Assembly: GCA_963701185.1 (NCBI GenBank)
Contig: OY969569.1
Span: forward strand, 615,486-665,547
DNA length: 50,062 nucleotides
Source of the DNA: Candidatus Gottesmanbacteria bacterium
GTDB lineage: Bacteria; Patescibacteriota; Microgenomatia; UBA10105; UBA927
Reading direction: 5' to 3'
Part shown: positions 1-50,062 of the stretch, one piece after another
How positions within the stretch are numbered: position 1 is the first letter of the stretch
Layout: each line of letters opens with the position of its first letter
Translations under genes and position numbers: made by a program
Notes under the pieces: generated by a model
The model's input: only the letters and a program-made list of their open reading frames with translations
Told to the model about the DNA's origin: nothing
Databases searched by the model: none

Positions 1-3000
1 GCCGGAGAAACTTCGGGCGTTGGCAGGGGTGCCGCTGACGGAGTCGACGTTGTTGTCGTCATATCCGAAACCAGTATGGCCCGCCAATTATACAGATAAT
101 CCCGAATCGCCGTGCCCCTGATGCTTATGCGGAATCCGTTTTTCGTGATGTCCGTCACGTAGGCATTCTGCCCCTCTTCCACAAACAAAGCTTGGTCTGA
201 ACTTTCGGGGATGACCAACGAGAACGTCACGACCGGCGGGGTATCGTAGGACGCAGGAAAAACCACATCAACGGCGTTGGTATCCTTGGCGATAATCGCC
301 TGGCCTGCCGTACTGTTGTTGAAGATCGCGACTCCTTTCATGATGAGGTTTTTATGGAATATCACCGTATCAAAATATTCAACAAGAGATCGGAAGAGTG
401 CAGGACCCTGAAACCCGACGCCGGCCTTAAACGTCACCGCTCCCGTTGCCTCCAGTTGGTTGAGAGAGGTCAGCACGGGGATCGTGTTTCCTTTGTCGAT
501 GAGTGCCTGGACTCCGGCCAGGGCAATACCCGCCGTATCCAGGGCGGCCAGGTGGGTGGCATCCTCCCCGACCCCGAAGATTTCGTAGAATTTCTCTGCC
601 GTGGGGCCGATGTGGGTGACCGTATCCGGATTGGCTTTGTAGTTCCACCGGGTAAGGGGAAGGCTTGAAATCTTGGTCAAGAGATCCGCAGGATCCACGG
701 GGGTGAAGTTCTCTTTCAGGGCGATACTGGAGGTATTCTCCCAGACCCCGACATTGGAGAGGTAGGCGCCGGTGCCGGTATCGATGGGTTTGGTCGGAAG
801 AGACTGCCGTGCCGATCCCCACGTTGCCGGCAAAGTAGGCACTGCCCGTACTCGTGAGACTCCCCAGGACTGCTCCGGTGCTTCCCTGCCATTCCTGCAG
901 GTTGGCGGTTTGGGACAGGGATCCTTTGACAATGAGGCCCTGGAGGGTAGAAAGTCCTGTATTGAGGGTGGTGGTACTTTCCACCGTCAGCTGGCCTAAC
1001 CCGGTCAGGCTGTTTTGGACGGAGAATGTCGAGGCGAGATCAGAACTGCCCAGCAAGGCCAGATTGTCCAGATACACGGTTTTATTTGCTTTTACGAGGA
1101 CGCCGTATGGTTTAGAAGATGCAACACCAGTCACCGTTGCCGACATTCTGTACCAACCCGATCCGAGCGATGTGTAGGTGGTGGTTTGTGGAATTGCTCC
1201 CGCAATAAGTTGGGCGTCACTGGATGTAACTGCAGCGCCTGTGGTGTAGATGGCGGCGGTGAGTGTATACGTTGACGTGTCGCCAACATTGACGGATTGA
1301 GTGAATGCTGCATCATTTGCTCCGGCGACAAGTTTTGTGCTTCCTGCTGATCCGCCATATGTCGTTGCGGTTTCCGCCGTTGTCGTCAAATTCGTATCCA
1401 ACATTCCCGTGGTATACTCTCCCCCGGTCCCCCGGGCCCACAGGGTAAAGTTGTCAAACGTGTTGCTGGCATATGTTGAAAAAAGACCGTGTTTGGTATT
1501 GGTATTGGCCGTCATCGTTAACTCTGCTCCTACAAGAGCATTGTTGTAGTAAACCCGCAATTTGTTACCATCTTTGATAGCTCGCAGGGTAGCCCCGGCG
1601 ACATATGTAACTGTGGTTGTCTGTTTGTTGGTATATACTCCTGCCACTGCCTCATCTACTAATACTTGAGTGCCGTTGTGATAAATAAGAATAAAGTTAG
1701 CCGGACTACCAGTAGAATCCAAGTTTAATACCAATCCTGCTTGGGTGCCTGCAGTCATGGTCACATTCGCATCAGCAATGACATCACTGTCGCTTGTGGC
1801 GACCGTGGAGAAGAGGGAGGAAAGGGTGAGAGGTTTGACTGACAAATCATCGAGATATAAACTTTTGGAACCAAAATTGTTTCCCCGTTCGACTCTATAT
1901 GTTGTTGTGGCGGTTCTAAAGGTCGAAAGATAATTTGCATATGATGTTGTTGGATTGAATTGTGTCCTATCATTTGCTCCAGTTCCCCCAGCTTTAAAAT
2001 CTGGACTAGATGTTGTACTACTGACTTTTGCCCACATATTTTGGTAATACCAACCCCCTGAAACTAGTTTAGTGGTCTCGTCTATATACATATCGCTATT
2101 TCCAGCATCAACATCAAATCTAGCGGCGTGACCTCCCCCATGAATATCTACTGTTTCATCGGCGATAGTTCCACTTGCCTTGGTTTCTACCCAGTTTGCG
2201 AAGACATCATTACCTCCAGCACCAGCTGTTTCAAATCCTATATTATCCAAAATCTCACTCCCCAAACTTGGTGTAATCACATTTTTGTTTGAAGAAATGG
2301 CTCCTCCTGTCCAGGCTAAAGAGGGTGTGGTTTGAGAATCCGGGCCAGTAGTTTCACTATTGCCAATCGCCCCATCCCCACGGGTAAACGTATCATATGC
2401 CAATGGTGTCGGGAGCCAAAGGTTGGTGGGGATGCGGATGTTGTCAGCGGTGAGAGAATTTACATTTCCGGCAGTGCCAATACGAGGTACTAAAGCCCCT
2501 GAACCCGTGGAATTTATCCAAAGTAATGACCAATTTGTAAAGGCTCCACCTTTAATAAACCAATATGTTCCTGTAGTACGCATGACTGAAGCGATTTGGT
2601 AGGGTGAGGTACTTATTGTTTCTATGTTGAGGGGATAACTATTATAGTTAATTCCAGCATAGTTATATAAAAGATCACCATTCCACCCAAACTGCATTCC
2701 TCCTCCACCGCTTGGTTGGTAAACATTACCAATCAATAATTTACCCGCAACTCTAGCTTGAGAGGGATAGTTAAGAGTGGCAGCACCATACGCAAGATTC
2801 AGGCTACCTGATCCGATTGAGACGGTATTCGTATCCACCACAGTTCTTACCCCTCCCGTGGGTTCCGCCTGGGTGCCGTTGACGGCTCCTGCGGCGCGGT
2901 CGGTCGTAAACTGGTCTTCCAGTACGTTGCCGTAGTCCCAGGAGGAGATCCCGGCATCAAAAGTCGGATTGGTAAACTTGTTGCCCGAGGAACCCGAAGG

Positions 3001-6000
3001 GATATCAATGGAGGCCGCGGCATCAGCGGTATAGCGCAGGGCCAACTTCGAGATACCGCCGGAGATAATCTTCAGCGCTTCCGTTCCGGCGGCAGATTCG
3101 GCGGCAATGGTACCGGTGACCTGCAATTTCGATGTCGGTGCCGTGGTGCCGATCCCCACCAGGCCGGACGCGGTGATGCGCATCTGTTCCGTGGCCCCGT
3201 TGGTGGTGAAAAGAAGGGCATTATTGGTTTGCATCGTCAGGTTGGTGGTGCCGGAGAGAGAGTTCGTCGTCCCCAGGGTGAGGGTCCCGGCCGTGGAGGT
3301 GAGGGTGCCGGAGGCTTTGATATTCCCGGTGACATCCAACACTTCCGAAGGCGCGGTGGAACCGATCCCCACCCGCCCGTTGGTGGTATCAATATCCAGA
3401 ACTGCAGTTCCTGCTGCATTGTTGAACTGATAGGCTGTCGTGGTATTGGTAGACCGGGAGAAGGTTAATCCGCCGAGGGCATCCACGGCTCCCAGGACGG
3501 TTCCGGATGAGCTCTGCCACTCCTGAAGGTTGGCGGATTGTCCGGAGAAGCCTTTGACAACGAGGGCCGGGAGGGAAGCAAGACCGGAGTTGAGGGTGGA
3601 GGTGGATTCCACACTCAGGCCTCCCAGACCCGTGGTGGAGTTGGTAATGGCCAGGGTGGTACCGGCGCCGGAGGAACTGAAGAGGGCCAGATTATCCACG
3701 TAGACGGTCTTCCCTGCTTTGACCCGGACCCCGTAGTTTTTGGCACTTGTCACCCCGGTGAGAGTGGAGGAGAGTTTGTACCAGCCATTGCCCGCGGACG
3801 TATAGGTGGTGGTCAGGGCGGTGGCGGACACATCACTGAAGAGCTCGACATCCGCCGAGGTGACCGCCGCACCGGTCGTATATGCGTAGGCGGTGAGGTT
3901 GTAGGAAGACGTATCCGGCAGGGTGACACGTTGGGTGTAGGCATTGTCGTTGGTGCCGGCAACCAGTTTGAGCGAGGCGGTTCCGGCATATGGTATGGTT
4001 GTATCGCGTGTTGCCGTCAGATCCACATCCGGCAGCCCGGTGGTATATTCCCCTCCCGTCCCCCGGGCAAAGAGGGTAAAATTATCAAACGTATTGCCGG
4101 AATAAGTGGAAACAGTCCATGTTTGGTGTTAGTATTGGCCGTCATCGTTAACTCTGCTCCGACCAGGGCATTGTTGTAGTAAACCCGAAGTTTGGTACTC
4201 GTCCGGCACGAGACCCGGAGCGTCGCTCCGGCAACGTAGGTAGAGGCGGTGGATTGTTTAATTGGTGTAGACTCCGGCGACGGCTTCATCCACTTTCACA
4301 TTCGTGCCATCATGGTACACAATGATGAAGTTGGCAGGAGAGCTTGTTGAATCCAAATTCGTTACCAGTCCTGCCTGAGTCCCAGCAGTCATCGTCACAT
4401 TCGCATCAGCAATCACATCAGCATCACTGGTTGCGACAGTGGAGAAAAGGGAGGAGAGGGTGAGGGGTTTGAGGGTAACATTATCAACTGTGCCACCAAA
4501 TCCATCTAATGCTTGTAAAAGTAGGTTTGTATTTGATGTGCCAGATCGACCAGTTCTTACTACTGCCCCGGTTGATGTAGAAAATGGGAAACTACCAAGT
4601 CCTGCGAAAATATATAATTCTCCAGCAGTGCGTGTCATGTCGGTTGTAAACTGGTACCAAGTCCCACCAGTTACAATTGAAGATTGCGTCATATTATTGC
4701 CAGCACCTGCTCCTGCAGTTGCAATTCCTGCACCGATTGTCCAATTTGCATCGTGTGTCCACACCGTATCTGAATCAAAAGTACCGTTTACAACAACATC
4801 ATTTCCAATCGTCGGTGTAATAGAAAGAACTCCCCCCGCCACTGCTCCGCCGGTGATGGCGAGAGCGGAGGTCGTTTGGGAATCAGGCCCGCTGGTTTCC
4901 GTCGTCGTTGCCCCCGGAGTCCCGAAAGTCGAATATGCCAATGGTGTCGGGAGCCAAGTGGAGGTGGGGATATGGAGGTAGTCAACTAAAGTTTGGGTTG
5001 TATTTAGACCATATAAAAGAGAAGCAGGATAGAGAGTTGCCGTATTTCCCGTACTCCCAATCCAGTTCAATTTCCAACCAGTTCCGTCATTTAGAAATAC
5101 ATAGTTTCCCGTAGAACGTAATACATTAGCTATTTTATAGGTAGTGTTGTATGCGGTATTTGCCGTTAAGATTGTACTGCCATTTGCGACTGCATAGAAA
5201 CCAGACGTCGAGGATGGTGTATAGAGATAACCCGCAGAGGCAAAGTTTGCAAAGCTTGTTGGATTACTTATATTTGACCATCCATGCACTGAAAATATGT
5301 TTCCAGATGGTCCTGTTATTGCATCCGTAATCATCGTCTTTCCAGCAACACGAGTAACACCACTATAAAGCAACCTCGGATCACCAAGAACACCACTACC
5401 AGCAGAGAAATTAGCTAAGCCAGATGATATTGATAACTTTCCTGTCACATCCGTCACCGTTCTCACTCCTCCCGTGGGTTCGGCTTGGGTACCGTCAAGG
5501 TTGGTAGTGATGAGGAAGTTGGTAAAGCTATTACTTGCGTACGTACTAAATAATCCCTGCAACGTGTTGTTGACAATACCTGCATCAGAAATCGTTTGAT
5601 CAGCTCCGATTTGCGCGCCGTTGTAGATGAGTTTATAGACATTCCCTACTTTCGCTACTTTCAGCGTCGCTCCGGCAACATAGGCAGCGGCGGTGTTAAT
5701 GAGGGAGGTATATGTCCCCCCCACATTTTTATCCAGGTGAACACTGGTTCCGTCATGGTAGGCAATGACAAAGTTGGCGGGAGTACTGGCTGAATCCAGA
5801 TTAAGAACCAGTCCTGCCTGTGTTCCTGCCGTCAGCGTCACCCCGGCAGACATAATCTTATTCCCCGTCGCCTCGGCGACCGTGGAGAAAAGGGAGGAAA
5901 GGGTGAGGGGTTTGGCGGAAACATCGTCCATCCTGCTTTCCAATCCAATCGTATTTAATTGATTTGTAGTTTGAAAGCGTGAAGTAGTCGAAGTCGCCCT

Positions 6001-7797
6001 CCCTGTTATGATTTTCTGCGTCCAGCTTGTTGATGAGTTAATAAGGGTTTGACTCAACCCCTCAAATGAATTATTTGCCGTTATTTTCTTTAACCAAACC
6101 GATGCAGTATACCAGGTTCCCACCACGGTTGTCGTATTTTGAAGAGCTATTCCATAGTTTGCTGCCCCGTTAGTAACTGATAAACTTTGAGAACCGCTTC
6201 CGCCCGTTCTTTCATCGGCTACTCCAGCAAGTGTAGCCGAGGCGGCAGCCGTCCAGTTATTAGGCGGATTTCCCGTTTCCATATCCCCATTTGTTAACAA
6301 CTCACTCCCCAGCGCTGGTGTAATCACGCCACTATTTGTCAGTGTTGAAACGCCGGAGACCAGGGTCGTCGGGGCGGCGGTGGTAAACTGGTCCAACAGG
6401 GTATTGGTATTCCACCCGCCGGTCGTAATATCCGTGTCAAAGGTGCCGTTGGTAAATTTATTGACGGAAGAGGCGCCGGGGACATCCAGCGTTGCTCCCG
6501 ATCCCGTCCACTTCATCGCCAGTTTGGCCGCATCGGCCGTATCCGTGAGTTTTAATCCTTCGACTCCGCTTGCGACTTTTGCGGCCATGTCCCCCACGAC
6601 GGTGAGGGTATTGGCGGGAGCCGTGGTCCCGATACCCACACGGGAGTTTGTGGTATCAAACGAGAGAATATTGGATATATTTTTGGTCGTGAGGACCGCC
6701 GTATCAACCAGGGTGAGATTGCCGGTTGTATCAACCGAGGCCACGATGGTCCCGTTATGGCCGTAGATGGTTAAGGGGGTATCCGTGACCGGGGCATTCA
6801 CGGCACCGGAATACCCCAAGACGATATCCCCATCCTCGTCCATCAGCGCTTTCTGATACCCGGCAATGGCAAACGCAAGGAGCTGTCCGTTGGCAACCGA
6901 CGTCGTCGGATTAATGAGGACCGATGCCTGGGCAAGCGTACTGTCGGTAGGCGCATACGTAAACGTGGTCTGGCCGGAAAAAATCTGGGACAAATTTGAG
7001 TGGAGATTTGCCACAAGCAGATTATCAAACCGTTTGCCCGCGGACCCCAAATCACTGCCCAAATCCGTATCAGGCAAGATGTCGTGCCCGTTGGTAATCG
7101 TCGCATTTCCGAAGGTGAGGGTATCCATCACGACGGCGTCCGTGGTTGTCGTTAACCCGACCGTGGTGCCGCTGTCGGTCCAGCCCGAAAGCGCGTAGTT
7201 GGGCGCTTCCATATTAATGGTTACGGTTTTCCCTGTCGCGTCGGTGGTGATGGTGACTGCCCCGCTTGCGGCCAAGGTCAGCGTATCGGTATTACTTCCG
7301 GCCGCGATACTGGTTTGGCCGGACACGGCGATGGTTTTAAAAATATTCTGGGCCGCGCCGGTATCGCTGTTGGTGATTTTTAATCCATCGACGGTCATGC
7401 CGCCTCCCGCAGTTAAGGATAAAGCACCGGTACTGCCCCCTAACGATACCACGCCTGTATTTGTTATGACGGGAGTCTGACCGGTAGAGACACTCACGCC
7501 TGTCCCGGCAGTTAATCCGTGGAGAATGTTTCCTGCCGTAATGGATGCAAATGATCCGGTACTTGCAGGAGCCTCGATATCCCCGGAGACGACCAGCCCG
7601 GTATCAAACGTTGCCGTGTCTTTAAACTCTGCCGGCACATGGACGGTGAAGATGAAACTGCCGGACCCGCTGGCAATGTTTTCACCTAAAACATTTACAG
7701 ACGGCAATGACGATCGGGTAAAACCTGCGATACCGGCGACGGCCAAAATAGCCACAAATGTCCCTATTTGTCCAAGTTTTGTTTGTAATAATTTCAT
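1..7797 (-). CDS. Giant membrane-anchored fibre/adhesin-like protein C with S74 chaperone domain; 3' end runs off the window; frame broken at about 4260, 4110 and 790 in this sequence
   Basis: ORF pieces 4258-7797, 4017-4289 and 427-4026, then an S74/C-terminal part in a shifted frame to base 1. N-terminal hydrophobic anchor (IGTFVAILAVAGIAGF) then VLG motif; repeated (G/R)VGIGTTAP motifs; paralogous end-to-end with the two upstream genes. Confidence 0.75.
221..1072. repeat. Near-identical repeat of 7967-8817
   Basis: Shadow ORFs 354-668 and 8100-8414 are identical (offset 7746); sequence match seen by eye. Confidence 0.85.
495..731 (-). other. Peptidase S74 intramolecular chaperone domain (copy C)
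   Basis: DNA near-identical to copy B, which reads WENTSSIALKENFTPVDPADLL..LPLTRWNYK..HIGPTAE..; Ser and Lys spaced S+5 as in S74 autocleavage dyads. End boundary approximate. Confidence 0.8.
3120..4075. repeat. Near-identical repeat of about 18976-19931; part also repeated at about 10890-11430
   Basis: Shadow ORF pairs 3229/19085 and 3538/19394 share offset 15856; the encoded segment DLTATRDTTIPYAG..TSKLQVTG is essentially identical. Confidence 0.85.
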
Positions 7798-10700
7798 GGT
7801 GCTGTCTCCCCTGAACCCGTAGATTCCACTGTATCAGAATTATCCGGCGCAAGCGCGACCCAATTGAACCGGTACTCGTGCAGTGCCCCATCCGGAACCG
7901 TGATGCGGAAACCTTTTTCGGTGACATTGGTGATGAATGCGTTCTGCCCCTCGGAGCCGACGCGTGAGAACGTCACGACCGGCGGGGTATCGTAGGACGC
8001 AGGAAAAACCACATCAACGGCGTTGGTATCCTTGGCGATAATCGCCTGGCCTGCCGTACTGTTGTTGAAGATCGCGACTCCTTTCATGATGAGGTTTTTA
8101 TGGAATATCACCGTATCAAAATATTCAACAAGAGATCGGAAGAGTGCAGGACCCTGAAACCCGACGCCGGCCTTAAACGTCACCGCTCCCGTTGCCTCCA
8201 GTTGGTTGAGAGAGGTCAGCACGGGGATCGTGTTTCCTTTGTCGATGAGTGCCTGGACTCCGGCCAGGGCAATACCCGCCGTATCCAGGGCGGCCAGGTG
8301 GGTGGCATCCTCCCCGACCCCGAAGATTTCGTAGAATTTCTCTGCCGTGGGGCCGATGTGGGTGACCGTATCCGGATTGGCTTTGTAGTTCCACCGGGTA
8401 AGGGGAAGGCGTGAAATCTTGGTCAAGAGATCCGCAGGATCCACGGGGGTGAAGTTCTCTTTCAGGGCGATACTGGAGGTATTCTCCCAGACCCCGACAT
8501 TGGAGAGGTAGGCGCCGGTGCCGGTATCGATGGGTTTGACGGAAGAGACTGCCGTGCCGATCCCCACGTTGCCGGCAAAGTAGGCACTGCCCGTACTCGT
8601 GAGACTCCCCAGGACTGCTCCGGTGCTTCCCTGCCATTCCTGCAGGTTGGCGGTTTGGGACAGGGATCCTTTGACAATGAGGCCCTGGAGGGTAGAAAGT
8701 CCTGTATTGAGGGTGGTGGTACTTTCCACCGTCAGCTGGCCTAACCCGGTCAGGCTGTTTTGGACGGAGAATGTCGAGGCGAGATCAGAACTGCCCAGCA
8801 AGGCCAGATTGTCCAGGTACACGGTTTTCCCGGCATGGACGTACACGCCGTAGGGTTTGGCACTTGCTACCCCCGTGACCGTTGCCTTCATCCGATACCA
8901 CCCGCCCCCGACAGCCGTGTACGTGGTGGGAAGGATATTCGGGCCTGCAGAGAGTTCAGCGTCTGCCGCCGTGACCGCGCTCCCGGTCGTATAGATGGCG
9001 GCGGTGAGCGTATACGTATTGGTGTCCCCCACGTTGACGCTTTGGGAAAATGCCCCGCCGCTTACTGCCACGATTTTTGTACTTGCCGGGCTGCCGCCGT
9101 ACGTTGTCGCCGTATCACTCGTCACCGTCAGATTCGTATCCGGGATATCCGTATACTCTCCTCCCGTCCCCCGGGCCCACAGGGTAAAGTTGTCAAACGT
9201 ATTGCCGGAGTATGTCGAAAAAAGACCGTGTTTGGTATTGGTGTTGGCCGTCATCGTTAACTCTGCTCCTACAAGAGCATTGTTGTAGTAGACCCGCAGT
9301 TTAGTGCCGTCCCGGACGGCCCGAAGCGTCGCTCCGGCGACATAGGTCACGGCCGTAGATTGTTTGTTGGTATATACTCCGGCGACGGCTTCATCAACTT
9401 TGACACTTGTCCCATCGTGATACACAATGATGAAGTTGGCAGGGCGGCGGTACTATCCAAATTTAGCACTAGTCCCGCCTGTGTTCCGGCAGTCATAGTT
9501 ACATTAGCATCCGCCACCACATTACTGGTTCGCTGCGGGGACTGAAGGAGAAAAGGGTGGAGAGGGTGATGGGTTTAATTGAAACATCGTCAAATTGTGC
9601 TGTGCCATTTGTACCATCCCTGAGATATATAGGTTGAGGAATGGAAATAGAACGGGCGGAACGAATTTTTTGTGTCCAAGTAGAAGATGTGTTGTCTAAA
9701 TATGGATCTCCGTTAAACACAAGACAGGCATTAGTTCCGTCATAGACTTCTATTCCATGCATTTATTTGATACCATGCTCCAACAACTGTTGTTATATTC
9801 TGGAATTCCCGCTTGGGGAGTTACTGTTCCCCCATAAGCAATTTGAAGAGATTGTGTTCCTGCGCACCAGTATGTTCCGCTACGGTGGTTAAGACAGCAT
9901 TTCTATCAGCAGTCCAGCTGCTTGGTGGGTTACCTGTTTCCATGTTCCCATTTGTTAACATCTCACTCCCCAATGTCGGTGTGATAGTCATTACTCCACC
10001 GGCTTTGGTGCCACCTGTCCAGTTGACAGTTGGGGGTGGTTTGGCCATCCGGCCCGGTGCGCTCGGTAACTGTGGCCATCGGCAGATGAAAAAGTATCAT
10101 AGGCCAGAGGTGTCGGCAGCCAGGTGGTGGTGGGGATACGGATGTTATCAGCGGTACAATGCTGCAGTAGCACCACTCCAAGCGCTTACACCTGGGTACA
10201 TTGTTGAGGTTGCAGCAGTGGACTGAATGTATACGAGAGTCCAGTTAGTGTACGCACCGCCTTTTATATAGTAATAGGCGCCATTAGTTCGTAAAACTAC
10301 AGCTATTTTGTAGTTCGTAGCATAACTAAATGCTCCCAAAGAGGAACTATTATTGCCATTATCCGTGGCATATAATACTTCCAGTTTCACTAAAATAAAT
10401 ACCATTGGCTTGGACTCGTCCTGCACTGGCCATCATCAAAACCTAGACCAATTCTTCCCGACGAAGCAATATTAATGTCCAGATAAGACTGTCCTTCCGG
10501 CAGATCTTGTTATACTGGGCCACCAAATACCGGGATTACCATCACCTACAGTTGATCCTGAAACAGACAACTGGCCACCTGTTATAGACAGTAGGGAGGT
10601 TGTATCCACCACTGTCCTTGTTCCCCCCGTGGGTTCAGCTTGGGTGCCGTTGACACTGCCTGCGGCCCGGTCGGTCGTAAACTGGTCCTCCAGTACGTTC

Positions 10701-13700
10701 CCGTAGTCCCAGGAGGAGATCCCGGCATCAAAGGTCGGATTGGTAAACTTGTTGCCCGAGGAACCCGAAGGGATATCAATGGAGGCCGCGGCATCAGCGG
10801 TATAGCGCAGGGCCAACTTCGAGATACCGCCGGAGATAATCTTCAACGCTTCCGCTCCGGCGGCAGATTCTGCGGCAATCGTACCGGTGACCTGCAATTT
10901 TGACGTGGGTGCCGTAGTGCCGATGCCCACCAGGCCGGACGCGGTGATGCGCATCTGTTCCGTGGACCCGTTGGTGGTGAAAAGAAGGGCATTGTTCGTT
11001 TGCATCGTCAGATTGGTGGTACCGGAGAGAGAGTTCGTCGTACCCAGGGTGAGGGTCCCGGCCGTGGAGGTGAGGGTGCCGGAGGCTTTGATATTCCCGG
11101 TGACATCCAACACTTCCGAAGGCGCGGTGGAACCGATCCCCACCCGCCCGTTGGTGGTATCAATATCCAGAACTGCAGTTCCTGCTGCATTGTTGAACTG
11201 ATAGGCTGTCGTGGTATTGGTAGACCGGGAGAAGGTTAATCCGCCGAGGGCATCCACGGCTCCCAGGACGGTTCCGGATGAGCTCTGCCACTCCTGAAGG
11301 TTGGCGGATTGTCCGGAGAAGCCTTTGACAACGAGGGCCGGGAGGGAAGCAAGACCGGAGTTGAGGGTGGAGGTGGATTCCACACTCAGGCCTCCCAGAC
11401 CCGTGGTGGAGTTGGTAATGGCCAGGGTGGTATTAGGACCGCTTGTTGCATATAACGCGAAACTGTCAATATAGACGGTTTTGCCTGCATGAACTGACAC
11501 GCCGTAATTTTTGGCAGAGGCCACACCCGTCAGCGTTCCGGTTAACCGGTACCAGCCGCTGCCGACGGATGTAAATGTTGTGGCAATGGCCGACCCGTCG
11601 TAAAACAGATCCAGATCCGCAGTTGTCACGGCACTCCCGTCGGTGTAGGCGTAGGCGCTTACTGTATATACTGATGTGTCCGGCAATGTCACGGATTGGG
11701 CGTAGGCATTGTCGTTGGTGCCGGCAACCAGTTTGAGCGAGGCGGTTCCGGCATAGTGGACGGAGGTGTCCCGGGTGGCCGTAAGGCCCGTATCCGGAAT
11801 ATTTATATACTCATTCCCCGTCCCGCGGGCAAAGAGAGTGAAGTTGTCAAACGTGTTGCCAGAGTAGGTAGAGAATAATCCGTGTATGGTATTGGTGTTG
11901 GCCGTCATGGTTAATTCAGATCCGACCAGGGCATTGTTGTAATACACTCGTAGTTTGGTTCCTTCTCTAATGGCTCGGAGTGTGGCCCCAGCACTATATG
12001 TTACTGTCGTTGTTTGTTTGTTGGTATATACTCCGGCTACTGCCTCATCAACTAATACCTGCGTGCCATTATGGTATACCAGGATAAAGTTTGCCGGACT
12101 ACTTGTGGAATCTAAATTTAATACTAACCCAGCCTGAGTTCCTGCAGTTAAAGTTACATTTACATCAGCCACCACATTGGCAGTATTGGCTGGCACAGTG
12201 GAGAAGAGGGAGGAGAGGGTGAGGGGCGTAACTGATACATCGTCTGTTCTGGTCTCTTGGCCTAACGTTGACGACTGACTTTCTAGTTGTATATAATTGG
12301 TAGTTGAAAGTGAACGCCTTACTCCTAGTCCATAGGTCCATGATGTGCTGGCGATATTTGCAAATGTGAACCAATTTGTTCCGTCATAATAACGCAAAGC
12401 CATTGATGGAGCATTTATATTTTTAGCCCATCCAGATGCTTGATACCATGTTCCGTTTGATACAGATAACGTTTCTCTAGCGCTTGGATAATTACCGCCA
12501 TTATGGATAATTGACATTGATTTCGTCCCACTACCTCCAGTTCTTTCATCATTTACGCTAGATAGTGTGGCAAGATTGAGAACTGCCCAACCAGAAGGAG
12601 GATCACCAGTTTCCATATTCCCATTTGTCACCATCTCACTCCCCAATGTCGGTGTGATACTCAGAACTCCTCCCGCCACGGTTCCGCCGGTGAGGGCGAG
12701 GGCGGGGGTCGTTTGGGAATCAGGCCCGCTGGTTTCCGTCGTCGTTGCCCCCGGGGTGCCAAAAGTTGAGTATGCCAGGGGAGTAGGTAGCCAGGTGGTG
12801 GTGGGGATGCGGATGTTATCAGAGGTAAAGGCGCCATCATAATTTCCAATTGTGGGGTAAAGAGTACTTGTTGAATCTTCATTCCCTGTCCACAAGAGAG
12901 TCCAGTTAGTATATGCCCCACCTTTAATAAAGGTGAAACTACCAGTGCTTCGTAAAACAGTAGCAATGTTGTAAGTACTGTTTGAATAACTTCCAATACT
13001 TTCAGATGCATCGTGACCTGCAAATATTGTATTACTTGAGTGAAATGTCACGTAAGAATCTGAAGATAACTGAAAACCGTAATTTGGAGCTGAATTCGTT
13101 TTAAAACCGATTCTCTTGAACGTCCCTGTGTTAGGTGTTATTTGACTTACCATCATTTTGCCGGCAGATCTGGTTACTGAACCGTAGCGTATTCCCGGGT
13201 CGGCGTATCCACTTAATCCACCAGAAAAATTTAATACTCCACTTCCAATACTAACTTTGTTTGTGCTATCCACAACAGTTCTCACTCCTCCCGTCGGTTC
13301 GGCCGAAGTGCCGTCAAGGTTGGTGGTGATGAGGAAGTTGGTAAAGCTATTACTTGCGTACGTACTAAATAATCCCTGCAACGTGTTGTTGACAATACCT
13401 GCATCAGAAATCGTTTGATCAGCTCCGATTTGCGCGCCGTTGTAGATGAGTTTATAGACATTCCCTACTTTCGCTACTTTCAGCGTCGCTCCGGCAACAT
13501 AGGCAGCGGCGGTGTTAATGAGGGAGGTATATGTCCCCCCCACATTTTTATCCAGGTGAACACTGGTTCCGTCATGGTAGGCAATGACAAAGTTGGCGGG
13601 AGTACTGGCTGAATCCAGATTAAGAACCAGTCCTGCCTGTGTTCCTGCCGTCAGCGTCACCCCGGCAGAAATAATCTTATTCACCGTCGCCTCGGTGACT

Positions 13701-15875
13701 GTCGAGAAGAGGGAGGAGAGAGTGAGGGGTTTGACACTAAGATTATCAATCTCCATTAAATCACCCGCATTATTACCAACATAAATTCTAAGATTGGGAC
13801 CAGTTGCAGTTGTTCGGCCGGAAACGGTGAAATTAGCCCACAAACTACTTGTTGCGGGATATAGAGCAGGAACCATGTTCCCCCCATATATACCTGATGA
13901 AGAATGTCCCGTCCATTTTGCTGCGTAAGTTAGCATGAACCAAGTATTAGCTGTTGTTGTCCATGCCCAATATGCACTTCCACTCACACCTGACCCCGGA
14001 TAGGCAAGACGTATATTGTATGAACCGGTGTTTGGTGCACTTGCATCAGATGATAGTGTTGGAGCGGGAGACCCTTGAGAAAACCATCCGGTTGTTGCAT
14101 TTGCTTCATTTCCATTTGGATCGGAAGCTGCATTTGCGGTAGTATAAAATTCACTCCCCAGCGTTGGGGTAATCACGCCACTATTTGTCAGTGTTGAAAC
14201 GCCGGAGACCAGGGTCGTCGGGGCGGAGGTCGTGAATTGGTCATTGAGAGTGTAGCCGTTCCAGCCGGTCAGGTCGATTTCAAAACCGGTATTAGTCATG
14301 GTACTGGCAGACATATCAAGGGTTACCCCGGTACCCGTCCACTTCATCGCCAATTTGGCCGCATCGGCCGTATCCGTGAGTTTTAATCCTTCGACTCCGC
14401 TTGCGACTTTTGCGGCCATGTCCCCCACGACGGTGAGGGTATTGGCGGGAGCCGTGGTCCCGATACCCACACGGGAGTTTGTGGTATCAAACGAGAGAAT
14501 ATTGGATATATTTTTGGTCGTGAGGACCGCCGTATCAACCAGGGTGAGATTGCCGGTTGTATCAACCGAGGCCACGATGGTCCCGTTATGGCCGTAGATG
14601 GTTAAGGGGGTATCCGTGACCGGGGCATTCACGGCACCGGAATACCCCAAGACGATATCCCCATCCTCGTCCATCAGCGCTTTCTGATATCCGGCAATGG
14701 CAAAACCCAACAATTGGCCGTTGGCAACCGACGTCGTCGGATTAATGAGGACCGTTGCCTGGGTATTCGTTGTATCGGTGGGCGCATAGGAGAAGGTGGT
14801 CTGGCCGGAAAAAGCCTGGGAGGAATTGGAATTGATATTGGCAACCCACACGTTATCAAACCGCAGGGCATTGGACCCCAAATCACTGCCCAAATCCGTC
14901 CCGGGAAGAAGGGATTTTCCGTTGGTAATCGTCGCGTTTCCGAAGGTGAGGGTATCCATCACCACCGTGTCCGTGGTTGTCGTTAACCCGACCGTGGTTC
15001 CGGTTTTTGTCCAACCGGAGAGGGTGTAATCCGGGGTATCGGCATTGATGGTGAGCGTTTTCCCTGTTGCATCGGTGGTGAGGGTAATGCCCCCGCTTTG
15101 GACAACGGTGAGGGTGTCGGTATTACTTCCGGCGGCAACACTGGTTTGGCCGGATACCGCGATGGTTTTAAAGATATTCTGGGAGGTTCCCCGATCGCTG
15201 TTGGTCACTTTCAACCCGTCGACGGTCATGCCGCCTCCTGCAGTCAGGGAGAGGGCGCCGGTTGAGCCGCCCAGAGACAGGACACCGGTGTTGGTTACCG
15301 TCGGAGTCTGGCCGGTGGAGACACTCATCCCCGTTCCTGCCGTCAGTCCATAGAGGATATTGCCTGCCGTGACCCGGGAAAATGATCGCGGAGCTCTGGG
15401 CAGCCTGAACATCTCCGGAGATGATCAACCCGGTATCAAACGTTGCCGTGTCTTTAAACTCTGCCGGCACATGGACGGTGAAGATGAAACTGCCGGACCC
15501 GCTGGCAACGGTGTCGCCGAGGACCGTTGCGGGGGTTTCGACCGGGGGGATAGTATGTTTTATTCGTATCATCCCTCCACCAAGGAAGAGTAAAACAAGA
15601 CCAAGGGAAACAAGAATCACCTTTGTCATTCCCGGCTTGACCGGGAATCCGCCTTCTGTTTTCTTTACAACCAATACCGATCCCCGCCTTCGCGGGGATG
15701 ACAAACCGTGCGAGGCAGAATTTCTGAGTTCTTCGATCTGCTCCGGGGTATACCGGCGCTGGTTGCCGAAAGTCCGCTGCGGGATGACCCGCCCCGCCTC
15801 TTCCCACCTCCGAAGGGTTTTTGTGGAGATGCCGAGGATCCGCGCCGCATCGTAGATCGATAAAAGTTTTGTCAT
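7794..15875 (-). CDS. Giant protein B: MerR-HTH, TM, fibre/adhesin-like repeats, S74 chaperone; frame broken at about 15387 and repeatedly in 9425-10480
   Basis: ORF pieces 15168-15875, 10472-15412, 10148-10426, 9821-10048, 9499-9762 and 7794-9425 are collinear with the paralogues; total span 8082 nt is a multiple of 3; ATGA overlaps at both ends. Confidence 0.72.
8240..8477 (-). other. Peptidase S74 intramolecular chaperone domain (copy B)
   Basis: WENTSSIALKENFTPVDPADLLTKISRLPLTRWNYKANPDTVTHIGPTAEKFYEIFG. End boundary approximate. Confidence 0.82.
15009..15837. repeat. Near-identical repeat of 22149-22977 (MerR-HTH to start of fibre)
   Basis: Offset 7140 throughout, with only scattered substitutions. 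Confidence 0.9.
15390..15875 (-). other. MerR-type HTH plus TM N-terminal segment of giant protein B
   Basis: LLSIYDAARILGISTKTLRRWEEAGRVIPQRTFGNQRRYTPEQIEEL, then TM VILVSLGLVLLFLGGGMI and VLG motif. Confidence 0.85.
15624..15703 (-). repeat. TGTC-tagged REP doublet (80 bp) in frame inside giant gene B
   Basis: Minus strand TGTC-ATCCCCGC(GAAG)GCGGGGAT-spacer-ATTCCCGG(TCAAG)CCGGGAAT-GACA; translated as LSSPRRRGSVLVVKKTEGGFPVKPGMT. Confidence 0.9.
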
Positions 15876-18800
15876 GGAGTGCCTCCGAAGGGCGAAATAC
15901 TTTTTGTTGTCTTCATATCCGCAACCGCTACCGCGTTCCAGTTGTACAAATACTCCTGCATTGCGACGTCGGGGATAACGATGCGGAATCCTTTTTCCGA
16001 AACATTGGTCAAGTACGCCTTGTGTCCGTCCGAATCAATCGGTGAGAATGTCACGACGGGAGGCGTGTCATACGGCACGGCAAATGTCACATCAACCTGA
16101 CTTGTTGCCGTCGCCATTTTCGCCTGACCGACGGAATCTTTGTTAAATGACGGCGTCCCCTCAATGGTTACATTTTTGTCATAGGTCACCGCACTAAAGT
16201 ACTCAGTTAACGCCCGGAAAACCGCGGAACCGATAAATTCCGCATCCGCCCGGAACGTCACCGCTCCCGTTGCCTCCAGTTGGTTGAGAGAGGTCAGCAC
16301 GGGGATCGTGTTTCCTTTGTCGATGAGTGCCTGGACTCCGGCCAGGGCAATACCCGCCGTATCCAGGGCGGCCAGGTGGGTGGCATCCTCCCCGACCCCG
16401 AAGATTTCGTAGAATTTCTCTGCCGTGGGGCCGATGTGGGTGACCGTATCCGGATTGGCTTTGTAGTTCCACCGGGTAAGGGGAAGGCGTGCAATCTTGG
16501 TCAAGAGATCCGCAGGATCCACGGGGGTGAAGTTCTCTTTCAGGGCGATACTGGAGGTATTCTCCCAGACCCCGACATTGGAGAGGTAGGCTCCGGTGCC
16601 GGTATCGATGGGTTTGGTCGCAGAGACTGCCGTCCCGATCCCCACGTTGCCGGCAAAGTAGGCACTGCCCGTACTCGTGAGACTCCCCAGGACTGCTCCG
16701 GTGCTTCCCTGCCATTCCTGCAGGTTGGCGGTTTGGGACAGGGATCCTTTGACAATGAGGCCCTGGAGAGACGCAAGACCGGAGTTGAGGGTAGTTGTGG
16801 ATTCTACCGCCAACTGCCCCAGTCCCGTGAGGGTGTTTTGGATAGCAAGAGATGTGGTGGAAGAATCGGGAATGAGGGCAAAATCATCCAGGTACACGGT
16901 TTTCCCGGCATGGACGTACACGCCGTAGGCGCGGGCTGTCGCGACGCCAGTCACGGCGGCCTTTGCTCTATACCACCCGCCCCCGACAGCCGTGTACGTG
17001 GTGGGAAGCGGGCTTGCGCCGGCATACATCTGTGCGTCCGCCGACGTGACGGCACTCCCGTCCGTGTATATGACGGCGGTGAGACCATACGTATTGGTGT
17101 CCCCCACGTTGACGCTTTGGGAAAATGCCCCGCCGCTTACTGCCACGATTTTTGTTGACCCCGCCGAGTTTCCGTATGTCGTTGTCGTATCCCGCGTCAC
17201 CGTCAGATTCGTATCCGGGATATCCGTATACTCTCCTCCGGTCCCCCTTGCAAACAGCGTAAAGTTGTCAAAGGTGTTACCGGAGTAGGTAGAGAACAGA
17301 CCGTGTTTGGTGTTAGATATTATTCCTGCATCGGATACTGTCTGTTCCGTGCCAATCAAAACATTGTTGTAGTACACCCGCACTTTCAGGGCTCCTCCGG
17401 AAGTGGAGGTGATCACTCTCAAAGTAGCTCCTGCCGAATAAGTAGCTGCTGTATTTATTAAAGATGTATATGTTCCCCCAACATTTTTATCCAGTTTGAC
17501 ATTGGTTCCGTCATGGTAGGCAATCAGGAAGTTGGCAGGAGAGCTTGTTGAATCCAAATTCGTTACCAGTCCTGCCTGAGTCCCAGCCGTCAAAGTCACA
17601 TTAGCATCGGCAACGACATCAGTATCAGAGGTGGGGACAGTGGAGAAGAGAGAGGAGAGGGTAAGTTGTTTAAAAGAAGCATCGTCAACTATCACCGCAT
17701 CAAAATTTGAAGTGCCTCTTTCTTGAGCAGGATAAAAATTGGTTGAGTTTCCAGCTGTCCGGCCGGTTTTTAAATATTGGGTATATGAAGATGCTGTGAT
17801 GTACCCCAAAGTTGTTGTCCCCACTGTTAATTCTGTCACATCTGCGGATACTGTCCCGCCGGAACCGGAAGTCCTTTTAGCCCACACATATCCCTGCCAC
17901 CATCCCGCGGTTGGAGAAAAGGCGGGAAATCTAAGACCGTTCCATTGGGCAACTCCTGTAAAAGCTTGGGCTTTGCTTCCCCCATGGACATCCGCACTTT
18001 GAGAAACTGTTGGGCTTCCGATTTTGGTGAGGTTGTCATTTAAACCGCTGGTGTAGTTTCCCTCTAACCCCGGATCGGTTAAAATTTCAGCTCCTGTTGT
18101 GGGGGTAATCACCACTTTATTTCCACTTATTGCCCCTCCTGTCCAGGCTAAAGAGGGTGTAGTTTGGGAGTCCGGGCCGGTGGTTTCGGAAGATCCAATC
18201 GCCCCATCCCCACGGGTAAACGTATCATATGCCAGCGGTGTCGGGAGCCAGGTGGAGGTAGGGATTTTAATATAATCAAATGAACTAGCTAGATTATTAG
18301 TAAATATACTTGGGGTTAGTGAGGCATTTGTTCCAATGTCTGATTTCCAAATAAACGTCCAATTTCCGGAAGTGGGTTTAAAAAATAAATAAGCACCAGT
18401 CGAACGCAATATTATAACCACTGTGCCGCTCTGGCCATCATAAAAAGATATTTGTGGAAAGCCCCCACTCCAACCTTTTAATTTATTGTCGATAATATAA
18501 CTTTGATATCCATTTGTGGCGTTCCATCCGGCAACATAATAATTTGCAGGACTACCGTTACTAAAAGTGGGGAATATCAACATTTTTCCAGCAGCCCTGG
18601 TAACCGATGGGTATGTTATCGTTGGATTACCTGTTGTGCCTCCCGTTGCGAAACTCAACTGTCCGCCGGTAATACTTAACTTGCTATTGGTATCCACCAC
18701 CGTTCTTATTCCCCCCGTGGGTTCCGCTTGGGTACCGTTGACGGCTCCGGCGGCGCGGTCAGTGGTGAACTGGTCCTCCAAAGCATTGCCATAATCCCAC

Positions 18801-21800
18801 CCGGTTAAATTCGATTCAAACGTATAATTGGTGAATTTATTCGCGGAACTTACGGATTGCACATCAATAAATCCTGTGGAACCGGCTCCATACCCCAATG
18901 CCAGCGTATTGTTTCCGGAAAGAATTTTTAGCGCGGCGGCCCCGGCTCCCGCCTCTGCAGCTATCGTTCCCGTCACCTGCAATTTTGACGTGGGTGCCGT
19001 AGTGCCGATCCCCACCAGGCCGGACGCGGTGATGCGCATCTGTTCCGTGGACCCGTTGGTGGTGAAAAGAAGGGCATTGTTCGTTTGCATCGTCAGATTG
19101 GTGGTACCGGAGAGAGAGTTCGTCGTCCCCAGGGTGAGGGTCCCGGCCGTGGAGGTGAGGGTGCCGGAGGCTTTGATATTCCCGGTGACATCCAACACTT
19201 CCGAAGGCGCGGTGGAACCGATCCCCACCCGCCCGTTGGTGGTATCAATATCCAGAACTGCAGTTCCTGCTGCATTGTTGAACTGATAGGCTGTCGTGGT
19301 ATTGGTAGACCGGGAGAAGGTTAATCCGCCGAGGGCATCCACGGCTCCCAGGACGGTTCCGGATGAGCTCTGCCACTCCTGAAGGTTGGCGGATTGTCCG
19401 GAGAAGCCTTTGACAACGAGGGCCGGGAGGGAAGCAAGACCGGAGTTGAGGGTGGAGGTGGATTCCACACTCAGGCCTCCCAGACCCGTGGTGGAGTTGG
19501 TAATGGCCAGGGTGGTACCGGCGCCGGAGGAACTGAAGAGGGCCAGATTATCCACGTAGACGGTCTTCCCTGCTTTGACCCGGACCCCGTAGTTTTTGGC
19601 ACTTGTCACCCCGGTGAGAGTGGAGGAGAGTTTGTACCAGCCATTGCCCGCGGACGTATAGGTGGTGGTCAGGGCGGTGGCGGACACATCACTGAAGAGC
19701 TCGACATCCGCCGAGGTGACCGCCGCACCGGTCGTATATGCGTAGGCGGTGAGGTTGTAGGAAGACGTATCCGGCAGGGTGACACGTTGGGTGTAGGCAT
19801 TGTCGTTGGTGCCGGCAACCAGTTTGAGCGAGGCGGTTCCGGCATATGGTATGGTTGTATCGCGTGTTGCCGTCAGATCCACATCCGGCAGCCCGGTGGT
19901 ATATTCCCCTCCCGTCCCCCGGGCAAAGAGGGTAAAGTTGTCAAAGGTGTTACCGGAGTAAGTGGAGAAGAGTCCGTGGAGGGTGTTGTTGATTATCCCT
20001 GCATCCGTGACTGTTTGCTCAGTTCCAACCAATGCGTTGTTGTAATACACTCTGACTTTTAGAGTATTAGCATCGGAGTGGTAGGTGATGACTCTTAGGG
20101 TTGCTCCTGCCGAATAAGTAGCCGCCGTATTTATCAAACTGGTATATGTTCCCCCAACATTTTTATCCAGTTTGACATTGGTTCCGTCATGGTAGGCAAT
20201 CAGGAAGTTGGCAGGAGAGCTTGTTGAATCCAAATTCGTTACCAGTCCTGCCTGAGTCCCAGCAGTCATAGTTACATTCACATCCGCAATCACATCAGCA
20301 TCAGAAGTGGGTACTGTGGAGAAAAGGGAGGAGAGGGTAAGAGGTCTATATGAAATATTGTCGATTGTTCCGTTCCAAGAATTGGAATAAACGCCTATGC
20401 TAGTTTGACTAGCTCTTAATGTATTTGTATAAGAGCCAGGCGTGTTTCGAGCAATAGTGTTTGCACCCGCGTATGTCCATATGAATTGCCCTACTTCTAA
20501 TACTAAATCAAAACCAGCTTGGTACCAATTATTAATAGTCCCAACTGATTGCGTTAGAAGACCAGCATTCCCGTTGTTGGATGCAACTCCACCTGAAATC
20601 GTCCACCCAGTTCCTTTAGCCCAGCTCGTATCAGTGTCAAAAGTGCCATTGATAATAACATCACTTCCCAGTGTCGGGGTGATAGTCATTACTCCACCGG
20701 CTTTGGTGCCACCCGTCCAGGTTAATTGGGGAGTAGTTTGAGAATCCGGGCCAGTGGTTTCGGTAGCGGTTGCCCCGGCAGTAGTAAACGTATCATATGC
20801 CAGAGGGGTGGGGAGCCAGGTGGAGGTGGGGATACGGATGTTGTCAATATTGAGGTCGTAATTACCAGTTACCCCAGCATATAAATTGGAAGTGTTGCCT
20901 ATAAAATCAGTATATAATAATGTCCAATTAGGATATTCTGTTCCGCCCTTTATAACAAAATATGTACCTGAACTTTTTAGAATTACCGCTAATTTATAAG
21001 TAACATTAAAAGTATATGTTCCTAGAGGAGTAGCATTGGCTGTTTGAATCACGCTTGAGTTGCCACGTAAATAAAAACCGCTTTGCAAGGTATTGGATTG
21101 AGCCGTAGTAAATCCAATCTTTACATCTTTAAAAGCAGAAACAAGTTCTTTATAATCAAAAATTGCTATCTTTCCAGCTGCTCTTGTTGTGACTGGATAC
21201 CATAACCCGGGATCACCCAGCCCTACTCCACCAGTTGCAAAGACTGCTACACCACCAGAAATTGACAGCTTGGAGTTGGTATCCACCACCGTTCTCACCC
21301 CTCCCGTGGGTTCGGCGGGGGTGCCGTTGACACTGCCGGCTGCACGGGCGGTGGTAAACTGGTCCAACAGGGTATTGGTGTTCCACCCGCCGGTCGTAAT
21401 ATCCGTGTCAAAGGTGCCGTTGGTCAGCTTGTTGACGGATGCGGCTCCCGGGACATCCAGTGTTGCTCCCGATCCCGTCCACTTCATCGCCAGTTTGGTC
21501 GCATCAGACGTATCCGTAAGTTTAAGACCCTCGACTCCGCTTGCGACTTTTGCGGCCATGTCCCCCACGACGGTGAGGGTAGTGGCGGGAGCCGTAGTCC
21601 CGATACCCACACGGGAGTTTGTGGTATCCAGAGAGAGAATATTGGATATATTTTTGGTCGTGAGGACCGCCGTATCAACCAGGGTGAGATTGCCGGTTGT
21701 ATCAACCGAGGCCACGATGGTTCCGTTATGGCCGTAGATAGTTAAGGGGGTATCCGTGACCGGAGCATTCACGGCATCCGAATACCCCAAGACGATATCC

Positions 21801-23030
21801 CCATCCTCGTCCATCAGCGCTTTCTGATATCCGGCAATGGCAAACGCAAGGAGCTGTCCGTTAGCAGTCGAGGTGGTGGGATTGATAATCACCGACGCCT
21901 GCGAGAGTGTCGTATCGGTGGGCGCATAGGAGAAGGTGGTCTGGCCGGAAAAAGCCTGGGAGGAATTGGAATTGATATTGGCAACCCAGAGATTATTAAA
22001 CCGTTTGCCCGCGGACCCCAAATCACTGCCCAAATCCGTATCAGGCAGAAGATTATGGCCATTGGTAATGGTTGCACCCCCGAACGTGATTCCGTCTACC
22101 ACGACCGCATCCGTCAGTGTCGTGAGACCCACGCTGGTACCGCCGTCTGTCCAACCGGAGAGGGTGTAATCCGGGGTATCGGCATTGATGGTGAGCGTTT
22201 TCCCTGTTGCGTCGGTGGTGAGGGTAATGCCCCCGCTTTGGACAACGGTGAGGGTGTCGGTATTACTTCCGGCGGCAACACTGGTTTGGCCGGACACGGC
22301 GATGGTTTTAAAGATATTCTGGGAGGTTCCCCGATCGCTGTTGGTCACTTTCAACCCGTCGACGGTCATGCCGCCTCCTGCAGTCAGGGAGAGGGCGCCG
22401 GTTGAGCCGCCCAGAGACAGGACACCGGTGTTGGTTACCGTCGGAGTCTGGCCGGTGGAGACACTCATCCCCGTTCCTGCCGTCAGTCCATAGAGGATAT
22501 TGCCTGCCGTGACCCGGGAAAATGATTGCGGAGCTCTGGGCAGCCTGAACATCTCCGGAGATGATCAACCCGGTATCAAACGTTGCCGTGTCTTTAAACT
22601 CTGCCGGCACATGGACGGTGAAGATGAAACTGCCGGACCCGCTGGCAACGGTGTCGCCGAGGACCGTTGCGGGGGTTTCGACCGGGGGGATAGTATGTTT
22701 TATTCGTATCATCCCTCCACCAAGGAAGAGTAAAACAAGACCAAGGGAAACAAGAATCACCTTTGTCATTCCCGGCTTGACCGGGAATCCGCCTTCTGTT
22801 TTCTTTACAACCAATACCGATCCCCGCCTTCGCGGGGATGACAAACCGTGCGAGGCAGAATTTCTGAGTTCTTCGATCTGCTCCGGGGTATACCGGCGCT
22901 GGTTGCCGAAGGTCCGCTGCGGGATGACCCGCCCCGCCTCTTCCCACCTCCGAAGGGTTTTTGTGGAGATGCCGAGGGTTTCGGCGGCATCCTGAATGGA
23001 GAGAAGCGTATCGACAGTATATGAATTCAT
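15872..23030 (-). CDS. Giant protein A: MerR-HTH, TM, fibre/adhesin-like repeats, S74 chaperone (about 2385 aa if the single +1 break near 22527 is removed)
   Basis: ORF 22308-23030 (HTH, TM) overlaps ORF 15872-22552 (2226 aa, intact); the junction aligns to the unbroken N-terminus of paralogue C. Confidence 0.8.
16320..16555 (-). other. Peptidase S74 intramolecular chaperone domain (copy A)
   Basis: WENTSSIALKENFTPVDPADLLTKIARLPLTRWNYK..HIGPTAEKF. End boundary approximate. Confidence 0.82.
22530..23030 (-). other. MerR-type HTH plus TM N-terminal segment of giant protein A
   Basis: LLSIQDAAETLGISTKTLRRWEEAGRVIPQRTFGNQRRY, then the same TM helix as copy B. Confidence 0.85.
22764..22843 (-). 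repeat. TGTC-tagged REP doublet (80 bp) in frame inside giant gene A
   Basis: Same sequence as 15624-15703. Confidence 0.9.
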
Positions 23031-23068
23031 TTATTATAATAAGAAAAAATCCGTATATTTTCAGTTAA

Positions 23069-23920
<852 letters not shown>

Positions 23921-23926
23921 TCTTTG

Positions 23927-24002
23927 TGTCATTCCCGCGTAGGCGGGAATCGGTATTGGTTTTATTGAAGAAGGCGGATTCCCGGTCAAGCCGGAAATGA
24001 CA
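23927..24002 (+). repeat. TGTC-tagged REP doublet (76 bp)
   Basis: TGTC-ATTCCCGC(GTAG)GCGGGAAT-CGGTATTGGTTTTATTGAAGAAGGCGG-ATTCCCGG(TCAAG)CCGGAAAT-GACA. Confidence 0.9.
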
Positions 24003-24010
24003 AGAAAATC

Positions 24011-24352
24011 ATGCTCCGTCATTATTATGTATACATAATGGCAAATAATAGACCGACGTTATATGTCGGTGTAACAAATAGTATTGAAAGAAGATCAGTT
24101 CAACATAAATATAAATTTATCGATGGGTTTACAAAAAAATATAATCTTTCAAAACTTGTATATTTTGAACATTATACTGATGTAAAAGAAGCGATCAAAC
24201 GGGAAAAACAATTGAAACATTGGAATCGGAGTTGGAAATTAAATTTGATACAAAAGATGAATCCTGCATTTGAGGATTTATATGATAAGCTGATATTAGG
24301 CGGGATAAAACAGAAGGCGGATCCCCGCCTTCGCGGGGATGACAAGCAATAA
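24011..24352 (+). CDS. GIY-YIG nuclease family protein (small stand-alone UPF0213-like type)
   Basis: YYVYIMAN..TLYVGVTNSIERR..QHK..FTKKYNLSKLVYFE..AIKREKQLKHWNRSWKLNLIQKMNP; the last codons DPRLRGDDK are the REP hairpin. Confidence 0.9.
   Translation: MLRHYYVYIMANNRPTLYVGVTNSIERRSVQHKYKFIDGFTKKYNLSKLVYFEHYTDVKEAIKREKQLKHWNRSWKLNLIQKMNPAFEDLYDKLILGGIKQKADPRLRGDDKQ
24307..24344 (+). repeat. Single REP hairpin with linker at right end of the GIY-YIG cassette
   Basis: AAAACAGAAGGCGG-ATCCCCGC(CTTC)GCGGGGAT-GACA. Confidence 0.88.
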
Positions 24353-24354
24353 TT

Positions 24355-25790
24355 ATGATTCACAGTTTTGATTTTTGCGTTAAAGAAACACATGATGTCG
24401 GCGAGGTCGTGCAGGTACATAGCTTCCTTGTGAGCGTATCGGGTTTGACCGGCGGGACAATCGGCGAAGGGGTCACCTTTGAAACCGGAGCCCACGGCCG
24501 CATCATGGCCCTTGCCCGGTCAACCACCGAAATCCTCGTCCTGTCACGCTCCATCATGAAACCCGGTACGCGGTGTTCCCGAACAGGCAAACTTATCTCC
24601 GTTTCCTGCGGAACCGGGCTCTTGGGAGAAGTCATCAACAGCATGGGGCACCTTCTGTCCACCGATAAAGCTGCCAGCCGTGAAACCGAGAACCGCCCGA
24701 TCGAAGCGTCCCCCGTCGGCATGACGGGCAGAATGCCGGTCGACACGTTTTTGGAAACCGGCATTGCCGCGATTGACTGCATTGTCCCCATCGGCCGCGG
24801 CCAGCGGGAACTGGTGATCGGCGACCGGACCACCGGCAAAACGCATGCGCTGCTGCAAATTGTAGCCACACAGGCGAAGATGGGTACGGTGTGTATCTGG
24901 GCGGCAATCGGAAAACGGAAGTCGGATATCAAAGCAGTCGAAACATTTTTAACACAAAACGGGGCCATGAAAAACACGCTGATTGTCGCCGCTGATTCGT
25001 ATGCGGCGCCGGGCGAAATATTTTTAGCGCCGTACACCGCCATGACACTCGCTGAGTATTTCCGGGATACGGGAAAAGACGTGCTGTTGGTTTTGGACGA
25101 CCTGACCACCCATGCAAAATATTACCGTGAAATTTCCCTCCTGTCCGGCCAATTTCCCGGGCGCGAATCCTACCCGGGGGATATTTTTCACGTTCATTCG
25201 AAACTGCTGGAACGCGCCGGATCGTTTGACATCCATAAAAAGCCGGTCACCATCACATGTCTGCCTGTTGCCGAAAGCGCCGGCGGCGACATGGTCGGGT
25301 ATATCCAAACCAACCTCATGTCCATGACCGACGGGCATCTGTACTTTGACAGCGACATGTATTTTCGCGGGATCCGTCCGGCCCTTAACGTCTTTTTATC
25401 CGTGACGCGCGTGGGCCGGCAAACCCAAACGCCGCTCCTTCGGGATATCGGCAAAACCGCCCTGTCGACGCTCAAAAAATATGAAAATGCGCAGAGCTTC
25501 CTCCGGTTCGGGCCGGATATCTCCCCCCAACTCCAGGAAGTTATCAAACTGGGAGATCACATTACCGCATTTTTAGATCAAACCGGATCATGGAGCATGG
25601 CGGATTCTTTAGCATCGGTGTTATTTGCCCTTATCACCGTGCACGCGTGGGACGGGACAAACGGCCGGGGTATCGCGGAGCGTTTTGACAAAGACGCAGC
25701 ATTTCAAACAACAATCCGGAGCCTGGCTGCCCGCGCCACATCGCTTGAAACACTCACGGCCGCAGTACAAAAGGCCAAACTAACAGTCAT

Positions 25791-25794
<4 letters not shown>
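24355..25794 (+). CDS. atpA: F1 ATPase alpha subunit, divergent, shortened at N- and C-termini
   Basis: GRGQRELVIGDRTTGKT, YREISLL..PGRESYPGDIF..HSKLLERA, TNLMSMTDGH, RPALNVFLSVTRVG. Confidence 0.92.
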
Positions 25795-28015
<2,221 letters not shown>

Positions 28016-28018
28016 CAA

Positions 28019-28094
28019 CAATTTTCAATTTTCAATGATTCATTGACCAATTGTTCATTTATTGAAAATTGATAATTGAAAATTGATAATTGAT
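28019..28094. repeat. AT-rich imperfect 7-bp repeat array with inverted halves, between atpD and atpC
   Basis: CAATTTT CAATTTT CAAT... then ATTGAAA ATTGATA ATTGAAA ATTGATA ATTGATA. Confidence 0.75.
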
Positions 28095-28108
28095 AGTAAC
28101 TATAACGT

Positions 28109-28363
28109 ATGATATCAAATACCTCCATCAGTGTGATCGTCCGGAAGAAAGACGGCGTCATTTTTAACGGGAATGCCGAGAGCGTCTCGTCGACAAATGA
28201 CAAAGGAAATTTTGATATTTTACCCATGCACACCAACTTTGTGGCGATCATCAAAAATACCCTCATTATCCGGCCGCCGCAAAAAACTCCGGTCACATTG
28301 TCGGTCCCGCGCGGGATTATCCACGTCAAACAAAATGCCGTGGAAGTCTTCGTAGGAATTTAG
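28109..28363 (+). CDS. atpC: F1 ATPase epsilon subunit, N-terminal beta-sandwich only (84 aa)
   Basis: IFNGNAESVSSTNDKGNFDILPMHTNFVA..RGIIHVKQNAVEVF; follows beta. Confidence 0.85.
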   Translation: MISNTSISVIVRKKDGVIFNGNAESVSSTNDKGNFDILPMHTNFVAIIKNTLIIRPPQKTPVTLSVPRGIIHVKQNAVEVFVGI

Positions 28364-29808
28364 CTTCGCAAGGCGTCTCCTTGCGAAGCTAATTTTTTGT
28401 AGAGGGATTTGTATCGTTTCGCGCTCACGAGCCAGGAAAAATCCTGCCGCATGCAATTTTCCGCCATTTTTTTCCACCGTTTGGGATTGTTGTTCCAGAG
28501 GGCAAACGCCTCTTTGAGTTTGGCAAGTAATGCCGTTTCGTTGTAGTCCTCAAAAACAAATCCGGTTTTCCCATCAACAACGGTATCCGCGAGGCCGCCG
28601 GTCTTGCGCACGATCGGTATCGTGCCATACCGCATCGCGATCATCTGGGTGAGGCCGCAGGGTTCAAACTTTGACGGCACCACCAGATAATCCGCACCGG
28701 CGTAAATCCGGCGGGCCAAGCGTTCATCAAACGTGGGCACGAATACGAAATGGTCCGGATATTTTTTGGCAACTGCCGCCAGCGTCTGTTTAATCTTTTT
28801 CGGACCGGTGCCTAAAATGATCACTTGCGCCCCATCGGGTAACAGATGCCCCAATGCCTCGATAAGAATATCTATACCCTTTTGCCGGACCTCCAGGCGC
28901 CCCACAAACCCGATAAGCGGCATCTTGGCAACCGGTAGTTTCAGGGTTCTCTGGAGATATTCTTTGTTTGCCTGTTTGCCGTCTATCATATCATGTTTCC
29001 CGTAATGCACCGAGAGCGACACGTCGTCCCGCGGATCCCAGGTGGCATCGTCGATGCCGTTGACTATGCCTACGACATCGCCGCGGCGGCGGGCAAGGAC
29101 CTCGTTGACGTGCTGGCCGTAATCGCCGGTCAAAATCTCCCTGGCATACGTCGGCGACACCGTGGAAATCACGTCCGCGTGCTCCAACCCCTCCCGAAAG
29201 AGTTTGATCGTCGGACCTTTTTTCGTCGTCAGGATGTGAAAAATACGTTTCGGCAGGTTCAGTGTTTTTATAAGCGAAACCGGTGCGGTCCCCTGGTACA
29301 GGAGGTTGTGGATGGTGAGAATGGTTTTGGTGCGGATGGACTCAAGCGTCTCTTCTTCACGGCGGAGCTTGTTACTTTCCCCCAAAATGAGCGGCACAAG
29401 GGCCGTATGCCAATCATGGCAATGGACGATATCCAGTTTTCCCCCGATGACATCGGGGGAAAACTCATACAGGCGGCCGACACAGCAGGAAAAGAAGGCA
29501 AATTTTTCAATAATATCTCCCTCATGGTAGTCGTTGAGCTTCGGATGGCGGAAAAGGTAGAGGGGTACCTGACTATCAGGGATCTTTGATTCGAAAATAA
29601 ACACAAGCTCCCGGGAACCGCCAAAATCAACCGCGATCTGGCCCACACAACGGACGGGCTTGATGGCGATGGCCTTGTAGTATGGCATTGCGACCCGTAT
29701 ATCCACCCGCAGCTTCTTTAAAGCAATCGGGAGGCTGCGTGAGACATCCCCCAGCCCGCCGATTTTATAGAGGCCCGCCAACTCACTGGTAACAAACAAA
29801 ACTCTCAT
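28360..29808 (-). CDS. glgA: Glycogen/starch synthase (GT5)
   Basis: KIGGLGDV, HCHDWHTA, TIHNLLYQG, VPSKFEPCGLTQMIAMRYGT, GGLADTV. Confidence 0.93.
   Translation of the reverse strand: MRVLFVTSELAGLYKIGGLGDVSRSLPIALKKLRVDIRVAMPYYKAIAIKPVRCVGQIAVDFGGSRELVFIFESKIPDSQVPLYLFRHPKLNDYHEGDIIEKFAFFSCCVGRLYEFSPDVIGGKLDIVHCHDWHTALVPLILGESNKLRREEETLESIRTKTILTIHNLLYQGTAPVSLIKTLNLPKRIFHILTTKKGPTIKLFREGLEHADVISTVSPTYAREILTGDYGQHVNEVLARRRGDVVGIVNGIDDATWDPRDDVSLSVHYGKHDMIDGKQANKEYLQRTLKLPVAKMPLIGFVGRLEVRQKGIDILIEALGHLLPDGAQVIILGTGPKKIKQTLAAVAKKYPDHFVFVPTFDERLARRIYAGADYLVVPSKFEPCGLTQMIAMRYGTIPIVRKTGGLADTVVDGKTGFVFEDYNETALLAKLKEAFALWNNNPKRWKKMAENCMRQDFSWLVSAKRYKSLYKKLASQGDALRS
28361..28391. terminator. 13-bp perfect-stem hairpin over the convergent atpC/glgA stop codons
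   Basis: TAGCTTCGCAAGG-CGTCT-CCTTGCGAAGCTA. Confidence 0.55.
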
Positions 29809-29970
29809 GAATTAGTACCCCCGAAATGATTTTCTTGCCTGATACAGCTCCTCTGTCAAGCCTCCGTGAACCCGATGCCGTTCTTTGAGAGAAAGAATAA
29901 GTTTATCCAGGAGAAAATTTGCCTGGTGAACGAGGGTAATCATAAGATTCACCGCTTTTACCTGAGAATC

Positions 29971-30060
29971 GGGGAGATAAGGGAAATTGGGGTGATCGGG
30001 TAAAACAGGAGATTTTTTTATCGTCTCCCATATCTCCCCTATCTCCCTGATCTCCCCTAC
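29971..30060. repeat. Two oppositely oriented imperfect 9-bp arrays inside the four-helix-bundle gene
   Basis: TCTCCCATA TCTCCCCTA TCTCCCTGA TCTCCCCTA and GGAGATAAG GGAAATTGG GGTGATCGG. Confidence 0.7.
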
Positions 30061-30131
30061 TTTTTCTTTTCCCCAAAGCGGCAACTTTTGCTGCCGGGCG
30101 AAAGAAAGATAGTCTTGGTAGCCTTCCGCAA

Positions 30132-30176
30132 CCCGCCCGCCACGCAAGCCGAGCGTTGCGAGGCGTTGCGGGCAGG
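30132..30176 (-). repeat. 45-bp GC-rich palindromic insertion (second family)
   Basis: CCTGCCCGCAACGCCTCGCAACGCTCGGCTTGCGTGGCGGGCGGG splits the ATT codon of QN-I-AEG. Confidence 0.8.
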
Positions 30177-30416
30177 TATTCTGCGTCCCGCTTCTTGCTG
30201 CTTGTACCATCTGGTCCGTTGTTCTACTCTTTGGACTAATCCATCGCTTGCAAAACTCTACTGTGTAATCATAAATTGGAACAGTAAGTTTATAACAAAG
30301 AAGATATTCGTAACCGGCATTAGGCATTACTCTCACGGTAACACAGAAGTGTGAACGCGTTCAAGGAGAAAGAATTAGCACTCTATTTAGATAAGTGCTA
30401 TACCTCTATACGCGGG

Positions 30417-31532
30417 TTATTGGGACAATATTTTTTCGTAAACCCTCTCGTACCCTTCCACCATTTTTTCTACCGTAAAATGTTCCTCCACGTGTTTGCG
30501 GCATGCGGCACGGTCGATTTGATCAATCTTTTTAATCGCCTCCACCAATCCGGGAACGCCCGCCTCCGGCGGGACGACAAATCCTGTCACACCGTCTTTC
30601 ACTATTTCGGCCACCGAGCCGCGGTTGAAAGCAACAACCGGCGTGCCGCAGCTCATGGATTCTATCATCACCAGCCCGAACGGTTCCTCCCACTGGATCG
30701 GAAATATCAGCGCCTTCGCTTTTTGATAGGCTGATGCAAGACTTGCTCCCTGCATCAAACTATTAAGTACTATATTCTTCCCATCCACAAACGGGGCGAT
30801 TTTCTCTTTATAATAGGAAGATTCTTTAATGGCGTCATTCATCCATGTGGCAAACGTGAGAGGTAAACCCGCCTGTTTGGCCGCCGCAATGGAAATATCA
30901 TGACCTTTGACCGCAACCATGCGTCCGACCGCAACAAGACCGCTTCCGCCTTTTGCGTCAAACGGGAACGCGGCAGGATCTATCCCGTTGTAGACCGTAT
31001 CAATAAAATGCTCCCCCAAGGAGCCCCGCTGGCTGTTGCTGATGGATATATATTTGTGCGTGGGAAACCGGTCAAACAGCCAATGCTCCAGCATATCCGG
31101 GGTCGGCACCGGATCATGAAGCGTGTAAAGCGTTGGAACGCCGGTAAACTCCTCCCAAAAATGGGCAAAATAGCCGAATGAGTGGAAATTATGAATAAGA
31201 TCTATCTTGCCGTCGCGGGCCTCCCCGTATGCGCGCTCGACTAAATCCAGTTCATAATACATTTTTGTCCCATACAGGGACATTTTATCCTGAATTTCCG
31301 GTGATATGTCCTGAAAAACGCGGACTTTCAAGTCCTTTTCAAGTAATATTGTATCACCCGTGGTCAGTGTTGACCCTGCGGGATCTTCCGGCGCCGTAAA
31401 CCAGCGGACGTCATGACCGCGTGCGGTGAGCCCTGCGGCAAGATGGCGGACCAAATCACCGGGGGCAAAAATGCGGTCCTTATAGCGGGTGGTATACATG
31501 TAGATAGAAGGCGTGAGAATACCGATCTTCAT
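30417..31532 (-). CDS. Glycosyltransferase family 4
   Basis: VYNGID, VGRMVAVKG, WEEPFGLVMIESMSCGTPVVAFNRGSVAEIV. Confidence 0.9.
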   Translation of the reverse strand: MKIGILTPSIYMYTTRYKDRIFAPGDLVRHLAAGLTARGHDVRWFTAPEDPAGSTLTTGDTILLEKDLKVRVFQDISPEIQDKMSLYGTKMYYELDLVERAYGEARDGKIDLIHNFHSFGYFAHFWEEFTGVPTLYTLHDPVPTPDMLEHWLFDRFPTHKYISISNSQRGSLGEHFIDTVYNGIDPAAFPFDAKGGSGLVAVGRMVAVKGHDISIAAAKQAGLPLTFATWMNDAIKESSYYKEKIAPFVDGKNIVLNSLMQGASLASAYQKAKALIFPIQWEEPFGLVMIESMSCGTPVVAFNRGSVAEIVKDGVTGFVVPPEAGVPGLVEAIKKIDQIDRAACRKHVEEHFTVEKMVEGYERVYEKILSQ

Positions 31533-31577
31533 ATCATCTCCATAGGCTCTTGTAAAAACTTGTAAAATTAGCCTCGT

Positions 31578-32768
31578 CTATCGTTGGTGGACATCCCGGT
31601 AGAGTTTATCAAACCGCTCGGCGATTTTGGTCCAGGTGAATTTTTCGGCAACCAGTGCGTGTCCCCGTTCGCCCATTTTCCGCCGAAGTTCGTCATTGGC
31701 AAAAAGCTTGTTGACCGCCTCAGCAATCTGGGTGCTGTTGCGGCTGCGGACAAACAGACCCGTCACCCCGTCTTTGACCGCCATCACGACCCCGCCGCGC
31801 CGGGTCACAACCACGGGGGTTTTGGCGCCCATCGCTTCTATAATAGTAAGTCCCAACGGCTCATCCCACACCGCCGGCGAAACGAAGACGTCGGCAAGAT
31901 AAAACAAGTCCAGATATTCTTCATATTTACGGACAAACGGGAGCATCAGCACATTTGTTAAATTGAGGTGTTTGACCATATCTTCCAGATGCTGCCGCTG
32001 GGGGCCATCTCCTGCGATAATAATGTTGCCGTTAATATTTTTTGCCGCCTTTACAAAATACTCCACACCCTTTTCCGTTATCAGTCGGCCCGTGAAGAGT
32101 GCTACCTTTTTACCTTCCAGTCCTAATTTTTTCCGAAGATCCCCCACTCCGGGCCGCTTTGACGGGAAAAGTGAGAGCCGGATGCCGCCGGGGATTGTCC
32201 GGGTTTTTGCCGACAACTCTCCTCCGAACATCCGCAAAAGCTTGGCGCGCGTGTCTCCGGAGACGACGGTAATCGCCTGCGCGGCCCGAAGCGCATCGCG
32301 CGTCATACGCACATATCTACGGTCTTTGGCAATGGCGGCAAGACAGCTGCCGTGGGAGGTGAGGATAATCCGTTTTCCGTAGATGGAGCGGGCATACCGG
32401 GCGGCCCAGGAATTGATCATGACATGATGGACGTGGATGATATTCGGCTGAAATGCTTCGATGGCGCGGGAGAGTCCGTCAATATTGGCCGCATAGAGCG
32501 CCGCAATCTCCCGGTCCGTGAGCTCACTGTATTTTTTTGCACTTTCCAGCCCCGGACGGCCCACATACACCGGAATCTGCGGCAATTTCAGTTCAAAATG
32601 TTTGATAGCGGGATGGATAATTTCCGTATCGGGCCGGACAATACCCAGATCATAGTGGTATGCCTCGACCAACCGGAGCATGAGATACTTCACATATGCG
32701 CCCGAGCCGCCGCCGTGCAGGGGAAAATCATAAAAAAATAGCACGCGCGGACGCCCTCCGTTTGTCAT
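31578..32768 (-). CDS. Glycosyltransferase family 4
   Basis: FTGRLITEKG, IAGDGP, PAVWDEPLGLTIIEAMGAKTPVV. Confidence 0.9.
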   Translation of the reverse strand: MTNGGRPRVLFFYDFPLHGGGSGAYVKYLMLRLVEAYHYDLGIVRPDTEIIHPAIKHFELKLPQIPVYVGRPGLESAKKYSELTDREIAALYAANIDGLSRAIEAFQPNIIHVHHVMINSWAARYARSIYGKRIILTSHGSCLAAIAKDRRYVRMTRDALRAAQAITVVSGDTRAKLLRMFGGELSAKTRTIPGGIRLSLFPSKRPGVGDLRKKLGLEGKKVALFTGRLITEKGVEYFVKAAKNINGNIIIAGDGPQRQHLEDMVKHLNLTNVLMLPFVRKYEEYLDLFYLADVFVSPAVWDEPLGLTIIEAMGAKTPVVVTRRGGVVMAVKDGVTGLFVRSRNSTQIAEAVNKLFANDELRRKMGERGHALVAEKFTWTKIAERFDKLYRDVHQR

Positions 32769-32793
32769 ACGATAAGTATACTAAATATGGGAG

Positions 32794-33588
32794 TTAAAAC
32801 ACAAGCGTTTCGCGCAGGACGAGCCAGACAAATTCGGGGATGGCCAGCTGACGGCGGATGCGCCGGGGCTCAAGAAGTAACCGCCAGAACCATTCGAGAC
32901 CCAGGGAACGCATCCAAACCGGCGCCCGCGGCAGACGGCCGGAGATAATATCAAATGATCCGCCGACTGCCATAAAGATAACTCCATGCACATCCCGCGA
33001 AAGCCGCTGGATAAAATATTCCTGTTTCGGCGGCCCCAGGGCGACGAAGACTATTCGGGTACCTTCACGTATAATTTTACGGGCCAACCGTTCAAAATAT
33101 ATTTTCTCATTTGAATTATGAATGATGAATAATGAATTATGAATTTCAATTTCTGGTCCATCTTCTGCCCAGGAATCCTGTAGTAAATTATACTTTTGAC
33201 GTAAGCACTCGAGTGTCTCCACTGCCAAATTATCCCGACCTCCTATAAGTCCTATCGGGACGTGACATTTTTCGGCACGTTGAACGAGGTTCTCCATAAA
33301 CTCTACACCCGGAATTGGTTGTACCATACGGTTTTTTGTCAATATAGTACTTGCCCACACGACGCCGACCGTATCGGGGAGCGCTATATCGGCCCGATTT
33401 AAAATATCTGCAAAAGAGGGGTCATGCCTCGCGCGGACCAGCTGTTCGGTGTTCGGCGTGAAGATTTTGAGTGATTTTTGACTGGTTTTTCGTTCTTGAG
33501 ATAAATACTTCTGAATTTCCTCTAGGATTTCATTTTTAGAAGCATTTGTAATCGATATTCCCAGTATTTTTACCGCATTTAATCTCAT
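32794..33588 (-). CDS. WecB/TagA/CpsF family glycosyltransferase
   Basis: IFTPNTE, LPDTVGVVWAS, VFVALGPPKQE, VGGSFD..G..RAPVWMRSLGLEWFWRL..EPRR. Confidence 0.9.
   Translation of the reverse strand: MRLNAVKILGISITNASKNEILEEIQKYLSQERKTSQKSLKIFTPNTEQLVRARHDPSFADILNRADIALPDTVGVVWASTILTKNRMVQPIPGVEFMENLVQRAEKCHVPIGLIGGRDNLAVETLECLRQKYNLLQDSWAEDGPEIEIHNSLFIIHNSNEKIYFERLARKIIREGTRIVFVALGPPKQEYFIQRLSRDVHGVIFMAVGGSFDIISGRLPRAPVWMRSLGLEWFWRLLLEPRRIRRQLAIPEFVWLVLRETLVF
33112..33153. repeat. 7-bp TGAATTA-type array in frame inside the WecB/TagA gene
   Basis: TGAATTA TGAATGA TGAATAA TGAATTA TGAATTT; encodes EIHNSLFIIHNSN. Confidence 0.7.
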
Positions 33589-33606
33589 AGTTTACTAATA
33601 GTGATT

Positions 33607-33703
33607 AGCACTTAGTACTGAGAACTTAGAGCTTGGCGCAAATGAACACTTTTTTCCGTACCTAATTCTGAATAATGAATCATGAATTATGAATTATGAA
33701 TAA
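33607..33703. repeat. Two intergenic 7-bp arrays
   Basis: AGCACTT AGTACTG AGAACTT AGAGCTT (33607-33634) and TGAATAA TGAATCA TGAATTA TGAATTA TGAATAA (33669-33703). Confidence 0.75.
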
Positions 33704-33749
33704 TTAATATGAGCTTAAATCAAACTATATCAATTTTACCCTATTTTTG

Positions 33750-34805
33750 CTATTTTCTTGCGACTGTCCTTTTATATAGGTCTATATTTTCCAGCGCAAC
33801 TCCGGTCCCCCGCACAACGCAGAGCAAAGGGTCTTCCGACACATGACAGACAACGCCGGTCATGTGGGTCATGAGTTTGTCAAAATTCCGAAGGAGACTT
33901 GTGCCGCCCGCCATGACAATCCCCTTGTCAATAATATCTGCGGCCAATTCCGGCGGCGTTTCTTCAAGGACTCCTTTCACCGCAACGATGATTTGGTGCA
34001 GGGTCGGGGTAATGGCTTCTGAAATTTCACCGCTCGTAAGTTCCACCATGCGCGGCAACCCCGACACCGTATCCCTGCCGCGGACCTCCATAGATGTCAT
34101 CCCCGACTTGATCGGGGATCCGCCGATTCCCGCCTTCGCGGGAATGACAACCGGGAGAGCATCTCCTATGGTCATTTTTATCGTCTCTGCCATCCGTTCC
34201 CCGATAATCAGGTTATATTTTTTCTTGATGTAATTGAATATCGCCTCATCCAGTTTGTTGCCCGCCACCCGTGCGCTCTTGTGAACGACGACCCCGCCCA
34301 GGGATATCACCGCGGCCTCCGTTGACCCGCCGCCGACATCAACAATCATGTGTCCCGAGGCCTGGGCGATGGGAATTTTGGCGCCGATGGCTGCCGCAAG
34401 CGGCTCTTCGATAAGATACGCAACATTGGCGCCGGCAGAGAGCGTGGCATCCAGAACTGCCCGGCGCTCGACCTGGGTGACGCCGGACGGCACGCAGATC
34501 ATGACTTCGGGTTTAAAAATACGGTTGCGGCCGACTACTTTATCGATAAAGAAGGAAAGCATTGCCTCGGTAATCCGGTAATCGGCAATCACGCCGTCGC
34601 GCATCGGACGCGTCGCCATGATATTGCCGGGGGTCCGCCCCAGCATTTCCTTGGCCTCGTTGCCCACGGCCACCACGCGGCCGTCATCCAGGGTTATGGC
34701 CACCACCGTCGGCTCGTTGACGACAACACCCGAGCCCGCCAGCCACACGAGGGAATTTGCCGTCCCTAAATCTATGCCGATTCTTTTACGCCACTTGTTA
34801 AACAT
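33750..34805 (-). CDS. mreB: Rod shape-determining protein MreB/Mbl with in-frame REP insertion
   Basis: IGIDLGTAN, RPMRDGVIAD, EEPLAAAIGA, VDVGGGSTE, AGGTSLL. Confidence 0.96.
   Translation of the reverse strand: MFNKWRKRIGIDLGTANSLVWLAGSGVVVNEPTVVAITLDDGRVVAVGNEAKEMLGRTPGNIMATRPMRDGVIADYRITEAMLSFFIDKVVGRNRIFKPEVMICVPSGVTQVERRAVLDATLSAGANVAYLIEEPLAAAIGAKIPIAQASGHMIVDVGGGSTEAAVISLGGVVVHKSARVAGNKLDEAIFNYIKKKYNLIIGERMAETIKMTIGDALPVVIPAKAGIGGSPIKSGMTSMEVRGRDTVSGLPRMVELTSGEISEAITPTLHQIIVAVKGVLEETPPELAADIIDKGIVMAGGTSLLRNFDKLMTHMTGVVCHVSEDPLLCVVRGTGVALENIDLYKRTVARK
34095..34149 (-). repeat. TGTC-tagged REP doublet (55 bp, minimal spacer) inside mreB
   Basis: TGTC-ATTCCCGC(GAAG)GCGGGAAT-CGGCGG-ATCCCCGA(TCAAG)TCGGGGAT-GACA; reads VIPAKAGIGGSPIKSGMT. 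Confidence 0.9.
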
Positions 34806-34807
34806 AC

Positions 34808-34894
34808 TTTTAAATTTTCAATTTGAAATTTTTAATTTTTAATCAATTTTTAATTCTTAATTTCAAATTTTAAATTTTAAATTTCGAATTTTTT
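34808..34894. repeat. AT-rich imperfect 7-bp array upstream of mreB
   Basis: AATTTTC AATTTGA AATTTTT AATTTTT.. AATTTTA AATTTTA AATTTCG. Confidence 0.7.
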
Positions 34895-34942
34895 CGTGTA
34901 TTGGTATTCTACCATACATGGGTATATAATATATCCGTCCCT

Positions 34943-36115
34943 ATGCCCAAATTCAGACCCATTCTTATATCTATTGTTACGGTATGTTCTATTATCGGCA
35001 TCGCTATCGCAGTCATTGCCTACGGCCGCGGATACCGGTTGGACCTCAACAAAACCTCCATTAAACCTACCGGGCTTATCAGCGCCACCAGCGATCCGAT
35101 CGGGGCGCAGGTTCTGGTGGACGGCGTTCTCAAAACTGCGACAAATAATTCCTTCAATATCGATCCCGGCTTCTATACCATCCGTATCACAAAAGAAAGC
35201 TATATCCCCTGGGAGAAGAAAATACGCGTGCAGGGAGAGGTTGTGTCTGCCGTGAGCGCTTTCCTGTTTCCTACCAATCCGAGCCTGTCGCCTCTCACGA
35301 CGCTGGGCATCGTCAACCCGGTGCTTTCTCCTGACGGCACGAAGGTGGCCTACCTTATTCCGTCCCCCGCGTCCCGGGCCGGACTGTGGTATTACGGACT
35401 CTCCGAAGGCCCTCTCGGAAGAAACCGCGATCCGGTACACATAGATCAGAATACGACGCTGAATTTCACAAAGAGCACGATTACCTGGTCGCCGGATGCA
35501 ACACAGCTTTTAGTGGAAAATGATGCGAGTAGCCGCCTCTACACGCTCGAGAAACCCAATACATTCACGGATGTGACCGCCACACGCCTTCTGCTTCTTG
35601 CTGACTGGGCGGCGGCGCAGGCCGATACGGACAAGCAAAAACTTGCCGCGTTTAAGCCGGCAATTGTCAATCTGGCCACCTCGAGTGCTAAAATTATTTC
35701 TTTCTCACCGGATGAAACGAAAATTTTGTATGAAGCGACCGCGTCCGCGACTATCCCGCTCGTTTTGGTACCGCCTCTTATCGGTACAAACTCTACACCT
35801 GAAGACCGGAATATCAAACCGGGGAAATTCTATGTGTACGACAGCCGCGAAGATAAAAACTATTTTCTTCTCAATAAAAAAGAAATTTCCGGAGCCATTC
35901 AGTGGTTCCCGACAAGCCGCCATCTCCTCCTTACCCTGAAGAGTAAAATTGACGTCATCGAATATGACCGGACCAACTGGATCACGATCTATTCCGGACC
36001 GTTTGTCGACGACTTCGTGGCGCCGTGGAGTAACGGAAGCCGGATTATTATTTTGACGAATCTCAACGGAGACGCCCTGAGTCTTCCTAATTTATATACC
36101 GTCAACCTGCGGTAA
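34943..36115 (+). CDS. PEGA-domain membrane protein with TolB-like beta-propeller repeats
   Basis: N-terminal TM, GRGYRL, SDPIGAQVLVDG..PGFYTIRITKESYIPW, then SPDGTKVAY, WSPDA, FSPDE. Start placed at MPKF. Confidence 0.8.
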   Translation: MPKFRPILISIVTVCSIIGIAIAVIAYGRGYRLDLNKTSIKPTGLISATSDPIGAQVLVDGVLKTATNNSFNIDPGFYTIRITKESYIPWEKKIRVQGEVVSAVSAFLFPTNPSLSPLTTLGIVNPVLSPDGTKVAYLIPSPASRAGLWYYGLSEGPLGRNRDPVHIDQNTTLNFTKSTITWSPDATQLLVENDASSRLYTLEKPNTFTDVTATRLLLLADWAAAQADTDKQKLAAFKPAIVNLATSSAKIISFSPDETKILYEATASATIPLVLVPPLIGTNSTPEDRNIKPGKFYVYDSREDKNYFLLNKKEISGAIQWFPTSRHLLLTLKSKIDVIEYDRTNWITIYSGPFVDDFVAPWSNGSRIIILTNLNGDALSLPNLYTVNLR

Positions 36116-36124
36116 CCACAATAA

Positions 36125-36157
36125 GCGCCTCTAGAAGGAATTGAACCCTCATCTGAG
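36125..36157 (-). pseudogene. Isolated 3' half of a tRNA (T arm plus acceptor strand)
   Basis: AGAT-GAGGG-TTCAATT-CCTTC-TAGAGGC-G directly after tRNA-Arg; no matching 5' half nearby. Confidence 0.6.
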
Positions 36158-36229
36158 CGCTCCCGAGAGGAATCGGACCCCTATTAGACCCTTAGGACGG
36201 GCCAGTTCTATCCATTGAACTACGGGAGC
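36158..36229 (-). tRNA. tRNA-Arg(CCT), atypical
   Basis: GCTCCCG/CGGGAGC acceptor, GTTC-AATGGATA-GAAC D arm, GGCCC-GTCCTAA-GGGTC anticodon arm, AGGGG-TCCGATT-CCTCT T arm; no encoded CCA. Confidence 0.75.
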
Positions 36230-36816
36230 CTACTTTGCATTTTACTGTGAATCCGCTTTTTAAACAAATTTTCCGTAAATCCCCCATGCGCGACAAAATC
36301 CGATTCCGCTTTTGCGATTTGTTTTGAAAGGAGAAACGTTGCCATGTGGCACAAGGTGAGCATGAGGTTTGCCGCAGTTTCCGGGTCTTTGGGTAAAACC
36401 GGTTTTACCTTTAGGTCACCTAGGGAGCTTAGGTTACCTAGGTGAGTTAAAAATGCCGCGCGCTTCCGAAAGGTTTGAATTTTCGGGTGGGTTTTCGGCC
36501 AAATCCGGAGACTTCTTTGTCGTAAAAAATCCTCATAATCCGTAATCAGCTCCTCAATAGAGGCTTCTGCAACTCCCAAAAGCTTAATCTCACCCTTTTT
36601 GCTCGTCCAGCTTTGGCCCACTCCCTCAACGATATTCTGTTTGCCCGAACGGGCTGCCTGAACCATTTGATCGATTGTTCTTTTTTGAGGAATTTCCCGT
36701 AGGTGACCTAGGTTTCCTAGGTAACTTAGGTATTTCTGACAAAACTCTACCGTCAGATCATGGATTATCTGGGCATACCGGTAGGTAAGAAGATACTTAT
36801 GTTTGGGCAGGCTCAT
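36220..36816 (-). CDS. Four-helix-bundle (suffix-domain) protein
   Basis: DQMVQAARSGKQNIVEG..KGEIKLLGVAEASIEELITDYEDFLRQR; C-terminal GGFTENLFKKR. Start placed at MSLPK. Confidence 0.85.
   Translation of the reverse strand: MSLPKHKYLLTYRYAQIIHDLTVEFCQKYLSYLGNLGHLREIPQKRTIDQMVQAARSGKQNIVEGVGQSWTSKKGEIKLLGVAEASIEELITDYEDFLRQRSLRIWPKTHPKIQTFRKRAAFLTHLGNLSSLGDLKVKPVLPKDPETAANLMLTLCHMATFLLSKQIAKAESDFVAHGGFTENLFKKRIHSKMQSRLP
36412..36735. repeat. Two TAGGT-based 9-bp arrays (36412-36447, 36700-36735) inside the four-helix-bundle gene
   Basis: TAGGTCACC TAGGGAGCT TAGGTTACC TAGGTGAGT; TAGGTGACC TAGGTTTCC TAGGTAACT TAGGTATTT. Confidence 0.75.
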
Positions 36817-36838
36817 ATATGCTACAATACTAACATAT

Positions 36839-36911
<73 letters not shown>

Positions 36912-36969
36912 CAAAATATTTAAATCCTTCCCCTGGTAAATAACCCAAAAATGCGGTATAATAGCCCCC

Positions 36970-37620
36970 ATGAAGCTTCAGTTCAGCCGTAAAGACGCAG
37001 ATCTCCCCCCGCCCCTGCCGGATGTCATTTTAGCCTCCCAAAGTATCGGCCGCCGCGTTCTGTTGGAAAAATTGGGCTTAAGGTTCCGCGTCGTCGTTTC
37101 CCGTGTGGATGAAGATGCCATTGTCGACCGCGACCCGTTCAAAACCCTGAAAATGCGGGCCGCCGCCAAGGCCAGGGAAATCGTTTCGCACTCCCGCGTG
37201 TATTCACTGCCGGAAACACGGGAAGCCCTCATCATTGCCGCCGATTCCATGGCGGTTATCGGGAAAAAAACCTATGGAAAATCCATCGACCGCGAACAGA
37301 CGCGGGAGATGCTCAAAAGCCTTATGGGCCGCACGCATATCTTCGCAACCGCCATCGTGATCGTCCTCTTTGACGGGACGACCGTGAAAAAAACCTGGGA
37401 AAAAACCGTCAAAACCCGCGTGACGATGCGCCGCCTCACGCCGGTTGAAATAGACAGCTACGTGTCGCGCTTTGACTTTACCCGCTTTGCCGCCGCCTAC
37501 GCGATTAACGAAGCGCCGTGGGACGTGGTCACCAAAATCGACGGCAGTTATACCAATGTCATCGGACTTCCGTTTGAAGTAGTACTCCCGATCCTCCGCC
37601 AGCAAAAAATCATTGTGTAA
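36970..37620 (+). CDS. maf: Maf-family nucleoside triphosphate pyrophosphatase, divergent
   Basis: ILASQSIGRR, VDE, IAADS, YGKS, GSYTNVIGLP. Confidence 0.85.
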   Translation: MKLQFSRKDADLPPPLPDVILASQSIGRRVLLEKLGLRFRVVVSRVDEDAIVDRDPFKTLKMRAAAKAREIVSHSRVYSLPETREALIIAADSMAVIGKKTYGKSIDREQTREMLKSLMGRTHIFATAIVIVLFDGTTVKKTWEKTVKTRVTMRRLTPVEIDSYVSRFDFTRFAAAYAINEAPWDVVTKIDGSYTNVIGLPFEVVLPILRQQKIIV

Positions 37621-37647
37621 CTTCCCTGGCCGCGACAAGGACGTTTC

Positions 37648-37683
37648 TTGACATCCTCCCAATTGTATCATATAGTATATACA
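37648..37683 (+). promoter_or_regulatory. Near-consensus sigma70 promoter, leaderless start of brnT
   Basis: TTGACA-N17-TATAGT-N6-ATG. Confidence 0.75.
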
Positions 37684-37979
37684 TGAAGACCCTGCAGGAA
37701 CCGCTCGCATTCCTTTGGGATCGCGGAAACAGCAAGAAAAACGAGCGTAAACACAGAGTTTCAGATCAGGAAGCCGAAGAGCCATTTTTTGATAAGAAAA
37801 GAAAAATATTTTCAGACCGACTGCATTCAGGAAAGGAAGAACGATTTCGTATTGTAGGAAAGACAAAAAATCACCGATTATTGTTTGTCGCTTTCACGAT
37901 ACGAAAGGGAAGCGTTCGCATCATATCGGCACGTGATATTAATAAAAAGGAGGTATCTCTCTATGAAAAAACCACTTAA
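37683..37979 (+). CDS. brnT: BrnT family toxin
   Basis: FLWDRGNSKKNERKHRVSDQEAEEPFFD..HSGKEERFRIVG..LLFVAFTIR..VRIISAR. Confidence 0.88.
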   Translation: MKTLQEPLAFLWDRGNSKKNERKHRVSDQEAEEPFFDKKRKIFSDRLHSGKEERFRIVGKTKNHRLLFVAFTIRKGSVRIISARDINKKEVSLYEKTT

Positions 37980-38226
37980 ATTACCTACATTTAAAAACGA
38001 AGACGCGGAGCGTGATTTTTGGGCAAAGCTGGATCTGTCGGAGTACTACGAGCCTTCCGATCTTGAACCGGTGAGTTTCCCGAATCTCAAGCCTACCAGC
38101 CGGTCTATTTCTATCCGCATGCCGGAATATCTTATTAATCGGGTGAAAGAAAAAGCCAACGAATTGGATATTCCCTATCAGTCGCTCATGAAACAATACA
38201 TCAGCCGCGGAGTATTTTCTCAATAA
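37963..38226 (+). CDS. brnA: BrnA/CopG-like antitoxin
   Basis: LPTFKNEDAERDFW..ISIRMPEYLINRVKEKANELDIPYQSLMKQYI; overlaps brnT by 17 nt. Confidence 0.82.
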   Translation: MKKPLKLPTFKNEDAERDFWAKLDLSEYYEPSDLEPVSFPNLKPTSRSISIRMPEYLINRVKEKANELDIPYQSLMKQYISRGVFSQ

Positions 38227-38636
38227 AGCTCTTCCTTTGTAAACAACAGGCCTATTTCTTTTTGGGCGGCTTCGGCGGAATCGGAGCGGTGGACGACGTT
38301 GTGGGGTTTGTCCACGCCGAAATCTTTGCGGATTGTCCCCGGCGGAGCCTGCGCCGGATCGGTAGGGCCGCAGATATCAAAGACTTTTTGTATCGAACCC
38401 TCCCCTTCCAGGATAAACGCAACCACGGGCGTGGACATCATCTGGGCGGAGAGTGACGGGAAAAACGGTTTATCTTTGTGATGGGCATACCAGATGTCAA
38501 GGATGCCCTGAGTCAGCCGCACCATTTTGAGTGCGGCCACGGTGAGCCCCGCCGTTTCAAACCGATCGATAATTTTTCCGATGATATGCTTCTTGATTCC
38601 GTCCGGTTTAATTAATACCACTGTCCGTTCTGTCAT
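38220..38636 (-). CDS. ndk: Nucleoside-diphosphate kinase
   Basis: TVVLIKPDG, GPTDPAQAPPGTIRKDFG, NVVHRSDS. Confidence 0.93.
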   Translation of the reverse strand: MTERTVVLIKPDGIKKHIIGKIIDRFETAGLTVAALKMVRLTQGILDIWYAHHKDKPFFPSLSAQMMSTPVVAFILEGEGSIQKVFDICGPTDPAQAPPGTIRKDFGVDKPHNVVHRSDSAEAAQKEIGLLFTKEELY

Positions 38637-38648
38637 AGAGAGAGTGTA

Positions 38649-39929
38649 TTATATTGTGAGCAGCGCCGCAAGCTTGTCATCCTTGGGTTTATTCCACACA
38701 ACCGCCAGATTCAGGGTCTCCTGCCGGATATATTTCGGTAGAAGTATATCAATATCTTTTTTCGTAACCGCTTCGATTTTGGCAAGGTAGCCGTCCAGGG
38801 TAATAATTTTCTGGCCAAAGAGTTCCTGCCGGCCGTAAAATTCGCCCAAAAATTCCGGGTCTTCGCTTTTAAAGGCCAGCATGGTTGCCAGGCGCTTTTT
38901 GGCAACCCGCACTTCCGCATCCGTGACGCCGCCGGCGGCAACCTTGAATAACTCATGCATGACTGCTTTCACCGTTTCTTCAACTTTCGCGGTCGCCACT
39001 CCGGCATAAATGGACCAGTACCCCACATCCTTCCAACTGTCCGCAGTCGAGCGGATGGCATAACAGAGCCCCCGCTTTTCACGGATTTCTTTAAATAACC
39101 GGGAGGTAAACGAGACGCCCATAATGAGGTTAAAGAGGTTCCAGGCAAACCGGTCATGAGAATCGCGGTTGAAGGCGCGCAGTCCGAGGGTAATATGCGC
39201 CTGCCGGGCATCGGGTTTGGTGACGACTTCGACCTTCGGCTCGGATTGCCTATCGACAACAAGCTCAATATCCTTCAAGGACTCTCCTTGAAGTCGCCCG
39301 AACCATTCTTTCGTTTTATTCATGATTCCTGATTCATGATTCCTGATTCTTCCTGCCAGCACCACAACAAGCCGATCCGGCGTGTACCAGCTATCGTGAT
39401 ATGATTTCAGTTCTTTTGAACCCACTGCCCGCAGGGATTTTTCTTTCCCGATAATCGGCATCCCCAATTTCGTCCCGGGGTAGAGCATGTGGTGAAACGT
39501 CTCGCCGACTTTCACTGCCGGTTCATCTTCATACCGTTTCATTTCTTCCCTAATGACATCCCGTTCGCGGTCAACGTGTTTTTGTTCCAGTCGCGGTTTT
39601 GTCGCAAGCTCTGTATTCATCTCGAGCGCCAACGGCCAGTCGGAGCTGAGTACTTTATTGTGGTAACTGGTGATATCAATGTCCGTATACGCGTTCTGGA
39701 GGCCTCCGGCCCGTTCGATCGTATTGACATCCTCCGTCGTCGGATACTTTTTTGTCCCTTTAAAAACCATGTGTTCGAGAAAATGCGATATGCCGTTGAC
39801 TTCCGGCGTTTCGTAGCGGGAGCCAGCCGCGACCATCACGGATGTGGCGACAGAATTGACGCCCTCCATGGGGATCATCAACAGGCGCACACCATTTGAC
39901 AGGGTTACTTTTTGAAAAGGAAGGGTCAT
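38649..39929 (-). CDS. M16 (pitrilysin-like) zinc peptidase
   Basis: AGSRYE..GISHFLEHMVFKGT (HxxEH); SRLFKEIREKRGLCY. Confidence 0.92.
   Translation of the reverse strand: MTLPFQKVTLSNGVRLLMIPMEGVNSVATSVMVAAGSRYETPEVNGISHFLEHMVFKGTKKYPTTEDVNTIERAGGLQNAYTDIDITSYHNKVLSSDWPLALEMNTELATKPRLEQKHVDRERDVIREEMKRYEDEPAVKVGETFHHMLYPGTKLGMPIIGKEKSLRAVGSKELKSYHDSWYTPDRLVVVLAGRIRNHESGIMNKTKEWFGRLQGESLKDIELVVDRQSEPKVEVVTKPDARQAHITLGLRAFNRDSHDRFAWNLFNLIMGVSFTSRLFKEIREKRGLCYAIRSTADSWKDVGYWSIYAGVATAKVEETVKAVMHELFKVAAGGVTDAEVRVAKKRLATMLAFKSEDPEFLGEFYGRQELFGQKIITLDGYLAKIEAVTKKDIDILLPKYIRQETLNLAVVWNKPKDDKLAALLTI
39318..39350. repeat. 7-bp array in frame inside the M16 peptidase gene
   Basis: CATGATT CCTGATT CATGATT CCTGATT; encodes RIRNHESGIMN. 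Confidence 0.7.
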
Positions 39930-40450
39930 AAGCGCCTCGGAGCCGCAGGAGACATAAGAAGTGATCCGGGAATCGGTACAATGCGCACATTCTCTCCTAA
40001 ATCTCCTTCGATATCCTTCGCGATCCCCATAGCAGATAACGCATGCAATGCACTCATTTTTTTCGACCGGTTTCCGTCGGCATGTATCGGATATTCCTCC
40101 CCACCATTATGAATATTCAGGAAGCCATGGAACCCATTTCCGGTTGCATCGCCAGAATTACCCGTTGCCTGCCTATTGGCATCGACCATCCACCGGAGTC
40201 CCGGAAAATCTCCGTGTGCCTCATCGAATGAGAAAGGAAGTTTTAATGTTCGTGTCTCTTCACAATCGCCGCTCACGAGTAAACCATATAATATGGCATC
40301 CCGCATATGTATTTCTGTCAAAAACAGCGTATGACTGCCCCATACCCTGGCATCCAACCAACTGCGAAGCTCGGGATCTGTTTCCCCGCGAATACCCCGT
40401 CTTCCTATGTTTTCCTCATGACATCGATAAAAATCCGGAGATGGTGACAT
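39926..40450 (-). CDS. Hypothetical protein
   Basis: Open frame whose TGA overlaps the peptidase ATG (ATGA); TTGACG-N17-TATATT upstream of ATG 40450; no recognised motif. Confidence 0.55.
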   Translation of the reverse strand: MSPSPDFYRCHEENIGRRGIRGETDPELRSWLDARVWGSHTLFLTEIHMRDAILYGLLVSGDCEETRTLKLPFSFDEAHGDFPGLRWMVDANRQATGNSGDATGNGFHGFLNIHNGGEEYPIHADGNRSKKMSALHALSAMGIAKDIEGDLGENVRIVPIPGSLLMSPAAPRRL

Positions 40451-40517
40451 ACTATGGAGAAATATATACCAAAAAGACCGTATCGTCAATCTTAACTTTA
40501 TTATTTCCCTTTACCCC

Positions 40518-40553
40518 TTGATACGGAGACCATTTTCCTTGATACTCATCGTA
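40518..40553 (+). promoter_or_regulatory. Putative promoter, leaderless start
   Basis: TTGATA-N17-GATACT-N6-ATG. Confidence 0.55.
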
Positions 40554-40951
40554 TGACCCCTGATGACATTCGCCAGCACATAGAACTGCAGATCGTGGAT
40601 CTTATCAAAAAGAAACTCGCCGATGGCTCGATGACCGAAGAGCGTGCCCAACAGGCATCACAGATCGTCTTGGATACGCTGACGCCCGGCATGGGCTATG
40701 AGGAGTTGTATCAGGCCGTGGGCAAACTTGATGACGTGGTACAGGAACTGGCGCCGGTCGTCCTCCCCTTGATGCAGCAATATGAACGGGAGATCGTCAA
40801 GCCGATCCAAAAAAATGTGACGGAACTTATTATGCAGGGACAATATGACGCGGCAACCAATCTCGCCAAACAAGCCATCGGGCAGGATGTGAAGCTTGAA
40901 TACGTCGGAGCAGGAAAACCGAGTATGTCAATTTCCGTGAGATCTTTTTGA
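40553..40951 (+). CDS. Hypothetical helical protein
   Basis: 132-aa ORF with plausible composition and a matching promoter. Confidence 0.7.
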   Translation: MTPDDIRQHIELQIVDLIKKKLADGSMTEERAQQASQIVLDTLTPGMGYEELYQAVGKLDDVVQELAPVVLPLMQQYEREIVKPIQKNVTELIMQGQYDAATNLAKQAIGQDVKLEYVGAGKPSMSISVRSF

Positions 40952-41470
40952 GGGACGACCGATTATCGCCCGATGGATATCATCGGTCCATTCAAGGATA
41001 TTACCAACTGCGGGAACAATAAACTCTGTCAATTCATCAACTTTCTTCCCTACCTTGTCGACTTTCTTCTCTATCCCATCAACTTTTGTTTCGACGGCAG
41101 AAATCCGTTTATCGACGTTATCAACTTTTGTTTCGACGGCAGAAATCCGTTTATCGACGTTATCAACTTTTGTTTCGACGGTAGAAATCCGTTTATCGAC
41201 GTTATCAACTTTTGTTTCGACGGTAGAAATCCGTTTATCGACGTTATCAACTTTTGTTTCGACGGTAGAAATCCGTTTATCGACGTTATCAACTTTTGTT
41301 TCGACGGCAGAAATCCGTTTATCGACGTTATCAACTTTTGTTTCGACGGTAGAAATCCGTTTATCGACGTTATCAACTTTTGTTTCGACGCGCGCAACAT
41401 CTTTTTTAACCGGTTCAAGTTTCTCTTCCACGAGAGAACCAATATTTTGAAGATCTTTTTTCGTTAACAT
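40928..41470 (-). CDS. Coiled-coil protein with seven 14-aa repeats
   Basis: (VETKVDNVDKRIS[T/A]) x7; MLTKKDLQNIG N-terminus; promoter-supported start. Confidence 0.8.
   Translation of the reverse strand: MLTKKDLQNIGSLVEEKLEPVKKDVARVETKVDNVDKRISTVETKVDNVDKRISAVETKVDNVDKRISTVETKVDNVDKRISTVETKVDNVDKRISTVETKVDNVDKRISAVETKVDNVDKRISAVETKVDGIEKKVDKVGKKVDELTEFIVPAVGNILEWTDDIHRAIIGRPSKRSHGN
41078..41390. repeat. 42-bp tandem repeat, 7 full units plus a partial unit
   Basis: ATCAACTTTTGTTTCGACGG(C/T)AGAAATCCGTTTATCGACGTT. Confidence 0.95.
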
Positions 41471-41505
41471 GATTTCACTGTACGTCGTGAAAACTTGCGA
41501 GTCAA
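41470..41505 (-). promoter_or_regulatory. Putative promoter, leaderless start
   Basis: TTGACT-N17-TACAGT-N6-ATG. Confidence 0.65.
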
Positions 41506-41550
41506 CAATGGATTTCGGGATATTTCGGTCGAAGTGGTATAATAGTGATC

Positions 41551-42249
41551 ATGAAGTATTTCCGTAAACACCCGGACCTACTTATCATCGCCAACTACCC
41601 GGATGGGACGCATCGCGTCCGCCACGGGCGGCTGACGACCCCGGCGCAGTTGTCCAAAATACTCGTTCACACCATCCTCTCCATGCTTGCCAAAACCAAA
41701 AAAATTCTTCTTCTGACCGACGCAACCGAAGAAAAAAAGCATGCCGGTTTTATCACACGCACCTCGTGGGTCAACGGCAAACCCCTTTCGATGTTTCAGC
41801 TCATCAGCCGCCTTATTTATAATCATGAAACCCATACCATCTGCATCCTTTTTCACCCCGACCTCTTCGGCCGGTTCTGGACCGATTTTATTACCCTGTT
41901 TCTTATCGCGACACTCCGGATTACCGGCAAGCATGCAATGATTGTGTTTTTAACAACCCCCAAACTTTCTCTTCAACCGACGATGGTGCAAACATTCAGG
42001 TATTTTATACGGGTCGGACTGCTCGGCGTCCTTACGACGATTGCCACACAGGCAGTCGTGGGAGAAAAACCGTTTGCGGGCAAACTCATACACATGACCG
42101 GGAAAAAGACTGTCCTTGCCATCCCCATGAAGTTCCGGTCCATGAAGGAACGGAGAATCGTAGGGAAGCTCATGGGCGAAGTACTCTTCCCCTCGCCGAC
42201 CCACAACCTCGGGCTGGCGAATATGCTCAAAAAAGAATCGTTAACGTAA
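41551..42249 (+). CDS. Hypothetical protein with hydrophobic segments
   Basis: Long ORF; extended -10 TGGTATAAT 7 nt before ATG 41551. Confidence 0.6.
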   Translation: MKYFRKHPDLLIIANYPDGTHRVRHGRLTTPAQLSKILVHTILSMLAKTKKILLLTDATEEKKHAGFITRTSWVNGKPLSMFQLISRLIYNHETHTICILFHPDLFGRFWTDFITLFLIATLRITGKHAMIVFLTTPKLSLQPTMVQTFRYFIRVGLLGVLTTIATQAVVGEKPFAGKLIHMTGKKTVLAIPMKFRSMKERRIVGKLMGEVLFPSPTHNLGLANMLKKESLT

Positions 42250-42250
42250 T

Positions 42251-42904
42251 TTAGCGACAGCCTGTTGCTTTTGAAAATCCGGCCGCGGCTGCCTCCCCCT
42301 CCGTACAAAACCACGAATCTCCGAACGCTTCATCCACAATGACCTGCGTGTAATTGTCGCAGCCCTGCACATGATACGTTTTCTTTCCGTCACGCACATT
42401 GCCTTTGATAAGACAATCTGTTGAAGACGTTCTACATGTGGATGAAAATATTCCTATCTTTTTTGTTTTCGCCTCATCATATGCCTGTTTCAGCGTTGCT
42501 TTATAGTCGTTCGGCGCGGAAAACGTATTTCGTGCCAGTCCAGCCGAGAGCATGGCGCGGTTTACCAGAGGATCACCATGGTGTTGGAGGTAGGCAATCC
42601 ATGTACGAAAATCTTCCACAATTACAATAGCTAAAACTCTCCCATAATCATCTGTTACTATATCTTTAAGCCTCACATGTTTACCCAGTACTAAGCCGCT
42701 AAGCTCTTTCCTTGCTTCCTCTGCCAGACATCGTCCCCGCTCCGGCGCATCGATTCCTAAAAGCCGCACGCGCCTTCCGTCCGCAAGCCGGATACTGTCC
42801 CCGTCCGGGACCGAGACGACGCGGGTGCGTTCATAGTTTTGCCGGAGGAAAAAAAGGTTGAGTACTATGGAGAGTATCACCAGTACCCATAGACCCTTTT
42901 GCAT
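42251..42904 (-). CDS. Thermonuclease (SNase-like) with N-terminal anchor and C-terminal Cys-containing domain
   Basis: PDGDSIRL, VRLLGIDAPE, DDYGRVLA; CLIKGNV..KTYHVQGC..WFCTEGEAAAAGF. Confidence 0.88.
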   Translation of the reverse strand: MQKGLWVLVILSIVLNLFFLRQNYERTRVVSVPDGDSIRLADGRRVRLLGIDAPERGRCLAEEARKELSGLVLGKHVRLKDIVTDDYGRVLAIVIVEDFRTWIAYLQHHGDPLVNRAMLSAGLARNTFSAPNDYKATLKQAYDEAKTKKIGIFSSTCRTSSTDCLIKGNVRDGKKTYHVQGCDNYTQVIVDEAFGDSWFCTEGEAAAAGFSKATGCR

Positions 42905-42931
42905 ATGATAAGCATAGCATATACTACAGAC

Positions 42932-43633
42932 ATGGGATTTCTTCTTCTGTTATTTGCTGAACTTTTCTTTCTCTTTTTCCTTTCCCAACGGCTCACGCAA
43001 TCGGTCTTTGACCTGTGCCTCCTTCTTTTCCGCGCCCGGTCGGTGGCAATCACAATTATTACGATCATTAATTTCCCCGGTACCGTTATCCATGAGCTCT
43101 CGCATCTGTTTACCGCTGAAGTGTTGGGGGTGCGGACCGGAAAACTGACCCTTGTTCCCGAATCCATACAATCGGATGAAATAAAAGCGGGCAGTGTGAT
43201 GATCGCCCAAACTGATCCATTCCGGCGCTATCTCATCGGCCTTGCGCCGATGGTCACCGGGTTGATTACTATCTCTGCCCTTTCCTATGCATTATTCATG
43301 ATTCATTATTCATTATTCACCTACGGTATTTTGTATCTCCTGCTTGCCGTATCCAACGCCATGTTTTCTTCGCCCGAGGATCTTAAAGGGTTCCTTCCGT
43401 TTATCGTGACATTGGGTATTATGGCTGCGGCCGCGTATATAGCCGGCTTCCGGATCGGTATCACAGGCCCGGCGCTTTCCGTCGCCACACAGATTTTGGA
43501 TGCGCTGACCAAAAGTTTGGGGATCGTCCTGGCCATCAATATCATCGGGATTATTCTGACGAAGCTATTGATTGCTCTCACGGAAAAACTCACGCGGAGA
43601 AAAATATATCATAATTTCAAAGCTAAGCTTTGA
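42932..43633 (+). CDS. M50-like membrane metalloprotease family protein
   Basis: PGTVIHELSH (HExxH), IGLAP, PEDL, several TM segments. Confidence 0.7.
   Translation: MGFLLLLFAELFFLFFLSQRLTQSVFDLCLLLFRARSVAITIITIINFPGTVIHELSHLFTAEVLGVRTGKLTLVPESIQSDEIKAGSVMIAQTDPFRRYLIGLAPMVTGLITISALSYALFMIHYSLFTYGILYLLLAVSNAMFSSPEDLKGFLPFIVTLGIMAAAAYIAGFRIGITGPALSVATQILDALTKSLGIVLAINIIGIILTKLLIALTEKLTRRKIYHNFKAKL
43294..43321. repeat. 7-bp ATTCATT array in frame inside the M50-like gene
   Basis: ATTCATG ATTCATT ATTCATT ATTCACC; encodes FMIHYSLFT. Confidence 0.6.
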
Positions 43634-43639
43634 TTTTTT

Positions 43640-45496
43640 CTAGTCCCGTTTTAACACTTCAAAGAATGCCTCCTGGGGAATCTCGACCCGGCCGATGAGT
43701 TTCATTCTCGCCTTGCCTTTTTTCTGTTTTTTCAGGAGTTTATCTTTGCGCGTGCGGTCGCCGCCGTAGAGCTTCTGGATGACGTCTTTGCGGAACGCCT
43801 TGACATCCGAGCGTGCCACGACTTTGCCGCCGATTGCCGCCTGTATGGGCACCTCAAACTGATGGCGCGGAATGACGGCGGCCAGCCGCTCGGTAATTTC
43901 GATACTGCGCGTATGCGCCTGATCGCGGACCACGAGAAATGACAGCGCGTCGACTTTTTCGCGGTTGACGAGAATATCGATCTTCGCGACATCTACCGTC
44001 TGATAGTCGAAAAATTCGTAATCGAGGCTGGCGTAGCCCTCGGTAATGCTTTTCAATCTGTCAAAAAAATCAATAATCATCTCGGAAAGCGGAATACGAT
44101 AGGTAAACTCTACTTGGTCTGCCGTATATTTTTGGTCCACATACGTCCCCCGCTTTTCCTGCGCCAATTGCATAATGGGCCCAACGTACCGCTTCGGCGT
44201 GTAAATCGTGACTTCCATAATCGGCTCTTTCACCTCTTCAATAACCGTGGGGTCCGGAAATTCCGACGCCGATTGGATAAAAACCTCTACCCCCGATGTT
44301 TTTTTCAGATGATATTCGACCGAAGGCGCCGTCGCGATCATGTTGAGGTCAAATTCGCGGGACAACCGCTCCTGCACGATTTCCGCGTGGAGTAACCCCA
44401 AAAATCCGCAGTGGAAGCCGTTGCCCAGAGCCAGTGACGAAATCGGCCGGAAGGTGAACGCGCTGTCGGAGAGCCGCAATTTTTCCATCGTCTCCCGGGC
44501 GTAACTAAACTCTTCGCTGTTTATGGGAAACAAACTTAAAAACACCATGGGCTTGGGTTCTTTGTAGCCCGGAAGCGATGATACATTTTCTGTAGAAATT
44601 GTATCCCCGACCTTGGCAAATCGTACATCCTTAAGACCCGTTGCAATATACCCCACTTCTCCCGCAGACAATTTTTCCCCGTTGCCGATTGTGTGCATAT
44701 GAGGAAGAAAATACCCCATCTCGATAGGCGTTACGGAGGCGCCGGATGCCATAAACTGGAGCCGGGTGGACGAAGTAAACGGAATCTCCCCGTCGACAAC
44801 CCGCACAAACACGACGACGCCTTTATGTGCGTCATATTGCGAGGAAAAAATTAACGCGCGGGGTGGTTTTTCCGGATCTCCTTTTGGTGGAGAAATTTTT
44901 TCAACAATCGCCTCTAAAACTGCTGCGACGTTTTCTCCTGTTTTGGCGGAAATCTTTATTATGTCTTCTTTTCTAAATCCCAGACTCTCAAGCTCTTGTA
45001 TTGTTTCTTCTATCCGTGCTGTCGGCATGTCTATTTTATTGATAATCGGAATAATGGTGAGACCGTGAGAGCGCGCCTGATGGAGATTTGCCAGCGTCTG
45101 GGCCTGCACACCCTGGGTTGCGTCCACCACCAAGAGCGCGCCCTCACAGGCCGCAAGCGACCGGGATACCTCGTAGCCGAAATCGACATGACCGGGGGTA
45201 TCGATGAGATTTAATACAAAAGTGTCATTCTCGCGAAGGCGAGAATCGGTTTTGGTATTCGGAGAAAAGGCGGATCCCCGATCAGGTCGGGGATGACAAC
45301 GGTAAATCATCCGGACAGGTGCGAGTTTAATGGTAATCCCCCGTTCCCGTTCAATGGGATTGCTGTCGAGGATTTGCGGCCGGCAGTCGCGGTGCGCGAT
45401 TGTCCCCGTCACCTCGAGAAGCCGATCTGCCAGCGTCGATTTTCCATGGTCAATGTGCGCCACGATTGCAAAATTACGGATATGTGATTGATCCAT
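43640..45496 (-). CDS. lepA: Elongation factor 4 (LepA) with in-frame REP insertion
   Basis: IVAHIDHGKSTLADR, ERERGITIK, LIDTPGHVDF, NKID, GFLGLLH, C-terminal KQKKGKARMK. Confidence 0.97.
   Translation of the reverse strand: MDQSHIRNFAIVAHIDHGKSTLADRLLEVTGTIAHRDCRPQILDSNPIERERGITIKLAPVRMIYRCHPRPDRGSAFSPNTKTDSRLRENDTFVLNLIDTPGHVDFGYEVSRSLAACEGALLVVDATQGVQAQTLANLHQARSHGLTIIPIINKIDMPTARIEETIQELESLGFRKEDIIKISAKTGENVAAVLEAIVEKISPPKGDPEKPPRALIFSSQYDAHKGVVVFVRVVDGEIPFTSSTRLQFMASGASVTPIEMGYFLPHMHTIGNGEKLSAGEVGYIATGLKDVRFAKVGDTISTENVSSLPGYKEPKPMVFLSLFPINSEEFSYARETMEKLRLSDSAFTFRPISSLALGNGFHCGFLGLLHAEIVQERLSREFDLNMIATAPSVEYHLKKTSGVEVFIQSASEFPDPTVIEEVKEPIMEVTIYTPKRYVGPIMQLAQEKRGTYVDQKYTADQVEFTYRIPLSEMIIDFFDRLKSITEGYASLDYEFFDYQTVDVAKIDILVNREKVDALSFLVVRDQAHTRSIEITERLAAVIPRHQFEVPIQAAIGGKVVARSDVKAFRKDVIQKLYGGDRTRKDKLLKKQKKGKARMKLIGRVEIPQEAFFEVLKRD
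45223..45298 (+). repeat. TGTC-tagged REP doublet (76 bp) antisense inside lepA
   Basis: TGTC-ATTCTCGC(GAAG)GCGAGAAT-CGGTTTTGGTATTCGGAGAAAAGGCGG-ATCCCCGA(TCAGG)TCGGGGAT-GACA. Confidence 0.9.
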
Positions 45497-45499
45497 ACG

Positions 45500-47011
45500 T
45501 TATGGGCTAAGTATAGCACGCAGGGCCTGAGCATTCTGCTTTAAGGAGGCATCGGCGGGATTAATGGCCAATGCCTGTTCGATGTACCCCAGCGCCTTCT
45601 GATACTCTTTTTTCTCTACTGCAATACCCGCTAAATCCTGATATGACTGCCATAGGTTCGGATTTATCGACAGCGCTTTTTCAAAATACGGCACGGCTTC
45701 GTCATATTTTTTCATCTGTATATACGTATTGCCGATATTGTGATATGCGTCGGCATACTGAGGGTTGATTGTAACGGCTTGAGTAAACGCCTCAATGCTT
45801 TTGTCAAACTCCCCGTGCCGCGCATAGACATCCCCCATATTATTCCAACTGCGCGGCTCTTCCGGCGACTCCCGGAGTGTCGCCGCGTACAGGCTGTCGG
45901 TCGTCCTCCACTCGCTGCCGCGCACTATCGTCCGGATACTCAGTGCAATGAGAATAATGACACCGGCAACCACCCCCGAAACTTCCCATTTTTTGACAGA
46001 CACAATCCGCTCAAAAACGATCGCGGCAACAACGCACAAGCCGATGAGGCCAAGATACACATACCGCTCTGCAACAACCCACGCAATTTTTATCGGCAAA
46101 AGGGTAACCCCGAGGGTGACAAGCATCCACATCAGCCAAAATCCATACGGTTTTTTCCGTACCAGACCGACGAGTGTCGCCCCCAGATACACGACTGTTA
46201 CCGCTATACGGACCGCAGCCTCTTTCCCTGAATGAAAGAGGCTGACGTGATAGAGCGTGAGATGTTTTGGCCACACAAAAAGCTGAGCATACCAGCTGAC
46301 GGCAAACGGCAGCTGAAGGAGCGGATTGTACAACCCCGAACTTTGTCCGTGCGTTGTTCCATTTACTCCTGCGATGCGGGAATCTATTCGGGTAGCATAA
46401 AAAAGAACAAACGGGATCGTGACCGCGATATACGGAATCCAGTGTCCCCAGTGTTTCTTCACATCACCAAACACCCATTCATAGAGGCCGAAGATGATAA
46501 CAAGTGATATTGCTTTTTCTGAAACAAGAAGCGATACGACAAACGAAAGAAGTGATCCGATCCGTTTTATACGGGAAATATCCCGATACCAATACAGCGA
46601 CAGAAGGAAAAAGAATGCCGAGTACGCATACACCACGCCGCCGGCTATCCAGGTCACCGACTCAACGGCAAGCGGGTGGATGGCGAATAGCAGTGCGGCA
46701 ACGGACGCCACGAGCGGCTTCGTATGTTTACGCAGAATCAGCCAAACCAAGATCACATTTCCCATATGGAACAGGATATTGACCAACCGGTAGGGCCACG
46801 GGACAGGGCCGAATATATGATAGATCCAGTAGTGAACAAGGCCGCCCACATGGATAGCCGACGGCAAACCGATCGCGCTCATCCATGTGCTCCGGAGATC
46901 GCCCATCGCAATGACGCTGGAATCATCGGAAACAAATCCGTTTCCCAGAAACGGGAGGTATAACAGGGCAACGATCCAAAAAAAAATACCCACCACGCGG
47001 CGCGATTTCAT
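45500..47011 (-). CDS. TMTC-like GT-C membrane glycosyltransferase with C-terminal TPRs
   Basis: GFVSDD, HPLAVESVTWIAG, AERYVYL, many TMs; TPRs (WNNMGDVY, AYHNIGNTY). Start placed at MKSRR. Confidence 0.8.
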   Translation of the reverse strand: MKSRRVVGIFFWIVALLYLPFLGNGFVSDDSSVIAMGDLRSTWMSAIGLPSAIHVGGLVHYWIYHIFGPVPWPYRLVNILFHMGNVILVWLILRKHTKPLVASVAALLFAIHPLAVESVTWIAGGVVYAYSAFFFLLSLYWYRDISRIKRIGSLLSFVVSLLVSEKAISLVIIFGLYEWVFGDVKKHWGHWIPYIAVTIPFVLFYATRIDSRIAGVNGTTHGQSSGLYNPLLQLPFAVSWYAQLFVWPKHLTLYHVSLFHSGKEAAVRIAVTVVYLGATLVGLVRKKPYGFWLMWMLVTLGVTLLPIKIAWVVAERYVYLGLIGLCVVAAIVFERIVSVKKWEVSGVVAGVIILIALSIRTIVRGSEWRTTDSLYAATLRESPEEPRSWNNMGDVYARHGEFDKSIEAFTQAVTINPQYADAYHNIGNTYIQMKKYDEAVPYFEKALSINPNLWQSYQDLAGIAVEKKEYQKALGYIEQALAINPADASLKQNAQALRAILSP

Positions 47012-47041
47012 ATGAGTAGTATACCACGGGTTTTTCCCCTC

Positions 47042-47069
47042 TTGACACTCAAAAAACGAAAGGTATAGC
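47042..47069 (+). promoter_or_regulatory. Putative promoter of the MgtE-N/Nramp operon
   Basis: TTGACA-N16-TATAGC. Confidence 0.5.
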
Positions 47070-47086
47070 ATAAAATCGTGAGGCAG

Positions 47087-47118
47087 ATCAAGTTCCGCCC
47101 CCGGAGCTTGATTTTTTT
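47087..47118 (+). terminator. Intrinsic-terminator-like hairpin 3 nt upstream of the MgtE-N start codon
   Basis: ATCAAGTTCCG-CCCC-CGGAGCTTGAT followed by a T-run. Confidence 0.65.
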
Positions 47119-47121
47119 GTT

Positions 47122-48330
47122 ATGCTGTACTTTTCCGAGTTAAAAGGGAAACGCGTCTGCACAGAAAGCGGAGTCATGCTCGGGAAGCTCATTGACCTCG
47201 TTTTTTTAGCACAAACGCAGCCGTTTGTTACGAAGCTCGTCACCGGTACCCCCAAAAAACCCCTCATCATCCCCCTGACGTATCTGATAAAACTGAATAC
47301 GAAAATCTACCTTTCCGATAGCTTCACCCCGACAGCACTGGCTGAAAATGAACTCTATGTCAATAAAAACCTTCTCGACCAGCAAATCATCGATATAAAG
47401 GGGAACAAGGTGGTGCGCGTCAACGACGTGGCCCTGCAGGAAAAGCCCCAACTTATGATCGCGGGTGTGGATATCGGTGTCGTCGGGCTCCTGCGATGGT
47501 TTGGCTTGGATGAAACATTCGGCAGGCTTTTTCGACTCCTGGGATTAACCATCACGTCGCGCTTTTTATCCTGGGCGGATATCCAGCCGCTGGCTCTTTC
47601 CCGGGGAAAAGTCGTCCTGCGTAAAGAAGAAGGAAAACTTTCCCAGCTGCGCCCTGAGGATCTTGCCGACCACCTGGAAACAATGGGGCTGCGAAACGTC
47701 ACACGCATTATCGCGCTTCTTGACGACTTCCGCGCCGCACGGGTTATTGAAAGTCTGAATGTTTCCTACCAACAAAATCTTTTTAAACAATTTACTCCGC
47801 AACGGTCAGCAAAAATTATAGAAAGCATGGATCCTGATGACGCTGTCGATATTCTTCTGACACTCACACCCAAACGAAAGGAACATATCATCGAATGTCT
47901 GTCGCAGGGAAAACAGCAGGAACTCACCAAACTGCTGCATCTTTCCGTTACGCCGATCGGCGGACTGATCACCAGTGAATATTTCACCGCTGCACCGGAA
48001 GAAACCGCACTCACGATCCGGCACCGGATACGCAACCAAACGGGTGAATACTCCTGCCTCGATTACGTCTATGCAGTCAACAAAGACCGTCAGCTTGTCG
48101 GAGTTGCGAATCTCCACGAGTTGTTATTACAGAAAAGTGATACGCCGCTTTTTAAATATATGAACCCGTCCGTTATTGTCCTTCACCTCACAACACCCAT
48201 GGAAATTGCCATCAAACGGATGCTGAAGTATCATCTGGAGGCATTACCCGTCATCGATGATAAAAAGGTGCTGTTGGGTATCGTTACGGTAGACGATCTG
48301 ACCGAGATCATTCTCAAAAAATACACATGA
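47122..48330 (+). CDS. PRC-barrel / MgtE N-terminal domain / CBS-pair protein without an MgtE membrane domain
   Basis: LGKLIDL, LLDQQIIDIKGNKVVRVNDV, LSQLRPEDLAD, MDPDDAVD, C-terminal CBS pair (LPVID..LLGIVTVDD). Confidence 0.82.
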   Translation: MLYFSELKGKRVCTESGVMLGKLIDLVFLAQTQPFVTKLVTGTPKKPLIIPLTYLIKLNTKIYLSDSFTPTALAENELYVNKNLLDQQIIDIKGNKVVRVNDVALQEKPQLMIAGVDIGVVGLLRWFGLDETFGRLFRLLGLTITSRFLSWADIQPLALSRGKVVLRKEEGKLSQLRPEDLADHLETMGLRNVTRIIALLDDFRAARVIESLNVSYQQNLFKQFTPQRSAKIIESMDPDDAVDILLTLTPKRKEHIIECLSQGKQQELTKLLHLSVTPIGGLITSEYFTAAPEETALTIRHRIRNQTGEYSCLDYVYAVNKDRQLVGVANLHELLLQKSDTPLFKYMNPSVIVLHLTTPMEIAIKRMLKYHLEALPVIDDKKVLLGIVTVDDLTEIILKKYT

Positions 48331-49583
48331 AGAAACAGCTTGCCGCCTGGCTGTCACGTACGCGCAGCCGCATACTCATTGCCCTCGTCATTATGGGACC
48401 GGGGCTTGTCACGGCATTTGCCGACAACGATGCGGCAGGAGTCGCGACATATTCCGTTTCGGCGGCCCTCTATGGCTATCCCATGCTCTTCGTGTTAATC
48501 CCCGTCACAATCGTTTTGGCGGTCACCCAGGAAATAGGAGCCAGGATCGCCATCGTCACCGGGCAGGGACTGGCGGATCTTATACGCGAACGATACGGTA
48601 TCCGTCTCACGGTCGTCCTGTTCGCTTTGCTTTTTACCGTCAACATGGCGGTTGTCGTTCAGGATATCAGCGGCATGAAGGCGGCACTCGAATTATTTCA
48701 TCTCTCATCGGCTATCTTTCTGCCGATGATCGTCGGTCTCATTTTCTTATTTGTGGTGGCAGCCAATTACAACGTTATTCAGCGGTTTTTCCTTCTTCTT
48801 ATTGTCTTTTACATCACGTACATCGCATCGGCAATTCTTGCCAAACCCGATTGGGGTCTGGCCATGCGGTCCCTGGTCATCCCTTCCTCAGACGTGAACC
48901 CCGCATATATCTTCACGGCTGTGGCGGTCCTGGGGACCACCGTCACCGCCTGGGGCCAATTTTTCGTCCATAGTTATATAAAAGACAAGCATATTACCGT
49001 CGAACACCTGCGGTATTCCCGTTGGGAAGTATATATCGGCGCAATTTTAACGGACGTCTTCTCATTTTTTATGATGGTCGCGGTGGCCGCCACCCTGTTT
49101 GTCAATCATATCCGTATCGCCGACGCTGCCGGCGCAGCTCTGGCGATTAAACCGTTTGCCGGTCAATTTGCAGGAGTCCTCTTTGGCGTGGGACTTCTGG
49201 TCGCCGGGATGTTGGGTGCCATCATCGTGCCGCTGTCCACCGCCTATGTATTTTCGGAATTCTTCGGCGTATCGGGAAGCCTGGATGAACATTTTAAAAA
49301 AAGTAAAAACTTTTATATCCTCTTTTTTATTCAAATCATCATCGCGACACTCATCGTTCTTCTGCCGAGCATTAACCTCTTTACCATCACGCTGGCTGCC
49401 AACTTTATCAACGGATTAATCTTACCCATTATCTTTTTCTTTCTCTATCAGGTGTCCAATAATAGATATATCATGGGACGCTACAAAAACTCTCCCCTCC
49501 AAAACATATTACTCGTAGGCGCAGGAGGGATCATCTCTCTGGCATCTCTCTTCGGAATTATCAGTCAGCTGTTCCATTGGTAA
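48327..49583 (+). CDS. Nramp-family divalent metal transporter (Nramp-related, non-DPGN type)
   Basis: MGPGLVTAFADNDAAG..YGY, QEIGARIAIVTGQGLADLIRERYG, LGTTVTAWGQF; about 11 TMs. Confidence 0.88.
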   Translation: MKKQLAAWLSRTRSRILIALVIMGPGLVTAFADNDAAGVATYSVSAALYGYPMLFVLIPVTIVLAVTQEIGARIAIVTGQGLADLIRERYGIRLTVVLFALLFTVNMAVVVQDISGMKAALELFHLSSAIFLPMIVGLIFLFVVAANYNVIQRFFLLLIVFYITYIASAILAKPDWGLAMRSLVIPSSDVNPAYIFTAVAVLGTTVTAWGQFFVHSYIKDKHITVEHLRYSRWEVYIGAILTDVFSFFMMVAVAATLFVNHIRIADAAGAALAIKPFAGQFAGVLFGVGLLVAGMLGAIIVPLSTAYVFSEFFGVSGSLDEHFKKSKNFYILFFIQIIIATLIVLLPSINLFTITLAANFINGLILPIIFFFLYQVSNNRYIMGRYKNSPLQNILLVGAGGIISLASLFGIISQLFHW

Positions 49584-49590
49584 ATACACC

Positions 49591-50062
49591 ATGAATCACG
49601 ACCAGGAATATTTTCTTATCCATGAAGCACGGTATAAGAGAATCCTCAGGGAAATACGGGAAATCGGGGAAGAAAAACTGAAAATACTGGATGTCGGGTG
49701 CTTTCCCTACCATCTTGGTGCGGCACTGGAAAAGGCGGGGCATGACGTGTGGGGTATCTCCAGCACCCACGAACCCATAAAAAACAAACACGTCGCGATC
49801 CTCAACATCGAGACCGATCCGTTCCCGTACAAGGACAATTTTTTTGACCTGGTCCTCTGCAGTGAGGTTCTGGAGCACCTGCCGCATTCCCCCATGCCCG
49901 CCCTGAAAGAAATGTATCGCGTCGCCAAACCGGGCGGCCATGTCCTTATCACGACGCCGAATATCAACGGATCCATCCACCTCATCCTCCGGCTTTTCGG
50001 CCGCGCACCGTTGACCGGAGACAACGCGGAGAACGTATACCACCGCCATAACCACGAATACA
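49591..50062 (+). CDS. Class I SAM-dependent methyltransferase (3' partial; missing from the ORF track)
   Basis: Translated by hand: KILDVGCFP..FPYKDNFFDLVLCSEVLEHLP..LKEMYRVAKPGGHVLITTPN. Confidence 0.88.
   Translation, partial: MNHDQEYFLIHEARYKRILREIREIGEEKLKILDVGCFPYHLGAALEKAGHDVWGISSTHEPIKNKHVAILNIETDPFPYKDNFFDLVLCSEVLEHLPHSPMPALKEMYRVAKPGGHVLITTPNINGSIHLILRLFGRAPLTGDNAENVYHRHNHEY

What the first reader, a model, noticed from the sequence alone, without database searches (positions are those of the whole stretch)
45223..45298. REP element translated antisense in the GTPase domain of LepA
Seen: CHPRPDRGSAFSPNTKTDSRLREND sits between VRMIYR and FVLNLIDTPGH. The element has the same 76-bp length and similar spacer as the doublet beside the GIY-YIG gene. 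Known: this beta-hairpin turn is about 7 aa in typical EF4. With mreB and the MerR genes, the family is tolerated in three different frame/orientation contexts. Inference: insertions are common and filtered for surface loops and open frames.
Basis: partly seen in the sequence, partly recalled or inferred. Interest (0 to 1): 0.65.

Follow-up and report, generated by a model that had tools for sequence, protein, structure and literature searches.

The report
Hairpin repeat translated inside LepA
A 75-base double-hairpin repeat, of the type cut by Ssn nucleases and related to the Rickettsia "selfish DNA in genes" elements, sits in frame in a surface turn of the translation GTPase LepA of a tiny groundwater bacterium. 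This kind of event is known, but relatives carry many different hairpin inserts in the same turn.

Summary
A 76-nt element, TGTCAT…ATGACA with two perfect 8-bp hairpins, lies in lepA (window 43640-45496, minus strand). It adds exactly 25 codons (C67-D91) between strands beta2 and beta3 of the G domain.

- **Absent from close relatives.** Five same-genus orthologues aligned at this site have only HYK-D/E-Y there.
- **One other carrier.** A metagenome lineage (P0002) has the same insert at the same junctions.
- **The gene is under strong purifying selection** (dN/dS 0.06). The insert peptide is not (dN/dS about 1.5) and is modelled as a disordered loop.
- **The hairpin DNA is conserved.** 8 of 75 bases differ, against about 21% in the rest of the gene, where synonymous sites are near saturation.
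- **The family has 21 loci in this 995-kb genome.** Eight or nine lie in frame in genes: Tgt, RluA-like, MreB, LepA, ArgS, LeuS, two MerR-like genes, and the tail of a GIY-YIG gene.
- **It is a TGTC/CGTC-tagged REP.** This equals the NTS/SRM motif of Ssn ssDNA nucleases. An ssn-like gene bracketed by the repeat lies at 24011-24352.

New here: in 75 of 116 related LepAs this turn holds unrelated hairpin inserts, with footprints of excision.

Verdict: a new member of a known kind, of moderate interest.

The parts
43640..45496 (-). lepA (EF4), 618 aa. It is intact and is the only full-length copy found in the genome.
   Evidence: ORF. Pfam hits GTP_EFTU, EFG_C and LepA_C. E = 2.8e-196 to Thermus EF4 5imq, with G1-G4 motifs aligned. 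dN/dS is 0.05-0.08 against three relatives. The other G000 matches listed are partial, aligning only within about residues 94-241.
45224..45298 (-). Net in-frame insertion of 75 nt, or 25 codons (C67-D91), encoding CHPRPDRGSAFSPNTKTDSRLREND.
   Evidence: DNA alignment with same-genus orthologues that lack it. Protein alignment.
45272..45298 (-). Hairpin B (TGTCATCCCCGACCTGATCGGGGATCC): 8-bp stem, 5-nt loop.
   Evidence: Fold. Fits the published SRM search pattern. 27 of 27 bases identical in the P0002 contig. The exact 27-mer occurs in many phyla.
45248..45271 (-). Spacer between the two hairpins (encodes about AFSPNTKT).
   Evidence: Five of the 8 differences from the P0002 contig lie here.
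45223..45247 (+). Hairpin A (TGTCATTCTCGCGAAGGCGAGAATC): 8-bp stem, 4-nt loop. It differs from the family consensus ATTCCCGC/GCGGGAAT by a compensatory C>T / G>A pair.
   Evidence: The family consensus equals the core of the Neisseria NTS.
34095..34149 (-). Spacer-deleted doublet of the same family (55 nt), in frame in MreB (VVIPAKAGIGGSPIKSGMT).
   Evidence: In the genus it is intact in G004, decayed in G002, G005 and G006, and absent in G001 and G003.
15624..15703 (-). 80-nt doublet in frame in the linker of a MerR-like ORF.
22764..22843 (-). Identical 80-nt doublet in the duplicated MerR-like ORF.
23927..24002 (+). 76-nt doublet ending 8 nt upstream of the ssn-like gene.
24011..24352 (+). 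ssn-like single-domain GIY-YIG gene (113 aa), the candidate cognate ssDNA nuclease of the hairpin family.
   Evidence: Pfam GIY-YIG, 3.7e-13. Sequence. Bracketed by the repeat. Close homologues co-occur with the repeat and are bracketed by it in relatives. Ssn family description in PMC11893778.
24321..24344 (-). Single hairpin that forms the last codons of the ssn-like gene (…DPRLRGDDKQ*).

Best explanation
**What it is.** The insert is a non-autonomous palindromic repeat: an inverted doublet of two TGTC-tagged REP hairpins. This is the CGTC-REP superfamily, which equals the NTS/SRM motif recognised as single-stranded DNA by Ssn GIY-YIG nucleases.

**What happened (shown).**
- It landed in the beta2-beta3 turn of the LepA G domain in an ancestor shared with one other known lineage.
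- It added exactly 25 codons with no stop.
- The turn is a permissive surface loop.

**What follows (inferred).** The gene survived and the repeat is translated as a disordered 25-residue loop with no role of its own.

**Who acts on the DNA (partly shown, partly inferred).** The hairpins remain hairpins. They are probably acted on by the ssn-like nuclease encoded 21 kb away, whose gene is bracketed by the same repeat. That this nuclease or another enzyme actually copies the element is not shown.

**Life cycle.** Across the clade the same few LepA loops repeatedly gain, lose and exchange hairpin elements: insertion, decay, and precise excision that leaves TGTCATGACA.
For: **A real, lineage-specific insertion.**
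- Five same-genus orthologues aligned here read VRM-HYK-D/E-Y-ILNL. The window adds 75 nt.
- An independent JGI contig carries the same element at the same junctions.
- Monophyly of the two carriers is not rejected (p-AU 0.22).

**A functional gene.**
- Core dN/dS is 0.062 with pS 0.64.
- The G motifs are intact.
- No stops occur in LepA of the relatives, apart from one TAG in a piece from G022.

**A passive peptide.**
- Insert dN/dS is about 1.5.
- In the AF2 model beta2 is 61-66 and beta3 is 92-97. Residues 67-91 are coil, with pLDDT below 50 at 72-86.

**Repeat family.**
- 12 doublets and 9 singlets.
- 8-9 copies are intragenic, all open and in frame, in at least 4 frame/orientation combinations.
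- Intergenic copies sit 1-10 nt from gene ends.

**Class.**
- 8-bp stems that start with AT, 4-5-nt loops, and no flanking RAYT, as for the CGTC REPs of PMC3733652.
- Hairpin B fits the SRM pattern, and hairpin A's consensus equals the NTS core.

**Candidate enzyme.**
- A 113-aa GIY-YIG gene is bracketed by the repeat.
- Close homologues co-occur with the repeat in 41 relatives: Fisher p = 0.005, Spearman 0.63.
- They are bracketed by or abut the repeat in G007, G013, G024, G026, G028, G029 and G034.

**Turnover.**
- 75 of 116 homologues carry at least 15 aa at this turn.
- At least 24 gain/loss changes occur on the tree.
- LepAs that are 93-96% identical carry unrelated inserts.
- The inserts fold as hairpins; the empty site does not.
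- The excision footprint TGTCATGACA is seen in P0071.
- The MreB copy is decayed in G002, G005 and G006, and G004 has a nested insertion.
Against: - There is no direct evidence that the loop is present in the protein. The only RNA-type evidence is one 208-nt contig of a relative, in a run labelled RNA-Seq that may contain DNA.
- No mobilising enzyme is demonstrated. Ssn is known only as a nuclease (PMC11893778).
- The association is imperfect. G012 has 8 copies without a close homologue, and six genomes with a homologue have no copy matching my pattern. The statistic is not corrected for phylogeny.
- The hairpin DNA is far better conserved than neutral sites (8 of 75 differences against pS 0.64). 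Pure 'junk' does not predict this. It needs constraint, gene conversion or re-insertion.
- The ssn-like protein could not be assigned to cd10448 with the tools here. It has no NCBIfam hit, and its only PDB hit is a weak match to a UPF0213 GIY-YIG protein.
Confidence: 0.82

Rival explanations
1. **Targeted cassette site.** The beta2-beta3 turn, and four other LepA loops, are hit because a hairpin-processing enzyme inserts or swaps hairpins at specific DNA sites or at pre-existing hairpins. The enzyme could be Ssn-like, RAYT-like or part of the replication machinery. Under this view tolerance alone does not explain the pattern. The insert in the window and the one in P0002 could then be independent hits or re-insertions.
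For: - Only about 5 sites in LepA collect inserts, and two of them are occupied in over 60% of 116 homologues.
- LepAs that are 93-96% identical carry four unrelated hairpins at the same place.
- TGTCAT-type elements of at least 4 sequence families start at the same codon boundary and in the same frame, x-Y-x|CHP.
- A second palindrome is nested in the loop of a resident hairpin in G004 MreB.
- The insert is much less diverged than the synonymous sites around it.
- P0001 and P0002 are not resolved as sisters.
Against: - Junctions are not identical for all families. The VIPAKAGI and VIARSE types start about 5 nt later.
- The empty site has no hairpin or obvious motif.
- Flanks of the 21 copies in the genome share no target sequence beyond a preference for T.
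- The shared, altered flanking codons in the window and P0002 (IYR…TFV) fit common descent.
- Binary tolerance of loops could give the same picture.
Confidence: 0.25
2. **Host-level nucleic-acid function.** The hairpins inside lepA are kept because they are useful as DNA or RNA. They might act as Ssn cut sites that mark or limit single-stranded DNA during uptake and recombination, or as an mRNA structure that tunes lepA expression.
For: - Hairpin B is 27 of 27 identical, and hairpin A has a compensatory change, although synonymous sites are saturated.
- In Neisseria, SsnA acting on NTS modulates transformation (PMC11893778).
- The doublet offers one correctly oriented motif on each strand (inference).
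Against: - The insert is absent from most close relatives, and the site holds unrelated hairpins or nothing in others.
- The same conservation is a property of the family in every context and across phyla.
- Copies decay in some lineages.
Confidence: 0.15
3. **Exapted protein loop.** The 25 residues give LepA a new function, for example a new contact.
For: The insert lies in the inter-switch hairpin of a GTPase, and five of six flanking residues changed together with it.
Against: - Insert dN/dS is about 1.5.
- The model shows it as disordered.
- Closest relatives lack it, and other lineages have unrelated sequences there.
Confidence: 0.04
4. **Artefact or dead gene.** The insert is a mis-assembly through a repeat, or lepA is a pseudogene, or the insert is removed before translation as an intron, an intein or by ribosomal bypass.
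For: Repeats can mislead assemblers, and no expression data exist for this organism.
Against: - An independent contig has the same insert and junctions.
- A further contig in another run spans the insert and both flanks.
- dN/dS is 0.06.
- 25 residues are too few for an intein and 75 nt too few for a self-splicing intron (established knowledge).
- All intragenic copies are open and in frame, which would not be required if they were removed.
Confidence: 0.03

Closest known systems
Ssn ssDNA nucleases with NTS / Ssn-related motifs (SRM) (Chenal et al. 2025, Nat Commun 16:2388, PMC11893778)
   Same: - The family's hairpin A consensus is the NTS core, GTCATTCCCGCG[A/C]AGGCGGGAATC.
- Hairpin B fits the published SRM pattern.
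- A small single-domain GIY-YIG gene is bracketed by the motif (SRM-ssn-SRM).
- Gene and motif co-occur across genomes.
   Different: - The tag is TGTC rather than CGTC, and the 3-nt tail differs.
- The host is a CPR bacterium. The word Patescibacteria does not occur in the paper's text (0 occurrences).
- The 12 search passages returned from the paper did not mention in-frame copies in genes. The full text was not read.
- Nuclease activity and cd10448 membership of the protein here are untested.
CGTC-tagged REPs, including intragenic REP dimers (Di Nocera, De Gregorio, Rocco 2013, BMC Genomics 14:522, PMC3733652)
   Same: - 8-9-bp stems that begin with AT.
- 4-5-nt loops and a short unpaired tail.
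- Mostly inverted dimers.
- No flanking RAYT.
- Intragenic dimers that encode 20-30 residues.
   Different: - The first base of the tag is T in all 21 loci here.
- A much larger share of copies is intragenic (8-9 of 21).
- Recurrent use of the same protein loop by many families was not described.
Rickettsia palindromic elements (RPE; Ogata et al. 2000 Science, recalled from memory; cited in PMC3733652 and PMC1779305)
   Same: Palindromic repeats inserted in frame in conserved genes of a small-genome bacterium and translated as extra surface loops. Copies decay over time.
   Different: - Different host phylum.
- The element is shorter than RPE-1.
- Here a candidate cognate nuclease is identified.
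- The site shows repeated gain, loss and exchange.
REPIN-RAYT systems (Bertels and Rainey; Nunvar et al.)
   Same: Inverted REP doublets that form a longer hairpin, with populations of near-identical copies.
   Different: - There is no GTAG tag.
- The two RAYT-like genes of this genome are flanked by other palindromes, so RAYT is not the evident partner.

Membership tests
CGTC-tagged REP superfamily (PMC3733652) | Tetranucleotide tag CGTC at one end | tested here: inconclusive
   All 21 loci here start with TGTC. CGTC-tagged copies of the same hairpin occur in relatives G026 and G028, and in G034's lepA insert.
CGTC-tagged REP superfamily (PMC3733652) | Stem of 8-9 bp beginning with A-T pairs, loop of 4-5 nt, short unpaired tail | tested here: met
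   Fold: stems ATCCCCGA/TCGGGGAT with a 5-nt loop, and ATTCTCGC/GCGAGAAT with a 4-nt loop. The tails are CCG and CGG; the published consensus is CCA.
CGTC-tagged REP superfamily (PMC3733652) | No RAYT gene flanked by the repeat | tested here: met
   The Y1_Tnp genes at genome 338025 and 383379 are flanked by other palindromes.
Ssn / SRM system (PMC11893778) | Repeat fits the NTS or the degenerate SRM search pattern | tested here: met
   Hairpin B of the lepA insert matches the SRM pattern. The family's hairpin A matches the NTS with 2-3 mismatches, all in the first base and the tail.
Ssn / SRM system (PMC11893778) | Small single-domain GIY-YIG gene flanked on both sides by the repeat | tested here: met
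   A 113-aa ORF at window 24011-24352, with PF01541 only. It is bracketed by 23927-24002 and 24321-24344. The same layout occurs in relatives.
Ssn / SRM system (PMC11893778) | Gene and repeat co-occur across genomes | tested here: met
   2x2 table 14/6 against 5/16, Fisher p = 0.005. Spearman 0.63. Not corrected for phylogeny.
Ssn / SRM system (PMC11893778) | Protein belongs to cd10448 and cuts its motif only as ssDNA | not testable with these tools
   No CDD library is available. There is no NCBIfam hit, and the only PDB hit is weak, to the UPF0213 GIY-YIG protein 1zg2. Tyr6, Tyr18 and Glu65 lie near the positions of SsnA Y6, Y17 and E64 named in the paper, but this rests on position counts only.
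Rickettsia palindromic elements (working analogue) | Palindromic repeat inserted in frame in conserved genes, with the ORF kept and the site in a surface loop | tested here: met
Rickettsia palindromic elements (membership) | Sequence belongs to an RPE family of Rickettsia | not tested
   No RPE sequence was compared. PMC3733652 states that RPE-4 and RPE-6 are CGTC REPs.
REPIN-RAYT | GTAG-tagged REP doublets with a cognate RAYT flanked by them | tested here: not met
   The tag is TGTC. RAYT-like genes carry other hairpins.
Intein / self-splicing intron | Size and conserved splicing motifs | tested here: not met
   The insert is 25 residues or 75 nt, made of two simple hairpins. This is far below the size of inteins and of group I or II introns (established knowledge).

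The most novel reading that the evidence does not exclude
In Microgenomates-type CPR bacteria a handful of loops in core proteins act as hairpin cassette sites. In LepA these are the inter-switch beta2-beta3 turn and four others.

Unrelated palindromic elements are inserted at these sites, precisely excised (leaving TGTCATGACA) and replaced, within the time it takes LepA to diverge by about 5% in protein sequence. The elements are Ssn-type TGTCAT doublets and AT-rich heptamer hairpins.

Resident hairpins are kept near the family consensus at the DNA level while the peptide drifts. This would mean an active, hairpin-directed process, such as Ssn-like or RAYT-like enzymes or hairpin-templated repair, that targets existing hairpins or specific sites. 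Random insertion followed by selection would not be enough to explain it.
Probability: 0.22. Interest if true: 0.75.

Novelty: new member of a known kind. Interest (0 to 1): 0.5.

Why it matters
The finding ties three literatures together in one locus: Rickettsia-type 'selfish DNA in genes', the CGTC-tagged REPs that had no known enzyme, and the Ssn ssDNA nucleases described in 2025. It does so in a CPR bacterium with almost no intergenic space.

It also offers a natural experiment. The same turn of a universally conserved GTPase holds dozens of different hairpin inserts in close relatives, along with empty sites, decayed copies and excision footprints. Three things can therefore be measured from existing metagenomes and tested with one small purified nuclease:
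- rates of gain and loss;
- how well protein loops tolerate inserts;
- whether a nuclease maintains or spreads its own target sites inside essential genes.

As a single event, though, an in-frame REP dimer in a loop is already a described phenomenon.

Tried and rejected
1. **RAYT as the mobiliser.** The genome has two Y1_Tnp genes, but their hairpins are unrelated to this family. RAYT-like genes lie next to lepA in G007, G012, G018, G021 and G022. The hairpins around those examined (G018, G007, G012) are not the ones inserted in lepA. Rejected as the cognate enzyme.

2. **A built-in coding-compatible design.** Only 39 of 72 frames of the doublets are open, against 35% in shuffles. This is a modest effect, not a design.

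3. **A conserved target sequence or target-site duplication.** None is seen at the 21 loci beyond a T before TGTCAT. The empty lepA site does not fold.

4. **Expression evidence.** Three public runs hold only relatives. One 208-nt contig in a run labelled RNA-Seq spans the insert at about 93.5% identity, which is too weak to count.

5. **A recent recombination tract to explain the low divergence of the insert.** The 24 flanking codons differ at 12 of 72 bases, close to the gene average. Not supported.

6. **Assigning the GIY-YIG protein by NCBIfam or PDB.** No informative hit.

7. **Searching earlier notes by the element's sequence.** Nothing found.

8. **Loading loci of other genomes into the Python box.** They were not there, so alignments were used to bring the DNA in.
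Full report
**1. What is there**

The window is part of a single-contig genome of 995,214 bp with 47.7% G+C. Public record titles and earlier notes place its relatives in Candidatus Gottesmanbacteria, in the CPR/Patescibacteria.

lepA occupies 43640-45496 on the minus strand and encodes 618 aa. It has the GTP_EFTU, EFG_C and LepA_C domains. It aligns end to end with the solved EF4 of Thermus (E = 2.8e-196), and the G motifs are intact.

Between VRMIYR and TFVLNLIDTPGH the gene reads CHPRPDRGSAFSPNTKTDSRLREND. The DNA at 45223-45298 is TGTCAT…ATGACA, 76 nt. As a single strand it folds into two 8-bp hairpins with loops of 5 and 4 nt. The fold has z = -4.46, and none of 200 shuffles fold as well.

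**2. It is an insertion, and a lineage-specific one**

- Five same-genus genomes align across the site (G001, G003, G004, G005, G006). All read VRM-HYK-D/E-Y-ILNLIDTPGH with nothing in between. G002's search pieces abut in the same way.
- The window adds exactly 25 codons, at 45298 down to 45224. The 76th base is the first base of the next codon.
- One other lineage carries the same element at the same junctions, with the same altered flanking codons (IYR…TFV). It is a 27,966-bp JGI contig encoding P0002.
- On a careful tree built without the insert, the two carriers fall in one 10-member polytomy with six empty-site proteins. Holding the two carriers together is not rejected (p-AU 0.22). One ancestral insertion is the simplest reading.

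**3. The gene is under selection, the peptide is not, and the hairpins are**

| Region (window vs P0002 contig) | pS | dN/dS | Base differences |
|---|---|---|---|
| lepA core | 0.64 (dS about 1.5) | 0.062 | about 21% |
| 75-nt insert | 0.08 | about 1.5 | 8 of 75 |

- Hairpin B is identical at 27 of 27 bases, and five of the eight differences lie in the spacer.
- In the window, hairpin A differs from the family consensus by a compensatory pair, ATTCTCGC…GCGAGAAT against ATTCCCGC…GCGGGAAT.
- The 24 flanking codons differ at 12 of 72 bases. A recent recombination tract therefore does not explain the low divergence of the insert.
- The AlphaFold model, built from a 50-sequence alignment, puts beta2 at 61-66 and beta3 at 92-97. 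Residues 67-91 are coil, with pLDDT below 50 at 72-86.
- Thermus EF4 has a 7-residue turn at this place.

**4. The family in the genome**

I found 12 doublets of 55-80 nt and 9 single hairpins, 21 loci in all.

Copies in frame and free of stops lie in:
- Tgt
- an RluA-type pseudouridine synthase
- MreB
- LepA
- ArgS
- LeuS
- two duplicated MerR-like ORFs
- the last codons of a GIY-YIG gene

These are supported.

At least four frame/orientation combinations are used. Only 39 of 72 frames of the doublets are open, against 35% in shuffles. Openness is therefore mostly a filter on copies, not a property of the element.

The genome is roughly 92% coding by a crude ORF tiling. Intragenic copies are thus fewer than random insertion would give, but far more than expected for an 'extragenic' repeat. 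The intergenic copies sit 1-10 nt from gene ends.

The MreB copy shows the later life of such inserts:
- It is perfect in the window, where the spacer has been deleted.
- It is perfect in G004, with the full spacer and another palindrome nested in a hairpin loop.
- It is decayed in G002, G005 and G006.
- It is absent in G001 and G003.

**5. What kind of repeat it is**

The family fits the CGTC-tagged REPs of Di Nocera et al. 2013 in several respects:
- stems of 8-9 bp that begin with AT;
- loops of 4-5 nt and a short tail;
- mostly inverted dimers;
- no dedicated RAYT.

That paper also reports intragenic dimers encoding 20-30 residues, notably in Rickettsia, where they are the RPE elements. 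Here the tag is TGTC in every copy. CGTC versions occur in relatives.

The two RAYT-like genes of this genome carry other palindromes.

- The paper defines the Neisseria NTS as CGTCATTCCCGCGMAVGCGGGAATCYRG, plus a degenerate SRM pattern (PMC11893778).
- It shows that small single-domain GIY-YIG proteins, whose genes are flanked by these hairpins, cut them specifically as ssDNA.
- Hairpin B of the lepA insert fits the SRM pattern.
- The family's hairpin A equals the NTS except for the first base and the tail.
- A 113-aa GIY-YIG ORF at 24011-24352 follows the 76-nt doublet by 8 nt and ends inside a single hairpin.
- In 41 relatives, close homologues of this ORF (E ≤ 1e-20) co-occur with the hairpin family: 14/6 against 5/16, Fisher p = 0.005, Spearman 0.63. 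This is not corrected for phylogeny.
- In G007, G013, G024, G026, G028, G029 and G034 the homologue is bracketed by or abuts the hairpins (coordinates).
- The exact 27-nt hairpin B occurs in Patescibacteria, Nitrospirales, Proteobacteria, Cloacimonadota, Bacteroidota and others. This matches the wide spread of SRMs.

I could not test membership of the protein in cd10448, its activity, or whether it spreads the repeat.

**6. The wider pattern in LepA**

Among the best 120 homologues, the turn holds 4 residues in 32 proteins, 8-9 residues in 8, and 15-50 residues in most of the rest.

The long inserts belong to many families:
- CHPRPDRGS…DSRLRGND, as here;
- CHPELVSGS…PKQVRHD;
- CHPGPRAGI…IPGQARND;
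- VIPAKAGI…IPDQVGDD, which is this family read in another frame;
- VIARSE…;
- many AT-rich heptamer hairpins.

DNA from several of these folds as hairpins, with z from -2.1 to -6.2. The empty site does not fold.

A tree without the insert needs at least 24 gain/loss changes among 110 proteins. Four LepAs that are 93-96% identical in the core carry four unrelated inserts. Their DNA differs at many synonymous sites, so these lineages are not very recent.

Measured against an empty-site LepA, inserts of at least 15 aa fall at only about five sites:

| Site (after residue) | Homologues with insert, of 116 |
|---|---|
| 66 | 75 |
| 215-219 | about 12 |
| 281 | 35 |
| 384 | 72 |
| 438-441 | about 16 |

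P0071 keeps only TGTCATGACA where P0007 has a full doublet. This is a precise 57-nt in-frame deletion between CAT microhomologies. By protein sequence (CHDKQE), its sister P0100 has the same footprint.

**7. Reading**

The best-supported account is a selfish or neutral Ssn-type REP doublet, tolerated and translated as a floppy loop in a permissive turn.

Two things go beyond plain 'junk plus filter'. One is the DNA-level conservation of the hairpins. The other is the concentration of many unrelated hairpins in a few loops. They may reflect gene conversion or re-insertion, and site or hairpin targeting. I give that about one chance in four or five.

Translation itself is inferred from frame, stop and selection patterns, not observed. 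The only transcript-like evidence is one short contig of a relative.

**8. Novelty**

In-frame palindromic repeats in core genes are established, through RPE and the intragenic CGTC/GTAG REPs. The repeat-nuclease pair was described in 2025. Other agents of this scan have reported copies of this family in other genes of this genome. This locus is therefore a new member of a known kind.

The recurrent, multi-family use of the LepA inter-switch turn, with footprints and nesting, is the part I did not find described. That statement rests on three full-text searches and searched passages of two papers.

Noticed in passing
window 23927-24352: An ssn-like GIY-YIG gene (113 aa) is bracketed by the same hairpin family, giving an SRM-ssn-SRM layout. 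Its last ten codons are a translated hairpin.
   Followed up: partly
LepA homologues P0001-P0120 (positions of the 598-aa empty form P0027): LepA of this clade has about five insertion sites, after residues 66, 215-219, 281, 384 and 438-441. The site after 384 holds inserts of up to 126 aa, and 72 of 116 proteins have at least 15 aa there.
   Followed up: partly
L041 (G004 mreB), about 2170-2330: The MreB copy of the doublet in G004 has a second, unrelated GC-rich palindrome inserted in the loop of hairpin A. It is still in frame.
   Followed up: partly
L173 and L174 vs L175 (lepA of P0071, P0100, P0007): P0071 retains only TGTCATGACA where P0007 has a 67-nt TGTCAT…ATGACA doublet. This is a precise 57-nt excision footprint in frame. 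P0100 shows the same CHDKQE peptide.
   Followed up: yes
G007:C5, G012:C93, G018:C29, G021:C33, G022:C7: A RAYT-like (Y1_Tnp) gene lies within about 700 nt of lepA in five genera of the family. In those examined (G018, G007, G012) the nearby hairpins are not the ones found inside lepA.
   Followed up: partly
window 33664-33703, 39316-39349, 43286-43319, 28019-28092, 34808-34881: AT-rich repeats made of heptamer units (for example TGAATTA/TGAATCA) form inverted repeats. Similar heptamer hairpins are the commonest inserts in the LepA turn of relatives.
   Followed up: no
window 40994-41497: A tandem array of about 12 copies of a 42-nt unit, with 86-99% identity in the centre.
   Followed up: no
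window 1-22000: A large segment of about 7.7-8.1 kb is repeated three times at 60-100% identity (giant repetitive genes). The two MerR-like ORFs that carry the 80-nt doublet belong to this repeat.
   Followed up: no
Genome-contig loci L043-L122: The exact 27-nt hairpin B occurs in genomes of many phyla and is abundant in Nitrospirales MAGs. It also reached depths of 500-650 in a groundwater metagenome run.
   Followed up: no
window 45205-45222 and 45299-45316 (codons flanking the insert): Five of the six residues flanking the insert differ from all empty-site relatives (HYK/DYI to IYR/TFV) and are shared with P0002. The rest of the protein is about 88% identical.
   Followed up: partly
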